Source of the DNA: Armatimonadota bacterium
GTDB lineage: Bacteria > Vulcanimicrobiota > JACPDS01 > JBDRKI01
DNA length: 64,000 bases
Direction: 5' to 3'
Assembly (NCBI GenBank): GCA_043814095.1
Contig: JBDRKI010000102.1
Location: 15,716-79,715, forward strand
Shown here: in pieces, positions 1-64,000 of the stretch
Layout of the letters: every line of letters begins with the position of its first letter
Numbering within the stretch: the first letter of the stretch is position 1
The notes under the pieces: generated by a model
What the model saw: the letters and a program-made list of their open reading frames with translations, nothing else
Databases searched by the model: none
Told to the model about the DNA's origin: nothing
Translations under genes and position numbers: made by a program

Positions 1-270
1 GTAAATTTATCATAAATACCGGATTCTTTTGCAAGCAGAACCAGGTTATGAGTATACGGAGGGGTAGCTATTTTAGTAAATACATAATAACTTTTTATGC
101 TTTTTTCTATCGTTTGATGGCACATAAACCCAACATATAAATACCTGCCTCCGTCAAGCGTAACCTTAGCGCTGTCTAAGTCATATTGAGCTAATTCCAG
201 CCAATAACTAACTTTTTAGTCCATATATAATTAAATTTTATTCACTAAAATCCTTTAAGCTGAAATATTA

Positions 271-297
271 AAAGCCCCCGGGAAATCAGGGGCTTTA
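271..297 (-). terminator. Putative rho-independent terminator hairpin (AGCCCC..GGGGCT stem) just downstream of the 186-aa minus-strand gene
   Basis: GC stem AGCCCCC/GGGGCT with a short loop and a T-run on the minus strand, immediately after the stop at 323. Confidence 0.4.
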
Positions 298-322
298 TAG
301 TAGATGTAAAATTTAATTGCTT

Positions 323-883
323 TTACAGTTTTTTTGTCCATATTTGATATTCGTCATTTGTTTCTTTTCTGGTTATTTTTTTGCCTGCAGTCATTCTTAT
401 TCCTTCCCATACTACATCGTCATATTTATCCTTAAACTGGCTGATCAATTCTTTCGTTCCGTTTCTATAAATGATGTATTGTTGATATAAGCAAGCTCCC
501 GGGCTAATGCCTACATTTGCTGTTTTGAAGTAACATGTTTGGCTTGGGAATCTATTAAATATATCCTGTTTATGCTTTTCGTTCATTTCGGGATCAAAGT
601 GATCAACAATTTTTAATGAACCGTCTTTGTTAAATATCGGATATCCTTGTGTGTCCACGCCAAAACTCTCACCGGGTTTTAATTCTACTTTAAGGAATCC
701 ATCTTTAATAAGTTTATCGGGATTATCAAGCCGCAGATCGTTTAATCCGGTAATAGGATTTTTAAGTCCGCATCGTTCTAAATTGCTTAGTGCATTTTTC
801 GTAACTTGTAATGTAGCTTGTTTAGGTTGAAATTTTCTTGTTTCAGGTATTTTTGGTGCACCAAATCTGATTGGGTCTGTCAT
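323..883 (-). CDS. Hypothetical cytoplasmic protein (186 aa); no family recognised; monocistronic
   Basis: Clean 186-aa ORF with a GGAGG RBS upstream of the ATG. It has its own terminator and no motif I can assign, and is charged with no TM segment. Confidence 0.5.
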   Translation of the reverse strand: MTDPIRFGAPKIPETRKFQPKQATLQVTKNALSNLERCGLKNPITGLNDLRLDNPDKLIKDGFLKVELKPGESFGVDTQGYPIFNKDGSLKIVDHFDPEMNEKHKQDIFNRFPSQTCYFKTANVGISPGACLYQQYIIYRNGTKELISQFKDKYDDVVWEGIRMTAGKKITRKETNDEYQIWTKKL

Positions 884-917
884 AATCCACCTCCATATTT
901 TTTCTCTAATTTAATTA

Positions 918-933
918 TACATACATACATACA
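918..933. repeat. (TACA)4 tetranucleotide simple sequence repeat in the divergent promoter region
   Basis: tacatacatacataca is visible between the 186-aa gene and the amidohydrolase gene. Confidence 0.6.
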
Positions 934-1041
934 ATACTCCAAAAGACCTATTTTTCACATATTTTAGAACCATTTTTTAAAAACAGGAAAAATCTTTTAA
1001 ATCGTAGAATTTTAAGTTAAAATCAAAAAGGATATAAATTT

Positions 1042-2397
1042 ATGGATATATTAATTAAAAACGGGCTAGTTGTAACAGAAAAAGGCATAATTAAAGAAGA
1101 TATAGCCGTTAAATCAGGAAAAATCTTTAAAACAGGTAAAAATTTAACTTTTAAAGCAGGGAAGATTATTGATGCTAAAGGTAAGTATGTATTCCCCGGC
1201 TTTATTGACGCTCATACTCATATGCATCTGCCTGTGGGGAAGACTTACAGCGCTGATGATTTCCTTTCAGGAAGTTGTGCCGCCGCCGCAGGCGGTGTAA
1301 CAACCATAATTGACTTTATAACACCTATCGGTAATACGGATTTTGTAAAATCCATAAAATCACGCATTAAAGAAGCGGATAAAAAATCAATAGTTGATTT
1401 TAATTTCCGTTTTACCATAACTAATGTAGATAAGAAGACAGAATCTGTTTTAAAGAAGTTATCATCATATAACATAAACAACTTAAAAGTTTATATGGTG
1501 TATAAAGAAGCCGGCCTTATGATGGACACTGATAAGATGTTATCAGCCATGAAGCTGGCTAAAAAATATAATCTTGTATTCGGCGTACATGCAGAAGATT
1601 ATGAAACTTTATGTAAGTTAAAAAACAAACTTATAAAGCAGGGAAAAACTTCCGCTTATTATCACGCGTTATCAAGGCCGGATAAAGTTGAAGCAGATGC
1701 AGTTAAATTCTGTGTTGAACTTGCTAAGAAAGCAAAATGCAAACTGTATTTTGTTCATGTAAGCACAAAAGAAGCTGTTGATATTATAAGGAAAGCGCAG
1801 AAACAGGGCTTAAGTATATATGCGGAAACTTGCCCCCAGTACCTTTTCTTTACCAAAGAGAAATATAAAGGCAGGAACGGCACTTATTATATAGCAAGCC
1901 CTCCGTTTAGAAGCAAAAAAGATACTACTGCTTTATGGAAAGCGGTAAAAGACGGTACTATATCTGTTGTTGCAACAGACCACTGCCCGTTTAGTAAAAA
2001 ACAAAAGAAACAGGGCGGGGGAAGATTCTATAAAACATTAAACGGCCTGCCTGGTGTTGAAACATTAGCTTCATTTTTATACACTGAAGGTGTTTTAAGG
2101 AAACGAATAAGTATAAATAAAATGATGCATGTTCTGTGTTCTAATCCCGCAGGAATATTTAATATATCTTCTTTTAAAGGTAGTTTGAAAGAAGGGATGG
2201 ATGCGGATATGGTTGTATTTGATACCGGAATAAGGAAGAAGGTCAGCATTAAAAATATGCATTCTAAAACGGATTTCAATCCCTTTAACGGGATAACTTT
2301 AACCGGTTGGCCTGAATATACGGTATGCAGAGGGAAGATTATATGCCATAAAGATAAGTTTTTAGTAAAACCCGGATACGGGAAATTAGTAAGATAA
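1042..2397 (+). CDS. Cyclic amidohydrolase of the dihydropyrimidinase / D-hydantoinase family
   Basis: 451 aa with an N-terminal [14 protein letters not shown] metal-binding motif and downstream His/Asp ligands typical of dihydropyrimidinase/hydantoinase/allantoinase. AGGA RBS. Confidence 0.8.
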
Positions 2398-2419
2398 ACC
2401 TGAAATCTTGGAGGATATA

Positions 2420-4996
2420 ATGAGACTTGATAAATTTACGGTAAAAGCGCAGGAATCAATAGCTGAAGCTCAGCATTTAGCTGATGAATATAAAAATCAG
2501 GAGATTCAGCCCGAACATCTGTTTCTTGCTTTGATTGACCAGGAAGGCGGTGTTGTCCGCTCCATAATTGAAAAACTGGGTTCGAACTACGAAGCGGTAA
2601 AACCGCTTGTTATTCAGGAGATAAATAAATTTCCTAAAGTCTCTGGTGCGGTATCGCAAACATATATCTCGCCTTCATTTAAGAACCTGCTTGATGTCGC
2701 GTATAATGAGAGTACAAGGTTAAAAGACGAGTATGTAAGCACAGAGCATCTTTTCATAGCTTTAGCGAAATCTGATACTCCTTCGGGCAGAATATTAAAA
2801 AGCTTAGGCATTACCGCTGATGCTATTTATAAAGTGCTGGTTGATATAAGGGGGTCGCAGCGTGTTACCGACCAGAACCCCGAAGATAAATACCAGGCGC
2901 TTACTAAGTACGGGAGAGATCTTACCGAACTTGCAAGGAAAGGCAAGCTTGACCCCGTTATAGGAAGGGATGAAGAGATAAGGCGCACCATCCAGGTTCT
3001 CTCGCGCAGGACGAAAAATAATCCCGTTCTTATAGGCGAACCGGGCGTGGGTAAAACCGCGGTGGTTGAGGGGCTTGCCCAGCGCATAGTAAAACAGGAT
3101 GTGCCTGAAGGGCTTAAAAATAAACGCGTTATAGCTCTTGATATAGGGTCGCTTGTCGCAGGGACAAAGTTCAGGGGAGAGTTTGAAGACAGGTTTAAAG
3201 CGGTTTTGAAGGAAATACAAAATTCCGCAGGACAGATAATACTCTTTATTGACGAGCTTCATACACTTGTAGGGGCAGGCGGCGCGGAAGGCGCGGTGGA
3301 TGCCGCTAATATGATAAAACCCGCTTTAGCAAGAGGCGAACTGAGGTGCATAGGAGCTACTACCTTAGATGAATACAGGAAACATATTGAGAAAGACGCG
3401 GCGTTAGAGAGAAGGTTCCAGCCTATATATATTAAGGAGCCTTCGGTTGAGGATACAATCGCGATATTAAGGGGATTAAAAGAAAAATATGAGATTCACC
3501 ACGGTGTTCGCATAAAAGATTCGGCCATAATAGCGGCCGCGGTTTTATCAAACAGGTACATAGCCGACAGATTTCTCCCCGATAAAGCCATAGACCTTAT
3601 TGATGAGGCGGCGTCAAAATTAAGGATGGAGATAGACAGCCTGCCTACAGAGATAGATGAAATAGACAGGAAAATCATGCAGTTGGAAATTGAGAAGCAG
3701 GCGGTAAGCAAAGAAAAAGACGCTCAATCCAAGGAGAGGCTGGAGAAGATAAACAAGGAACTGGCCAAGTTAAAAGAAGAAAGCGATTCTATGAAATGTA
3801 AGTGGCAGAAAGAAAAAGATGGTATTATAAAAATACAGAAGATAAAAGAAGATATGGAATCTGCTAAGCATGAGGAAGAAGAAGCTGAGAGAAAAGGGGA
3901 TCTCCAGAAAGTAGCAGAGTTAAGATACGGGAAACTGGCCGAACTTCAGAAGGAACTGGATAAAGAGAATAAAGCCCTTGAGAAGATGCAGAAAGAACAT
4001 AAATTCTTAAAAGAAGAAGTGGATGAAGAAGACGTGGCGGAAGTCGTCTCAAAATGGACAGGGATCCCTGTTTCTAAGATGCTTGAAAGCGAGATGCAGA
4101 AGCTTATACATATGGAAGAAGACTTAAGAAAAAGAGTAGTAGGGCAGGATGAAGCGATCTTTGCGGTGGCAAACGCAATAAGGCGTTCACGCGCGGGAAT
4201 ATCTGATGAGAACAAGCCCATGGGTTCATTTTTGTTTTTAGGCCCTACGGGTGTAGGCAAGACCGAGCTTACCAAAGCTCTGGCGGAATTTTTATTCGGT
4301 GACGAGAAGGCAATGGTCCGCATAGATATGTCTGAGTACATGGAAAAGCACTCTGTCGCGAGATTGATAGGAGCGCCTCCCGGTTATGTAGGTTATGAAG
4401 AAGGGGGCCAGCTTACCGAAGCCGTGCGCCGGAGGCCTTACAGCGTTATACTATTAGACGAGATAGAGAAAGCCCATACGGATGTATTTAATGTACTGCT
4501 CCAGATACTTGATGACGGGAGACTGACCGACGGTCAGGGCAGGACAGTAGATTTCAGAAACACGCTTATCGTAATGACATCCAATATAGGGAGCCAGTAT
4601 ATAAGGGAGTACGGCCAGAGCGAGCCTGAACTTATGAAGAAAAAGGTTACAGAAGAGCTTAACAACCATTTCAGGCCGGAATTTTTAAACAGGATTGATG
4701 AGATCGTCTTCTTTAACCAGTTAACCAAAGAAGATATAGGAAAAATTATTGATCTTCAGATAGCATATTTAGATAAACGGTTAAAGCTGAGAAAGATAGA
4801 TGTTGAATTAACCGATAAAGCGAAAGAATACATAGCCAATGTGGGTTTTGATCCTGTTTTCGGAGCAAGGCCCATAAAAAGAGCCATACAGAAATATATT
4901 CAGGATCCCTTAGCGATGAAAATATTAAGCGGTGACATAAAAGAAGGCTCTAAAGTAAAAATAGACTGCGCCGGAGGCGAGATAGTTATTAAATAG
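2420..4996 (+). CDS. clpB: ATP-dependent chaperone ClpB (AAA+ disaggregase with a long coiled-coil M-domain)
   Basis: Two Walker A boxes ([16 protein letters not shown]), a Clp_N domain and a long KE-rich coiled-coil insert between the NBDs. No ClpP-binding tripeptide. GGAGG RBS 6 nt before the ATG at 2420; the ORF-track start at 2408 is TTG. Confidence 0.9.
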
Positions 4997-5001
4997 TGTT
5001 T

Positions 5002-7176
5002 TTATATCGGCGCTTTTGAGTCTTTTAAAATTTCGGGGAGTTTATCCGTTATTTTAAGAAAAGCATCAACAACCGCCGGGTCAAATTTAATTCCCTTAAG
5101 CTTTTTTATTTCTTCCACTGCTTCTTCGGTATCCATGGCTTTTCTGTAAGGCCTGTCGGTAGTTATGGCGTCATAGTAATCAGCCAGTCCGATAATTTTA
5201 GCCCCAAGGGGGATTTCCGCGCCTTTTAGGCGGGCCGGGTAGCCGGATCCGTCTATGTTTTCATGATGCGCCCTTACCAGAGGAGTGACATTGTCTAAAA
5301 AATGTATTTCTTTAAGTATTTCATAACCGCGCGCGGGATGGGACCGCATTATTTCCTGCTCATCTTCCGTTAACGCGCTCTTTTTCAGGAGAATTTCGTC
5401 TCTTATGCCGATTTTGCCTATATCGTGAAGATAACCGGCTATTTCTATCTTGGAAATTTCTTCACTGGGTAAACCCATCTCGCGGGCGATATATCCCGAT
5501 ATTTTTGACACTCTGTCCGAATGGTACTGGGTATAGGGATCTCTCGCGTCTACCGCTTTTACCAGGGATTTAAGAGTGTCTTTGTATGACTGCTTCAGAT
5601 CCTTATAAAGATCTCCTACTTTTTGCCCCTGCTGGGCGTGTTCCACTCCTATAACAGCCAGAAGCTGAAGGGTTGAGAAAAGCGTAAGATCTACGTCTGA
5701 GCTAATAATTAATTCAGATGCTTTCTGAAACTGTGATATGGCATTATTAAAGTCGCCGCTTCTTGAACTTGCGGCGCCCAGAGCAAAATAAGCGTGAGCG
5801 CTGGAAGGGTTTAATTCCAGTATTTTTTCATAAGATTTTATTGCTTTGTCAAAATCCTGCAGTTTAAAATAAACGGCGCCTAAATAATAGTAAGCGTACA
5901 TATCTATGGGATTTATCTGTATTGTTTTTTGGAGTTCTTCTATAGCCTGAGTAAGCTTGTTTAATTTAAAATATGTCACACCGAGAAGGTTTCTGGCAAA
6001 AGCATCCTTGGGATTAATATTCAAGGTCTTTTTAAATGACTCGGCCGCTTCAGGAAGCTTATTTAAGCGCAGGTAAACCTGGCCCAGACTGTAATGCGCG
6101 TAGCCGTGAGAGGGCACAAGACTTATCACCGTTTTATATTCCTTTACGGCTTCATCTAATTTTCCGAGCTGAGTGTAAACTTCAGCCGTATAATAACGGA
6201 CATCATCATCTTCAGGGTAAAGTTCAGTAACTTTCTGGAAGTATTTTAACGCAAGTTCGGCTTTACCGAGATTTTTATAAAGGAGCGCAAGGTTGAAATT
6301 CGCTTCTCTGTAATCGGGTTTTATCCGCAAAGCCAGATGGTATTCTTCAATTGCCTCATCCATTTTAAATTGTTTTTCAAATATTTTTGCCAGCTCAAAA
6401 TGAGGTTCGGCAAAATCGGGATCCGTATCGGCAGATTTTTTAATGAAAGAAACAGCGTCATTAAAGTTATTCTGCATTGAATAAATAAGCCCCAGGTAGT
6501 AATTGGCAAGTATGTGATTAGGTTTGGTTCTTAATATGTGTTCAAGGTTCTTTAAGCTTTCGGCTATTTTTCCTTCTTTATAAAGGGACGCGCATAATGC
6601 GGAGATGACGGGGATGCTGTTCGGTTTTTGTTTTAACTCTTCTTTGAAGTGATCTGAAGCCTGCTTTTTGTCGCCGAGCAATGAGTAAATAAAGCCCAGG
6701 TAATAATTTGCCATTTCAAAATTAGGTGATTTCGCGATAAGCTCCCGGAAAGCGTCTTGGGCTTTCTTGTAATCTTTTAAGAAAATAAAAGCCTTGCCCG
6801 CGTTGGAACACGTAAAGGGGTGAGTATTCTGGGTATTAAGGTATTTTTCCCATAAATCTATGCATTTTTTTATAATATCCTGTTTATTATAATAATTAAT
6901 CTTATCTATCCGCAAATTACCGTCAGAATCTATGATTTTTTCCCATGAAGATATAGCTTCGCTGAAACGCCCTTTCAGAGTGTAAATAAGGCCCAGATTA
7001 AACAGAGCTTGATGCAAAAATATGTTGTATTGCAAGGCTTTTTCGTATTCGGTAAGAGCGTCATCTATATCGCCGTTTTCATCTAAAAGCAGGGCCAGTT
7101 CATAGTAAGCTTGCGCGCTATCCGGATTTTGTTCTGATTTTTGTCTTGCTTTTTTTATGAGTATGTCATTTTTCAT
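5002..7176 (-). CDS. TPR-repeat protein fused to a C-terminal HD-GYP phosphodiesterase domain (c-di-GMP signalling)
   Basis: About 13 TPR-like repeats in the N-terminal ~500 aa. The C-terminal part carries HD..HDIGK..HHE..GSGYP motifs. Confidence 0.8.
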   Translation of the reverse strand: MKNDILIKKARQKSEQNPDSAQAYYELALLLDENGDIDDALTEYEKALQYNIFLHQALFNLGLIYTLKGRFSEAISSWEKIIDSDGNLRIDKINYYNKQDIIKKCIDLWEKYLNTQNTHPFTCSNAGKAFIFLKDYKKAQDAFRELIAKSPNFEMANYYLGFIYSLLGDKKQASDHFKEELKQKPNSIPVISALCASLYKEGKIAESLKNLEHILRTKPNHILANYYLGLIYSMQNNFNDAVSFIKKSADTDPDFAEPHFELAKIFEKQFKMDEAIEEYHLALRIKPDYREANFNLALLYKNLGKAELALKYFQKVTELYPEDDDVRYYTAEVYTQLGKLDEAVKEYKTVISLVPSHGYAHYSLGQVYLRLNKLPEAAESFKKTLNINPKDAFARNLLGVTYFKLNKLTQAIEELQKTIQINPIDMYAYYYLGAVYFKLQDFDKAIKSYEKILELNPSSAHAYFALGAASSRSGDFNNAISQFQKASELIISSDVDLTLFSTLQLLAVIGVEHAQQGQKVGDLYKDLKQSYKDTLKSLVKAVDARDPYTQYHSDRVSKISGYIAREMGLPSEEISKIEIAGYLHDIGKIGIRDEILLKKSALTEDEQEIMRSHPARGYEILKEIHFLDNVTPLVRAHHENIDGSGYPARLKGAEIPLGAKIIGLADYYDAITTDRPYRKAMDTEEAVEEIKKLKGIKFDPAVVDAFLKITDKLPEILKDSKAPI

Positions 7177-7339
7177 AACCCGATTAACTTTCTATAATCG
7201 GGAGAGAATTCCTTTATGCTTAAAATATTTTATGATATTTTTCAATATTTAGAAGGATTTTACATGTACTTAATAGAAAAAAAGCTTAACTTTAATATTT
7301 AACAAGATAATATATATTTGCAGGAGGTTCGCAGTAAAT

Positions 7340-8062
7340 ATGCCAGCTCAAGAATTAGTAAAATTTAAAGGCACAAGACACGGCTTATTAATAAGCTTTA
7401 ACGAAGATGAAAATCTTTCCAGAATTCTGGAAGAATTCAAGGATAAAATAAATGATAACGGATCTTTTTTCAGAAACGCTCCCATCAGCCTTGATCTGGG
7501 CTGGAGGGAAGTGAATAATGATGATTTTACATCCCTTTATGATTTTTTAAACAACAACGAACTTAAACTTACGGGAATTATAAGTTCTTCAGCGTATACC
7601 AGAGGAATTGCCGAGTCTTACGGCATAAAAGTTATAATAGGCCGGCTCGGGCTGGCCCAGCATGAGGGAAGGATCAAAAAACAAAAAGAAAAACAGAAGA
7701 GTTCATTAGAAGAAAAAGTTAATGACAAGGAAAAATCTATATTAATTAAGAAGACATTAAGGTCAGGTCAGAAAATAAAATATCAGGGCAATGTCGTGAT
7801 TGTCGGAGACGTAAACCCCGGAGCCGAGGTTGAAGCAGGCGGGGATATTGTTGTGTGGGGAAGCGTAAGGGGTATTGTACATGCCGGCGCCTACGGACAA
7901 AGAGATGATTCCTGTGTAATCGCGATGAATATTATTCCCGCGCAGATGAGAATAGGGGACGGTTTTGCGTTGATAAGATATGAGAAGAAACTGGATGATA
8001 AATCGTTAAAGGTAGCCAGGCTTAAAGGACCTGAAATACTGGTAAGCAATTATAATAAATAG
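7340..8062 (+). CDS. minC: Septum site-determining protein MinC
   Basis: 240 aa with a C-terminal beta-helix region (GNVVIVGDVNPGAEVEAGGDIVVWG). Lies directly upstream of minD and minE. Confidence 0.8.
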   Translation: MPAQELVKFKGTRHGLLISFNEDENLSRILEEFKDKINDNGSFFRNAPISLDLGWREVNNDDFTSLYDFLNNNELKLTGIISSSAYTRGIAESYGIKVIIGRLGLAQHEGRIKKQKEKQKSSLEEKVNDKEKSILIKKTLRSGQKIKYQGNVVIVGDVNPGAEVEAGGDIVVWGSVRGIVHAGAYGQRDDSCVIAMNIIPAQMRIGDGFALIRYEKKLDDKSLKVARLKGPEILVSNYNK

Positions 8063-8074
8063 ACGGGGGAAAAT

Positions 8075-8899
8075 ATGGGAAAAGTAATAGTAATAACTTC
8101 TGGAAAAGGCGGTGTCGGCAAGACGACTGCTACCGCGAATATAGGCAGCGGCCTGGCCAAGCAGGGAAAAAGAGTGGTTATGATTGATGCCGACATAGGT
8201 CTTAGGAATCTTGATCTTGTTATGGGCCTGGAAAACAGAATAGTATTCAATCTGGTTGATGTTGTTGAAGGCAAATGCCGTTCGTATAAACAAGCTATTA
8301 TTAAAGATAAAAGATTCGATAATCTGTTCTTAATGCCGTCAGCCCAGTCCAGAGAGAAAGACGCCGTATCTCCGGAACAGATGAAAAGCTTATGCGATGA
8401 ATTAAAACAAGAATTTGATTTTATACTGCTTGATTGTCCCGCAGGCATAGAACAGGGATTTAGAAACGCGGTTGCTGGCGCCGATGAAGCGGTTATTGTC
8501 ACAAATCCGGAGGTTTCATCCATAAGGGACGCCGACAGGATAATAGGGCTTCTGGAAGCGGATGAACTTTCCAGAAATATGCACATAATCATTAACAGGA
8601 TTAAGAGCGATAAAATAAAGCGAGGGGACATGCTCAGCATTAATGATGTTAAAGATATTCTTAATATCGGAATACTGGGTGTTGTTCCCGAGGACGAGAA
8701 GATACTTACGGCTTCAAATAAGGGTGAACCCGTTGTTTTAGATCTTAACTCTAAGGCAGGGGAGGCCTACAGGCATATCGTACAGAGAATTCTTGATCCG
8801 GAAGTAACTCTTTATGTGCCGGGACAGAACGGCGGATGGTTTAATAAATTAAAGAATATTTTCATGGGGAAGAAAGCCGAAGAGACCGTAACAAATTAA
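8075..8899 (+). CDS. minD: Septum site-determining ATPase MinD
   Basis: Deviant Walker A (SGKGGVGKTT) and ParA/MinD-family conservation throughout. Confidence 0.92.
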   Translation: MGKVIVITSGKGGVGKTTATANIGSGLAKQGKRVVMIDADIGLRNLDLVMGLENRIVFNLVDVVEGKCRSYKQAIIKDKRFDNLFLMPSAQSREKDAVSPEQMKSLCDELKQEFDFILLDCPAGIEQGFRNAVAGADEAVIVTNPEVSSIRDADRIIGLLEADELSRNMHIIINRIKSDKIKRGDMLSINDVKDILNIGILGVVPEDEKILTASNKGEPVVLDLNSKAGEAYRHIVQRILDPEVTLYVPGQNGGWFNKLKNIFMGKKAEETVTN

Positions 8900-8924
8900 T
8901 ACAGCAAGTGATAAGGGGGAGTAA

Positions 8925-9416
8925 GTGATAGGATTTTTAAGAAAGTTTACTTTCATACAGAAAATACTGGGTATTGACGGGGAAAGCGGCAAAGTGGCGA
9001 AAGACAGGCTGAAGCTTGTCTTAATACATGACAGATCATCCATCTCTCCGCAGCTTATGGAAAATTTAAAGTATGATCTTATAGGCATCATATCCAAATA
9101 TATGGTTATAGATGAAGAATCCATAGAGATGGGCCTGGATAATAAAAACGGCACCGTCGCTCTGGCGGCAAATATCCCAATTTTGAAAATAAAATCTTTA
9201 GACGGTGATTCCGAACAGCTGGAGCTGATTAAAGAGGAACAGAAAGAAGTTAAAAAAGAAGAAAAGCTTGTTAAAGAAGAGGAAAAGCCTAAAACAACCC
9301 CTAAAAGATCGCCTAAAAGGCAGCAGAGTTATTCTTCCATGGTGAAAACCAGAAGAAGATCCTATAAAAATTACAGATCAAAGAAAAAGGTAAGAAAAGC
9401 TTCAATATCAACATAA
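8925..9416 (+). CDS. minE: Cell division topological specificity factor MinE with an extended K/E-rich C-terminal tail
   Basis: N-terminal MinE signature (FLRKF..KDRLKLVLIHDR). At 163 aa it is much longer than the typical ~90 aa because of a lysine/glutamate-rich C-terminal extension. Confidence 0.8.
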   Translation: MIGFLRKFTFIQKILGIDGESGKVAKDRLKLVLIHDRSSISPQLMENLKYDLIGIISKYMVIDEESIEMGLDNKNGTVALAANIPILKIKSLDGDSEQLELIKEEQKEVKKEEKLVKEEEKPKTTPKRSPKRQQSYSSMVKTRRRSYKNYRSKKKVRKASIST

Positions 9417-9441
9417 CCGAAAAACATATTAAGGTATTAAA

Positions 9442-9475
9442 GGGTCGAGGTGTCATTTGATACCTTGACCCTTTG
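9442..9475 (+). terminator. Hairpin (GGGTCGAGGT..ACCTTGACCC) plus T-run after minE
   Basis: 10-bp stem with one G-U pair, a 10-nt loop and TTTG following. It sits between minE and rodA. Confidence 0.4.
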
Positions 9476-9498
9476 ACTATAAGAAACGGATAAAACAG

Positions 9499-10581
9499 AT
9501 GTATTTCTGGCTTTGGAAAAAATTAGATTATAAACTTCTGGCGGTTACATTATTAATTGTAGCTTACGGTTTTTTAATTTTATACAGTGCTTCCGCCTTC
9601 AGCCAGGAAGATTCATCCGCCTGGATAAGGCAGCTTATTTACCTGCCGGTTGCCCTTATTTTTCTGGTAATATTTTCTTTGATTGATTATGAGTTCTGGG
9701 GCAAAAAAATCAATCTCCTTTACGGTTTTAACCTGATACTTCTTATCCTTGTTCTTGTTGCGGGGCATCACGCGATGGGAGCTCAAAGATGGCTGGGCTT
9801 CGGAAATTTTGTTTTTCAACCCTCGGAGCTTGCAAAATTAATTATGATTATTGTTGTTGCGAAATTACTTTCAGATATGCCTGAAGAGGTAAACTTAAGA
9901 ACTGTTATAAAGCCGGCTGTCCTTACTTTTATTCCCTTGATTTTGATACTGGTACAACCTGATCTTGGCACCGCGCTGGTTATAGCATTTATTTTTATGC
10001 TTATGCTTTATATGAAAGGCTTCAATGTTTTTTACATACTTGCCGTTAGCATAGCCGGTATAGCGGCTTCCCCGTTTGTTTTAAAAGATTATCAGAAGGC
10101 AAGATTGTTTGTTTTTCTTAATCCGGATAAAGACCCCATGGGCGCAGGGTGGAATCTTATCCAGTCTAAGATAGCCATAGGTTCGGGGATGCTCTTCGGC
10201 AAAGGCCTGTTCGCGAGCACCCAGGGGCACTTAAATTTTGTGCCTGAACACTGCACGGATTTTATCTTTACTGTTTTAGCGGAGGAGTTTGGTCTCGCGG
10301 GCAGTCTTGTTCTTTTAATCCTTTTTGCCTTATTTTTATACAGGTGTATTAAAACAGCGGTAACCGCCAAAGATTCATTCGGCAGCCTTCTCGCGGTCGG
10401 AATAACGGGCATGTTTTTTTTCCATATAATTGTTAATATAGGCATGACCTTGGGAATTATGCCTATTACAGGGATCCCTTTAATATTCATGAGTTACGGC
10501 GGGAGCTCTTTGCTGACAAATATGATGGCTGTAGGGATACTGTTAAGCATAAGCATGAGAAGGGAAAAATTATTTATTTAA
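9499..10581 (+). CDS. rodA: SEDS-family peptidoglycan polymerase RodA (rod shape-determining)
   Basis: 360-aa polytopic membrane protein of the FtsW/RodA/SpoVE family. Located after minCDE as in Firmicutes-type operons. Confidence 0.8.
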   Translation: MYFWLWKKLDYKLLAVTLLIVAYGFLILYSASAFSQEDSSAWIRQLIYLPVALIFLVIFSLIDYEFWGKKINLLYGFNLILLILVLVAGHHAMGAQRWLGFGNFVFQPSELAKLIMIIVVAKLLSDMPEEVNLRTVIKPAVLTFIPLILILVQPDLGTALVIAFIFMLMLYMKGFNVFYILAVSIAGIAASPFVLKDYQKARLFVFLNPDKDPMGAGWNLIQSKIAIGSGMLFGKGLFASTQGHLNFVPEHCTDFIFTVLAEEFGLAGSLVLLILFALFLYRCIKTAVTAKDSFGSLLAVGITGMFFFHIIVNIGMTLGIMPITGIPLIFMSYGGSSLLTNMMAVGILLSISMRREKLFI

Positions 10582-10611
10582 AGTATAAATAAGAAAACAG
10601 GAGGAGGATTT

Positions 10612-10905
10612 ATGGACAATCAGACGCCGGAGTTTAACAAAGAAAGAGAAAAAATAGAAAAGATGGTAAATCTGTATTCAGAAAAAGCCGGATACAGGCT
10701 TAATGATAATCCTGAAATGCTTAATATGGTTATAGACGGATTAACTAATAATAAGATTAAATACGGATTTGCTTACTGCCCATGCAGGGTGGTTACGGAA
10801 GATAAAAAAGAAGACGCCAAAATTATATGTCCGTGTATTTACCATAAAGATGAGATTAAAAACGACGGCCACTGCCACTGCCACCTGTATTTTAAAAGGA
10901 GTTAA
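10612..10905 (+). CDS. Ferredoxin:thioredoxin reductase catalytic-subunit-like protein (FTR-like)
   Basis: 97 aa with a CPC..CPC..CHC cysteine pattern typical of the FTR catalytic beta chain. Strong AGGAGGAGGA RBS. Confidence 0.65.
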   Translation: MDNQTPEFNKEREKIEKMVNLYSEKAGYRLNDNPEMLNMVIDGLTNNKIKYGFAYCPCRVVTEDKKEDAKIICPCIYHKDEIKNDGHCHCHLYFKRS

Positions 10906-10908
10906 GAA

Positions 10909-11667
10909 GTGTCTAAATTAACTAAAGTTCAGATGGAAAGATATTCAAGACAGTTAATGATATCAGACATAGGCATTAAAGGCCAGGCGAAGCTTTTAAA
11001 CGCGAAGGTGCTGGTTATAGGGGCAGGGGGACTCGGTTCGGTAAATCTTCTGTATTTAACGGCAGCCGGAGTAGGTAATATAGCTATAACAGATGATGAT
11101 AAAGTCCAGCTTAGTAATTTGCAGAGGCAGATATTGTATTCCCGGGATGATATAGGTAAGTATAAAGTTGATGTAGCCCGCAAAAAACTTGAAAAATTGA
11201 ATGAAGACGTAAAAATAAAAACTTTTAGAGTAAGGCTGGATGAAACTAACGCCCGGGATATTTTTAAAGATTATGATATTATTGTAGATTGCACGGATAA
11301 TATGCCGGCAAGACTGGTAATAAATAAATTTGCATGCAAAATGCGGAAAAAATGGTCTTACGGCGCGATATTTTCTATGGAGGGTCAGGCTTCAACTATA
11401 ATACCGGGAAAAACAGTATGCTACAGATGCTTATTTGAAGATACTCCGGATAATGAAAGCATAGTAAATAAAACGGGTCCCGGTGTTATAGGTGTTATAC
11501 CGGCGGTTATAGGATCTATACAGGCTACGGAGGTGATCAAGCTGATTATAGGGAAAGGGAAGTTGTTAACCGGCAAACTACTTGTTTACCAGGCACTGGA
11601 TATGAGCTTTGATACAATAAATGTAAAGAAACGGAAAAATTGCCCTGTATGCGGGAAGGGGTGCTGA
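10909..11667 (+). CDS. ThiF/MoeB/HesA-family E1-like adenylyltransferase
   Basis: GAGGLGS nucleotide-binding motif and two C-terminal CxxC pairs (CYRC, CPVC). GTG start with an AGGAG RBS. Confidence 0.8.
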
Positions 11668-11668
11668 C

Positions 11669-12223
11669 ATGATAAAATCTGATAACTGGATAAAGGAGAT
11701 GTCTCTTGAACATGGGATGATAAAACCTTTTGCTCCCGAACAGATAAGGGACGGCAATATTTCATACGGGCTCTCTTCTTACGGTTATGATATAAGGATA
11801 TCGGATGAATTTGAGATTTTAGATATTTCTAATAAGATAGAATATTTAGACCCGAAAAATACCGACAAACCGTTATTTAAAAAGATAAAAACAAAGGAAT
11901 TCATTATTCCCGCGAATTCTTTTGTTCTGGCCAGATCCCTGGAATATTTTAAAATTCCGAGAAATGTCATAACGGCTTGTTTCGGAAAGTCAACTTACGC
12001 GAGATCAGGCATCATAGTTAACGTAACTCCTTTTGAACCTCACTGGGAAGGTTTTGCAACCATGTGCATAGCCAACACTGCCCCTGTGCCCGTAAAAATT
12101 TACGCGGGAGAAGGCATCGCTCAGCTCCTCTTTTTTGAAAGCGATGAAAGCTGTATAACCTCATATGCCGATAAAAAGGGTAAATACCAGGCTCAAAAAA
12201 ACATAACCCATTCTAAAGTATAG
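11669..12223 (+). CDS. dcd: dCTP deaminase
   Basis: Alignable to Dcd signature blocks ([22 protein letters not shown]). Start codon overlaps the stop of the upstream E1-like gene (TGACATG). Confidence 0.85.
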
Positions 12224-12246
12224 TCAGAATAGGTTATGTTTTTTAC
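12196..12246. terminator. Bidirectional terminator hairpin (AAAAACATAACC..GGTTATGTTTTT) between dcd and the ferredoxin gene
   Basis: ~11-bp inverted repeat flanked by an A-run and a T-run. It serves the convergent dcd and ferredoxin genes. Confidence 0.5.
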
Positions 12247-12285
12247 TATTTTTCTTTTCTTGTTTTCAGTAGCTTCTTTTATGAA

Positions 12286-12453
12286 TTATTTTGATATAGC
12301 GCCGACAGGGCATACATCTACACATGCGCCGCAGTCTGTGCATTTTTCGGCGTCTATATTATATTTGTCTCCTGCTTCGGAGATTGCGCCTACTTCACAC
12401 TGTGGTTCACAGGCACCGCACGCGATACACTCGTCATTGATTTTGTGTGCCAT
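12286..12453 (-). CDS. 2x[4Fe-4S] ferredoxin (55 aa); absent from the ORF track because it is under 60 aa
   Basis: Minus-strand translation gives MAHKINDECIACGACEPQCEVGAISEAGDKYNIDAEKCTDCGACVDVCPVGAISK, i.e. two CxxCxxCxxxCP motifs. GGAGGAT RBS 7 nt upstream. The plus-strand ORF 12236..12484 is its shadow. Confidence 0.75.
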   Translation of the reverse strand: MAHKINDECIACGACEPQCEVGAISEAGDKYNIDAEKCTDCGACVDVCPVGAISK

Positions 12454-12524
12454 AATATCCTCCTTTATTAAATTTGTTTTTTAAGTTTCTGCCCAGATAT
12501 TCTATACCGTGAATAAATATCCTT

Positions 12525-13817
12525 CTAGGTTCTCTTGCTTTCCTGATTTGCCGCAATAGCTTTTATTATGCTTCCCGCCAGCGCCGTAGGGTTATGACGC
12601 AGATAAGTATCTTCTAAAAGTATATTGTCTTCAACTGTCTGTATGTTCATTTTAGCAAGCTGATCATAGTCATTCTGGACGACTTGTGCTCCCTCTTCTT
12701 TATATCTTTCAAGATATTTGCTGGGATGTTTGCTGTTTAAGATTACATAATCAAAGAAATTTTCCCCCGTATATTTATATATGGCTTTTAAATGGTCGGA
12801 AGCCTTAAATCCCGTAGTTTCGCCCTGCTGGGTCATTATGTTGCAGACATATATTTTTACGGCTTTTGAGTTTTTTATCCCTTCAATCATGCCGGGTATA
12901 AGAAGGTTGCATATGACGCTTGTATAGAGACTCCCCGGTCCCAGTATTATAGCGTCAGCTTCGGTTATGGCACTTAAAACTTCAGGCAGAGGGGTGCAGG
13001 AAGACGGTTTTAAAAAAAGCCGTTTTATGGGGGATGTGCTTTTGGATATATTGGATTCTCCTTCTACTATTTTTCCGTCTTCAAGTTCCGCACAGAGAAC
13101 CCCTATATCAAGCGTTGCGGGCAGGACCTTTCCGCATATGGATAAAATTTTACTTGAAAGTTTTATTGCTTCATAGAAATTACCGGTTATATTGGTCATC
13201 GCGGCGAGCAGTATATTGCCGAAATTATGGCCTTTCAGATCGCGCCCGCTGCTGAAACGGTACTGGAATAGTTCGCTCATAAGTGATTCTTCGTTTGCAA
13301 GCCCTACCAGGCAGTTTCTTATATCTCCCGGAGGCAGAATATTTAATTCCTCTCTTATCCTGCCCGAGGAACCACCGTCATCAGTTACGGCTACCACGGC
13401 TGTGATATTGCTTGTGAAGATTTTAAGGCCCCTTAAAAGGGAAGAGAGCCCCGTTCCTCCGCCCATGGTTATTATTTTATAGCCCTGCTTAAGATGCCCG
13501 CGCTCAAGCAGTACTTCCAGTACTTTCTTGTTTTCATAAGGCACAATCGCGGTATATATGGATTTAAACCACAGCCTTATACCCAGAACCATAAGGATTA
13601 ATCCGAGCAAAACAAAAAACATGTCTACCCAGAATGCCGAAATATTCTTATGGAATACGGTTTTAATCCAGGAAAGTATCGTAAGTTCTATGCTGATGGG
13701 TATTTTTATGTTTATCATTAAAATGATGCCTATGCTGAATATTATGAGCCCCGCCCAGAAAACAAACAGCCATCTTTTAACACGCAGGCCAGGATAAAGC
13801 CATTTTATGATATTCAT
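12525..13817 (-). CDS. YvcK/CofD-like protein (gluconeogenesis factor, UPF0052) with an N-terminal ~100-aa transmembrane extension
   Basis: Conserved YvcK blocks (ITMGGGTG, VVAVTDDGGSSG, LPPGDIRNCL). The N-terminus has two hydrophobic helices not present in the ~320-aa canonical proteins. Confidence 0.8.
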   Translation of the reverse strand: MNIIKWLYPGLRVKRWLFVFWAGLIIFSIGIILMINIKIPISIELTILSWIKTVFHKNISAFWVDMFFVLLGLILMVLGIRLWFKSIYTAIVPYENKKVLEVLLERGHLKQGYKIITMGGGTGLSSLLRGLKIFTSNITAVVAVTDDGGSSGRIREELNILPPGDIRNCLVGLANEESLMSELFQYRFSSGRDLKGHNFGNILLAAMTNITGNFYEAIKLSSKILSICGKVLPATLDIGVLCAELEDGKIVEGESNISKSTSPIKRLFLKPSSCTPLPEVLSAITEADAIILGPGSLYTSVICNLLIPGMIEGIKNSKAVKIYVCNIMTQQGETTGFKASDHLKAIYKYTGENFFDYVILNSKHPSKYLERYKEEGAQVVQNDYDQLAKMNIQTVEDNILLEDTYLRHNPTALAGSIIKAIAANQESKRT

Positions 13818-13829
13818 ATGTTCCTCTTG

Positions 13830-14687
13830 TTATTTATCTATATCCCTGTGTTCAATAATAATATTATAGCCCTGTTTTTTTAAATACTTACCCAGTTTCT
13901 GGGTTATTACCACGGATCTGTGTCTGCCCCCGGTGCATCCTATGGATATTGTAAGGTGGGATTTTCCTTCTTTGATGTAATTCGGTATAAGGAAATCCCC
14001 GATATCATATATTTTTCTTAAGAATTTCTTTACGATGGTTGAACGCAAAACATAATCTTCAACTTTTTTATCTAGCCCCGTTAATTTTTGCAGTTTGCCG
14101 TCATAAAAAGGATTGGGCATAAATCTTACGTCCAGTACTATGTCCGAATCGATAGGCAGCCCGTATTTAAAACCGAAGCTTACAACAGTTATGTTCAGGG
14201 TCTTTTTTGTTTCATCCCGGAAATAACTTGCCAGGACTTCCTCTTTTAAAAGATTGGAAGACTTTTTTGAAGTATTTATTATTTTAGTTGAAATTTTTCT
14301 CAGGACTTCAAGTTCTTTGCGCTCTTTTTTTATGCTGTTTAAAACTCTGCCGCCTTTGGCGAGAGGGTGCTTTCTCCTTGTCTCGCTGAACCTGCTTATT
14401 AGAGTAGAATCATCGGCTTCAAGGAAGAGGATCTCGTATTTTATATTAAGCTTTTTCAGTTCCTTAAGATTATCAAACAGTTCTTTGAAAAATTTCCTTC
14501 CCCTTATGTCTATGACTATAGCGGCTTTTTTGACGTTTGACTTTAAGAATATCTGGCCGAAATTATTTATAAGGGCCGGATGGAGATTATCTATGCAGAA
14601 ATAACCCATATCTTCAAAAATATGAAGCGCCAGGCTTTTTCCGGCGCCGGAAAGCCCTGTTATAATAATAAAATTCTTTTTTGACAT
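13830..14687 (-). CDS. rapZ: RNase adapter / nucleotide-binding protein RapZ (YvcJ)
   Basis: P-loop ITGLSGAGKS at the N-terminus and a RapZ-like C-terminal domain. Adjacent to yvcK as in Bacillus. Confidence 0.85.
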   Translation of the reverse strand: MSKKNFIIITGLSGAGKSLALHIFEDMGYFCIDNLHPALINNFGQIFLKSNVKKAAIVIDIRGRKFFKELFDNLKELKKLNIKYEILFLEADDSTLISRFSETRRKHPLAKGGRVLNSIKKERKELEVLRKISTKIINTSKKSSNLLKEEVLASYFRDETKKTLNITVVSFGFKYGLPIDSDIVLDVRFMPNPFYDGKLQKLTGLDKKVEDYVLRSTIVKKFLRKIYDIGDFLIPNYIKEGKSHLTISIGCTGGRHRSVVITQKLGKYLKKQGYNIIIEHRDIDK

Positions 14688-14730
14688 TTAAACCTCGCTT
14701 ATCGGTGTATATAGCTTCTATAACGGAGTT

Positions 14731-16347
14731 TTAATTACCTTTTAACGCGGCTCTTCTTCTTTTTTTATGCAGTTTTAGTGCAAAACGGTGAGCTTCATCG
14801 CGTATATATCTTACTAAATTCAAGATTTTAGGATATTCAGACAGATCTATTGGATTTTTAAGGTGCGGCGCGTATATTAATTCCTCCCTCTTAGCTATGG
14901 ATATTACATCCATATTTGAGATATTAAGTTTATTTATTATTTTAAGAGCAGTGCTTAACTGCCCCTTGCCGCCGTCAATTATTAAAAGATCGGGACGCCC
15001 TGTTTTATCTTTAAGGTTTCTTTCAAGCACTTCTTCAATCATGGCGTAATCATCCGGTGTTGTTTCCCCCTTTATTATATAATGCCTGTATAGTTTTTTA
15101 TGCGGTTTTCCGCCTGCAAAACATATAACGGAACCCGCGGCAAATTTACCGGATATATTTGAAATATCAACGGCTTTAATCACGGCGGGCAGGTTATTTA
15201 ATACCAGCAATTCTTTTAATTTTACAAGCGCTTCATGTCCGGATTCTGTTTCTTTAACCGATGACAGGATTTTTAATCCGGCATTTTTCTCCGCCAGAGC
15301 TACCAGAGCTTTATTTGTGCCCCTGTTTGCGGTGTATATAAGCAGTTTGTTTTCAAATTCTTCCCTGAAAAGGTTTTTATCTTCTTCCGTCAGTTTTATA
15401 GAAGTATAAATTTTTGCAGGCATAAATTCCGCGTCGGAATACATTTTTCTTATAAAATAAAGGATTGCATCGCTGTTTCTTAATCCCGGGGGAGGGGAGA
15501 ATATAAAGTTTTTTTCCGCGATAAGCCTGCCTTCCCTTACCTGCAGTATGCTGACAGATGTCGTGCCTTCCTGTTTTGCCGTACCGATATAATCGGCATT
15601 TATTGTTGATTTAAAAAATACTTTCTGTTTCTCTGTTATATTCATTATGCGGTTTATTATATTCTGTAAGAGGGCGCAGCGTTCAAAATTAAGATTTTTG
15701 CTTTCTTTTTTCACCTCTTTCCGCAGAGCGTTTAAAACAGGGGAGGTGTTGCCGGCTAAAAAATTTACGGCTTTTTCAACATTGTAATTATAGTCTTTTT
15801 CTTTTATAAGGTTGAGGCACGGCGCCGAACATAGTTTAATATTGTTGTATAAACATCCTTTAATTCTTTTAGATGGCAGTTTTTCTTTACATGTTCTTAT
15901 TGTAAATATTTTTCTTAATGTGTAGAATACTTTTCTTAATGCGCCTACATTTGTATAAGGGCCGAAATATGCGCTTTTAAGATTTGTAATGTTCCTGGTT
16001 ATCCGTATATAAGGAAATCTTACATTTACGGCTATCTCTATGAAAGGGTATTTTTTATCGTCTTTGAGCTTTATATTATACCTTGGTTTGTGTTTTTTTA
16101 TAAGATTGTATTCTAATATTAACGCTTCTTTTAAGGAATCTGTGGCGATATAATCAAAAGCTTTTATGTTTTCGGTAAGTTTCTGTGTTTTTAAGTCTTT
16201 CTGATGCTTAAAATAGGATGTTATGCGTTTTTTTAAAGAAGCGGAAGATCCCACATAGATTACTTTACCGCGGACATCCTTAAATAAATAAACTCCGCTT
16301 AAAGCTGGCAGGTACTTTAATTTTTGCTTGATTTTTTTATTTATCAT
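14731..16347 (-). CDS. uvrC: Excinuclease ABC subunit C (UvrC), apparently lacking the C-terminal (HhH)2 domain
   Basis: N-terminal GIY-YIG (GVYLF..GKVIYVG), a UvrB-interaction region and a C-terminal RNaseH-like nuclease block (IRDEAHRFA). It ends ~20 aa later without a helix-hairpin-helix region. Confidence 0.8.
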   Translation of the reverse strand: MINKKIKQKLKYLPALSGVYLFKDVRGKVIYVGSSASLKKRITSYFKHQKDLKTQKLTENIKAFDYIATDSLKEALILEYNLIKKHKPRYNIKLKDDKKYPFIEIAVNVRFPYIRITRNITNLKSAYFGPYTNVGALRKVFYTLRKIFTIRTCKEKLPSKRIKGCLYNNIKLCSAPCLNLIKEKDYNYNVEKAVNFLAGNTSPVLNALRKEVKKESKNLNFERCALLQNIINRIMNITEKQKVFFKSTINADYIGTAKQEGTTSVSILQVREGRLIAEKNFIFSPPPGLRNSDAILYFIRKMYSDAEFMPAKIYTSIKLTEEDKNLFREEFENKLLIYTANRGTNKALVALAEKNAGLKILSSVKETESGHEALVKLKELLVLNNLPAVIKAVDISNISGKFAAGSVICFAGGKPHKKLYRHYIIKGETTPDDYAMIEEVLERNLKDKTGRPDLLIIDGGKGQLSTALKIINKLNISNMDVISIAKREELIYAPHLKNPIDLSEYPKILNLVRYIRDEAHRFALKLHKKRRRAALKGN

Positions 16348-17739
16348 TTAACCTAGATTGTAATTGTCTATCAAATAATAAACGGCTTCTATTAACTGGG
16401 CGTCATCATCTTTGCCGAGGTTGGTAGGATCCATTTTTACCGATATATTCGGTTTTATGCCTACGGAGTTTATATCTTTGCCGTCGGGAGTAAAATAATG
16501 CGCCACGGTATATTTAATGGCGCTGTTATCCCTGAATTCGTGGATTTGCTGGACAGACGCTTTACCGAAAGACTGCTCGCCGATTAACATGGCTTTTTTT
16601 GTGTCCTGGAGAGCTCCCGCTGTTATTTCCGAAGCGCTTGCGCTGTATTCATTAATAAGAATAACCACCGGAATATTAACACCGTTCCTGCCGTCTGAAT
16701 AATAGTTTTCTCTTAAATTAGTGCGTTCGTTTATAACAGACACTACAAGCGAACCTCTCGGCAGGAATTTACTGCATACATCCTTGGCGGCGGTTATGTA
16801 TCCTCCGCCGTTATTTCTGAGATCTAATATTAATGCCTGAGCTCCTTTTTCTTTTATTACTTCCAGTGCTTTATTGAATTCGTAATCCGTATTCTCGCCG
16901 AAATACCGCAGTTTTATATATCCTATCTTTTTATTTATCAGCTTGGCCTGTGCGCTCTTTACGTGAATTTTTTCGCGTATAATAACATATTTTTTTATCA
17001 CGCCCTTGCGATCTACTGTTAAAACAACGGAAGACCCCATTTTTCCCCGTATTTTTTGCGCGGCCACCTCAATATCCATGCCCTTGGTCGGTTCGTCATT
17101 TATTTTCAAAATAATGTCCCCGCTTTTTAATCCGGCTTTATACGCGGGGGTGTTTTCTATGGGTTCAATAACGGTAAGCTGATTGTTATTTTTTTTGTCT
17201 GTCTGTATGTATATTCCGACCCCGCCGAAATTTCCCCCTGACATCTGTTCTTTTAATATTTTAAATTCGCCGGGAGTCATTAATAATGTATAAGGATCAT
17301 CATAAGGTGGCTTGGAAAGGATCTCCAGCATGCTGCTTATACACGCGTAAATAAATTTGGATTTATCAACAGACTCTTTATATTTATCAAGCACGCTGTT
17401 GATTCTTTCGGAGAATATGTTCATGTTTTCCCGGGTATCATTCTGTTCGTTTAAAAGAGGTATCTCATCATCCTTAAGCTTTAAAATCTCTTTAAGATAT
17501 TTATTGCCTCCGCGTATTGCCTCATTTAAAAACTGATTGACATTGATGTCTTTTATGTAATCCGATTTCAGAAGTTTTACCGTGTATAATATATCATTGG
17601 AATTTATTGAGCGGGCCTGAGCATGGACTTCATTGTACGCAAAATACGCGACAAACTGGAAAATAAGCAGAATAACCAGTACCATGGATAATTTAAAGCT
17701 TAAAGAGTTATTTTTACGCATATTCCCGCTCCTTTTCAA
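16348..17739 (-). CDS. S41-family C-terminal processing peptidase (CtpA/Prc-like) with a PDZ domain, paralog 1
   Basis: PDZ (GDIILKINDEPTKGM) and S41 catalytic region (LDLRNNGGGY..SASASEI). N-terminal signal/TM segment. Confidence 0.8.
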   Translation of the reverse strand: MKRSGNMRKNNSLSFKLSMVLVILLIFQFVAYFAYNEVHAQARSINSNDILYTVKLLKSDYIKDINVNQFLNEAIRGGNKYLKEILKLKDDEIPLLNEQNDTRENMNIFSERINSVLDKYKESVDKSKFIYACISSMLEILSKPPYDDPYTLLMTPGEFKILKEQMSGGNFGGVGIYIQTDKKNNNQLTVIEPIENTPAYKAGLKSGDIILKINDEPTKGMDIEVAAQKIRGKMGSSVVLTVDRKGVIKKYVIIREKIHVKSAQAKLINKKIGYIKLRYFGENTDYEFNKALEVIKEKGAQALILDLRNNGGGYITAAKDVCSKFLPRGSLVVSVINERTNLRENYYSDGRNGVNIPVVILINEYSASASEITAGALQDTKKAMLIGEQSFGKASVQQIHEFRDNSAIKYTVAHYFTPDGKDINSVGIKPNISVKMDPTNLGKDDDAQLIEAVYYLIDNYNLG

Positions 17740-17789
17740 CTTTTATATTTAAATACTTTGATAAAGTAACTTAAAGTCCTTGCGGAACT

Positions 17790-19136
17790 TTATTTATTTT
17801 TCAAAGCAACAGGTTCTATCTGCTTTTTTAATATTTTTATGGTTTCTTCAAGCTGGACATCGTGTTCGTTTAATATGTCATCTTCGGTAAATTTAATAAC
17901 TATATCGGGTTCAATACCTATTTTATTGATATTTTTGCCTTCCGGAGTGCAGTAATAAGCGGTTGTAAGTTTTATGGCTCCTCCGTCGGGGCTGGGTATT
18001 ATTCTCTGAACAGATGCTTTGCCGAATGTTTTTTCGCCGATAAGCGGCACATTTTTGCTTTTTAAGGCGGCTGCTGTTATTTCTGAGGCGCTAGCACTGT
18101 ATCTGTTTACCAGAATAGCCATGGGCAGAACTTTTCTGGGATTCGGCATGGATTTATATTCATCCCTGGAAACTTTACGGCCTTCTATTGATGTAATCAG
18201 GGTGTTTGTCGGGAGGAATTTACTGCAGACCGAGACAGCCGTTTCTATATAACCGCCGCCGTTATTCCGCAGATCAAGGATATATCCTTTTATATCATTG
18301 CTGTCAAAATAATTCAGGGCTTCTTCAAGTTCATAGGAAGTATCTTCCCCGAAAATATCCAGTTTTATATACCCTATGCTATCATCAATTATTTTATAGC
18401 TTGCGGATTTAATATGAATAAGCGCCCGGGTTAAGGTTGCGTCAAAAGTTTTATCTTCTTTTTTCCTGTAAACGGTTATGTTTACCGTAGATCCGACTTT
18501 GCCCCGTAAGAGGTTCTGAGCTCCTTCTATTGAGATGCCTTCTATGGATTTTCCGTTAACTTTTGTAATTACATCTCCGGATGCAAGACCTGCCTTTTCC
18601 GCAGGAGTACCTTCAAGCGGCCTTACTACGGTTAAGGCGTTGTTATTATCCGGGTCAAGTTCAATAGCTACGCCTAAACCTCCGAAATTGCCGCCTTCCA
18701 TCTGTTCAATAAGCAGTTTGTATTCTTTCGGCGTCATATATTTTGAAAACTGATCGCCTAAAGAATCAACGATACCGCTTATGACCACATCCGTTATATC
18801 CTGATATTTTAAATCTTTGTTCTCGTTAACTGCCGTATTTATATATTCTTTTAAGATTTTGACCTGAGCTTCACTCCCTGTATTTTTATCTAAATCTTTT
18901 ATGTACGAGTAATCTTTCTTATGGAGTGTAAGATATTTCTTAAGGGCGGATATGCCGTTGTTTATAAGTTCCAGCTGGTCTACTTCCGTAACATAATTAT
19001 TTTTTACGATTTCTATCGTATAATTGATTGATTTAAAATTTTGATCCTGCGCGGAATATGTTATTCCACCGGAAAAAATTAACGCGACAAAAATAATTAA
19101 AAAGAAGGCGGCTGTTTTAGATGCTGTTTTATACAT
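17790..19136 (-). CDS. S41-family C-terminal processing peptidase with a PDZ domain, paralog 2
   Basis: Same architecture as the adjacent gene (LDLRNNGGGY, SASASEI). Confidence 0.8.
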   Translation of the reverse strand: MYKTASKTAAFFLIIFVALIFSGGITYSAQDQNFKSINYTIEIVKNNYVTEVDQLELINNGISALKKYLTLHKKDYSYIKDLDKNTGSEAQVKILKEYINTAVNENKDLKYQDITDVVISGIVDSLGDQFSKYMTPKEYKLLIEQMEGGNFGGLGVAIELDPDNNNALTVVRPLEGTPAEKAGLASGDVITKVNGKSIEGISIEGAQNLLRGKVGSTVNITVYRKKEDKTFDATLTRALIHIKSASYKIIDDSIGYIKLDIFGEDTSYELEEALNYFDSNDIKGYILDLRNNGGGYIETAVSVCSKFLPTNTLITSIEGRKVSRDEYKSMPNPRKVLPMAILVNRYSASASEITAAALKSKNVPLIGEKTFGKASVQRIIPSPDGGAIKLTTAYYCTPEGKNINKIGIEPDIVIKFTEDDILNEHDVQLEETIKILKKQIEPVALKNK

Positions 19137-19280
19137 AAATTATTCCTCTTTTCTTATTTCCCGACAAAATATTACTAATATATTTATTAGTAGTATATTA
19201 TACTTATTTATTTCCAATTTTATTCTAACATATAAATATAAAGTACAGTATAGTCCTTTAGACCTATTTTGAAGTAACTG

Positions 19281-19301
19281 AAAAATTCTTAAAAATAAGA
19301 A
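19281..19301 (-). terminator. Small AT hairpin (TTCTTA-AAAA-TAAGAA) plus T-run on the minus strand after the envC-like gene
   Basis: Perfect 6-bp inverted repeat followed by TTTTT on the minus strand. Weak, AT-only stem. Confidence 0.3.
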
Positions 19302-19313
19302 TTTCATTAAAAA

Positions 19314-20516
19314 TCACAATTTACTTCTCGGGTTAATAGGAGTGCCGTTCTGTCTTATTTCAAAGTGAAGGTGAGGCCCTGTGCTCTGGCCTGTGCTTCC
19401 TATATTAGCGATATGCTGGCCTCTTGCAACCCTCTGCCCGCATTTTTTATATAATGCCGAGCAGTGTCCGTAAAGGGTGGAGTATCCGCCTCCGTGATCT
19501 ATAATCATGGCATATCCGTATCCGCCGTACCAGCCTGAAAATATTACGACCCCGTCGCACGCGGCGTATATCGGAGCGCCGTATCCCGCCGCTATGTCAA
19601 TACCCGAGTGAAATCTTACCCTGCCGTAAATTGGATGGGTTCTCCATCCGAAAGGGGATGTGATATATTTTGAGCTTGTGGGCCATGAAAATTTCCCCGA
19701 CGCGGCGTAAGGCGAAGTCACCTTATTCTTAATATTAGCTCTCTGGCGTTCCCTGATCAGCTGTTCAAGCTGGGCTTCCAGCTGTCTTGTGGAATGTTCA
19801 AGCTCTACGACATAATTCTGGACGGACCTTCTTTGCTGGGTTACTTCCCAGAGAAGATTTTTCCGCTGTCTTTCTATGCTTGTTAATTCTTTTTCTTTGC
19901 TGTAAAGCTCGTGTTTAAGCGCTAATTTTTCTTTTATTACGGCTTCGTATCTTGCTTTTTGTTTGTTTTTCTCTTCCTGGACGTTCTGTATCCTTTTAAG
20001 AATGGCCGCTTCATTATTAATGATATCCCTTAGCTGTTCGGACCGGGTTAAAAAATCATTAAAGCTGGCGGAACCTAAAAGGATGGAAAGGTAGTCCACA
20101 TCGCGTGTTTCATAAATATCGCGTATGCGCGTGCTTAATGAGAGCTCTTTCTGGTCTTCGGCCTGCTCAAGGTTTTCCAGCCTTTGTTTTACCTGTTCTA
20201 AAACACGCTTGTTTGCGTCAAGCTGTATTTTAACATGCTCTATATCTTTATTGACCCTGTTTAACCTGTACTGGGCGCTTGCGAGCTGGTCGGCAAGGAA
20301 ATCTTCTCTTGAGTTTAATTTGCGCAGCTGCTGGCGTTTAATATCAAGGTATTTTTTCTTTTCTTTTATCTGCTGGTTTTTTTGTTTTATTTTACTCTCA
20401 ATCGCGTCTTTCTTGCTCGCGGCGTAACAGAAGCAAAAAAGATTGACAAATATAAATGCTGAAAATATCAGCAAAAGTATGATTATTTTTTTGTAATTAA
20501 ATTTTGAATTCTTCAT
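19314..20516 (-). CDS. Coiled-coil M23 (LytM) peptidase, EnvC-like activator/hydrolase
   Basis: N-terminal TM segment, a long coiled coil, and a C-terminal M23 domain (HSGIDIA..HLHFEIR). Located next to ftsEX. Confidence 0.75.
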   Translation of the reverse strand: MKNSKFNYKKIIILLLIFSAFIFVNLFCFCYAASKKDAIESKIKQKNQQIKEKKKYLDIKRQQLRKLNSREDFLADQLASAQYRLNRVNKDIEHVKIQLDANKRVLEQVKQRLENLEQAEDQKELSLSTRIRDIYETRDVDYLSILLGSASFNDFLTRSEQLRDIINNEAAILKRIQNVQEEKNKQKARYEAVIKEKLALKHELYSKEKELTSIERQRKNLLWEVTQQRRSVQNYVVELEHSTRQLEAQLEQLIRERQRANIKNKVTSPYAASGKFSWPTSSKYITSPFGWRTHPIYGRVRFHSGIDIAAGYGAPIYAACDGVVIFSGWYGGYGYAMIIDHGGGYSTLYGHCSALYKKCGQRVARGQHIANIGSTGQSTGPHLHFEIRQNGTPINPRSKL

Positions 20517-20528
20517 AGTTACAATCGT

Positions 20529-21410
20529 TTACAGATGTAAAAATTTATTCACGGAAATAAAGCTGCCGATTGCTCCTACAATTATTCCCACACAGGTAAG
20601 CACAATGGAAAGCTGTGTAATTATAATAGAGGAATGGATAAGCGGTATAAACGGCAGCTGCTGGTGGAACTGGTGGGCAAGCTCCGGATATGTCAGGGAC
20701 ATTATGACAATTGCTATAATTGCCCCTATAAATCCCTGGAGAATGCCTTCTATAATAAACGGCCACCTTATAAACCAGTTAGCGGCGCCTACCAGCTGCA
20801 TTATCCTTATCTCCCTGCTTCTTGCAAAGACGGTTAATCTTATCGTATTACTTACAACAAGTACGTTAACGATAACAAGAAGCAGTATAATAAAAGAACC
20901 TGCGATCTTTATCGCTTTATCAAGCTTTATTATGTTTTCGGTGAAACCCTCACCGTAGTTAACTTTTTCCGTGCCCTGTATTTTTTCTATTAATAAAGCG
21001 GTATCCTTTATCTTGTCTTTATCCTTTACCTTGATTTTAAAATAGTTCGGCAGGGGATTATATTTTAAACTTACAAGGTTTACTTTCTGGACCAATCTTT
21101 CCTGGAGTTCAGAAAGCGCGTGATCTTTACTCACAAAGGAGATTGACGATATATTAGGGAGCCCTTTAAGTTCATTGCGTATTCTTGTTATATCCGCGGG
21201 GGTTACTTGTTTATCAAGCCTTACGGTTATCTCCAGCTGTTCTAAGACAGTTGTGGTTAAAAGACTGTTTAGATTCCATATGAGGATTAAAAACACACCC
21301 AGACTTATAAGCAGTATAAGGATATTGGATATACACGCAAGGTTCATAAGGGGGTTTCTCTGCATGTTCAGCTTTACTTCTCTGAAAAAATAATTTGCTC
21401 CGTAACTCAT
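20529..21410 (-). CDS. ftsX: Cell division permease FtsX
   Basis: 293 aa with four TM helices, a large first extracellular loop and FtsX family conservation. Directly downstream of ftsE. Confidence 0.8.
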   Translation of the reverse strand: MSYGANYFFREVKLNMQRNPLMNLACISNILILLISLGVFLILIWNLNSLLTTTVLEQLEITVRLDKQVTPADITRIRNELKGLPNISSISFVSKDHALSELQERLVQKVNLVSLKYNPLPNYFKIKVKDKDKIKDTALLIEKIQGTEKVNYGEGFTENIIKLDKAIKIAGSFIILLLVIVNVLVVSNTIRLTVFARSREIRIMQLVGAANWFIRWPFIIEGILQGFIGAIIAIVIMSLTYPELAHQFHQQLPFIPLIHSSIIITQLSIVLTCVGIIVGAIGSFISVNKFLHL

Positions 21411-21415
21411 AACAC

Positions 21416-22153
21416 CTACTCAAATATTAATTTTAGATTTTCATATTTATTGTTTGCTTTAGGATCAAATCCTTCCGTTGAATAAGAACTTCTCTCCTGG
21501 TCATCGGTAATTCTGCCAGAAGTTATCGTTACTACTCTTTTTTTCATGAAATCAACAATATCACGGTCATGCGTTGCAATTAATACAGTTGTTCCTTTTG
21601 AGTTTATCCTCTCAAGCAGCATTATAATCTCGCGGGAGGTTACCGGATCAAGATTTCCCGTCGGCTCGTCCGCGATCAGTATAAGGGGGTGGTTAACAAG
21701 CGCCCTTGCTATTGATATGCGCTGGCTCTCCCCTCCGGAAAGCTCGGTAGGGAATGCTTTATGTTTATCACTTAACCCCACAAGGTCAAGAGTATGCCTT
21801 ACAGCCTTATCAATCTGGAATTTAGGAGTACCTATAACCTCAAGCGCGTAAGCCACATTCTCATAAACGGTTTTTTGCGGGAGAAGTTTAAAATCCTGGA
21901 ATACAACACCTATGCTTCTTCTTAAGTAAGGCACCCTGTTTTTCTTTAAGGTAACTACATCCTGGTTGTTCACATATATATGGCCTGATGTGGGAAGCAT
22001 ATCCCTGTAGATAAGCTTAAGGATGGATGATTTTCCCGCGGCAGTTGAGCCCACTATAAAAACAAACTCTCCCTTGTCAACGGAGAAGCTAATGTCTTCA
22101 AGCGCTTTTACGCCGTTAGGGTATATAAGGTTTACATTCTCAAAGCGGATCAT
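21416..22153 (-). CDS. ftsE: Cell division ATP-binding protein FtsE (ABC ATPase)
   Basis: Walker A GSTAAGKSS, ABC signature LSGGESQR and Walker B ILIADEPT. Confidence 0.88.
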   Translation of the reverse strand: MIRFENVNLIYPNGVKALEDISFSVDKGEFVFIVGSTAAGKSSILKLIYRDMLPTSGHIYVNNQDVVTLKKNRVPYLRRSIGVVFQDFKLLPQKTVYENVAYALEVIGTPKFQIDKAVRHTLDLVGLSDKHKAFPTELSGGESQRISIARALVNHPLILIADEPTGNLDPVTSREIIMLLERINSKGTTVLIATHDRDIVDFMKKRVVTITSGRITDDQERSSYSTEGFDPKANNKYENLKLIFE

Positions 22154-22182
22154 AATATTTTACCTTTCATTTATATATTATA

Positions 22183-23277
22183 TCATTTTAACAAGTCCAT
22201 AACAATTTCATTGTTTTTACAGGCTTTCTTTTTCAATGAAGATACATTTTCCTTTAAATTTTTCTTAACCTGTTCATTATTCTTCAATAAGTAATCAAAT
22301 TTTTCATCCATTAAATTCAGTTCCATTCTCTTTATATCCACACTGGGCAGGTTCATAAGTTCAAAAAAGCTCTTAACCTTGGGATCATATATAATTCCCA
22401 AAGAAGGGATACTGTTAACCGCACCCATTATTGCCGCATGGAGTCTCATTGCAGCCATATAATTAAAATTAGAAATTAAACTTAATAACTGCAAAGTAGA
22501 TAATTTCTCATTTATCACAATTGCGTCAAAGACAAGTTTTTCTTTAAGTTTTAAGCACTGTTCAAGATCAGTACTTAACTGGAAGGGCAGTAAGTACTGT
22601 TTTATATCCGGATATTTTTTATTGATATTATTCAAAAAAGAAGCAAGTTTATCCAGATAATCAACACCCCAGGGCCTTACGGCTATACCCAGGTTAACAT
22701 TATCTTTATTTATATCATACTTACTTAAAATGTTAGTTATATCTGTTTGTCCTTCAAGCATAAGCACAGGATCCGCGGTAACTTCTATTAACTTTTCATT
22801 TAGTCCCAGGTTTAATAAAAGCTCCTTAGAAGCTTCATCCCTTACCGTGATATAATCAACCCTGTTTAAGGTTTCAGATGTAAGTTTTTTGCCTTCATCA
22901 GTATCAACAGGGCCTATGCCCTGAGCGTATACCATAACTTTTTTCCTGAAAAGCTTGGCAAGATTTATCAGGTTTAAATAATATCTTATGCTTCTTACGC
23001 TTGTTATATCCTGTATTAAGCCCCCGCCTCCGCTTATAAACAATGTTGTAGTAAACATGGCTTTTAATATTGAAAAATAATTCTTCCTGTTAACAAAATT
23101 TACATTATAATCAGATAATTCATCTATCTTACCGTTAGATAATACGGATATACCCGCTTCAGGCATGAGTTTCCTGAATGAAGTTACCATACTATATAAT
23201 ATGGCTTCATCACCTGCATTACCGAACCCGTAAAATCCCGATATTAATATATTCTTATTTTTATAAGTATTATCCAT
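22183..23277 (-). CDS. Polysaccharide pyruvyl transferase family protein (CsaB-like)
   Basis: N-terminal GFYGFGNAGDEAIL motif characteristic of the pyruvyl transferase family. Confidence 0.65.
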   Translation of the reverse strand: MDNTYKNKNILISGFYGFGNAGDEAILYSMVTSFRKLMPEAGISVLSNGKIDELSDYNVNFVNRKNYFSILKAMFTTTLFISGGGGLIQDITSVRSIRYYLNLINLAKLFRKKVMVYAQGIGPVDTDEGKKLTSETLNRVDYITVRDEASKELLLNLGLNEKLIEVTADPVLMLEGQTDITNILSKYDINKDNVNLGIAVRPWGVDYLDKLASFLNNINKKYPDIKQYLLPFQLSTDLEQCLKLKEKLVFDAIVINEKLSTLQLLSLISNFNYMAAMRLHAAIMGAVNSIPSLGIIYDPKVKSFFELMNLPSVDIKRMELNLMDEKFDYLLKNNEQVKKNLKENVSSLKKKACKNNEIVMDLLK

Positions 23278-23398
23278 AATTTAAGAGAATTCTATAAAAA
23301 ACAGAGTTACCCTTCCTTGCCTTGCGGGCTTGACCTTATGACTCATAAATGATACACTAATAGTGGGACATATATGCATCACTAGGAGGTTTGTAAAT

Positions 23399-23662
23399 AT
23401 GGCTGTCAGGAAAAATAGAATTCCCGTAACATTAGAATCTGTATTATATGAATGGATATTAAGTGAAGCCAAGAGACAGGGTATTTCCATTTCCCAGGCA
23501 ATTAGAGATGCCGTAAAGCTTGCATATGAATGGTCTGCCACATTTGAAGTGCTTTCAAGCGAAGAACTTACATTACAGCTCCAGCAGAGCGGCAAAGGTT
23601 CTGCAAAACATTATGTGCCTTTTGATGAGGTAAAGCGTGATGTATACCGCCGTTCTAAGTAA
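23399..23662 (+). CDS. Ribbon-helix-helix (CopG/RHH-type) antitoxin of a type II TA pair
   Basis: 87 aa with an AGGAGG RBS before the ATG at 23399. 3' end overlaps the toxin gene. Confidence 0.6.
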   Translation: MAVRKNRIPVTLESVLYEWILSEAKRQGISISQAIRDAVKLAYEWSATFEVLSSEELTLQLQQSGKGSAKHYVPFDEVKRDVYRRSK

Positions 23663-23897
23663 GCCGTCTGCAAAATATTTGGAAAATTTGCCGTTAAAGC
23701 AGGCTGAATTAATAATTGATAAGGTTGAAGATCTGCGGAGGGAACCTTTTCAAAATTCAATTTCTCTACAGGGACCCTTAAGAGATTTAAGAAGATCAAA
23801 AGCTGGAAAATTCAGGATAATATTTGAATTGGTTGAAAGTAAAAAAGAAATAATAATAAAAGCTATCGGACCAAGAGGCGACATATATAAAAGATAA
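23640..23897 (+). CDS. RelE/ParE-family type II toxin
   Basis: 85 aa with a RelE/ParE-like C-terminal basic region (GPLRDLRRSKAGKFRIIFELV..IIIKAIGPRGDIY). Overlaps the upstream antitoxin. Confidence 0.65.
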   Translation: MYTAVLSKPSAKYLENLPLKQAELIIDKVEDLRREPFQNSISLQGPLRDLRRSKAGKFRIIFELVESKKEIIIKAIGPRGDIYKR

Positions 23898-23918
23898 ATA
23901 ATAAATATTGAGGATTAT

Positions 23919-23952
23919 ATAGAAACACCCGGATAATTCCGGGTGTTTCTAT
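23919..23952 (+). terminator. Perfect 15-bp hairpin (ATAGAAACACCCGGA-TAAT-TCCGGGTGTTTCTAT) plus T-rich tail after the TA operon
   Basis: Perfect inverted repeat followed by ATTTATTAT. Confidence 0.55.
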
Positions 23953-24043
23953 ATTTATTATCATATAAAAGGGAAGAGAAAAGAACTATAGAAATATCAG
24001 GTAGCAAATGGTAGAATTAATATAAAATATATTTGGAGATGTT

Positions 24044-26341
24044 ATGGATTATTCGAAGCAATTAAATGATAAACAATCAGAAGCCGTATTATATAAGGAT
24101 TCCCCTTTGCTTATACTCGCGGGGGCGGGTTCGGGGAAAACAAGGGTATTAACCTATAAAATGGCATACCTTATAAGTGAATGCGGTTTCTCTCCTGACA
24201 GCATATTAGGTGTTACATTTACCAATAAAGCCGCGAACGAGATGAAAGACAGGGTGGCCCGTCTTTTAGGCACAAGACGTCCTTTGTGGGTAAGCACTTT
24301 CCATTCGGCTTGCGTGAGAATACTCAGGCGCGATATTGATAAACTTGAGTTTGGTAAAAACTTCATTATATATGATGAACAGGATAAACAGTTAAAGATA
24401 AAAGAGATTATAAAAAGACTTAATATAGATGATAAAAGAATTACTCCGGGGAGCGTTATATCAGCCATAAGCCAGGCAAAGAACGGCAAGATAGACCCCG
24501 GCCAGTATGCAAGAAGCGCGGATGATTTTTTTACAAGGTTAATAGCAGAGATCTATACAGAATATGAGAAAGACTTGAAAAAAGATAATGCTCTTGATTT
24601 TGACGATCTTTTATTAAAAACAGTGGAGCTTTTTGAGAAACATCCTGACGTGTTAGGTGTTTACCAGAATAAATTTAAGTATATCCTTGTTGATGAATAC
24701 CAGGATATAAATCATATACAGTACCTGCTCGTGAAGTATCTTTCAGATAAACATAAAAACATATGTGTTGTGGGCGATGATGATCAGAGCATATACGCTT
24801 TCCGCGGGGCCGATGTTTCAATAATACTGCAGTTTGAGAAAGATTTTCCCAGCGCTAAAGTCGTTAAACTTGAACAGAATTACAGATCAACTAAAACCAT
24901 ACTGGAGTCCGCAAACAGCCTTGTAAAGTATAACTCCGGAAGAAAGCCGAAAAAACTATGGACCCGGAACGAAGACGGCGACCTTATAACCGAATACTGC
25001 GCTTTTAACGAATCCGATGAAGCAAGGTATGTGATAAATAAGATTAAGGCTCTCTGCTCGGAGGGGGAGTATTCCCTGCGGGATTTTGCTGTTCTTTACA
25101 GGACAAATGCCCAGTCAAGAGCGCTGGAAGAGTTTCTTCTCTCAAGCGGGCTTGCTTATAAAATTGTGGGCGGGGTAAGGTTTTATGAAAGAAGAGAGGT
25201 TAAAGACCTTATAGCATATCTAAGGATTTGCTATAACCCCCATGACAGCGTAAGCATAAAAAGGGTTATTAATACTCCTTCCCGGGGAATAGGCAAAACC
25301 ACTTTAGAGAAAATTTATAGATATTCGGCTGATAATAATATAAGCAGTTATGATACATTAACACAGATAGATAATGTTAATATACAGAACGGCACGAAAT
25401 TAAAGATAAAAGAATTCCTGAATATAATAAGCAAGATGAGAGAAGAAGTAAAAGGCCTTTCCTTAAGCGATACAGTAAGGACCGTTCTTTCCGTAAGCGG
25501 TTTAAGGATATTTTTCCTCCAGGATAATACCGCTGATTCCATAACGAGAGTTGAAAACCTTGATGAATTTATATCCGTCGCCTGCGAGAGCGAGAAAAAG
25601 ATGGAAACTCCTAATTTAGAAAACTTTCTCGCGGAGATAGCCCTTTTTACCGATATTGATAATTACAGCGAAAATGAAGAAGTGATAACGCTTATGACCC
25701 TTCACTGCTCCAAGGGGCTTGAGTTTCCCGTTGTGTTTATCGTGGGGCTTGAAGAAGGGGTCTTTCCTCATGCAAGGAGCTTATTCTCCGCATATGAGCT
25801 TGAAGAGGAAAGAAGGCTGTGTTATGTGGGTATAACGCGCGCGGGTAAGAGACTCTATCTTACGCACGCGAAAGACAGAACTATTTTCGGGTCTATGATT
25901 TTAAGGGACAGGTCAAGATTCTTGGACGAGATAGATCCTGATTTTATACTGAATGAGACACCTCAGAAAAAACAGGTTGATAAAGATATTTACATAGACA
26001 GATCCATTTATGATTCTGATGAAGATACCGTAACATATGAGTTCAGGAAAGGACAGACCGTAATGCACCATCTCTGGGGCAAAGGAAAAGTTACCGATAC
26101 AGAAGACGAAGAGATAACCGTAGAATTTAAAAAGCTGGGCGTAAAGGTTATTCTTGCCGAGTATCTTAAACCCGTGGATACAGGTGATGATTCTTTATCC
26201 GAAAGCTACACCGATGCCGGCATAGGGGATAAGATTGTATCTGAGGAGTTCGGCAGCGGTGTTGTTTTAAGCAAGGATGATTTAAAAATAATCGCGACAT
26301 TTCCCGGGCTGGGAAACAGGGAGATAGCTTTAAAGGATTAG
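24044..26341 (+). CDS. pcrA: UvrD/PcrA-type ATP-dependent DNA helicase
   Basis: Superfamily 1 helicase motifs (AGAGSGKT, DEYQD..) and typical PcrA length. Adjacent to ligA as in Firmicutes. Confidence 0.88.
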   Translation: MDYSKQLNDKQSEAVLYKDSPLLILAGAGSGKTRVLTYKMAYLISECGFSPDSILGVTFTNKAANEMKDRVARLLGTRRPLWVSTFHSACVRILRRDIDKLEFGKNFIIYDEQDKQLKIKEIIKRLNIDDKRITPGSVISAISQAKNGKIDPGQYARSADDFFTRLIAEIYTEYEKDLKKDNALDFDDLLLKTVELFEKHPDVLGVYQNKFKYILVDEYQDINHIQYLLVKYLSDKHKNICVVGDDDQSIYAFRGADVSIILQFEKDFPSAKVVKLEQNYRSTKTILESANSLVKYNSGRKPKKLWTRNEDGDLITEYCAFNESDEARYVINKIKALCSEGEYSLRDFAVLYRTNAQSRALEEFLLSSGLAYKIVGGVRFYERREVKDLIAYLRICYNPHDSVSIKRVINTPSRGIGKTTLEKIYRYSADNNISSYDTLTQIDNVNIQNGTKLKIKEFLNIISKMREEVKGLSLSDTVRTVLSVSGLRIFFLQDNTADSITRVENLDEFISVACESEKKMETPNLENFLAEIALFTDIDNYSENEEVITLMTLHCSKGLEFPVVFIVGLEEGVFPHARSLFSAYELEEERRLCYVGITRAGKRLYLTHAKDRTIFGSMILRDRSRFLDEIDPDFILNETPQKKQVDKDIYIDRSIYDSDEDTVTYEFRKGQTVMHHLWGKGKVTDTEDEEITVEFKKLGVKVILAEYLKPVDTGDDSLSESYTDAGIGDKIVSEEFGSGVVLSKDDLKIIATFPGLGNREIALKD

Positions 26342-28348
<2,007 letters not shown>

Positions 28349-28393
28349 TGGATAAGAACTTGGAAGGGAATAATTTTAATGTAAAGAATCAAG

Positions 28394-28588
28394 GTGAATA
28401 TGATTAAAAAAGTTATCAGTATTAATAAAACCAAAGATTTTTCTGAGATAAGATCGAATCTGTCTTTCTGGCTGTCAAAACCATCAGAAGAGCGTATTTT
28501 TGCTGTAGAATTATTAAGGAGACAAATGCATGGATATTCAACAAGACTTCAAAGAACTGCTCGAGTTATTCAACGCAAACAAGGTTGA
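28394..28588 (+). CDS. Small hypothetical protein (64 aa) overlapping the start of the downstream nucleotidyltransferase gene in a different frame
   Basis: ORF with a PSEERIFAVELLRRQ segment. Its last 59 nt overlap the next gene. Coding status uncertain. Confidence 0.35.
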   Translation: MNMIKKVISINKTKDFSEIRSNLSFWLSKPSEERIFAVELLRRQMHGYSTRLQRTARVIQRKQG

Positions 28589-28979
28589 GTATGTTATTGT
28601 CGGCGCTTATGCATTGGCGCTTCACGGAGCACCTCGAAGTACCGGGGATATAGATATTCTTGTGGGGACTGACAAAATCAATGCAGAACGAATTCTTAAA
28701 GCATTAAATGAATTTGGTTTTGGTTCATTAAATTTAAAAGTTGAAGATTTTACAACGCCTGATAATATCATACAGCTTGGAGTGGCTCCGGTTCGAATTG
28801 ATATTATAACAACAATTACCGGGGTTTCCACAGAAGATGCGTTTTCTGGACGAATAGCTGATAAATACGGAGATGCACCCGTATATTATCTGGGCTTAAA
28901 TGAATTTATTGAAAACAAAAAAGCTCTTGCAAGAAAGAAAGATCTGGCAGACATTGAAGCCCTTGATAAGCTTGATTGA
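28530..28979 (+). CDS. Minimal nucleotidyltransferase (Pol-beta superfamily, MNT-like) protein
   Basis: GAYALALHG..RSTGDIDILV matches the GS..DxD nucleotidyltransferase core. 149 aa. Confidence 0.6.
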   Translation: MDIQQDFKELLELFNANKVEYVIVGAYALALHGAPRSTGDIDILVGTDKINAERILKALNEFGFGSLNLKVEDFTTPDNIIQLGVAPVRIDIITTITGVSTEDAFSGRIADKYGDAPVYYLGLNEFIENKKALARKKDLADIEALDKLD

Positions 28980-29062
28980 TTTTTTACGGAAATATATATG
29001 AATAAAAAAGTCCAAATAGCAATCCTACTATTAATAACTTAAAAGGAAATATAATAATATTA

Positions 29063-29094
29063 AAGAATAACCCAGTAAAGGTTATTCTTTTTAT
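29063..29094 (+). terminator. Terminator hairpin (AGAATAACC-CAGTAAA-GGTTATTCT) plus TTTT after the nucleotidyltransferase gene
   Basis: 9-bp perfect stem followed by a T-run. Confidence 0.5.
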
Positions 29095-29112
29095 TATATG
29101 GAGGTATTGTAT

Positions 29113-29535
29113 ATGAAAGATGACGGAAAAAAATATTTAAAGGACATGGATAAGATTTTTAACCGGTTTGGCGAAATCCAGAAAAGATTTAACGCGGGCA
29201 GGGATGGCATTAAAGCCATAGTCTCTTTTATAGGCGAGATGTCAAGGAAAAAAACTCCTGCTTTTGCGCTGGATGATCCTATACTCGTAAGGGGCAGTGA
29301 GCTTATGAAGGAAGTTATAGATTCTCTGGATGAACAGCTTAAAGCCGCCAAAAAAGTATCTGCTCCTACCGAGTTTTCAAAGTTCCATAAGGATCTTCTG
29401 GAATCGTTGAAGCTGCAGGTAAGCGGGTATAAAGAGATGACTGATATGTTCGCTGATTATAAGGTTACGCACGCTTTAAAAGGAAAAGATAAGGTAACTA
29501 AAGGCGTAGAACTTATTGAAAAAGCGGTAATATAG
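29113..29535 (+). CDS. Hypothetical protein (~140 aa)
   Basis: ORF with GGAGG inside the ORF-track N-terminus, which places the real ATG at 29113. No recognised family. Confidence 0.5.
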   Translation: MKDDGKKYLKDMDKIFNRFGEIQKRFNAGRDGIKAIVSFIGEMSRKKTPAFALDDPILVRGSELMKEVIDSLDEQLKAAKKVSAPTEFSKFHKDLLESLKLQVSGYKEMTDMFADYKVTHALKGKDKVTKGVELIEKAVI

Positions 29536-29536
29536 T

Positions 29537-30841
29537 GTGAACTGTGAAGTCACTGTAGATAAGATATCATACGGCGGGGAAGGTATAGCAAGAACAAACA
29601 ATATGGTTGTCTTTATACCGGGTGCTGTTCCCGGTGACAAGCTGGAAATTAAGCTTACCGAGCATAAAAAAAACTACGCAAGAGCTGAAATAGTAAAAAT
29701 TGTAGAGCCCTCCTCCCGCAGGATTAAACCCAAATGCAAATATTTTAATGTTTGCGGGGGATGCAGTTTCCAGAATATTGATTATAAAGAGCAGCTGAAC
29801 ATAAAAAAACAGATAGTTGAGGACTCTTTTTTCAGGTTCGGCAAGGGTCTCTGTGTAAAAGTAAAGGATCTTATCTGTTCGGAAAAAAAGTTCGGCTTCA
29901 GGAGCAAAATCCAGTGGGTGGCTAAAGATAATACTCTGGGTTTATATAAAAAAGGCACTCATAATGTAATTGATATAGATTACTGTTTTCTTGCAGATAA
30001 AAAAGTTAATGATTTAACTTCGTTAATAAAAAGAAAGCTTGCCGGAGCTGATTATAAGGTATTAAAGCATATTATAATCAGGGAATCATTATATAAAGAT
30101 GAATTTCTCGCGGTTTTTGTATTAAATAGCGGAAAAATTGAAGGTTTTAAAAAGATCACAGAAGAGCTTATGAGTGAGTTTCCGGGTTTGGCAGGTGTTT
30201 CGGCTAATATAAATGAAAAAATATCAAATGTGATTTTAGGAGATAAGAATATCCTGCTTGAAGGAGAAGGTTATTTAGAGGAAAAGGTTGATAATCTTTT
30301 CTTTTATTACAGCGGGACGCTGTTTTTCCAGGTTAATACAGGTCAGCTGGAGAAAATAATAAAGATTATAAGGGAAAATGTATTATTAACAGGGAATGAA
30401 GTTGTTTTAGATTTATACAGCGGGGTAGGGGCACTCTCCCTTCATATGGCAGGGGAATGCAGAAAGGTAATTTTGTCTGAAGAGTCCCCCGGAGCCGAGG
30501 AATTTTTCACAAAATCGGCTAATAGGAATAATATAACCAATGTTGAATTTATAACCGGTAAAGTTGAGGATTTTTTAGATAAGTTTCATAAAGAAGGCGG
30601 TTCTGCGGACTTAGTGATACTTGATCCGCCCCGTAAGGGTTGTTCTGACGAAGTTATAAGATGCCTGGGATTAATAAAAGCGCCTAAAATAGTATATTTA
30701 TCGTGCAATCCCGTCACACTGGCAAGGGACTGCAAAAAACTTGCGGGTTATGGCTATAAAGTTAATTTAATACAGCCGGTTGATATGTTCCCGCAGACAT
30801 ATCATGTTGAAGTGCTGGCTGTCCTGGAGAATAAGGAGTAG
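29537..30841 (+). CDS. TRAM-domain RNA (uracil-5-)-methyltransferase of the RlmD/RumA family
   Basis: N-terminal TRAM, a Cys cluster (CKYFNVCGGCSFQ) and a C-terminal SAM-MTase with DPPRKG motif. GTG start. Confidence 0.75.
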   Translation: MNCEVTVDKISYGGEGIARTNNMVVFIPGAVPGDKLEIKLTEHKKNYARAEIVKIVEPSSRRIKPKCKYFNVCGGCSFQNIDYKEQLNIKKQIVEDSFFRFGKGLCVKVKDLICSEKKFGFRSKIQWVAKDNTLGLYKKGTHNVIDIDYCFLADKKVNDLTSLIKRKLAGADYKVLKHIIIRESLYKDEFLAVFVLNSGKIEGFKKITEELMSEFPGLAGVSANINEKISNVILGDKNILLEGEGYLEEKVDNLFFYYSGTLFFQVNTGQLEKIIKIIRENVLLTGNEVVLDLYSGVGALSLHMAGECRKVILSEESPGAEEFFTKSANRNNITNVEFITGKVEDFLDKFHKEGGSADLVILDPPRKGCSDEVIRCLGLIKAPKIVYLSCNPVTLARDCKKLAGYGYKVNLIQPVDMFPQTYHVEVLAVLENKE

Positions 30842-30844
30842 GTT

Positions 30845-33079
30845 ATGGGACTTTTCCCGAGCGAAGGATTTGAAAAACTAAAACAAAAAGCGCTGGATAT
30901 ATTAAGGGCAAATAATATATGTTATCTTGGCGTTGAATATATATTTCTGGCATTTCTCTTAATCAATGAGAACCTTTTCAAAAAAGCCGGTGTGGATATA
31001 GAGAAAGTAGTTAAAGATATACTTGAACTGTCAATAAGAGGAGAGACAGCCCCTGAGTCGGTAGGAGTTACTCCCAGATACAAAATTATATTCAAAGAAG
31101 CGCAAAAGCTGGCTGAAGAAGAAAAATCCGACAGGGTCGAAGTCCCCCATTTTATAAAAGCAATGTTTGAAGACGAAAACAGCCTGCCTTCTGTTGTGCT
31201 TAAATGGAATAATATAGATAAAACGATTGTTACGGCCAATCTTGATAAGGCAAAAGACGTATCCGAAGCTTCCCCTGATAAACAGGAATCGAAAACTTCT
31301 AAAAAAGAAGATAAAAAATCATTTATTGAGAAATTCGGCAAAGACCTTGTTGTTGAAGCTAAAGCAGGCATGATAGATCCGGTAATAGGCAGGGAGAAAG
31401 AGATAGACAGAATAAAACAGATTCTTTTAAGAAAAACCAAAAGCAATCCTGTCTTAATAGGAGAGGCGGGAGTGGGCAAAACCGCTGTTGTTATGGGGAT
31501 TGCAAAAGCAGTGGCGGAAGGAAGGGTGCCGGATCAGCTTAAGGATAAGCGTATAATTGAACTTAACATAGCTTCCGTTCTTGCGGGGGCAAAATACCAG
31601 GGTGAGTTTGAAGAACGCCTGGAGAAAATAATAAAAGAAGTGGAAAAGAGCAAAGATATAATATTATTTATTGATGAGATCCATAATATAACGGGGGCAG
31701 GCAGGTCAGGTTCCGGTCTTGATGCCGGAAATATTTTAAAACCGGCGCTGGCTAAAGGCTCTTTCCCTGTTATAGGGGCTACCACGGTAGATGAACACAG
31801 AAAACACATTGAATCAGATCCTGCTCTGGAGAGAAGATTCCAGCCGGTCATAATTAACGAACCTTCTATTGAAGAAGCAATTGATATATTAAAGGGGTTA
31901 AAAGAAAGCTTCCAGGTTCATCACGGGGTTGAGTTTGAAGAAGAAGCTTTAATTGAAGCTGTTAAGCTTTCAAACAGGTATCTTACAAACAGAAACCTGC
32001 CTGATAAAGCCATAGATCTTATTGATGAGGCGGCGGCCAAGGTTAAAATAGAAGAGGTGGATTCTAAGGTTATCACCAAGGATATGATAGCTCAGGTTTT
32101 ATCTTCATGGACAGGGATACCTGTGGGAAAGATGACTTCACAGACTTCACAGGATCTTTTGAAGTTGGCGGATAATCTGCGTGAGGAAGTTATAGGTCAG
32201 GATAAAGCGGTTGATGCTGTATCCCAGACAGTGCAGATGGGCTACTCAGGTCTTGCTAATTACAAAAAACCTCTGGGAGTATTTTTATTCTTAGGTCCTA
32301 CGGGTGTGGGTAAGACATATCTTGCCAAGCGCCTGGCAGCCAAATTGTTCAGTTCCGAAAAAGATTTAATACGTCTAGATATGTCCGAATTTATGGAGAA
32401 GCATTCGGTGGCAAAACTTATAGGGGCGCCTCCCGGTTATGTAGGTTACGGGGAGGAAGGCATACTTACAAAATCCGTCAGGACAAAACCGTATTCCGTG
32501 GTGCTGTTAGACGAGATTGAGAAAGCCCATCCTGAGGTTTTTGATATATTCCTCCAGGTATTTGATGAGGGCAGGTTGACTGATTCCCGCGGCAGGACTA
32601 TTAATTTCTGCAATACTATTATAGTTATGACTTCAAATATAGGTTCTACGAGCATAGACAAAGACGGCAATGTGATATTGGTTGATATGGAAGATAAAAC
32701 TTCTCAGGAAGATATAATGAAGCTTGTAAGGAAAACATTCAGGGCGGAATTTTTAAACAGGATAGACGAAGTGGTTTTCTTTAAATCCTTAACTGAAGCC
32801 GAACTGAAAAAAATAGTTAAGTTGAGTTTCAGCGAAGCGGAGAAAAGACTTAAAGAGAAGAATATAAACTGGATTATATCTGATGAAGTTGTAGATCTGG
32901 TATGCAATCAGGGGTATAACCCCGCTTACGGGGCAAGGCCGTTAGAACGGGCCATAGGCACCCTTATACTGAAACCGCTTTCTTCGGAACTTTTAAAAGA
33001 GAATTTCAAGGAAGGCGATATTGTCCAGATTAAACTTAATCCGTCCACAAACAAGATAGAGTTTTTAAGGGAGAAATAA
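30845..33079 (+). CDS. Clp/Hsp100 AAA+ ATPase (ClpA/ClpC-like, two NBDs, no M-domain, no obvious ClpP-binding tripeptide)
   Basis: Two Walker A boxes ([16 protein letters not shown]). Only a short linker between NBD1 and NBD2. The region after TSNIGS reads DGNVILVD and lacks an [ILV]G[FL] loop. Confidence 0.8.
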   Translation: MGLFPSEGFEKLKQKALDILRANNICYLGVEYIFLAFLLINENLFKKAGVDIEKVVKDILELSIRGETAPESVGVTPRYKIIFKEAQKLAEEEKSDRVEVPHFIKAMFEDENSLPSVVLKWNNIDKTIVTANLDKAKDVSEASPDKQESKTSKKEDKKSFIEKFGKDLVVEAKAGMIDPVIGREKEIDRIKQILLRKTKSNPVLIGEAGVGKTAVVMGIAKAVAEGRVPDQLKDKRIIELNIASVLAGAKYQGEFEERLEKIIKEVEKSKDIILFIDEIHNITGAGRSGSGLDAGNILKPALAKGSFPVIGATTVDEHRKHIESDPALERRFQPVIINEPSIEEAIDILKGLKESFQVHHGVEFEEEALIEAVKLSNRYLTNRNLPDKAIDLIDEAAAKVKIEEVDSKVITKDMIAQVLSSWTGIPVGKMTSQTSQDLLKLADNLREEVIGQDKAVDAVSQTVQMGYSGLANYKKPLGVFLFLGPTGVGKTYLAKRLAAKLFSSEKDLIRLDMSEFMEKHSVAKLIGAPPGYVGYGEEGILTKSVRTKPYSVVLLDEIEKAHPEVFDIFLQVFDEGRLTDSRGRTINFCNTIIVMTSNIGSTSIDKDGNVILVDMEDKTSQEDIMKLVRKTFRAEFLNRIDEVVFFKSLTEAELKKIVKLSFSEAEKRLKEKNINWIISDEVVDLVCNQGYNPAYGARPLERAIGTLILKPLSSELLKENFKEGDIVQIKLNPSTNKIEFLREK

Positions 33080-33081
33080 TT

Positions 33082-33369
33082 ATGATAAAACTGGAGATAA
33101 TCGGCGGCCCTTATGACGGTAAGGAATATAAATTCAATAAATCAATAAAGATAGGCAGGGATAAATCTGCCGACATATCCATATATTTTGACAACTTTGC
33201 GTCCCGGATACACACTGGCTTGGAAATTGAAGGTAAAAAGTGTATATTAAAAGATATGAACAGCACTAACGGCACATATATTGGCAATAATAAAATAAAT
33301 GAGGTAGAATTAAAGGATAAAGATATATTTAAAGTCGGAAGAACGTTATTTAAAGTGGAGATATATTAA
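33082..33369 (+). CDS. FHA-domain protein (95 aa)
   Basis: GR..D....SR.H....SxNGT pattern (GRDKSADISIY..SRIHTG..STNGTYIGN). Translationally coupled to both flanking genes. Confidence 0.75.
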   Translation: MIKLEIIGGPYDGKEYKFNKSIKIGRDKSADISIYFDNFASRIHTGLEIEGKKCILKDMNSTNGTYIGNNKINEVELKDKDIFKVGRTLFKVEIY

Positions 33370-35529
33370 ATGATAGGACAGATTATAGGCAATTATAAAA
33401 TAGAGGAAAGAATAAAAAGCCAGGAACAGTATGCCATTTACAGGGCTAAGGATACCATATTTAATGTTCCCGTTTATTTAAAGATTTTATCTCACAAGAT
33501 AGTAGACAATCAGGATGTAAAAAAGAATTACTTATCCTGTGCTTCCCAGTATCTTAAGCTGAAGCATCCCAATATCTTAAATCTTTTAAAAACAGGCGAT
33601 GAAGGGGGATATACCTACCTTGCTTATGAGAATTTTTCAATTAAGACTCTCTATGAGTATTTAGGTGAAAACCCGGCTCTTACCCTGCATGAAAAAATGG
33701 ATATATTTTTTCAGATCTGTAAAGGTCTGAGTTATGCCCATCAGGATTGTATTCTGCACGGTAATTTAACGGCAGGGAATGTATTTATAGATAATAATAA
33801 AAATATAAAAATTGTGGATTTCGGAATTTCGGCTATTGAAATGCTGCAGACAGAAATTCACCAGAACCAGATACTTGAAGGCTTTTATTATTTCCCGCCC
33901 GAGAAGATAAACAAAGAACCCTTAGACGAGAAATCCGATCTGTATTCCCTGGGCGTTCTCTTATTCTACATATTGAGCAGAAAATACCCCTTTGAAGCCG
34001 AAGGGCTTAACCAGCTGTTCGGCAGAAAGCTGGAAGGTCACGCGGCAAGCATATCTTCATATGTTAACGATATTCCCCAGAGTATATCCGATGCAATATC
34101 CAAGCTTATTAAAAATAATAAACAGGAACGTTATTTAAATATTAAGGAACTTCTAAATGATATTAATAACTCCGGCTTAGATATTCAATACAATATCCCT
34201 TTATCCCCGAAACAGTCAAACTGGTTTGTTAATAAGGCAGGGGAAGCTTACCTTGCCGGAGATATAAATGCTTCTATTGAGAACTGGACCAAAGCAATTG
34301 AATTTGACCCTTATAATCCCGGATTATATACAAACCTTTCTAAAATATACTTGGAACAGGGAGATTACGCAAAAGCGGCTGAAAATTACAAAAAAGCCCT
34401 TTCGGTGGAGCCTTTTAAAACCAGCTGGCGCGTGGAACTCGCCAACTTACTTAAAAAAAGCAGTCAGTTCGGTTCCGCTCTTTCTGAATACGAGATTATA
34501 AAGAAGCTGGATTCTAAATACCTGCCGTATTATTTTAATGCCGGGAACTGCCTGTATTTCCTTAAAAGATACGGCGAAGCCATTACAGTATGGCTTGAAG
34601 GATTAAAACGCGATCCCGATAAACTGAGACTTCTGTATAACCTTGGGGTTGCCGAATACGCGATAGGCAAGACGGAAAAAGCACTTGAGTACTGGAGCAA
34701 GGTTCTGGAGATAAATAAAAATTTTGTAAAGGCCTCCTATAACCTGAGTATTGTAGAATTAAACAATAATAATACAGATAAAGCGTTCCTGTTATGGGAA
34801 GAGCTTGATAAAATATCCAATATGCCCGAGATAAAATTAAACCTAGGTAACAGTTATTATAACAAAAAAGACCATGATAAAGCCATGGAATACTGGAGTC
34901 TAGCCCTGGAATTAAATAAGGACTGCTGGCAGGCATATTTTAACCTCGGGATTTATTATTTCGGTAAAGATATAAATAAATCCAGAGAAATGTTTGAAAA
35001 AGCATCTCAGGCAAAGCCGGATTTATGGCTTGCTTACTGGAATCTGGGCTATGTTGCACAGAAAGACGGAGACCATAAAGCTTCTTCTGAATATTTTGAC
35101 AAAGTTCTGCAGCTTAACCCCGGATACTGGCAGGCAAATTACTATCTGGGCGAAAAACTCATAAAAGAAAATAAAATGGATGAAGCCCAGAAATGTTTTA
35201 TGAAGATATTTGACACACAGACTGACTTTTCGGAAGATTTCTGTAAAAATATGGGAGCCATCTTCTATAAAAATAGTCAGATTGACAAAGCTGTTGACTG
35301 CTGGGCAAAAACAGTATCGCATCATAATTTCCAGTGGGATGAAAAAGATGACGGTAAGGATATCCCCGACAGGATATATAAAGCTGCAAAGATTATGGTG
35401 CAAAAAGAACTTAAAGAAAAAGGGGATGGGGCCTCATTCTTTGTTCATGACCAGAAAGTCCACTTTAATATAAAGCCGGAGCTTATCCCGGCCGACTGCG
35501 GGGATATTATTCCTGTAATTGACTATTAA
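33370..35529 (+). CDS. Ser/Thr-kinase-like protein with a degenerate catalytic core (predicted pseudokinase) fused to TPR repeats
   Basis: Kinase fold recognisable (DFG, PPE, DLYSLG) but the Gly-loop is replaced, HRDLKPxN is replaced by HGNLTAGN, and the alpha-C Glu is not evident. C-terminal ~400 aa are TPR-like. Confidence 0.7.
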   Translation: MIGQIIGNYKIEERIKSQEQYAIYRAKDTIFNVPVYLKILSHKIVDNQDVKKNYLSCASQYLKLKHPNILNLLKTGDEGGYTYLAYENFSIKTLYEYLGENPALTLHEKMDIFFQICKGLSYAHQDCILHGNLTAGNVFIDNNKNIKIVDFGISAIEMLQTEIHQNQILEGFYYFPPEKINKEPLDEKSDLYSLGVLLFYILSRKYPFEAEGLNQLFGRKLEGHAASISSYVNDIPQSISDAISKLIKNNKQERYLNIKELLNDINNSGLDIQYNIPLSPKQSNWFVNKAGEAYLAGDINASIENWTKAIEFDPYNPGLYTNLSKIYLEQGDYAKAAENYKKALSVEPFKTSWRVELANLLKKSSQFGSALSEYEIIKKLDSKYLPYYFNAGNCLYFLKRYGEAITVWLEGLKRDPDKLRLLYNLGVAEYAIGKTEKALEYWSKVLEINKNFVKASYNLSIVELNNNNTDKAFLLWEELDKISNMPEIKLNLGNSYYNKKDHDKAMEYWSLALELNKDCWQAYFNLGIYYFGKDINKSREMFEKASQAKPDLWLAYWNLGYVAQKDGDHKASSEYFDKVLQLNPGYWQANYYLGEKLIKENKMDEAQKCFMKIFDTQTDFSEDFCKNMGAIFYKNSQIDKAVDCWAKTVSHHNFQWDEKDDGKDIPDRIYKAAKIMVQKELKEKGDGASFFVHDQKVHFNIKPELIPADCGDIIPVIDY

Positions 35530-35652
35530 TCTGTAATTTTTCTTCTATTTACCGGGTTTTTACCAAAAATACTCCATTTGACCTATATTTTTATTTATAT
35601 ATCCATGTTAAAATAATTATAGGAAAGATATTAATATAATTTGGAGTTGCAT

Positions 35653-35937
35653 ATGGTATGGGAAGGATTAAACAGCGGATTTAATGTTCAGGAATATAAA
35701 CAAAGTCTCAGGGAATCTGTAAAGCTTAAAAATCTGAAAGTAGGTATAGATCTAAATCTGGCTTTAAAAGAAGAAGAACTGCAGAAGCTTAAAGAAGATG
35801 ATAATGTTAATGAGATTAAATTAAGAAATATGGAGAAAGATGTTAAAAAGCTAAAAAGAAAAGCCGGAATATTGAAAGAAAAATATGAAATAATCGCAGA
35901 AAAACTGCAGAATTACGAAAGCCAGTTCTTTACATAA
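35653..35937 (+). CDS. Hypothetical coiled-coil protein (~94 aa)
   Basis: K/E-rich ORF with GGAG 5 nt before the ATG at 35653. Confidence 0.4.
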   Translation: MVWEGLNSGFNVQEYKQSLRESVKLKNLKVGIDLNLALKEEELQKLKEDDNVNEIKLRNMEKDVKKLKRKAGILKEKYEIIAEKLQNYESQFFT

Positions 35938-35943
35938 AAATTT

Positions 35944-36870
35944 TTACTTCCTCGGATGACTCTTCTTGTAAGTCTCTTCTATATGTTTTAATGAAATATT
36001 AGTATATATCTGTGTAGTAGACAGGTTCTCATGGCCTAAAAGCTCTTTTATGCTCATAAGATCAGCTCCGCCTTCAAGCATATGCGTGGCGAAACTATGC
36101 CTAAGCGTATGAGGGGAGGCATCTTTATTTATCCCTGCCGCCTTTTTATACTTATCGAAAATGTATTCTATCATCCTATCTGAGATACGAACATTTTTTC
36201 TGCTGATGAATAGGGCAGGGGAACTGACTTTCGGCCTTATAGTCAAATAATCTTTTACCGCCTTTTTCGTGGACTCGTTTATAAGGACAAATCTTTCTTT
36301 ATTTCCTTTTCCTCTTACTTTTATAAGCATATTCTCAAAATCTATGCTGTCGTGGTTTATGCTGACAAGCTCGCTTATTCTCAGGCCGGTAGCGTAGAAG
36401 AGCTCAAAAATAGCCTTGTCTCTGATAGAATAGGGATCCCGGGACTCTGCTATTGTCTCAAAGAATTTTTCCATCTCTTCCTTAGTGAGGACATTGGGCA
36501 GCTGCTTGCCCAGTTTGGCGCTCTTTATCTTGGTCATGGACGACTTTTTAACAATCCCTTCAGACTCTAAAAACGCAAAATATGCCTTTAATGTGGCGAT
36601 TTTTCTATTTAGTCCCTTAGGTGAATACTTCTTATCAAGCTTAAGATAGGTCAAGAACTCCCTTACAGTCCTTTCATCTATATCATCAAGAACCATTCCT
36701 TTTTTAATCTGGGGGAGGAAGAATGAGAAAAATATTTTTAAATCATGGGAATATTCTTCTATTGTTCTCGGCGCCAGATTTTCCTCAACGGCCAGATAAT
36801 TAAGAAAGTCTTTTACCAGAAACTCGCGTTCGCGCTCCTTAAACATGTTTTCCACAGAACAATTATCCAC
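35944..36870 (-). CDS. Tyrosine site-specific recombinase of the XerC/XerD type
   Basis: 308 aa with a C-terminal HTLRHSFATHML..LLGH..TTQIYT catalytic region including the Tyr. Confidence 0.85.
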   Translation of the reverse strand: MDNCSVENMFKEREREFLVKDFLNYLAVEENLAPRTIEEYSHDLKIFFSFFLPQIKKGMVLDDIDERTVREFLTYLKLDKKYSPKGLNRKIATLKAYFAFLESEGIVKKSSMTKIKSAKLGKQLPNVLTKEEMEKFFETIAESRDPYSIRDKAIFELFYATGLRISELVSINHDSIDFENMLIKVRGKGNKERFVLINESTKKAVKDYLTIRPKVSSPALFISRKNVRISDRMIEYIFDKYKKAAGINKDASPHTLRHSFATHMLEGGADLMSIKELLGHENLSTTQIYTNISLKHIEETYKKSHPRK

Positions 36871-37204
36871 AGATTTTCACCATCCTTGTTTTTTACTGTT
36901 CGATGCTTTAGGGGAGTATTTCTCTGTCCGGCTCCAATCTCCTCTTTATTCGTCAAAGATATGTTTGTCGAAATTGGGGGAGGGGGATCTGCAGAATAAA
37001 TAACGGCTTGGAATAATGCTTTTTTAGATAAGGGTCTATGGCCCGGGCTTATATGCCCTTATAATGATATAAATAAATATTTCTACATATAATATTACAT
37101 ATAATATAATGATAATTAAGTATCTCTATTCGCCTATTCAAATCTTTAATTAAAATATTTCAGCCCCTTATCTTCCATCCTTAAAATACCACTATACCCT
37201 CCAA

Positions 37205-37295
37205 TACATATATGTCTAAAGGCAAATTTTAAACCCCTTAAAACGCATTTAAATGCGCCGGATTTTTACGGTATTTTACCCCTGCCGGTTTTATA
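37205..37295 (+). repeat. Repeat A copy 1 (ACATATATGTCTAAA..AACCCC.TTAAAA.GCA..TAAATGCG..GGA.TTT..GCCGG..TTTT), intergenic
   Basis: ~60-90-bp element with about 75% identity to copy 2 at 37641. No ORF over 20 aa. Confidence 0.5.
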
Positions 37296-37487
37296 TGATT
37301 TATTAACCCTGTTTCTGTTTTTTTTAATTATTTGATATGTTAACTTATTTTTTGAAAATTAATTTTAATTTGTATTAAATTTATTTTTATGGATATTTTT
37401 TAAAATATATTTTATTGAAGATATAAAAACATACGAATAAATTTTTATGAATATAAACCAGCAGAATGTAAAATAATAAAAATATCA

Positions 37488-37540
37488 ATAGGGGAATTTA
37501 AAAATTTTCAAACTCCCCTATCTGTTTTTGTGTTTTTTCG
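37488..37540. terminator. Hairpin B copy 1 (ATAGGGGAATTT..AAACTCCCCTAT) followed by a T-rich tail
   Basis: 12-bp stem with one mismatch and a 9-nt loop, then TCTGTTTTTGTGTTTTTTCG. Near-identical to copy 2. Confidence 0.5.
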
Positions 37541-37640
37541 TAATGATCTATATTTTCAAATATGACATATCCGGCAAATGCTTGATATATATAGCATTAA
37601 TAGTGATTATCTCTCAGGTTTGATTTTTAATTAAGCGGTA

Positions 37641-37735
37641 TACATATATGCCTAAATCCGGATTTCAACCCCATTAAAAGGCAAATAAATGCGTCAGAAT
37701 TTGGAGCTGATTTCATTTTTCGCCGGCTCGGTTTT
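37641..37735 (+). repeat. Repeat A copy 2
   Basis: TACATATATGCCTAAA..CAACCCCATTAAAAGGCAAATAAATGCGTCAGAATTT..CGCCGGCTCGGTTTTT. Aligns with copy 1. Confidence 0.5.
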
Positions 37736-37772
37736 TGTCTTAAACTTTTATACAGATAATGCAAAAATAATA

Positions 37773-37820
37773 ATAGGGGAATTTATTTTTTTTAAAAAAA
37801 ACTCCCCTATCTGAATTTGT
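37773..37820. terminator. Hairpin B copy 2 (ATAGGGGAATTT..ACTCCCCTAT), probable terminator of the DUF167 gene
   Basis: Same GGGGA/TCCCC stem as copy 1, with an AT loop containing T8A8. Sits 29 nt downstream of the DUF167 stop on the minus strand. Confidence 0.5.
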
Positions 37821-37848
37821 GTATGTTTATGATTTATTTTTTTGTATT

Positions 37849-38133
37849 TTACATGTTCTTTATTTTTTTTATTAAATTTTCTCTGCTAATTTTAATTCCA
37901 ATTAATTTGTTCTGAACGGTTTCGCCTTTTAAAATTATAAGATCGGATTTTCTTATGTCTAATTTTTTTGATAACAGATCTATAACAGCCTTGTTTGCTT
38001 TTCCTTTTTCAGGCGCAGATGTAACTTTAATATAAAATTTGCTATCCCTTAAATCAATCTCGTTTTTCCTTGATTTAGGATTAACCTTAACTTCACAAGT
38101 TACATATTCTTTATATATACCTGTTTTTATCAT
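37849..38133 (-). CDS. DUF167 / YggU-family small protein
   Basis: 94 aa with a V..KVNPKSRKNEI.. signature reminiscent of UPF0235/YggU proteins. Confidence 0.65.
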   Translation of the reverse strand: MIKTGIYKEYVTCEVKVNPKSRKNEIDLRDSKFYIKVTSAPEKGKANKAVIDLLSKKLDIRKSDLIILKGETVQNKLIGIKISRENLIKKIKNM

Positions 38134-38205
38134 TATTTTATCCTTATATCTATATATTTCTTTCTAAGATTAAAAAATCCTTGTTTTATGCAATTTTTTA
38201 CCCCT

Positions 38206-38255
38206 AAAATGTTAACAATTTTGTAACATTTTGGCAATATTTTGGTAACATTACT
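38206..38255 (+). promoter_or_regulatory. Putative operator: imperfect palindrome AAAATGTTAAC-N6-GTAACATTTT followed by GTAACATTTTGG / CAATATTTTGG / TAACATTACTGG direct repeats, upstream of a TATAAT box
   Basis: Seen directly in the sequence. A TATAAT box lies at 38260-38265, and the gene start is at 38305. Confidence 0.35.
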
Positions 38256-38304
38256 GGATTATAATATAGATATAGAAAAAAAAACAGATCCTGGGGGGTA
38301 AAAT

Positions 38305-38757
38305 ATGGGAAGTTTCAATATAATAAATAGTAATATCAGGACAGGTTATACAAGCGCAATGACAAAATTAAGCACCGAGAAAAAGAAACAAAAGGCGGAA
38401 GAAATTTTAAACAAGCTTTCTGATTTAATAAATAAAGGTGTAATAACTACCAAAAATTATGGTTCTCTTAACAGATGTTTAGAAGATTATAACTGCAGGT
38501 TAAGATTTAAACATACCACAGATAACGATTTGCTTGTCGGTTACAGTTATAAGCTGAAGGACGGCGAAGGATATGTATATTATTCATTCAGGAAAAAAAG
38601 TTATGAAGTTTGTTATATAAAACAGGATGGGTATTCTTTCCGCAGAGCCGAAGATTGTGAAAAAAGATCTCTTAATTCAAAAATAGTAGCTACACATTCA
38701 AAACTTGAAAAAGAAGGTGTAATGCAAAGGCTGGAACAAATGGCTAAAAAATATTAA
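38305..38757 (+). CDS. Hypothetical protein (150 aa)
   Basis: ORF with a G-rich RBS (GGGGGGTAAAAT ATG). No recognised family. Its stop overlaps the rnc stop convergently. Confidence 0.5.
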   Translation: MGSFNIINSNIRTGYTSAMTKLSTEKKKQKAEEILNKLSDLINKGVITTKNYGSLNRCLEDYNCRLRFKHTTDNDLLVGYSYKLKDGEGYVYYSFRKKSYEVCYIKQDGYSFRRAEDCEKRSLNSKIVATHSKLEKEGVMQRLEQMAKKY

Positions 38758-39467
38758 TCAAATTTTTCCAGCGCCTGCTTTGCGGCAAGCTGCTCCGCTT
38801 CTTTTTTGGTACTTGATATGCCTTTTCCCAATTTTTTGTCCCTGTGGTAAACCGCTACTTCAAATGTTTTCTGATGAGCGGGTCCAGATTCTTTTAAAGT
38901 TCTGTATTCCGGAAGTTCTTTGTATTTATCCTGGATTTTTTCCTGCAGTATGCTCTTGTAATCAAAATCCTGTGTCATACTTTCTTTTATAATATTTTTA
39001 TAGAAATAAATGACGAATTTATGTGTAATATCTAATCCGGCATCAAGGTATATGGCTCCTATTAAAGCTTCAAAGGCATCTGCAAGGATAGACTGCCGCT
39101 GCCTGCCTCCCCCTGCTTCCTCTCCCCTGCCTAGAAAAAGATAATTTCCCAGTTTTAATTTTTTCGCTATATCAAATAATATACTGCCGCTTACTATACG
39201 TGATTTGCATTTAGAAATATCTCCCACGACAAGTTTTGGGTATTTGTCGTAAAGGTAGCGGGTTATAACAAGGTTAAGGACAGAATCACCTAGAAATTCA
39301 AGTTTTTCGTAACTTAAATTTTTATTTATCTTGTTTTCATAGCAGTAGGATTCGTGTGTAAGCGCCTGAACATATATATCTTTATTGCCGGGCGTAAATC
39401 CGAATTTTTTGCTTAAATATTCCAGCAGCTTATCTTCGGATTTTCTTTTTAATTTATTTTTATTCAA
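38754..39467 (-). CDS. rnc: Ribonuclease III
   Basis: RNase III signature ERLEFLGDSVL and a C-terminal dsRBD. Confidence 0.9.
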   Translation of the reverse strand: MNKNKLKRKSEDKLLEYLSKKFGFTPGNKDIYVQALTHESYCYENKINKNLSYEKLEFLGDSVLNLVITRYLYDKYPKLVVGDISKCKSRIVSGSILFDIAKKLKLGNYLFLGRGEEAGGGRQRQSILADAFEALIGAIYLDAGLDITHKFVIYFYKNIIKESMTQDFDYKSILQEKIQDKYKELPEYRTLKESGPAHQKTFEVAVYHRDKKLGKGISSTKKEAEQLAAKQALEKFD

Positions 39468-39483
39468 AGCCTATCCTTATATC

Positions 39484-40731
39484 TTAATTCGTGTATTTTT
39501 TAAATATTAATACCGCGTTCTGTCCCCCGAACCCGAACGAGTTATTCATGGCGTATTCCATATCTCTTTCCACTGCTTTGTTAGGGGTGTAATTAAGATC
39601 GCATTCAGGATCGGGAGTATCCAGGTTTATTGTCGGCGGCACTATGCCGTTTTTAATGGCCATTGTACATACTATTGATTCCACGGCTCCTGCGGCTCCC
39701 AGGCAGTGTCCGTGCATTGATTTTGTTGAACTTACAGAGAGCTTGGGTGCGTGATCTTTAAATACCATTTTCAGCGCTTTTGTTTCCGCGGGATCGCCTA
39801 CAGGCGTTGCCGTACCGTGTGCGTTTATGTAATCTATTTTATCCGGAGTTATGCCCGCGTTTTTAATGGCGGCATTCATAGCAAGAGATGCGCCCTTTCC
39901 CTCGGGATCAGGCATTGTTATATGATAAGCGTCTTCACTAGCACCGTATCCAACAATTTCTCCGTATATTGTTGCGCCTCTTTTTTTAGCGTGTTCCAGA
40001 TCTTCAAGTATTAGTATGCCGGCGCCTTCGCTCATAACAAAGCCGTCCCTGTCTTTATCAAAAGGACGTGAAGCTTCTTGGGGATTGTCGTTTTTTGTTG
40101 ATAATGCTCTTAAAGCACAGAAACCCGCCACGCTCATAGGAGTTATAGCGGCTTCCGTGCCGCCGGCTATCATAACATCTGCTTCCCCCCTTTTTATAAT
40201 ATGACATGCTTCGCCTATTGAATGAGCGCCTGTCGCGCAGGCTGTCATGATAGATAAATTGGGACCTCTTATACCGAAAAATATGCCCAGCTGTCCGGAG
40301 GCCATATTAGATATCATCATTGGTATAAAGAATGGACTTACTTTGCTGGGTCCTCTTTCAAAGAGTACTCTAAACTGGTTCTCAAGTGTTTCCATACCGC
40401 CTATGCCTGAGCCGACAAGAGCGCCGATTCTGTCGGAGTTTTCTTCATTTATTTCAAGATTTGCGTCAGCAAGAGCTGTTTTTGTCGCGCCTATGGCATA
40501 GTGCAGGAACTTATCCAGTTTACGGATCTCTTTGGGTTGTATATAATCCTGAACATTAAAATCTTTTACCTGCCCCGCAAACTTTGTCGCAAAGTTAGTT
40601 GTATCAAAATATGTTATATCAGATATACCCGACCTTCCGTTAATTAAATTATCCCAGAAAGTATCAATTTTAGAGCCCAGTGATGAAACAATACCCATTC
40701 CTGTTATAACAACTCTTTTGTTGTTCTGCAT
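39484..40731 (-). CDS. fabF: 3-oxoacyl-[acyl-carrier-protein] synthase II (FabF)
   Basis: KAS-II family with the active-site Cys region (TACATG), the HGTATPVGD and GHCLGAAG motifs. 415 aa. Confidence 0.9.
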   Translation of the reverse strand: MQNNKRVVITGMGIVSSLGSKIDTFWDNLINGRSGISDITYFDTTNFATKFAGQVKDFNVQDYIQPKEIRKLDKFLHYAIGATKTALADANLEINEENSDRIGALVGSGIGGMETLENQFRVLFERGPSKVSPFFIPMMISNMASGQLGIFFGIRGPNLSIMTACATGAHSIGEACHIIKRGEADVMIAGGTEAAITPMSVAGFCALRALSTKNDNPQEASRPFDKDRDGFVMSEGAGILILEDLEHAKKRGATIYGEIVGYGASEDAYHITMPDPEGKGASLAMNAAIKNAGITPDKIDYINAHGTATPVGDPAETKALKMVFKDHAPKLSVSSTKSMHGHCLGAAGAVESIVCTMAIKNGIVPPTINLDTPDPECDLNYTPNKAVERDMEYAMNNSFGFGGQNAVLIFKKYTN

Positions 40732-40859
40732 AATTCACCTCATTGTAATAAACTTCACTTTATCTGCTACAAATCATGTTAGAAGGATTAATTTTAAGTT
40801 TACTTAATTCTATAGGTATACTATACTTCCTTCTAAAGATATAATTTAGGCGGTGTTAC

Positions 40860-41837
40860 ATGAAAAAGTACTTAGTTTTAACTATTTTTCTAGTATTTGC
40901 CCTTTCTGTTTTTGTTTACGCTAATAATAGCTTATCCGCGGAAGAATATCAAGTCATACCCAATAATAATGAGATCATCCATGACTGTAATTCCACAGTA
41001 TCTATATTGTTTAATAAATCTTTATTAAATAATATAGAAATTAATAATACTAAAATCTTTCTTAATAGTAAAGAGATATCAAAAAAATGCTTATATAACG
41101 GAAATTCTATAACTTATCTGCCTATTATTTCTCTTCCCGCCGGCATAAATCAGGCAGAGGCCTTTATTGTGTATAAAGACGGCGGAGAAAAATCGGTTAA
41201 ATGGACATTTAATGTGATATCCAAGGATAATATAACTTCTGTAGAGCATGACGCAGTTGATACATTAATTATAAATGAGGATCTGAAAGTAACTATCAAA
41301 GGCATAGAAGGAGCCCGAGCAAGTTTTGACATAGGAGACAAAATAAAGAATATACCTTTAAAGGAAACATCTCCGGGTATCTATGAAGGTGTTTACAAAA
41401 TTAAGCCTATTGATAATTTCGGTTCTGAAGACATAATAGGACACTTAAAATTCAATACAGAACTTGAATCTTCATGCAAAGCCGAGAAGCAGGCTGATAT
41501 AAGGGGTGATTTGTTTCTAGTAAAAATTATTTCTCCGAAACCTGAAGACAGGGTCGGCAAATCATTTGAGATAATCGGCAGGACAAAACCTCATGCCCTT
41601 GTAATGATATCTTCTTTAATGTGGCTTAAAAATATACCTATTGTTAATGAATTAAAAGCAACCACAGGCGGATATGAAGCCAAAGCGGATGAAAACGGTA
41701 TATTTAAAATGAAATACGGTATACCTTTTGAATTAAAAGATTCCACATATACATTAAAGTTTTTAGGGAAGGATGATAAAGGCAATTATTCCATTCCTAA
41801 TACCGTAACTGTAACTACCCGTGGAGGGAAAGACTAA
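40860..41837 (+). CDS. Secreted hypothetical protein with a signal peptide, probably beta-rich / Ig-like
   Basis: N-terminal MKKYLVLTIFLVFALSVFVYA signal sequence. No recognised catalytic motif. Confidence 0.55.
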   Translation: MKKYLVLTIFLVFALSVFVYANNSLSAEEYQVIPNNNEIIHDCNSTVSILFNKSLLNNIEINNTKIFLNSKEISKKCLYNGNSITYLPIISLPAGINQAEAFIVYKDGGEKSVKWTFNVISKDNITSVEHDAVDTLIINEDLKVTIKGIEGARASFDIGDKIKNIPLKETSPGIYEGVYKIKPIDNFGSEDIIGHLKFNTELESSCKAEKQADIRGDLFLVKIISPKPEDRVGKSFEIIGRTKPHALVMISSLMWLKNIPIVNELKATTGGYEAKADENGIFKMKYGIPFELKDSTYTLKFLGKDDKGNYSIPNTVTVTTRGGKD

Positions 41838-42049
41838 TCTCCCCTATCAATTGTTTTTTTTTAAAAAAAATAAATTTATTAACAATTTGTTAATAATCTG
41901 TTAATATAATTATTATATAATTAAACCAAGGAAAATTTTTATATTCTCTTATCAGAATATTTTACCGTCTTTTGAAGCTATACAGGAGAACTCTTTACCT
42001 TTTTTGGAATACAGATTAATTATTTCATAGTTTGTATCTTTAGGAGTTA

Positions 42050-42220
42050 TTATTTCCGCTTTATAAATGCCGTTATTAATTCTTCCCGAATTAATGGGGG
42101 ATTAAGAAAATACTGGGTAACGCCTTTATCCAGAATCTGGCTCTTATAATCTCCTGTGTTATTTGACACCAGAATTGCTCCGGGTTTAATTGCGGCAGAA
42201 TTTACTGGGAAGTTAAGCAT
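42050..42220 (-). CDS. Small hypothetical protein (56 aa) downstream of the 155-aa gene; not in the ORF track
   Basis: Minus-strand ORF MLNFPVNSAAIKPGAILVSNNTGDYKSQILDKGVTQYFLNPPLIREELITAFIKRK with GGAG 9 nt upstream of the ATG. Confidence 0.4.
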   Translation of the reverse strand: MLNFPVNSAAIKPGAILVSNNTGDYKSQILDKGVTQYFLNPPLIREELITAFIKRK

Positions 42221-42250
42221 AATTTATTACTCCGTAAGTATTGGATTATA

Positions 42251-42718
42251 TTAATTTTCTTCTTCTTTAGGTTCTAAAAGCTTTACTCCGTCCTGGATGG
42301 CTTTTAAAAATTCTTCGTGTTTTTCTGATTTTTCTTTATCGGATATTATGCAGTTCAGACATGTAATAAGTTCTTCTTTTTCTTCCGCGGTTACCTGTCT
42401 GTAGCTTTTCTGTTCATATGTACATACAGAAGCTGGGCCTGTTCTGTTAGCAGTCCCTGTATAAGCGTCTTTACTGAAATAAATGTCAGGGTTTTTGAAT
42501 TTTTTGTCTTTTGTCTGTTTGACTATATAATTAAACTTGTCGGATCCCAAAGTAATAGTAAGCTTAACTTCTTTAGTTTTTACGGCGATATTCTTGGTTA
42601 TTACTAAAGTGGCTTTTTTATCGCCTTCTAAATCGTAGTTAATCTGTTCTTTTTTCTCTACGCTGGGCCTGCTATAATATGTACTTGTTGCTCCCTGTGC
42701 AATAATAGTATTGTCCAT
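42251..42718 (-). CDS. Hypothetical protein (155 aa)
   Basis: Charged protein with three Cys. No recognised family. Confidence 0.5.
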   Translation of the reverse strand: MDNTIIAQGATSTYYSRPSVEKKEQINYDLEGDKKATLVITKNIAVKTKEVKLTITLGSDKFNYIVKQTKDKKFKNPDIYFSKDAYTGTANRTGPASVCTYEQKSYRQVTAEEKEELITCLNCIISDKEKSEKHEEFLKAIQDGVKLLEPKEEEN

Positions 42719-42791
42719 TTTTCCCCTCCTTAAAATGATAGCATAGGTAAATTTTATTAATTATTGGCAATAAAGTCAATGGAATACAGGC

Positions 42792-42823
42792 GTGAAAATG
42801 TTAACTTTTTGTTAACTTTTCAC
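42792..42823. promoter_or_regulatory. Putative operator palindrome GTGAAAATGTTAAC-TTTTT-GTTAACTTTTCAC, ~75 bp upstream of the 155-aa gene
   Basis: 13/14-bp inverted repeat. It shares the AAAATGTTAAC core with the site at 38206. Confidence 0.35.
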
Positions 42824-42871
42824 TCCATTAATAAATTATATTAATACTAATTATGTAAAATAAGGGATTTT

Positions 42872-43891
42872 TTACAATAATGATATCTGGCTGTTCTGAG
42901 GTACTTCTAATCCCAAGTGTTCATAAGCGGATATCCCCGCGCATCTGCCTCTTGAAGTTTTGTTTATAAAGCCGAGCTGGATAAGATACGGTTCGTAAAC
43001 CTGTTCAATATTTTCAGACTCTTCATTTACGGCATGTGCTAAAGTTTCTATCCCCACAGGGCCGCCGTTAAATTTTTCTATAATAAAATGCATTATCTTT
43101 ATATCCAGCTCATCCAACCCCTTAGAATCAATCCCTAATTTATAAAGGGAGTCGTTTGCTATGGTAGAATCAATAATACCTGTTTCCGCAACCTGAGCAA
43201 AATCCCTTACTCTTTTAAGAAGGCGGTTTGCGACCCTTGGCGTTCCCCTTGATCTATGGGCTATTATATAGCCGGCATCTTCTTCTACTTCAATATCCAG
43301 TATTCTGCTTGAACGCATAATAATGTCTTTCAGGTTCTCAGGGGAGTAAAAGTCAAGGTTGAAATTTATGCCAAAACGGTTGCGCAAGGGGGAAGTCAGC
43401 ATGCCGGAGCGGGTCGTTGCGCCTATTAAAGTAAATTTAGGAAGCTTTATCTTAGCCGATTTTACGACAGAACTCTGTGATATAACTCTGTCAAAGGTAA
43501 AATCTTCCATTGCCGAATAAAGTATCTCTTCTGTTGCACGGTTTAAACGGTGTATCTCATCTATGAATAAAACATCATTCTCTTTTAAGTTTTTTAAAAG
43601 CACAAGCAGGTCAATTGGTCTTTCAATCGCGGGACCGGATGTTGCTTTTATATCAACACCTATTTCATTGGCAATTATATTTGACAGGGTGGTTTTTCCA
43701 AGGCCCGGAGGCCCGCATAATAATACATGATCAAGAGCTTCCTGCCTCATACCTGCGGCTTTTATGAATACCCTTAAATTTTCTTTGATATTTTCCTGGC
43801 CCACGTATTCATCTAATGTCTGAGGCCGCAAGGAGACTTCAAAATTTGCTTCTTCTTCCCCTCTCGCGGGGGATATGATGCGTTCTTCCAT
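42872..43891 (-). CDS. ruvB: Holliday junction branch migration helicase RuvB
   Basis: AAA+ Walker A GPPGLGKTT, Walker B and sensor motifs. Conserved RuvB throughout. Start probably MEERII at 43891. Confidence 0.92.
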   Translation of the reverse strand: MEERIISPARGEEEANFEVSLRPQTLDEYVGQENIKENLRVFIKAAGMRQEALDHVLLCGPPGLGKTTLSNIIANEIGVDIKATSGPAIERPIDLLVLLKNLKENDVLFIDEIHRLNRATEEILYSAMEDFTFDRVISQSSVVKSAKIKLPKFTLIGATTRSGMLTSPLRNRFGINFNLDFYSPENLKDIIMRSSRILDIEVEEDAGYIIAHRSRGTPRVANRLLKRVRDFAQVAETGIIDSTIANDSLYKLGIDSKGLDELDIKIMHFIIEKFNGGPVGIETLAHAVNEESENIEQVYEPYLIQLGFINKTSRGRCAGISAYEHLGLEVPQNSQISLL

Positions 43892-43893
43892 AA

Positions 43894-44478
43894 TTATTTC
43901 CCCATAATTACCAGGCATTTTTCTATAAATTCATCAAAATGCGCTGTTTTTTCAAACTGGGAAGCGGCTTTATCTATAATATCTTCGGATTCTTTAGAAG
44001 AAAGCCCCAAACTCATTAAAACTTCCTTTGCTTCTTCGGTAAAACTTTCTTTTTCCGCTGGATAGTCTTTAGGGATTATCAATCCTACCTTTTCGGCCAG
44101 CTCTACCACAAGTCTCTGAGCCGTCTTTTTTCCCACGCCCGGCACTTTTGTTAAGGAAGCTACATCCTGTTTAAAAATAATTTTGGCAAGTTTTACTGCA
44201 TCATAGTTATTTAAAATAGAGAGAGCTGCTTTAGGGCCTATGCCTGAGACGCTTATCATCATAAGAAATAGTTCTTTGTCTATGTTAGTCTCAAAACCGT
44301 AAATAGAGATATCATCTTCTTTTACGCATGTGTGAGCGGATAATTTAACCTCATCATCTAAGTTTAACTTGCCTATCGTTCTTAAAGGAACATTAACCCC
44401 GTACCCTACCCCGTTTACGTCTATAATAACGAGATTTTTACTTATACCGGATATTATTCCCTTTAATTGATGTATCAT
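43894..44478 (-). CDS. ruvA: Holliday junction DNA-binding protein RuvA
   Basis: 194 aa with HhH motifs (GIGPKAAL, VPGVGKKTAQRL). Immediately upstream of ruvB. Confidence 0.85.
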   Translation of the reverse strand: MIHQLKGIISGISKNLVIIDVNGVGYGVNVPLRTIGKLNLDDEVKLSAHTCVKEDDISIYGFETNIDKELFLMMISVSGIGPKAALSILNNYDAVKLAKIIFKQDVASLTKVPGVGKKTAQRLVVELAEKVGLIIPKDYPAEKESFTEEAKEVLMSLGLSSKESEDIIDKAASQFEKTAHFDEFIEKCLVIMGK

Positions 44479-44515
44479 AATTACCCTCCCCCGTATAATT
44501 ATGTATGTATATAGA

Positions 44516-44995
44516 TTATATCATCATTTTTTCGCTTGCCAGATGGCATAAAGCTATCGCCACGGCGTCTGCCGCGTCATCAGGAGTCGGCGGCTTCTCT
44601 AAATTAAACTGAAGCTGAACCATCTGCTTCATTTGGTTTTTATCGGCTCTTCCGTAGCCCACAAGCGTGTTTTTCACCTGCAGGGGGGTATACTCAAAAA
44701 GTTTTACGTTTTTTACGGCGCAGGCAAGAAAAATAATTCCTCTTACTTCTCCTATGCTCAAGGCTGTTTTGGTGTTTTTATTAAAAAACAGCAGTTCTAC
44801 CGCCAGAATATCAGGATTATATTCATCAATTAGAAGAGTCAATGCTTCATAAATCTGTTTTAGTCTATATTTCTTCTCGGTATCAGACGATGTTTTTATA
44901 CACCCGTATTTAATTAAATCAACAACGTCACCCGATGTGTGTATTATTCCGTATCCTGTTGTCGCTGTCCCGGGATCTATGCCCAGTATTATCAT
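44516..44995 (-). CDS. ruvC: Crossover junction endodeoxyribonuclease RuvC
   Basis: ILGIDPG N-terminus and RNaseH-fold acidic residues. 159 aa. Confidence 0.88.
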   Translation of the reverse strand: MIILGIDPGTATTGYGIIHTSGDVVDLIKYGCIKTSSDTEKKYRLKQIYEALTLLIDEYNPDILAVELLFFNKNTKTALSIGEVRGIIFLACAVKNVKLFEYTPLQVKNTLVGYGRADKNQMKQMVQLQFNLEKPPTPDDAADAVAIALCHLASEKMMI

Positions 44996-45003
44996 ATTTT
45001 CTC

Positions 45004-45750
45004 CTAAGCAAGTTCCTGCAGTATCTCTTCAGGTATATCAAAATTGGCATGAACCTGCTGAACATCATCGTGTTCTTCAATAGCTTCCATTAATTTTAAA
45101 ATTGACGAGGCTTGATCTTTATTAAGTTCTACCGTATTCTGGGGTATCATAATTATATTTGCCGATTCTAACTTAATTTTATTGTCTTCCAGAGCGGTTT
45201 TTACTTTATGAAAATCCGATATTTCGGTCTCAATTTCATAAGACGATTCCAGAGTTTTAAAATCCGAAGCTCCGGCGTTTATCGCTACTTCCATTAATTT
45301 TTCTTCTTCCGAGGCGGTTTTATCCACGGTAATAAGGCCTTTTTGAGCAAACATCCAGCCCACGCATCCTGTTTCGCCTAAGTTGCCGCCGTATTTTGAG
45401 AATAAGCTTCTTACTTCTCCTGCTGTTCTGTTTCTGTTATCCGTGGCTACTTCTATTATTATAGCTACTCCGTTAGGCCCGTATCCTTCATAAACTATGG
45501 TTTCGTAATTTTCCGCGCCTCCCGCGCCTGTTGCCTTATCAATAGTCCTTTTTATGTTATCAGCCGGCATATTAACTTCTTTAGCTTTGCCTATGGCTAT
45601 TTTTAACCTGTAGTTTACCTCGGGATCAGCTCCGCCTTCTTTTACGGCCATAAATATTTCTTTGGCAATCTTGGTGAACATCTTCCCTCTTTTGGCGTCC
45701 ATCTTGCCCTTTTTTTCCCTTATATTATGCCATTTTGAATGACCGCTCAT
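45004..45750 (-). CDS. YebC/PmpR-family transcriptional regulator
   Basis: MSGHSKWHNI..KGKMDAKRGK N-terminus is diagnostic of the YebC family. Confidence 0.88.
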   Translation of the reverse strand: MSGHSKWHNIREKKGKMDAKRGKMFTKIAKEIFMAVKEGGADPEVNYRLKIAIGKAKEVNMPADNIKRTIDKATGAGGAENYETIVYEGYGPNGVAIIIEVATDNRNRTAGEVRSLFSKYGGNLGETGCVGWMFAQKGLITVDKTASEEEKLMEVAINAGASDFKTLESSYEIETEISDFHKVKTALEDNKIKLESANIIMIPQNTVELNKDQASSILKLMEAIEEHDDVQQVHANFDIPEEILQELA

Positions 45751-45760
45751 GAAAATCCTC

Positions 45761-47074
45761 CTAAGGGTAAATCCTGTTTAAAGTTCTTGCGAAAGGTATG
45801 GTCTCCCTTACATGATCAAGCCCGCATATCCATGCGACAGCCCTTTCTATTCCTAATCCGAAGCCTGCGTGAGGCACGGAACCGTACCTTCTTAAATCAA
45901 GATACCATTTATACGCTTCTTTCGGCAGTTTATGCAGGTCTATCTTCTTCTCAAGTATCTGGAGACTGTCTTCCCTCTGGCCTCCTCCTATTATCTCTCC
46001 GTATCCTTCGGGAGCAAGAAGGTCAGAACTTAATGAAAGTTTGGAGTTATCCGGGTCTTCTTTCATGTAGAAGGCTTTGCATTCAACAGGAAAACGGTGT
46101 ACGAAAAACGGCTTATCGAATTTACTTGCTATAATTGTTTCGTCTCCCCCCCCGAAATCTCCTCCCCACTGGAATTCTACGCCTTCTTTTTTTAATATCT
46201 CAACTGCTTCATCATAGGAAATCCTTGGGAAAGGAGGCGTTACTTTTTTAAGATATGTAAGGTCGCGCTCTAAGACTTCAAGTTCTTTTTCGCAGTTTTT
46301 AATGACTGTCTGCACCAGATACGACACATATTCTTCCTGTATTTTTATATCCTGTTCCAGGTCGCAGTACGCGATCTCCGGCTCTATCATCCAGAATTCG
46401 TTAAGGTGGCGTCTTGTTTTGGATTTTTCAGCCCGGAAAGTAGGCCCGAAACAGTATACCTTATTAAATGCCATGCAGGCCGCTTCCATATATAACTGGC
46501 CTGACTGGGTAAGATAAGCTTTAGTGTCAAAATAGTCAGTCTCAAAAAGAGTTGTTGTTCCTTCACATGCCGAAGGAGTCATAATAGGAGCATCTATCAG
46601 AACATAACCGTTAGAGTCAAAATAATCCCTGCTTGATTTTATTATCTGGTGCCTTATCTTCATAATGGCATGCTGGCGTTTTGATCTTAGCCATAGATGC
46701 CTGTGGTCCATAAGAAATTCCGTGCCGTGCTCTTTCGGGGTGATCGGGTATTCCTGGGCTTGATTTATAACGGTGAGATCTTTTACCGATAGTTCAAACC
46801 CTATCGGGGAACGTGTGTCTTCTTTAACTTCACCGGTTACAATTATTGATGATTCATAAGGAAGTTTATCTGCCGTATCAAAAACTTCGGGGGAAACATC
46901 ACCTTTGAATACCACGGCCTGTATAATGCCGGTGCCGTCCCTGACCTGCAGGAAATGAAGCTTCCCGCTGGATCTTTTGTTATAAAGCCAGCCTTTAATC
47001 TGCACTGTTTTTCCAGCATATTTTGCTATATCCTGTATTAAAGCAGTTTCCATTGTTATTACCTCTTCTTGCAT
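45761..47074 (-). CDS. asnS: Class II aminoacyl-tRNA synthetase, most likely asparagine--tRNA ligase
   Basis: N-terminal OB anticodon-binding domain plus a class IIb catalytic core (motif 2 FRAE, motif 3 GFGLGIERA). The ~430-aa size favours AsnRS over AspRS. Confidence 0.7.
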
Positions 47075-47212
47075 GATTAGACACCTCTCCGGTTTAATAA
47101 TAGTCTCTTTTCTATACCCTATCAGCTATTCCCTCTTATATATTATAATTCCTTTTTATAAAATACAATAAAAATAATGGAAAAACAGAATAATATGAAA
47201 TTATATTATAAT

Positions 47213-47246
47213 AAAAGACACCCCGGTAAAACAGGGTGTCTTTTAA
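47213..47246. terminator. Terminator hairpin AAGACACCC-CGGTAAAACA-GGGTGTCTT flanked by A/T runs (after gdh)
   Basis: 9-bp GC-containing stem with flanking A-run and T-run, so it looks bidirectional. Confidence 0.6.
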
Positions 47247-47265
47247 ATGATTTACAAACGACAGT

Positions 47266-48534
47266 TTAGGGCCAGATGTCTCTGAGTTTGAGAGCGTCTG
47301 AGACTCTGCCTACCGCTAATATGTAAGCGGCTGTTCTCATGTCGCAGTTGTATTTTTTATGGATATTCAGCACATCCATGAATGATTTGTACATGATATC
47401 TCTGAGTTTATTGTTTACTTCGTCTTCGGTCCAGAAGTGGGCCTGTAGATCCTGTACCCATTCAAAGTATGATACTGTAACACCGCCGGCATTGGCTAAA
47501 ATGTCAGGTATTACCATTATACCGTTTTTGAAGAGAATATCATCCGCTTCAGGTGTTGTCGGGCCGTTAGCGGCTTCGGCAACTATCTTAGCTTTGATAT
47601 TTGCGGCGTTCTTTGATGTGATTACATTTTCAAGCGCTGCCGGTACGAGTACGTCTACTTCAAGTTCAAGAAGCTGTTCGTTTGTAATTTCTTTTGTGTC
47701 TTTATATCCTTTTACCGAACCTGTTTCCTGCTTGTAGGTTATAACTGATGTTATATCAAGACCTTTTTCCGAGTAGATCCCGCCTCTTGAATCGCTTACT
47801 GCAACTATTTTACAGCCTTCATCGGCAAGAAGTCTCGCAGCTATAGAGCCGGCATTGCCAAAGCCCTGTACTGATACTGTTTTGCCTTTTAAGTCGCCCC
47901 ATCCGAGAGCTTCGGCGGCTTTTTGTACTGTGAACATACAGCCTCTTGCCGTAGCTTCGTTTCTGCCGTAGGATCCGCCTACTTCAATAGGTTTGCCTGT
48001 TACAACGCCCGGTACCGAATAGCCCTTTATCATGCTGTAGGTATCCATAATCCAGGACATTGTTTTTGCGTTAGTGTATACGTCCGGTGCGGGGATATCT
48101 TTTTCCGGTCCGATTATAATGGAAATTTCAGAAGTGAATCGTCTTGTTATTCTTTCTAATTCACTCATTGACAGTTCTTTCGGGTTGCATATGACGCCGC
48201 CCTTTGCGCCGCCGTAAGGAATTCCTACAACCGCGCATTTCCATGTCATCCACATGGCAAGAGCTCTTACTTCGTCTACACTGACATCGGGATGGTATCT
48301 GATTCCGCCCTTTGCCGGTCCTCTTGCAAGGTTATGCTGAACGCGGTATCCCATGAAGGTTCTGATTGAACCGTTATCCATTCTGACTGGGATACTTACG
48401 TGTAATTCTCTTTTGGGGTATTTTAAAACTTCATGGATATTCGGATCCAGATTCATTTTTTTTGCAACTCTGTCAAGCTGCTGCAGAGCTATCTGCCATG
48501 GATTTAAATTTTCTTGTTTTGTAGCCACTGTCAT
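47266..48534 (-). CDS. gdhA: NAD(P)-dependent glutamate dehydrogenase
   Basis: Glu/Leu/Phe/Val dehydrogenase signature (GGAKGG), a Rossmann GFGNAGS motif and 422 aa. Confidence 0.85.
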   Translation of the reverse strand: MTVATKQENLNPWQIALQQLDRVAKKMNLDPNIHEVLKYPKRELHVSIPVRMDNGSIRTFMGYRVQHNLARGPAKGGIRYHPDVSVDEVRALAMWMTWKCAVVGIPYGGAKGGVICNPKELSMSELERITRRFTSEISIIIGPEKDIPAPDVYTNAKTMSWIMDTYSMIKGYSVPGVVTGKPIEVGGSYGRNEATARGCMFTVQKAAEALGWGDLKGKTVSVQGFGNAGSIAARLLADEGCKIVAVSDSRGGIYSEKGLDITSVITYKQETGSVKGYKDTKEITNEQLLELEVDVLVPAALENVITSKNAANIKAKIVAEAANGPTTPEADDILFKNGIMVIPDILANAGGVTVSYFEWVQDLQAHFWTEDEVNNKLRDIMYKSFMDVLNIHKKYNCDMRTAAYILAVGRVSDALKLRDIWP

Positions 48535-48563
48535 TTATTCTCCTCCAAAATTTTATTTGCCTT

Positions 48564-48588
48564 TTTCTTCTTTACTTAATAAAGAAGA
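48564..48588. promoter_or_regulatory. Perfect 10-bp inverted repeat TTCTTCTTTA-CTTAA-TAAAGAAGAA ~30 bp upstream of the gdh start
   Basis: Seen in the sequence. Position is consistent with an operator or 5'-UTR hairpin. Confidence 0.3.
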
Positions 48589-48768
48589 AAAACAGGACTT
48601 TCTTTTAGAAAAAGTTAACAGTAAAATGCTTCCTTATTATAACCCCCTTTCCATTTATGAACGGTTTAGCTGAAAGTGTAATTAGTGTATTTTGAACAGC
48701 GCCTCATATAATTCCATAGTCGGGTGCAAACTCCTTCTTTTTTGTTAAATTTTTAACAAGCAATCTGT

Positions 48769-50079
48769 TTACACTGTTTTTCCGTAGAAATCATATAATT
48801 TGGTTTTCACAACTTCAGCTTTTACTATATCTCCGGCTTTTATATTCTTAGCAGATTTTACATGAAAATTTCTGTCTATTTCAGGCGCGTCAAGCCGGGT
48901 TCTTCCAAGGTATTTGTAGGAGTTGCGGCTACCAGAGGCGACTTCATCAATCATTATATCATATACTTTTTTAATTTCAAGTCTGTTTTTCTTTTTTAAT
49001 ATTTCCTGCTGGAGATACATAATTTCTTCCATCCTGTGCTGTTTTACCGTTTCGGGCACCTGTTTTTTAAGGTTATACGATGAAGTCCCCTCTTCGTTTG
49101 AATATATAAAAACACCCAGATGATCAAATTTTATCTTTTTCATGAATTTTATAAGGGATTCAAAATCTTTATTTGTTTCACCCGGGAACCCCGTTATAAA
49201 TGTGGTTCGTATAGCACTAGCGGGGATCTTATTTCTTATCTTGTCTATCAGTTTTTCATAACCGTACGCATCAAGAGGTCTTTTCATAAGACGGAGTATC
49301 TTCTTTTCGGAATGCTGGAGCGGGATATCAAAATAATTGCAGATTTTATCCTCATTTTTTATGAAATCTATAAGTTCGTCATTTATATATGTGGGATACA
49401 TATATAATATTCTTATCCATTCCAACCCTTTAATTTTACATATTTTTTTCAAAAGAGGTATTAAAGACGGTTTATTATATATATCCATCCCGTAGGATAA
49501 AGAATTCTGAGCTATAATGTTTAACTCTTTAACTCCCCGTGAGACTTTTTTACGGGCGGCTTTAACCAGGGTTTCTATCTTTTCACTTTTAAGCTTTCCT
49601 CTTAGCTTTGGGATAATACAATATGAACAGGAATGATTGCACCCGTCAGCGACCCTTAAATATGACCAGTGGCCGGGAGTTAATGAAGCCACGCGGGTTA
49701 CCGCGCGTTTTAAGGAGAATATTTTGTCAAAATTATTATAATCCGTGATTTTTATCCACTTATTAACTTCAGGGAGTTTGTCTTTAATAATATCGGCGTA
49801 TCTCTGGGCTATACACCCGAGAACAACCAGCTCTTTATCCGTATTTTTTGTGTAATCGGAGAGTTCTAAAATTTTATTAATTGATTCTGTCTTCGCGTCT
49901 TCAATAAAACAGCAGGTATTTACAAATAAAAAATCCGCATCCTCCGGTTTTTCAGTTTTTTTAAAGTCTGCGGATATAAGTTTTGATATGATATTTTCGG
50001 AATCCACCAGGTTTTTAGCGCAACCCAGGCTTTCAATATAGAATCTGTTCTTTTTTGATTTAGTTCTCATTTTCTTCAA
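48769..50079 (-). CDS. rimO: Radical-SAM methylthiotransferase of the RimO/MiaB family (likely RimO)
   Basis: N-terminal LGCAKNLVDSE, a radical-SAM CxxxCxxC (CNHSCSYC) and a C-terminal TRAM domain. 436 aa. Confidence 0.7.
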   Translation of the reverse strand: MKKMRTKSKKNRFYIESLGCAKNLVDSENIISKLISADFKKTEKPEDADFLFVNTCCFIEDAKTESINKILELSDYTKNTDKELVVLGCIAQRYADIIKDKLPEVNKWIKITDYNNFDKIFSLKRAVTRVASLTPGHWSYLRVADGCNHSCSYCIIPKLRGKLKSEKIETLVKAARKKVSRGVKELNIIAQNSLSYGMDIYNKPSLIPLLKKICKIKGLEWIRILYMYPTYINDELIDFIKNEDKICNYFDIPLQHSEKKILRLMKRPLDAYGYEKLIDKIRNKIPASAIRTTFITGFPGETNKDFESLIKFMKKIKFDHLGVFIYSNEEGTSSYNLKKQVPETVKQHRMEEIMYLQQEILKKKNRLEIKKVYDIMIDEVASGSRNSYKYLGRTRLDAPEIDRNFHVKSAKNIKAGDIVKAEVVKTKLYDFYGKTV

Positions 50080-50737
50080 TTGCTGCCTGCAGCTCGGCTT
50101 CGTCTACATGGCGGATTATTTCCTGCTCGTTATCATGTTCTATTTCTTCAAGTTTTTCAAGCTGTTCTTTTATGTCAACTTTAGGCAGTTCGTTTAAATC
50201 TTTAAGATGGAAATAATGCAAAAATTCGCTTGTTGTTGCATATAATGTTGGTTTGCCTATTACAGGAGCTTTGCCTGCTTCTTTTATAAGTTTTTTATCC
50301 ACGAGTTTATTTATTATTTTATCTACATTAACCCCTCTTATATCTTCTATCTGGGCGCGTGTGACCGGCTGGTTAAAAGCTATAATTGCCAGGGTCTCAA
50401 GGGCCGCCCTTGATAAAAACTGTTTACCGCAGGCTTTCAGGAGTTTTTCAACAGAATCGGAGCATTTTGCCGAAGTTGTCATTTTATATTCACCGGCGGC
50501 GGTAACTATATTTATGCCTCTCGGTTCGTATTCAAGGATTAATTCTTCTAAAACATCTTCGGCTTCCTGTATCTTTAATTCAGCTGTATCAGCTATTTCT
50601 TTTAAAGAAAGAGGTTTTGCGGATATAAAAAGGAGAGATTCTATTATATATTTAGGATCATCGGTTTGTTCACTTTTATATGTAATTTCTGGATTTTCTT
50701 CAATTTTTTCTTCTGCGACACAGATATTTTCCTGCAT
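50060..50737 (-). CDS. scpB: Segregation and condensation protein B (ScpB)
   Basis: Winged-helix ScpB blocks (IIESLLFIS..PLSLKEIA.., second wHTH). Overlaps the rimO start. Confidence 0.8.
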   Translation of the reverse strand: MQENICVAEEKIEENPEITYKSEQTDDPKYIIESLLFISAKPLSLKEIADTAELKIQEAEDVLEELILEYEPRGINIVTAAGEYKMTTSAKCSDSVEKLLKACGKQFLSRAALETLAIIAFNQPVTRAQIEDIRGVNVDKIINKLVDKKLIKEAGKAPVIGKPTLYATTSEFLHYFHLKDLNELPKVDIKEQLEKLEEIEHDNEQEIIRHVDEAELQAAIEENEN

Positions 50738-50906
50738 AGGCGCCTCCGTATTAAATTAAGTTCTTCTCAGGCTTTCTTTTTATTATAATACTCTTGAGGC
50801 TATTTTTTGTCAATAAATTTATATTTTTTCTTTGAAATAAAAAAGGATTTGTATTAAATAAGGGGAATATATTTATGTTAAATAAATGTTAAAGGGGGCT
50901 AAACTT

Positions 50907-51575
50907 ATGGCCATGTGTCCTAAATGCGGAACTGATAATGATAATACCAGGCTGACATGCTTCAGATGCGGTATGGTGCTTCCGAAACTGTCTCTGGAAG
51001 AATTAGAGTCAAAATCGGAAGTAAATGTCGTTATAGATGAAAACCTTGAGACAAAAGACGTTGTAAAAGCTTCGGACTGTATATTCCTTTCCTCATTAAA
51101 GGAAATAAAGGATCTTGTTGATTCCGGGCAGTGGGAAGTTGAGGATATCCAGAATAAGCTGGACGCGGTTAAAAAAGAAAGCAACTATATCCTTGACCTT
51201 ATTAACAGCTTCTCGGATGAAGAAAAAAGCTGGATGACAACCGGTCTTTCAAAGATTGACACCTCATACGATAAATTCCAGGAATCTTTCGGCAAGTTTG
51301 ACCAGTTCTTAAATACCCAGGATGCCTCACTGCTTGAAGACGGCATGAAAGTGGCTACAGAAGCAAGCCATATGCTTTTAGAAGGCATAAATGAAGCCCA
51401 GGACGAGCTGGGTGTTGAAGAAGAAAAAATATCCGAAGAACTTGGCAATGTGGAAGGGCTGGATTTAGACGAAGATTTTGACCTTGATGAAGACGAAGAC
51501 TTTGATTTAGATGATATGGATTTTGATTCCGATGAATCTATGGAAGAGGAAGAAGCAGAAGAAGAATATAAATAA
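50907..51575 (+). CDS. Hypothetical zinc-ribbon protein with a highly acidic C-terminal tail
   Basis: N-terminal CPKCG..CFRCG zinc ribbon and a D/E-rich C-terminus (LDLDEDFDLDEDEDFDLDDMDFDSDE..). Opposite strand to the flanking scpA and scpB. Confidence 0.5.
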   Translation: MAMCPKCGTDNDNTRLTCFRCGMVLPKLSLEELESKSEVNVVIDENLETKDVVKASDCIFLSSLKEIKDLVDSGQWEVEDIQNKLDAVKKESNYILDLINSFSDEEKSWMTTGLSKIDTSYDKFQESFGKFDQFLNTQDASLLEDGMKVATEASHMLLEGINEAQDELGVEEEKISEELGNVEGLDLDEDFDLDEDEDFDLDDMDFDSDESMEEEEAEEEYK

Positions 51576-51595
51576 GTATGAAACTGCATAAGTTT

Positions 51596-51628
51596 AAAAG
51601 AAGGGCAAAATTACTTTACCCTTCTTTT
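51596..51628. terminator. Bidirectional terminator hairpin AAAAGAAGGG..CCCTTCTTTT between the zinc-ribbon gene and scpA
   Basis: 10-bp stem with A/T runs on both sides. Confidence 0.5.
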
Positions 51629-51633
51629 AAACT

Positions 51634-52383
51634 TTAATTTTTCAATATTATTATTTCACTTTCTAACGAACCCTGCACCAGACTTATTTTCTGCAAGCGT
51701 GAAAGCTCAAGTACTGCAAGAAAAGTAACTATAAGCATTTCTTTATCCGGCGCGTCTTCAAACAGCCTGCTGAAACTGAGCTGCTCTAAACGTGAGATCC
51801 TTTCGTATATCTGCTCCATTCTCTGCGGAACATTTATCCTTATTTTTTCAATCTGGATATCTTTATCCTTTTCCAATCTGTCATAGTAATTATTAAGAAC
51901 CCTGTTAAAAGCCGTTATTAAATCATATATTGAAGCTTCCGCGTAATGCTGGTGCTCCGGGTCTGTATCGTAAAAATCACGGTTTCTGCTGTAGGAAGAT
52001 GCCGCCCATTTTTCTTTTTCCGAAAGATATAACGCGGCTTCTTTGTATTTTTTGTATTTTTTAAGCTTGTTTATAAGTTCCGTGGCGGCTTCGTCTTCAT
52101 CCGCGTATTCATACTGGTTTTCCTTATTTTTCTCTATGGGAAGAAGCGCCCGGGATTTTATCTCCAAAAGGGTGGCGAATATTACAAGGTATGAACTCTC
52201 AACCTCAAGGTTAAGCACCTGCATAAGGTTCAGGTACTGCAGGTACTCATCGGCGATCTCGGCAAGGGATATCGCGCATATATCAAGCTGTGATTTATCA
52301 ACAAGATAAAGAAGAAGGTCCAGAGGCCCTTCAAAAAGATCTATTTTAACTTTGTATGATGTTTTAGGTATGTTTATAGTCAT
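51634..52383 (-). CDS. scpA: Segregation and condensation protein A (ScpA, kleisin)
   Basis: N-terminal FEGPLDLLLYLV..DI..ISLAEIADEYL is diagnostic of ScpA. Confidence 0.8.
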   Translation of the reverse strand: MTINIPKTSYKVKIDLFEGPLDLLLYLVDKSQLDICAISLAEIADEYLQYLNLMQVLNLEVESSYLVIFATLLEIKSRALLPIEKNKENQYEYADEDEAATELINKLKKYKKYKEAALYLSEKEKWAASSYSRNRDFYDTDPEHQHYAEASIYDLITAFNRVLNNYYDRLEKDKDIQIEKIRINVPQRMEQIYERISRLEQLSFSRLFEDAPDKEMLIVTFLAVLELSRLQKISLVQGSLESEIIILKN

Positions 52384-52395
52384 ATGTTTTTCCTT

Positions 52396-53043
52396 TTATC
52401 CCACGCCTGTAAATAGTTTGTATAAAAATACAAACGGTGGTACTAATATTACGTTTATTAATCCGGTTACTATTAAGATTATAAGGATAAAAAATATTAT
52501 CATGGGAGATGTTCTTTCAAGTTCGTTGTATTTCCATGCAAGATCTTTAGGCATAAGCCCCATTAAAATTCTTGATCCGTCCAACGGAGGAACAGGAATT
52601 AAATTAAACAATCCAAGCCCTATGTTTACAACAATAAATGTTTTTAAGAAAAGCAGCAAAATGAGAGTAAAAGTATTATAAGAGGAAGGAATCAGCAGCC
52701 TGAAAAGTAAACCTCCCGAGGCTGCCATGGCGAAATTCGCAAGAGGTCCCGCAAGCCCTACAAGCATGCTGTCCTTGAAATAGTTTTTGAAGTTATAAGG
52801 GTTAATGGGTACGGGTTTCGCCCAGCCGAAACAGAATTTCCCGCCTGATGCCAGAAAGGTTGTTACAAGCACAAGAGCGCCCCACAGGTCTAAATGATTC
52901 ATCGGGTTTAAAGTTAACCTGCCTGAATATTTTGCTGTAGGATCGCCTAAGTTATAAGCTACGCGCGCGTGCGCATATTCATGAACTATCAATGATATTA
53001 ATATAGCCGGCACAAATAATAATATAGTAATAAACATTTCCAT
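52396..53043 (-). CDS. M50-family (site-2 protease-like) membrane metalloprotease
   Basis: HEYAHA zinc-binding motif in a TM helix, a second ligand motif (LNPMNHLD-like) and a multi-TM topology. Confidence 0.7.
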   Translation of the reverse strand: MEMFITILLFVPAILISLIVHEYAHARVAYNLGDPTAKYSGRLTLNPMNHLDLWGALVLVTTFLASGGKFCFGWAKPVPINPYNFKNYFKDSMLVGLAGPLANFAMAASGGLLFRLLIPSSYNTFTLILLLFLKTFIVVNIGLGLFNLIPVPPLDGSRILMGLMPKDLAWKYNELERTSPMIIFFILIILIVTGLINVILVPPFVFLYKLFTGVG

Positions 53044-53063
53044 AATAAAGACCCCGGTAATAA

Positions 53064-55649
53064 TTATTTTTTAAATTTTTCTTTTAAATACTTCCTTGCT
53101 TCTTTTTTATCCTTTATTATACCATCTATCTGGGCATCTTCAAGTGCTGTTAAGGCTTTTCTGAAAAAAGGTCCGGGGGTATAGTTCCATTTTATCAGGT
53201 CATTTCCTGTTACAAAGAATTTTATATTCTTAAGATGTGACAGGAAATAAACAATCCTGTGCCTTACCGATATAAAGTTTGTCCTTGCTATTATGTATAT
53301 AAGAGCTTCTATCGCAAGCGGGGAGAGCAGCCGGTATATCTGGCTTTTGGTTATTGTTTTTGAAGAAAGCTTCCTTATTAATAAAGATGCCGTATCTTTA
53401 TCAAGCTTTCTTTTTCGGACTTCCTCTATAGAAAATTTAAATCTTTTCGCGACTTCATCTATCTTTTCCGAGGAAAGCTGGCTTACAAGAATCATAAAAT
53501 AAATGATCCATTTTTTAGCGTTTTCTTTTTTTAATATTTTCTTATATTTGATCATAAGGGCTGTAGCTTCCTGGAGTGTGGCTACTAATTTCTGGTTTAA
53601 AAATATATCTTTATGTATAACTTTTAAAATATTAAGTTTTGCCATCCGCTTTAATGCCGGCACGGGTTTTTCTTCGCTTAATATAAGGGTTATCTCATCC
53701 CTTATCCTCTCCCCTGTCAGCTGGTCAAAAATATTGCTCTTAAGAGCGTTTAAGAGCAGCTCTTCCGTATGGTGATCCATTTTAAAATGGTACCTCTGTT
53801 CAAACCGTACTGCCCTGAATATCCTGGTAGGATCTTCTATAAAGCTTAAATTATGCAGGACCCTTACGATACCGTCTTTTAAATCATTCTGTCCGCCGAA
53901 GAAGTCCAAAAGGCTCCCGAACCCTTTTTTATTGAGCTGGACCGCCAGGGCGTTTATCGTAAAATCTCTTCTGTATAAATCCTGTTTTATGGATGTGGCC
54001 CATACATGAGGCAGGGCGGCGGGACGGGTATAGTATTCAACCCTGGTAGATGCCACATCCACTTTGCAGTGTTTTGTGAATACTATTGCGGTTTTAAATT
54101 TTTCATGTGTTATGACTTTGGCTTTTAAAGCCTTGCCCAGCTCCCCTGCGAATAATACGCCGTCACCTTCCACAACTATATCTATATCAAGGTTCTCAAT
54201 GCCCAGCAAAAGGTCTCTTACAAATCCTCCGGCAAGAAATATGTTAATACCCAGCATATCGGCTATTTTAGAACAGGTTTTAAATAATTTCTGCATATTT
54301 AAAGGCAGCTGTTCTATATTTGTTTTTGTGTCATGCCAGTGCCTGCCGGCTTTAATATGCATGCCGTGCAGTGTTGTAAGAATATCAGTACGGGTTACAA
54401 TGCCTTTAATAATACCGTCTTCTATTATAGGCAGCCGCCCTATATTATGGTCTGTCATTATTCTCTGAAGTGTATTTAAGGATGTATACGGATTGGCGGT
54501 AACAACGTCTTTTAACATGAATTCTTCTATACTGGCGTTAGCCAGTCCGTGGTGTATGGCTTTATCTATGTCATGTCGGGTTATAATCCCCGCGACCCTT
54601 CTGTCTTTTAAAATAACCAGCCCGCTGTGCCCGAACCTTACAATAGCTTTCTGGGCATCGGCTATTGTCTTATCTTCTTCAAGATTTATGTATCTTACAG
54701 GGGAACTCATGATATCTTTAGCCATAATAGTCGGCTTTAATTCTTTTTCAAGTGTATCATAAAGCCTTTTTTCGGCTGTTTTCATCTGTTTATGCTTAAT
54801 TACAACGGAAGCCGCGTTAGGATGGCCTCCCCCGCCTAACGGCGCGAGGATCCTGCTTAAATCAATCTCGGGCTGTTTGCTTCTTCCTATTATTAATATT
54901 TTGTCTTTCATCTTTATAAGCGTAAATACGATATCCACGCCTTCTATGTCAACAAGCCTGTGAACCACCAGGGATATCTCATCTATAAATTCTTTTGCAT
55001 GAGCCCTGGCTATAAGTATTTTAAAGCCCCTTACATGTTTAACATGGGAATTTACTATAAGGCTGTTCAATAATTTTATCTGAGGATCGCTTAAGCTGTG
55101 ATGGATATATTCCGATATTACCTTTAGATTCGCTTTTTTGCTTAAAAGGTACGCGACTGTCTCAACGTCTTCTTTAGTTGTATGCGAGAAAGTTAGCGAG
55201 CCCGTTTCTTCATATATGCCCAGAGCGAATAAGGTCGCCTCTAAAGGAGTTATGGGTATTTTCTTCTCCCTTATTTTCCTTGCCAGCATTGTTACCGTAG
55301 CGCCTAATACTTCAATATAATTCTCATCACCCTGAATTGATTCGGGTGCGGGCGGATGGTGATCGTAAATATGTACTTCCACAAGCGGGCTTATGAAAAA
55401 TTCTTTAAAAGCCCCTACCCTATCGGGCAGGCTGGTATCAACGACGATTAATTTTGATATTTCAAGATTCTTAACTTTTCTGGGATACTCTATATTAAAA
55501 TAATCTTTATATAAATGAACAAACTCCCTTACATTCTGGCTTGGGGTGGACGTAAAAAAAAGCCGGGCCTGCGGGTAGAGTTTAGATGCCGCAACCATAG
55601 AGGCAAGAGAATCAAAATCAGCCGTAACGTGAGATATAATTACTTCCAT
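53064..55649 (-). CDS. Multidomain DHH/DHHA1 - CBS pair - polyA polymerase/CCA-adding nucleotidyltransferase fusion protein
   Basis: N-terminal DHH (HVTADFDSLAS), a middle CBS pair and a C-terminal Pol-beta NTase head (GGFVRDLLLG..DIDIVV) with a tRNA-NT-like body. Confidence 0.75.
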   Translation of the reverse strand: MEVIISHVTADFDSLASMVAASKLYPQARLFFTSTPSQNVREFVHLYKDYFNIEYPRKVKNLEISKLIVVDTSLPDRVGAFKEFFISPLVEVHIYDHHPPAPESIQGDENYIEVLGATVTMLARKIREKKIPITPLEATLFALGIYEETGSLTFSHTTKEDVETVAYLLSKKANLKVISEYIHHSLSDPQIKLLNSLIVNSHVKHVRGFKILIARAHAKEFIDEISLVVHRLVDIEGVDIVFTLIKMKDKILIIGRSKQPEIDLSRILAPLGGGGHPNAASVVIKHKQMKTAEKRLYDTLEKELKPTIMAKDIMSSPVRYINLEEDKTIADAQKAIVRFGHSGLVILKDRRVAGIITRHDIDKAIHHGLANASIEEFMLKDVVTANPYTSLNTLQRIMTDHNIGRLPIIEDGIIKGIVTRTDILTTLHGMHIKAGRHWHDTKTNIEQLPLNMQKLFKTCSKIADMLGINIFLAGGFVRDLLLGIENLDIDIVVEGDGVLFAGELGKALKAKVITHEKFKTAIVFTKHCKVDVASTRVEYYTRPAALPHVWATSIKQDLYRRDFTINALAVQLNKKGFGSLLDFFGGQNDLKDGIVRVLHNLSFIEDPTRIFRAVRFEQRYHFKMDHHTEELLLNALKSNIFDQLTGERIRDEITLILSEEKPVPALKRMAKLNILKVIHKDIFLNQKLVATLQEATALMIKYKKILKKENAKKWIIYFMILVSQLSSEKIDEVAKRFKFSIEEVRKRKLDKDTASLLIRKLSSKTITKSQIYRLLSPLAIEALIYIIARTNFISVRHRIVYFLSHLKNIKFFVTGNDLIKWNYTPGPFFRKALTALEDAQIDGIIKDKKEARKYLKEKFKK

Positions 55650-55952
55650 AACAAACTAATTTCCGTTTTATTTAATTTTATCCTCTATGAGAAAACTCAA
55701 CTTATTTAATCTGTCAGCTTTGTTTAATGTTTTTTTAACCAAGCCCAGCCACTTTCTTATCTTGATCTGACATTTATAATCCTTTTCAGATAGTTGATTT
55801 GTTCGTTCTGTTGGATGACTAATTGTCAGGCAAACAGTTGAAAATATTTCAGTTTTAAATTAAAGTTATAAAAAAGGGTTTAACCTGCCGGTTTAGAATA
55901 TATGCTTGATAAAAAAATAACAATCAATTTAACTGAATACAGGAGGCATACT

Positions 55953-57242
55953 ATGGTAAGTAAACAGGAAGCGCTGGATTATCATTCACAGGGAAGGCCG
56001 GGCAAAACAGAGGTTGTACCCTCAAAACCGTGTTCAACCCAGAAGGAACTGTCTTTAGCTTATACCCCCGGTGTTGCCGAACCATGCAGGGAGATCCATA
56101 AAAACCCAGATGATGTATTTAAGTACACGATAAAAGAAAATCTTGTGGCTGTTGTAACGGACGGTACTGCCGTGCTGGGATTAGGCAATATAGGGGCGCT
56201 GGCCGGAAAGCCCGTTATGGAAGGCAAAGGTGTGCTCTTTAAAAAGTTTGCCGATGTTGATGTTTTTGACATAGAACTTGCGACAAACGACCCCGATGAA
56301 ATAGTTAAAACAGTTAAGTATATGGAACCTACATTCGGCGGTATAAATTTGGAAGATATCAAAGCCCCAGAATGCTTCTATATTGAAGAAAAACTTATAG
56401 AAGACCTTGATATTCCCGTTTTCCATGATGATCAGCACGGAACGGCTATTATAAGCGGGGCGGCTTTCATTAATGCTCTTGAGCTGATCGGTAAAAAGAT
56501 AGAAAAAGTTAAAGTTGTATTTAACGGAGCCGGCGCCGCGGGAATAGCCTGCGCTAAATTTTATTTAAGCTTGGGGCTTAAACCGGAAAACTTGATTTTA
56601 TGCGACAGTAAAGGCGTTATATATAAAGGCAGAAAAGAAGGTATGAACCCTTATAAAGAAAGGTTCGCGTCTGATACTCCCAAAAGAACTTTAGCCGAAG
56701 CGATGGAAGGCACTGATGCTTTTGTGGGTGTTTCGGTAAAAGATACGGTAACTCCGGATATGTTAAAATCAATGAACGAAAATCCCATAATATTCGCCAT
56801 GGCAAACCCCGATCCCGAAATAACATATGATGCGGCAATATCTGCAAGACCTGATGTTATTATGGCTACGGGAAGAAGCGATTATCCGAACCAGGTTAAT
56901 AATGTACTGGGCTTCCCCTTTATATTCAGAGGGGCCCTTGATGTAAGGGCAGCTGCCATAAACGAAGAGATGAAGCTTGCGGCCGCTTACGCCCTTGCGA
57001 ATCTCGCAAAAGAACCTGTCGCTGAAGATATAGCCAAATTATATAATAAAACGGTAATTGAGTTCGGCAGGGAATATATTATCCCTAAACCGATGGATCC
57101 CAGGGTTCTCTTATGGGTTGCCCCGGCAGTAGCAAAAGCCGCCATAGACTCGGGTGTTGCCAGAAAACCCATCAAGAATTTTGAAGATTATAAAAAAGAG
57201 CTAGAATTAAGATTAAATCACTTAAGCAAAGTCTGCGTGTAG
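55953..57242 (+). CDS. NAD(P)-dependent malic enzyme (malate dehydrogenase, decarboxylating)
   Basis: Malic enzyme signature blocks ([36 protein letters not shown]). AGGAGG RBS before the ATG at 55953. Confidence 0.85.
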
Positions 57243-57287
57243 CTGGCAAAAGCTGATATCCTGTAGACAGATATTATAAAATGTTGT

Positions 57288-57321
57288 AAAATCTGTAAAT
57301 CATAAACTGATTTACAGATTT
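57288..57321. promoter_or_regulatory. Perfect 14-bp inverted repeat AAATCTGTAAATCA-TAAAC-TGATTTACAGATTT between the malic enzyme and GT39 genes
   Basis: Perfect palindrome 25 bp upstream of the GT39 start, with no strong T-tail. Operator or attenuator-like. Confidence 0.45.
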
Positions 57322-57345
57322 TACTTTAATAAGGTTTATTGCAGG

Positions 57346-58944
57346 ATGAAAAATAAACATAAAATTTATCTGTTAATATTAATATTTTTATCAGTACTGC
57401 TGCTTTTCTTCCGTCTAGGAGATTACAGTTTATGGGATACCGACGAACCCCTGTACTCCCAGATGGCAAGGGAATTCAATTACCATAATGACCTTCTTAC
57501 CCTTTACTGGAACGGCGAGCCCTGGTTCTGTCATCCCCCGTTATACATGTGGCTTACAATGGTAAGCGGGAATCTGTTCGGCTGGAATGAATTTGCCGTG
57601 AGGTTTCCTTCCGCTTTATTCGGCGTTCTTATAATTATTCTCACTTATTTTATGGGTAAAAGATTTTACAATGAAGATGTGGGATTCCTGTCGGGTTTGA
57701 TTTTAATGACATCTCTTCAGGTATTTGTTCAAGGCAGGTTATCCAATTTAGATACTCTCTTTACGTTTTTCCTTATGCTCTCAACTTATGCCTGTTATGC
57801 GGGGGTTACGGATAACTCCCGTAGGTATATACTGTTTTTCTGGCTTTCATGCGCTTTGGGAACTCTGGCTAAGGGGCCTTTCGCTCTATGCCTCCCCTTG
57901 GGCCTTATATTCCTATGGCTTTTCTCTACAAAGAAACTGAAGGAATTTAAAAAGGTATTTATATATGAAGGCATCATAGCTTATGTTATTTTAGGCGGCT
58001 TCTGGTATATAGCGGGGCTTATTAAATACAAAACAGAATTTTACAATTTAGTATTTAAATATTTTATATTCCAGAGGGTTACAACAGCGGTAATGGACCA
58101 GAGCGGCCCTGTTTATTTTTACATACTCATATTTATAGCGGGATTCTTACCCTGGGTTTTCCTTTTCGTGCCTGCCGTTATTGATTACTTTAAGAACAGG
58201 AAAAATGAAATTTCTGTTTTCTTGCTTATATGGGCGGTTATACCGTTTTTATTCTTCTCGCTTGTCCAGACAAAACTGCCCAATTACATATTATTCATAT
58301 ACCCCGCATGCGCTATTATGCTTGCTAACTATTTTTACAACTACATTTACATTAAAGACTTAAAAACTTCGCTTTTGATATCTTTAATAGTTTACACTTT
58401 ATTTTACACGGCGGTTATTACTTCTTTCGTGCTTCTTGCAAGCGGGAAATATCCCAATGAATATATGGCGGCGCGCGGGCACCTGCTTCCCCTTTTATAC
58501 ATAATAATAGGCACTGCTTTATTCAGCTGGTTTTTCTTTGCATTCAATAAGAGGAAATACGTGCTCCCCGCGATCATAGCGGGAACTTTTATACTTTACC
58601 TTTCGATTGTCAACATGGCCGTGTATATTGACCAGTTTAAACCCGTAAAGCCCATAGCATTGAAGATAAAAAGCTTAAAGTCGCCTTCCGAAAAAATGAT
58701 AGTATTCACAGAGAAGTTTAATAACAGCGCAAGCTTTGTATTTTACATGAACGAAAAGATTACATTCATGGAAAAGATTGATGAACTTAAGGAATTTTTA
58801 AATAATAATCCCGGAGCTTATATCCTTATAAAAAGAGGCATTAATAACGGTGGTGACAGATATTACCAGCTTAAAACGGAAATGCCGGGAATAAAAACAG
58901 TATTCGTTAATGACGGTTATGTGGTCTGCAGGGCTACAGATTAG
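57346..58944 (+). CDS. GT39/ArnT-family membrane glycosyltransferase (dolichyl-phosphate-mannose protein mannosyltransferase-like)
   Basis: Polytopic membrane protein with an N-terminal DxD-like motif (WDTDEP) and an ArnT/PMT-like loop. 532 aa. Confidence 0.7.
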   Translation: MKNKHKIYLLILIFLSVLLLFFRLGDYSLWDTDEPLYSQMAREFNYHNDLLTLYWNGEPWFCHPPLYMWLTMVSGNLFGWNEFAVRFPSALFGVLIIILTYFMGKRFYNEDVGFLSGLILMTSLQVFVQGRLSNLDTLFTFFLMLSTYACYAGVTDNSRRYILFFWLSCALGTLAKGPFALCLPLGLIFLWLFSTKKLKEFKKVFIYEGIIAYVILGGFWYIAGLIKYKTEFYNLVFKYFIFQRVTTAVMDQSGPVYFYILIFIAGFLPWVFLFVPAVIDYFKNRKNEISVFLLIWAVIPFLFFSLVQTKLPNYILFIYPACAIMLANYFYNYIYIKDLKTSLLISLIVYTLFYTAVITSFVLLASGKYPNEYMAARGHLLPLLYIIIGTALFSWFFFAFNKRKYVLPAIIAGTFILYLSIVNMAVYIDQFKPVKPIALKIKSLKSPSEKMIVFTEKFNNSASFVFYMNEKITFMEKIDELKEFLNNNPGAYILIKRGINNGGDRYYQLKTEMPGIKTVFVNDGYVVCRATD

Positions 58945-59884
58945 CCCTTTTAGCTATTTGTTCGTCTATATATATTATTATTTCGGAAGGTCCCCAGCTT
59001 GTAACAAGCAGGTTTATCCTGTCACCGCTTGAATGAGTGCTTTCATATATGGTCTGAGGTCCCGTAAGATCGTTTAATACGGCCTTTACATTCATTTTTT
59101 TGCTGGATGCGGGGACTACAAAGATTATATTGTCCTGTTTTAATTTTAAATCAATATATCTTGTACCCGCGCTTATTTTAAAAGATACGTTCGTGCCCGG
59201 ATAAACGAGCTCATCTTCATTAATGCTCTGCCATAGAATCTGGCCTAAGTCTTCTTCGTCGCTGTATTCCCATTTAATACTGCCTGTTTTAAGTTTTAAA
59301 TCCTCCATTTTGCTTCTTGCGTCTTTTATATTCATACCCGCAAATTTAGGTACTCTCACGGAAGGCTGTCCGCCCGAGTTAACGGTTACGTCAACTTTAG
59401 TGCCTTTTTTTACTCTTGAACCTGGGAGAGGGTTCTGGTTGAATATCTGCTCCTGTTCAACCGTATTATCCTGGCCCTTTTCCACTTTGCCTGCATCAAG
59501 CATATAGTTTGAAAGCATTATTTTGCCTTCCCTTAAAGTAAGGCCTATTAATTTCGGAACTTCGCATAAATCGGGGCCGCTGCTTACTACAACAAGTATA
59601 TCGCGCCCTTTTTTTACTTTTACGCCGGCAAGAGGCTCCTGTGATATCACGGTGTTTTCTGGCAGTTTGTTATCATATCTTGAATCAACAACCATAATAC
59701 TCAAATGTTTTGATTTTAAGGTTTTTTCCGCGTCATCTACCGAAATACTTGTAACATTAGGCACTTCAATTTCGCCTGTGGTGCCCCAGAAAGTGTAGAA
59801 CATATTAAACAGAAACCATACAAAGAAAATGACCGATATTATGATAAATCCGTACAGTAATCCTTTTTTAACAGATTCTCCCAT
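58934..59884 (-). CDS. Membrane-anchored protein with three PASTA domains
   Basis: N-terminal TM helix followed by three ~65-aa PASTA-like repeats (VP..G....A...L...GL). Directly downstream of the kinase gene. Confidence 0.65.
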   Translation of the reverse strand: MGESVKKGLLYGFIIISVIFFVWFLFNMFYTFWGTTGEIEVPNVTSISVDDAEKTLKSKHLSIMVVDSRYDNKLPENTVISQEPLAGVKVKKGRDILVVVSSGPDLCEVPKLIGLTLREGKIMLSNYMLDAGKVEKGQDNTVEQEQIFNQNPLPGSRVKKGTKVDVTVNSGGQPSVRVPKFAGMNIKDARSKMEDLKLKTGSIKWEYSDEEDLGQILWQSINEDELVYPGTNVSFKISAGTRYIDLKLKQDNIIFVVPASSKKMNVKAVLNDLTGPQTIYESTHSSGDRINLLVTSWGPSEIIIYIDEQIAKRANL

Positions 59885-59896
59885 AGCATTTCTCCT

Positions 59897-61900
59897 TTAC
59901 TTAACCACTATTAAATCAATCTTCTGGCCGGCAGGCACTTCCATTCCTGATTTCGGGTCCTGTTCAATAACAGTTCCCGATTTAGCTATTGAAGATTTTA
60001 AATATTCCACTTTGCCGAGAGCAAAACCGGCATTTTTTATAAGCGATTCGGCTTCGTCTTTTGACTTACCGATAAGATCAGGCACTACTATTGTCGAAGC
60101 AAGTTTTACTTTTACAATATTGCCCTTCATAAGGGCGCCGACTTCGGGGTCCTGCATTATAATCTGAGAGTTATCGTTAATTTTATCCCCGTTTTCAATA
60201 ATTATAAGGTCTAAACCCAGTTCATTAACTTCCTGTTTTGCTTCATTTAAGCCGAGCCCTATTAAATTAGGGGCGGTTAAATTCTCAAATCCCGAGCTTA
60301 AATACAGTTTTATCTTTTTATCTTCGGGAATGGCCCGTTTAGGCTTAGGATCCTGGTCTATCACATTGCCTTTGGGTATTTTAGCAGAAGGCTTCTCCCC
60401 TGCTATTTCATAATCCAGGTTAAAATCTTTTAATATTTTTTCCGCTTCTTCCAGCGTAAGATCGGTTAAATTGGGAACGGCTTTAGCGAAAGCACCCTGG
60501 CTTACCTCAAAATATACCGTGTCTTTCTGCGCTATTTCCTCGCCGGGTGCCGGTCTCTGAGCAATAATTATGCCTTCGGGAACGTCCTTATTTATGACTT
60601 CTTTTATGACCCTGAATTTTAAATCCATGCCGTTTAGAATGGTTTCAGCGTCTTTTATGTTTTTGCCTATAAAATTAGGAACCTTTAAACCCGCGATACC
60701 CTTGCTTAAAATAACAAGTACGGGAGTGTTTATATTAAGCTTTCTGCCCCATTCTGGGTACTGTTTTATAATTCTTCCCGTCTCTACTGTGTCGCTGAAC
60801 TCTTCACCCTGCACTTTAATTTTAAGTCCCGCATTCTCGGTCGCCGTTAAAGCTTCGGCGTAGTTCATATTTACAAGGTTGGGCACGTCAACTTTTTCCG
60901 TTAAACTGTTTATAACAAAATACGCGCCTGCCAGTAAAAGGATAAGCACTATGAATAATCCTATATAATTTCTTTTTTTAGACGGTTTCTTATCATGCCT
61001 TTCACTTCTTTTTTCAAATTTTACTTCTTCGTCTTTAAGCTTTAAAGCCGGCTTTATAATGGTATTTTCAAGCTTTACGGTTAAAAGTTTCTCCAGCGCC
61101 CTGTTAAAGTCTGTATAAAATTCATCTATATTTTTATATCTGTCCAGCGGGTTTTTGCTTAAAGCTTTTAATATGCAGTCATCTATCTCCGTGCTTAGTT
61201 TAGGATTTATTTCAGACGGTTTTGGGGGTGTTTCTTTTACATGCTTTAAAGCCACCGTAACGGCGTTATCGCCTTCAAAGGGGAGCTTCCCGGTAAGGAG
61301 CTGGTATGCAAGAACACCCAGTGAATACACGTCCGAGGCAGGTGTTATCTCCTTGCCCTGCGCCTGTTCGGGCGAGAAATAAAAAACAGAGCCCAGCATT
61401 GTACCCTGGGTGACCGTTTCGGTCTGGGTTATCCTTGCTATGCCGAAATCCGTAACCTTTATATTCCCTTCATCGTCTATTAAAACGTTTGAAGGCTTTA
61501 TATCCCTGTGTATAATGCCTTTAGTGTGTGCGTAAGCTATCGCGGAAGACACGTCTTTTATTATCTTAAGGGTTTCATTAAATTCTAAAACTTTTTTTGT
61601 CTCAAGGTAGTCTTTAAGATTCTCAGCGTTTATATATTCAAGAGCAAGAAAAATTAAGCCGTTATCTTCGGCAATATCATAAACATTTATTATATTGGGA
61701 TGGGATAAAGCCGCGTAAGCCCGGGCTTCGTTTTTAAATCTTAATATGAAATTTTTATCTTTTGAATACTCCGTCCGGAGTATTTTTAAAGCCACCCAGC
61801 GTCCTAGTTTTGTATCCTTGGCTTTATAGACAACAGCCATCCCGCCGTCGCCTATTTTTTTAACTATCTCGTAACGGTTCTGAATAGTTTTTCCCAGCAT
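59897..61900 (-). CDS. Eukaryotic-like Ser/Thr protein kinase with extracellular PASTA repeats (PknB/PrkC-type)
   Basis: Intact kinase motifs (GDGGMAVVYKA, VALK, HRDIKPSN, DFGIA, SPEQ), a TM helix and 4-5 C-terminal PASTA repeats. Confidence 0.88.
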   Translation of the reverse strand: MLGKTIQNRYEIVKKIGDGGMAVVYKAKDTKLGRWVALKILRTEYSKDKNFILRFKNEARAYAALSHPNIINVYDIAEDNGLIFLALEYINAENLKDYLETKKVLEFNETLKIIKDVSSAIAYAHTKGIIHRDIKPSNVLIDDEGNIKVTDFGIARITQTETVTQGTMLGSVFYFSPEQAQGKEITPASDVYSLGVLAYQLLTGKLPFEGDNAVTVALKHVKETPPKPSEINPKLSTEIDDCILKALSKNPLDRYKNIDEFYTDFNRALEKLLTVKLENTIIKPALKLKDEEVKFEKRSERHDKKPSKKRNYIGLFIVLILLLAGAYFVINSLTEKVDVPNLVNMNYAEALTATENAGLKIKVQGEEFSDTVETGRIIKQYPEWGRKLNINTPVLVILSKGIAGLKVPNFIGKNIKDAETILNGMDLKFRVIKEVINKDVPEGIIIAQRPAPGEEIAQKDTVYFEVSQGAFAKAVPNLTDLTLEEAEKILKDFNLDYEIAGEKPSAKIPKGNVIDQDPKPKRAIPEDKKIKLYLSSGFENLTAPNLIGLGLNEAKQEVNELGLDLIIIENGDKINDNSQIIMQDPEVGALMKGNIVKVKLASTIVVPDLIGKSKDEAESLIKNAGFALGKVEYLKSSIAKSGTVIEQDPKSGMEVPAGQKIDLIVVK

Positions 61901-61910
61901 ATTAAACCTC

Positions 61911-63314
61911 TTATCTCAAGGCGGTTTCCAGTACTCTCCTCGCGATCGGCGCCGCCGTAACTCCGCCGTATCCGCCGTTTTCCACTATCACGCAGACCAG
62001 AACTTCGGGATCTTCAGCGGGAGCAAATCCGATAAACCACGCGTGCTCTATCCCACCGGGGTTTTCAGCAGTTCCTGTTTTACCGGCAACCGATACCCCC
62101 TGTATTTTCGCGCGCGTACCTGTGCCTTTATTGACTGCATCGACCATTATATTTTTTACTGTTTCCGCTGTATTTTTGTCTATAGGATTATACAATATTC
62201 TGGATTTATTTACAAATATTTTATTAAAGTTTTTATCTATAACTTCTTTTAATAAATAAGGCTTCATGATTTTTCCTTCATTCGCGACGGCACTGACAAC
62301 CATAGCCATCTGAAGAGGGGTTATTACAATTTCTCCCTGCCCGAACCCGCTTTGAGCAAGCACACCGCTGTAAAAGGTATCTTTTCTTGAGATATGAGCT
62401 CTCTCAACAGGTACCTCTAACGGCACTTTTTTTGTTATACCGAATCTCTTAGCGTATTTTATGAAAAGGTCCGGCCCGATTGTAAGGGCTATATCCGCAA
62501 AAGCGATATTGCACGAATATATAAGGGTTTCGGAATAATTAAGACGCCCGTGCGCGGCATCATGAGCTTCATGAAGGGTGTATTTTCCCACTTTGTAGTA
62601 TCCCGGACAGTTAATAGAGTAAGTCTCATCTATTGAAGCCGAATCAAGAGCCGCTGAAAGGGTGAATACTTTAAAAGTAGATCCCGGCGGGTATACGCTC
62701 TCCGTGCACCTGTCTATTAAAGGAGCGCTTTTATCTTCTATAAGATACTGCCATTCGGAATTAAGTTTGTTGGGGTTAAAACCAGGGGAAGACGCAAGAG
62801 CTAGAACCTCCCCTGTTTTGGGATTTATAGCTACTACAGCGCCTTTTTTACCGTTAATAAGTTCATATGCTTTTAACTGTACCTTTTCATCTATGGTTAA
62901 TATACAGTCAAACCCGCTCCATGCTTCTTCTTTCAAAAAGCGTTTTAATTTAAATAAAGAATCTACTCTGCTGTCAAAAAGAAGGTAGCTGTTCAGATAT
63001 TTTTCAAGGCCTGATTTTCCGTAAATTAAATTATCATAACCGACCAGCTGGGCTATGGCATAAGAATAAGGGTAAAACCTTTCCCATTCATCCGGATTAT
63101 CCGCGTCCTGCCTGCTGAAAGCAAGTGTTTTCATGTTGGCGGAGTATATATCGCCGCGTCTGGCAATATTTTCTTTTAATCTGGGGTCAGACGCCAGGTT
63201 ATGCAGTTTTCCGGAAGCGAAGAACTGGATATAGGCAAGATAAAGAATAAGGATTACAAATATTATGCCGAAAAGTTTATACAGTTTTTTAATATTTTTA
63301 TCTATATTATTCAT
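61911..63314 (-). CDS. Class B penicillin-binding protein (PBP2/FtsI-like transpeptidase)
   Basis: N-terminal TM anchor, a dimerisation domain and a transpeptidase domain with STFK, SCN and KTGT motifs. Confidence 0.85.
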   Translation of the reverse strand: MNNIDKNIKKLYKLFGIIFVILILYLAYIQFFASGKLHNLASDPRLKENIARRGDIYSANMKTLAFSRQDADNPDEWERFYPYSYAIAQLVGYDNLIYGKSGLEKYLNSYLLFDSRVDSLFKLKRFLKEEAWSGFDCILTIDEKVQLKAYELINGKKGAVVAINPKTGEVLALASSPGFNPNKLNSEWQYLIEDKSAPLIDRCTESVYPPGSTFKVFTLSAALDSASIDETYSINCPGYYKVGKYTLHEAHDAAHGRLNYSETLIYSCNIAFADIALTIGPDLFIKYAKRFGITKKVPLEVPVERAHISRKDTFYSGVLAQSGFGQGEIVITPLQMAMVVSAVANEGKIMKPYLLKEVIDKNFNKIFVNKSRILYNPIDKNTAETVKNIMVDAVNKGTGTRAKIQGVSVAGKTGTAENPGGIEHAWFIGFAPAEDPEVLVCVIVENGGYGGVTAAPIARRVLETALR

Positions 63315-63339
63315 TCTTTACTCTTTCCCTGATTCGGTT

Positions 63340-64000
63340 TTATTTGGCCTTTTCTTTTTCTTCATGAGTATTTCTGGCTATTACCGTCAGTAAACCCAGA
63401 ATAATAAAATTTGAAACTATGGATGATCCGCCGTAGCTTACAAAGGGGAGTGTTATTCCTGTCAGAGGTATAATCTTTAAATTGCCGGCGATAATAACTA
63501 TGGACTGCCATGCGATTATCGCTGTTAATCCTGCGGAAAGCAGTTTCCCGAAGCTTTCTTTAACATTGATACTTACTTTAAAAGCTTTCCCTATGAACAA
63601 AAGATAAAGGATTATAAGGGCAGTGGCGCCTAAAAATCCCATCTCTTCAGATATGGCGCTGAATATAAAGTCGGTCTGCACGGCGGGCACGTAATACGGT
63701 TTGCCCATGCCCAGTCCCGTGCCGAATAATCCCCCTGCGGTTATTGAAAAAAGCCCTTGTATAATCTGGTGCCCCATGCCGTAAGGATCGCTCCAGGGAT
63801 TTAACCAGCTTATAAACCTTACCTTTATGTGGGCAAACGCCCTGTAGCACAGGTAAGATCCGCCGGCAAAAAGCATTATGCTTGTTACCATGATATCTTT
63901 CCTGGACGTGCTTAAATAAAACATAGTGATAAAGATACTGAACAGCAGAAGCGCCATACCCATATCTTTTTGCAGGACTATTATGAACATGCATAAAAGC
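63340..64000 (-). CDS. SEDS-family protein FtsW/RodA, 3' portion (N-terminus lies beyond the window end)
   Basis: C-terminal SEDS conservation (PAVQTDFIFSAISEE..GITLPFVSYGGSS). The ORF runs off the window edge. Confidence 0.8.
   Translation of the reverse strand, partial: LLCMFIIVLQKDMGMALLLFSIFITMFYLSTSRKDIMVTSIMLFAGGSYLCYRAFAHIKVRFISWLNPWSDPYGMGHQIIQGLFSITAGGLFGTGLGMGKPYYVPAVQTDFIFSAISEEMGFLGATALIILYLLFIGKAFKVSINVKESFGKLLSAGLTAIIAWQSIVIIAGNLKIIPLTGITLPFVSYGGSSIVSNFIILGLLTVIARNTHEEKEKAK

Follow-up and report, generated by a model that had tools for sequence, protein, structure and literature searches.

The interval between ruvB and a convergent gene for a secreted protein likely contains one real, lineage-restricted gene, which encodes a 155-aa protein, and the decayed stump of a second gene of the 278-type described below, both lodged in an insertion slot behind a promoter that appears to be regulated through GTTAACA repeats. 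The locus exemplifies the ordinary turnover of a gene family; it does not represent a new two-gene module. All positions refer to the window, i.e., the whole stretch of 64 kb that was analyzed. NCBI annotates both ORFs of the locus as hypothetical proteins of an 'Armatimonadota bacterium' MAG, and their positions and translations in the ORF list agree with those quoted in an earlier note on this DNA, as do the 30-nt gap and the GGAG ribosome-binding site (RBS) that are seen in the sequence before the smaller ORF. The features of the locus, in the order of transcription, are:

42792..42823, minus strand: upstream box GTGAAAA-GTTAACA-AAAA-GTTAACA-TTTTCAC (GTGAAAAGTTAACAAAAAGTTAACATTTTCAC)
42751..42779, minus strand: sigma-70-type promoter, TTGACT (42774-42779), 17-nt spacer, TAAAAT (42751-42756)
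42251..42718, minus strand: 155-aa ORF, NCBI ABIH00_09930, hypothetical protein, with RBS AGGAGG at 42725-42730
42221..42250, minus strand: 30-nt spacer from the stop of the 155-aa ORF to the ATG of the 56-aa ORF, with GGAG at 42230-42233
42050..42220, minus strand: 56-aa ORF, NCBI ABIH00_09925; ancestral frame only in codons 1 to ~41 (42220 to ~42098)
42096..42100, minus strand: C5 homopolymer, position of the frame break in a codon-by-codon read-out of both frames
41952..42098, minus strand: continuation of the stump in the -1 frame, PINSGRINNGIYKAEIITPKDTNYEIINLYSKKGKEFSCIASKDGKIF, then TGA TAA
41877-41904, minus strand: degenerate second box TTAACA-N5-TTAACA-N5-TTAATA, with a -35-like TTGATA at 41845-41850

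Gene order and the ruvB-downstream family

The slot that harbors these genes is located between ruvB and the convergent secreted-protein gene (325 aa in the window, 320 aa in the relatives), and the flanking gene order is common to the window, L045 and L085-87, L089, and L090. On four metagenome contigs of a sister lineage, with RuvB 80% identical, the same slot is occupied by a gene for a 278/279-aa protein, so that the order reads ruvB, 278/279-aa gene, convergent 320-aa secreted-protein gene, fabF, rnc and DUF167. In L090, ruvB is followed by a gene for a 317-aa paralog, a 30-nt spacer and the 278-aa gene. In the more distant, high-GC L002 and L046, no gene separates ruvB from the convergent 325-like gene; this empty slot indicates that the low-GC subclade acquired the family by insertion.

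The family, defined from P0004, P0005, P0006 and L090:1409-2362 (the 278/279-aa and 317-aa proteins, all from metagenome contigs), is undescribed and unnamed, lacks a Pfam entry and is confined to one small clade. Among three 278-aa orthologs, dN/dS is 0.18-0.36, compared to 0.04-0.05 for ruvB; on the strength of these values the family is counted as real, and the constraint on it is relaxed relative to ruvB. The AlphaFold2 models tentatively suggest that the family is built of modules consisting of four beta-strands and a helical hairpin, the caution being due to the low confidence of the models (pLDDT 50 for the 155-aa protein and 41 for the 279-aa protein). Comparison at the sequence level gives no significant sign of internal duplication in the 279-aa and 317-aa proteins (p 0.14-0.21). 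A phage origin was also considered, and neither tblastn against 50,697 phage records nor a pattern scan of IMG/VR produced a match.

The 56-aa ORF as a probable frameshifted gene fragment

Judging by its similarity to the family, the 56-aa ORF is best read as the 5' stump of a 278-type paralog, frameshifted and truncated, rather than as a small-protein gene. The 278/279-aa proteins align with the stump in tblastn at 44% identity over 59-60 aa (E 2e-8 to 6e-8), and the 317-aa protein at 49% identity over 35 aa (E 3e-6). In its own frame, the ORF matches only residues 21-49 of the family. Both the homology and the coding signal change frame at the C5 run at 42096-42100, where a single added C would restore ...YFLNPPINSGRI...; the corrected 89-aa product aligns without a break to residues 21-92 of the 278-aa protein (43% identity over 75 aa, E 1e-9). 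Taken across the 56-aa frame and the -1 frame, the stump contains the N-terminal motif of the family, ...KG(L/V)T(R/Q)Y...P(I)..NSG(R)I...(K)AEI(V/I)...Y.I(L/I)N(I/L)(Y/F)(T/S)K. The -1 frame extends beyond the stop of the 56-aa ORF into seemingly intergenic DNA, and the segment 41952..42098 has a coding score of +0.080/nt in this frame and a negative one in the 56-aa frame. The first 40 codons of the ORF score +0.042/nt; the ORF as a whole scores -0.012/nt, below all trusted genes and at a level that 27% of spurious ORFs reach or exceed. The last ~15 codons of the ORF (LIREELITAFIKRK) are an out-of-frame read-through with respect to both homology and coding signal.

The corrected frame terminates at about residue 95 of the 278-317 of the family proteins, a point within strand four of the first module, as predicted by the low-confidence model. 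The stop is followed by 115 nt of AT-rich, non-homologous DNA with a relic copy of the promoter, which indicates a deletion or rearrangement.

The earlier note took the 56-aa ORF to be an intact small gene and named lack of conservation as the finding that would speak against this. The ORF as such was not found in L045, L085-87, L089 or L090, and at its position the closest relatives have either a full-length 278-aa gene or nothing. The proposed two-gene unit has a counterpart in L090, where the 317-aa and 278-aa genes form a tandem pair with the 30-nt spacer. The two spacers are of the same length, identical in 17 of the 30 positions without gaps, and have in common a TATAAT directly 3' of the stop of the first gene. 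That a frameshifted remnant was called a 56-aa CDS can be attributed to the absence of a reference homolog.

It appears highly improbable that the two ORFs comprise a functional module in which the 56-aa protein is a bona fide partner of the 155-aa protein, as in a regulator-effector or toxin-antitoxin-like pair. The ORF does have a good RBS (GGAG, 9 nt 5' of the ATG) at a distance of 30 nt from the upstream gene, and NCBI lists it as a CDS, so that its translation is still conceivable. However, it is missing from all four related arrangements, its 3' third is not coding-like, and its sequence is accounted for by the frameshifted N-terminus of a family protein. Moreover, a word-indexed search of 5.8 billion proteins with both ORFs retrieved only the queries themselves, and neither protein has a match in PADLOC, Pfam or PHROGs.

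A different alternative is that the shift in the C run is an assembly or sequencing error and that the second gene is alive, encoding a family N-terminal protein of ~89 aa in an operon for a 'split' protein, in which the C-terminal-type module would precede the N-terminal-type piece. Homopolymers are classic sites of sequencing errors, and the gene has retained its RBS and ATG. 3' of the break, the coding score reaches the level of real genes, which fits a very recent mutation and an assembly error alike, and the two-gene operon of L090 has a spacer of the identical 30 nt. Against this possibility, which we consider unlikely, the corrected frame would still yield a truncated domain, and it ends at non-homologous DNA with the relic promoter copy. 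In addition, the ~50 other genes of the window that were scanned are long and unbroken, with no further frameshift among them, which is evidence against a frameshift-prone assembly. Exact-protein look-ups with the 155-aa protein, the 325-aa protein and RuvC retrieved no second contig of the same strain. We infer that the stump reflects real gene decay and not an assembly error. Programmed -1 frameshifting at T-CCC-CCA is very unlikely because this sequence deviates from the canonical X-XXY-YYZ slippery site and conservation does not support it.

The 155-aa protein

In contrast to its neighbor, the 155-aa ORF has the appearance of a genuine gene, albeit of no known family. It behaves as a real gene in that it combines a gene-like coding score (0.071/nt, within the span of the housekeeping genes of the window, with the annotated frame clearly the best of the six) with a strong RBS (AGGAGG, 6 nt 5' of the ATG) and a promoter. 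The product is a charged, soluble protein without a signal peptide; it has the three cysteines that had been pointed out, C99, C120 and C123, the latter two in a CLNC motif. Four beta-strands (residues 21-69), a loop and two helices (residues 111-146) are predicted.

Sequence and structure searches failed to place the protein. Scans of the 155-, 56-, 150-, 279- and 317-aa proteins against Pfam, NCBIfam, PHROGs and PADLOC gave only sub-threshold noise, in agreement with the earlier note, which had recognized no family for either protein of the locus. The noise consisted of SSL_OB, CBM26, FPP and Aga_SIR2; SSL_OB (PF09199) was rejected as an assignment for the 155-aa protein at 17.4 bits, below the cut-off of 27. 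No match below E 0.09 was obtained in sequence searches of PDB, and the Foldseek comparison that had been advised, run with the AlphaFold2 model of the 155-aa protein, returned PDB matches at E 0.12 or worse, including Whirly/PUR/PC4-type beta4-alpha proteins, and led to no family assignment. An exhaustive phmmer search of 1.8 billion representatives retrieved, besides the query, a single TPR-repeat protein and no member of the ruvB-downstream family. This match (E 9.5e-5 to a 1201-aa NB-ARC/TPR protein) was rejected as an indication of TPR identity: it is judged generic as it involves one helical hairpin of the 155-aa protein and a repeat protein, and the Pfam TPR models do not match the 155-aa protein.

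Nevertheless, comparison with the family suggests that the 155-aa protein is probably a short member that corresponds to the C-terminal part of the larger proteins. A tblastn search with the family against the 155-aa gene gives E 0.002, and Smith-Waterman shuffles against the C-terminal part give p 0.0036 for the 317-aa protein and p 0.013 for the 279-aa protein. Alignment of the family with the 155-aa protein by hhalign yields E 0.002 over the C-terminal hairpin, yet a probability of only 14%. At their very C-termini, the family proteins have a hairpin motif, T.(E/D)E....I...I......E(Y/F).....I, which the 155-aa protein resembles weakly, and the C-termini are alike (...LKAIQDGVKLLEPK compared with ...LKTIRYGVIDITPK). 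The order of the secondary structure elements, four strands followed by two helices, is also common to the low-confidence models of the 155-aa protein and the family. The N-terminal motif of the family is missing from the 155-aa protein.

Conversely, the 155-aa gene could be an unrelated orphan, of de novo or horizontal origin, that replaced the first family gene, with the C-terminal likeness arising by compositional chance. Pairwise BLASTP against the family is weak (E 0.3-0.5) and not significant, the CLNC motif is not conserved in the family, and the same C-terminal segment produced the NB-ARC/TPR match, so generic similarity between helical hairpins can yield scores of this kind. Such an origin appears rather unlikely, however, given that three methods converge on one co-linear, end-to-end C-terminal alignment, that the predicted order of structural elements agrees with the family, and that the gene has its promoter, its upstream box and the 30 nt of spacer that follow it in common with the family locus.

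Promoter, GTTAACA repeats and a second orphan gene

The sequence TTGACT-17-TAAAAT scores best among the promoter candidates of the region, matching at 10 of 12 positions, with the -10 hexamer ending 32 nt 5' of the ATG of the 155-aa gene; the promoters of L089 and L090, TTGACT-17-TAGAAT, have the same layout. The upstream box consists of two 11-nt direct-repeat units, each with 7 conserved and 4 A/T positions, in which GTTAACA occupies 42810-42816 and 42799-42805. It ends 19 nt 5' of the -35 hexamer (18-19 nt across the window, L089 and L090), and its units are centered at about -69 and -58 with respect to the predicted start site. A scan for the exact 18-mer GTTAACA-N4-GTTAACA gave a single match in the window and none in 100 dinucleotide shuffles; among the 90 loci that were fetched, the 18-mer is found only 5' of the family gene (L045/85/86/87/88 and L090). 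Across the loci, the units are arranged head-to-tail in 2 to 5 copies and in a fixed register with the -10 element. The claim of a palindromic operator stands insofar as the GTTAAC palindrome is present and the element is specific and conserved, but its location 5' of the -35 hexamer is unlike that of a classical operator; an activator site, or direct-repeat box, fits this position better than an operator overlapping the promoter. Since GTTAAC itself is palindromic, a dimeric helix-turn-helix protein that recognizes inverted repeats may be an alternative binder.

A degenerate copy of the box (41845..41904) is located 3' of the stump, immediately next to where the convergent 325-aa gene ends. 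In blastn, this copy is 81% identical over 36 nt to the box region of L090; according to the ORF list of the window, no gene follows it on the minus strand, and it is probably a relic. An interpretation as an SOS box was rejected: no GTTAACA pairs were found 5' of ruvC, ruvA, ruvB or yebC.

A second locus in the window, outside the unit, has a similar array of hexamers in front of an orphan gene:

38212..38757, plus strand: phased hexamer array followed by an orphan 150-aa gene (38305-38757)
38212, 38223, 38233, 38245, plus strand: hexamers TTAACA, GTAACA, GGCAAT and GTAACA, respectively; -10 element TATAAT at 38260-38265

The hexamers of this promoter are centered at -57.5, -46.5, -36.5 and -24.5, in a register identical to that of the family-gene promoter of L045, and the distance from the -10 element to the ATG is 39 nt in both. 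In these two promoters, the repeats extend into the -35 region and there is no good -35 hexamer. The 150-aa gene is missing from the syntenic rnc-DUF167 junction of L089; its product has no significant similarity to the family and resembles the 155-aa protein only at the N-terminus (p 0.017).

A candidate regulator was sought within the window. The annotated parts (about two-thirds of the genes) contain no response-regulator gene, and a TTTAACA-N4-TTTAACA sequence at 50876-50892 was rejected as a regulator locus because its neighbors are scpB and a MiaB-like gene rather than a two-component system.

The relatives L089 and L090 further have a structured leader of ~125 nt with an intrinsic terminator (helices CUGAUUUG...CAAAUCA / CGAGG...CCCG), whereas the window lacks such a leader. 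An Rfam scan of the window yielded no match; a resemblance of the L089 and L090 leaders to the caiA RNA was below the threshold and was rejected as a generic terminator-plus-RBS arrangement.

Proposed history of the locus and its significance

In the scenario that we favor, the interval between ruvB and the secreted-protein gene would be a lineage-specific insertion slot, occupied by a fast-evolving, taxonomically restricted family of soluble proteins. The 155-aa gene probably corresponds to the first, 317-type gene of L090, cut down to a short N-terminus and the C-terminal module. The second, 278-type gene would have lost one base in the C run at 42096-42100 together with its 3' two-thirds, and the 56-aa ORF would be the part of the frame that is still open behind the original RBS and ATG. 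Transcription would begin at the sigma-70-type promoter, and an OmpR/PhoB-type winged-helix response regulator, or a similar protein that binds phased sites, would bind the GTTAACA(A/T)4 units and activate it under some condition, by analogy with known boxes of this type. The orphan 150-aa gene at 38305 would be under the control of this factor as well.

A much broader interpretation is that the 155-, 278- and 317-aa proteins and the 150-aa orphan form a small regulon under a phased GTTAACA response regulator and a leader RNA, and represent a new functional class. Under this interpretation, which we regard as quite improbable, the conserved hairpin and terminator of the sister-lineage leaders might sense a ligand and provide a second layer of control, and the family, born or captured in a convergent intergenic region, could for instance have a structural or nucleic-acid-binding role in the response to stress or nutrients.

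The main value of these observations lies in annotation: the deposited CDS ABIH00_09925 is best taken as a pseudogene fragment, and the apparent intergenic DNA 3' of the 56-aa ORF is decayed coding sequence. The locus neither opens nor settles a larger biological question. It is a small but clean example of turnover of a restricted family in a fixed slot, with insertion, duplication, shortening and decay, and the 11-nt GTTAACA element can be used to search for the regulon and its regulator in a poorly sampled, low-GC lineage labeled Armatimonadota.

Comparison with known systems

One of the closest comparisons is with the 278/317-aa family itself, which shares with the window its slot, its GTTAACA box and its TTGACT-17-TA(A/G)AAT promoter. 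The first gene in the window is half as long (155 vs 317 aa) and lacks the TRYPF...NSGRI...KAEI N-terminal region, and the second is frameshifted and truncated, whereas the 278-aa gene of the relatives is full-length.

The GTTAACA repeats form a putative box with the geometry of the OmpR/PhoB type. In Bacillus subtilis, PhoP is associated with TT(A/T/C)ACA repeats. The PHO box is composed of direct-repeat units of 11 nt that are bound head-to-tail, each with 7 positions conserved and 4 variable (PMC4415409), and the window likewise has tandem 11-nt units (7 conserved positions, GTTAACA, and 4 A/T) in register with the promoter. The WalR box, TGTWAH-N5-TGTWAH (PMC9210968), is matched exactly in L090 (TGTTAA-CAAAT-TGTTAA) and with one mismatch per half-site in the window (AGTTAA-N5-AGTTAA). 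This motif, however, has a low information content in AT-rich genomes, and its consensus has 522 one-mismatch intergenic matches in the C. difficile genome (PMC9210968), so that agreement with the consensus does little to identify a particular regulator. Unlike in the known OmpR/PhoB-type systems, the downstream genes here are orphans rather than genes for phosphate or cell-wall functions.

The layout is superficially similar to that of type II toxin-antitoxin and other defense modules, with two small co-directional ORFs behind a palindrome-containing element. The differences are that the second ORF is a gene fragment, that the element is located 5' of the -35 hexamer and not over the promoter, and that the relatives have a single 278-aa gene at this position. 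No toxin, antitoxin or defense family was identified: PADLOC has no match to the 155-aa or the 56-aa protein, and the Pfam and PHROGs hits do not rise above noise.

The locus also resembles orphan genes and unrecognized pseudogene fragments that are annotated as short hypothetical CDSs. Like these, the genes are confined to a clade, and both their length (155, 278 and 317 aa) and copy number vary between close relatives. In this respect the locus is typical, and what it has in addition is the conserved box and, in the relatives, the leader RNA.

The ORF pair downstream of ruvB

Between ruvB and the convergent gene for a 325-aa secreted protein, two ORFs are encoded on the same strand with a spacing of 30 nt:

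42251..42718, minus strand: 155-aa ORF (ORF list), AGGAGG 6 nt before the ATG
42050..42220, minus strand: 56-aa ORF (ORF list), GGAG 9 nt before the ATG

The two ORFs, the gap, the GGAG ribosome-binding site (RBS) and an upstream element are all as described in the earlier note, according to the ORF list and the minus-strand sequence. NCBI labels both products hypothetical proteins (ABIH00_09930 and ABIH00_09925, respectively, of the 'Armatimonadota bacterium' MAG). That neither belongs to a recognizable family is borne out by Pfam, NCBIfam, PHROGs and PADLOC, all of which are empty for both, and among 5.8 billion clustered proteins each matches only itself. An exhaustive phmmer search with the 155-aa protein as query, covering 1.8 billion representatives, yielded one additional, weak match, the TPR repeats of an NB-ARC/TPR protein of 1201 aa (E = 9.5e-5); we regard this match as a generic helical-hairpin resemblance and reject a TPR relationship.

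A ruvB-associated family in related genomes

Because the two proteins themselves retrieved nothing, syntenic DNA was collected by way of the adjacent RuvB. Among the species-representative genomes, the closest RuvB proteins, from Xenobia, Armatimonadetes and Bacillota MAGs, are only 60% identical, which indicates that the lineage of the window (38% GC; MAG label Armatimonadota) is poorly sampled; by itself, this goes a long way to explaining why its small genes appear as 'orphans'. Closer relatives (RuvB 80% identical) are only a handful of metagenome contigs. A contig with an 80% identical RuvB from the metagenome collection, L045, shares the upstream order asnS-yebC-ruvC-ruvA-ruvB with the window and carries, 3' of ruvB, a 279-aa ORF without a Pfam domain. 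A search with the 279-aa protein led to three clusters, P0004 (100%), P0005 (87%) and P0006 (82%), and the contigs that encode them reveal the complete gene neighbourhood. In L089, another contig of this sister lineage, ruvB is followed by a 278-aa gene, a convergent 320-aa gene, fabF, rnc, DUF167 and, later, xerC; this order matches that of the window, and the 320-aa protein is 57% identical to the 325-aa secreted protein. The order in a third contig, L090, is ruvB, a 317-aa gene, 30 nt, a 278-aa gene and a convergent 320-aa gene, where the 317-aa and 278-aa proteins are paralogues (BLASTP E = 3e-9, full length).

In the more distant, high-GC loci L002 and L046, the ruvB stop abuts the end of the convergent 325-like gene, and this empty slot shows the family to be an insertion, confined to the low-GC subclade, into a long-established intergenic region between convergent genes. 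The pairing of ruvB with a convergent homologue of the secreted Ig-like 325-aa protein (23-30% identical) reaches high-GC (65%) Armatimonadetes-labelled MAGs and is unusually stable for two functionally unrelated genes; the junction is found at:

L002:2849-2957, ruvB/325-like convergent junction
L046:5966-6074, ruvB/325-like convergent junction (also present in L048)

The three 278-aa orthologues have dN/dS values of 0.18-0.36 versus 0.04-0.05 for ruvB of the same contigs; selection on them is purifying but relaxed, and the family encodes real proteins. Between L045, L089 and L090, the 278-aa gene has a dS of 0.17-0.35, roughly half the value for the neighbouring ruvB (0.63-0.78), and its dN/dS is 4-7 times that of ruvB. 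This pattern could stem from constraint at the nucleotide level or from recent exchange of the cassette among lineages.

The 56-aa ORF as the probable stump of a 278-type paralogue

When the family proteins were compared by tblastn with window positions 41700-42900, one clearly significant match was obtained: residues 36-93 of the 278/279-aa proteins align with 42140->41967 on the minus strand (44% identity, E = 2e-8 to 6e-8), and residues 63-95 of the 317-aa protein with 42059->41955 (49% identity, E = 3e-6). Relative to the 56-aa ORF, this match lies in the -1 frame, and it continues for 95 nt past the stop of the ORF; in its own frame, the ORF covers only family residues 21-49 (LVSNNTGDYKSQILDKGVTQYFLNPPL versus LVSQNSDRPEYLPEKGLTRYPFATPI). 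Codon-by-codon read-out places the frame switch at a run of five C (42096-42100), where one extra C gives the reading ...YFLNPPINSGRINNGIYKAEIITPKDTNYEIINLYSKKGKEFSCIASKDGKIF, followed by TGA TAA. The 'repaired' 89-aa product aligns without a break across the junction with the 278-aa protein (residues 21-92; 43% identity over 75 aa, E = 1e-9); it also aligns with the 317-aa protein (residues 16-95; E = 7e-8).

Coding potential was tested independently with a 3-periodic Markov model, for which 38 long genes of the window served as the training set. Over its full length, the 56-aa ORF scores -0.012/nt, below all trusted genes (0.037-0.103); 27% of spurious ORFs of comparable length do as well or better. 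Codons 1-40 score +0.042/nt; from 42098 to 41957, the -1 frame scores +0.080/nt and the 56-aa frame is negative. The repaired frame stops at family position ~95 of 278-317, within the fourth strand of the first module as predicted in a low-confidence model, and the 115 nt 3' of this stop are AT-rich, show no homology to the family and contain a degenerate second copy of the upstream box (41877-41904) and a -35-like TTGATA. We conclude that the 56-aa ORF, which the earlier note took for an intact small gene, is the still-open 5' end of a frameshifted, 3'-truncated 278-type paralogue, given the frameshifted homology and an own-frame score below that of every trusted gene. The switch falls in a homopolymer, where a sequencing or assembly error could have created it; such an error is an improbable source of the frameshift, and real decay is favoured because about 50 other genes in the window are long and uninterrupted.

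The 155-aa ORF is a probable family member

The 155-aa ORF scores 0.071/nt, with the annotated frame far ahead of the other five, and its coding score, RBS and predicted promoter are all gene-like. The protein sequence contains no signal peptide and no hydrophobic segment. Comparison with a four-sequence family alignment by hhalign (E = 0.002, probability 14%) paired residues 107-141 with the C-terminal helical hairpin of the family, and tblastn aligned residues 209-316 of the 317-aa protein with residues 47-151 (E = 0.002). In Smith-Waterman shuffles, the C-terminal parts of the 317-aa and 279-aa proteins gave p = 0.0036 and p = 0.013, respectively, and the N-terminal parts p > 0.07. The extreme C-termini are also alike (...EEFLKAIQDGVKLLEPK versus ...KELLKTIRYGVIDITPK). 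Overall, the similarity to the family is weak but consistent. AlphaFold2 models, both of low confidence, show four strands followed by two helices in the 155-aa protein (pLDDT 50) and two such four-strand/two-helix units in the 279-aa protein (pLDDT 41).

The 155-aa gene and the L090 family locus have in common the slot, the upstream repeat box, the promoter and the 30-nt spacer, which is identical at 17/30 positions and begins with TATAAT in both. The best match of the 155-aa protein is the 317-aa type (first gene in L090) and that of the stump is the 278-aa type (second gene). The weak similarity, the order of elements in the models and the shared context together indicate that the 155-aa protein is probably a shortened 317-type family member. 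Its CLNC motif is not conserved among family members and probably does not serve the family at large as a metal or redox site. Of the proposed two-gene regulated module, one live orphan gene and a conserved upstream direct-repeat box are left, the second ORF being the stump of a dead paralogue.

Searches of PDB sequences were empty. Foldseek matches of the low-confidence 155-aa model, with E = 0.12 or worse, include some Whirly/PUR/PC4 beta4-alpha proteins, and there is no phage or defence signal at the locus. The most that can be said is that the gene appears to encode a conditionally expressed, soluble, clade-specific protein. The locus represents ordinary turnover of a taxonomically restricted gene family, and ABIH00_09925 should be flagged as a pseudogene fragment.

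Promoters and GTTAACA repeats

The region upstream of the 155-aa gene, and a second, degenerate repeat site, contain the following elements:

42792-42823, minus strand: upstream element GTGAAAAGTTAACAAAAAGTTAACATTTTCAC (minus-strand sequence)
42779-42751, minus strand: best promoter match, TTGACT-17-TAAAAT
41877-41904, minus strand: degenerate second box copy, TTAACA-N5-TTAACA-N5-TTAATA, 81% identity with the box region of L090 across 36 nt

The window contains a single exact GTTAACA-N4-GTTAACA, 100 dinucleotide shuffles yield none, and among the 90 fetched loci the exact 18-mer is found upstream of family genes only. The two heptamers, centred at about -58 and -69, end 19 nt 5' of the -35 hexamer; the same heptamers lie 18-19 nt 5' of TTGACT-17-TAGAAT in L089 (one copy) and L090 (two). 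In L045, there are five hexamers with an 11-nt period (TTAACA three times, GTAACA and TTAACT), centred at -68.5, -57.5, -46.5, -35.5 and -24.5 relative to a TGnTATGAT extended -10. From the predicted promoter, the 155-aa gene has a leader of ~25 nt without an Rfam match, and no terminator separates the two ORFs. The degenerate copy is accompanied by a -35-like TTGATA (whole region 41845-41904, minus strand); the two extend into the 3' end of the 325-aa gene, and no gene is present that they could drive. This copy is possibly a relic of a duplication or deletion that truncated the second paralogue.

A similar array precedes a second orphan gene:

38305-38757, plus strand: CDS of the orphan 150-aa gene (array 38212-38250; region 38134-38757)

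This gene lies antisense between DUF167 (37849-38133, minus strand) and rnc (38754-39467, minus strand), which overlap directly in L089, indicating that it is an insertion. Its promoter contains TTAACA, GTAACA, GGCAAT and GTAACA centred at -57.5, -46.5, -36.5 and -24.5, and 39 nt separate the -10 hexamer from the ATG, as at the L045 family gene; the register of this phased TTAACA/GTAACA array is exactly that of the L045 family promoter. The 150-aa protein belongs to no known family and is not significantly similar to the ruvB-downstream proteins; a resemblance to the 155-aa protein (p = 0.017) is confined to the N-terminal ~25 aa. The 11-nt period recurs in a weaker direct repeat, TTTAACATTTATTTAACA (50876-50892), which lies in the divergent region between scpB (50060-50737, minus strand) and a zinc-ribbon protein gene (50886-51575, plus strand), overlaps the RBS and start of the latter and is probably due to chance.

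The ~1-kb stretch 36871-37848 contains no convincing gene and no Rfam or tRNA matches. It includes a duplicated unit, with a 63-nt repeat (37204-37266 and 37640-37702, 78% identical) and a pair of nearly identical hairpins (AATAGGGGAATTT...AAACTCCCCTATCTG), located approximately at 37488-37525 and 37773-37813. In L089, the equivalent position holds an NTP_transf_2/HepT toxin-antitoxin pair and, after it, a long stretch of intergenic DNA.

Leader RNA in relatives

In two relatives, the family gene is preceded by a ~125-nt 5' leader, which is absent from the window and L045:

L089:1215-1340, 5' leader
L090:1280-1410, 5' leader

In both leaders, a conserved hairpin, CUGAUUUG-AUAAC-CGAGG...CCCG-AAA-CAA(A/G)UCA, whose loop varies and which shows one compatible A/G change, is followed by an A-rich linker and by an intrinsic terminator immediately 5' of the RBS. 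Their folding beats shuffles (z = -2.1 and -3.5), and Rfam gives nothing beyond a generic terminator/RBS resemblance to caiA that stays below threshold (24-30 bits versus 55.5). The leader is a candidate attenuator or riboswitch-like element, and the combination of hairpin and terminator suggests tight control of family-gene expression in the sister lineages. This unclassified leader RNA and the GTTAACA regulon are two modest leads from the locus.

Comparison with known regulatory boxes

The upstream element had been described as a palindromic operator. A conserved element is indeed present, and GTTAAC is its own complement, so that inverted-repeat instead of direct-repeat binding is conceivable; the position of the box, 5' of an intact -35/-10 pair, speaks against classical repression and argues for a putative activation or UP-like role. 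No regulator gene is present in the annotated parts of the window. The hexamer of Bacillus subtilis PhoP is TT(A/T/C)ACA, which the box sequence fits. PHO boxes of OmpR/PhoB-type response regulators consist of head-to-tail units of 7 conserved and 4 variable nt, phased with the promoter (PMC4415409), and the units in the window are likewise tandem, of 7 conserved and 4 variable nt, and in promoter phase. The WalR consensus, TGTWAH-N5-TGTWAH (PMC9210968), is matched exactly in L090 and with one mismatch per half-site in the window, although this consensus is information-poor in AT-rich DNA. The likenesses to OmpR/PhoB, WalR and PhoP boxes are no more than leads.
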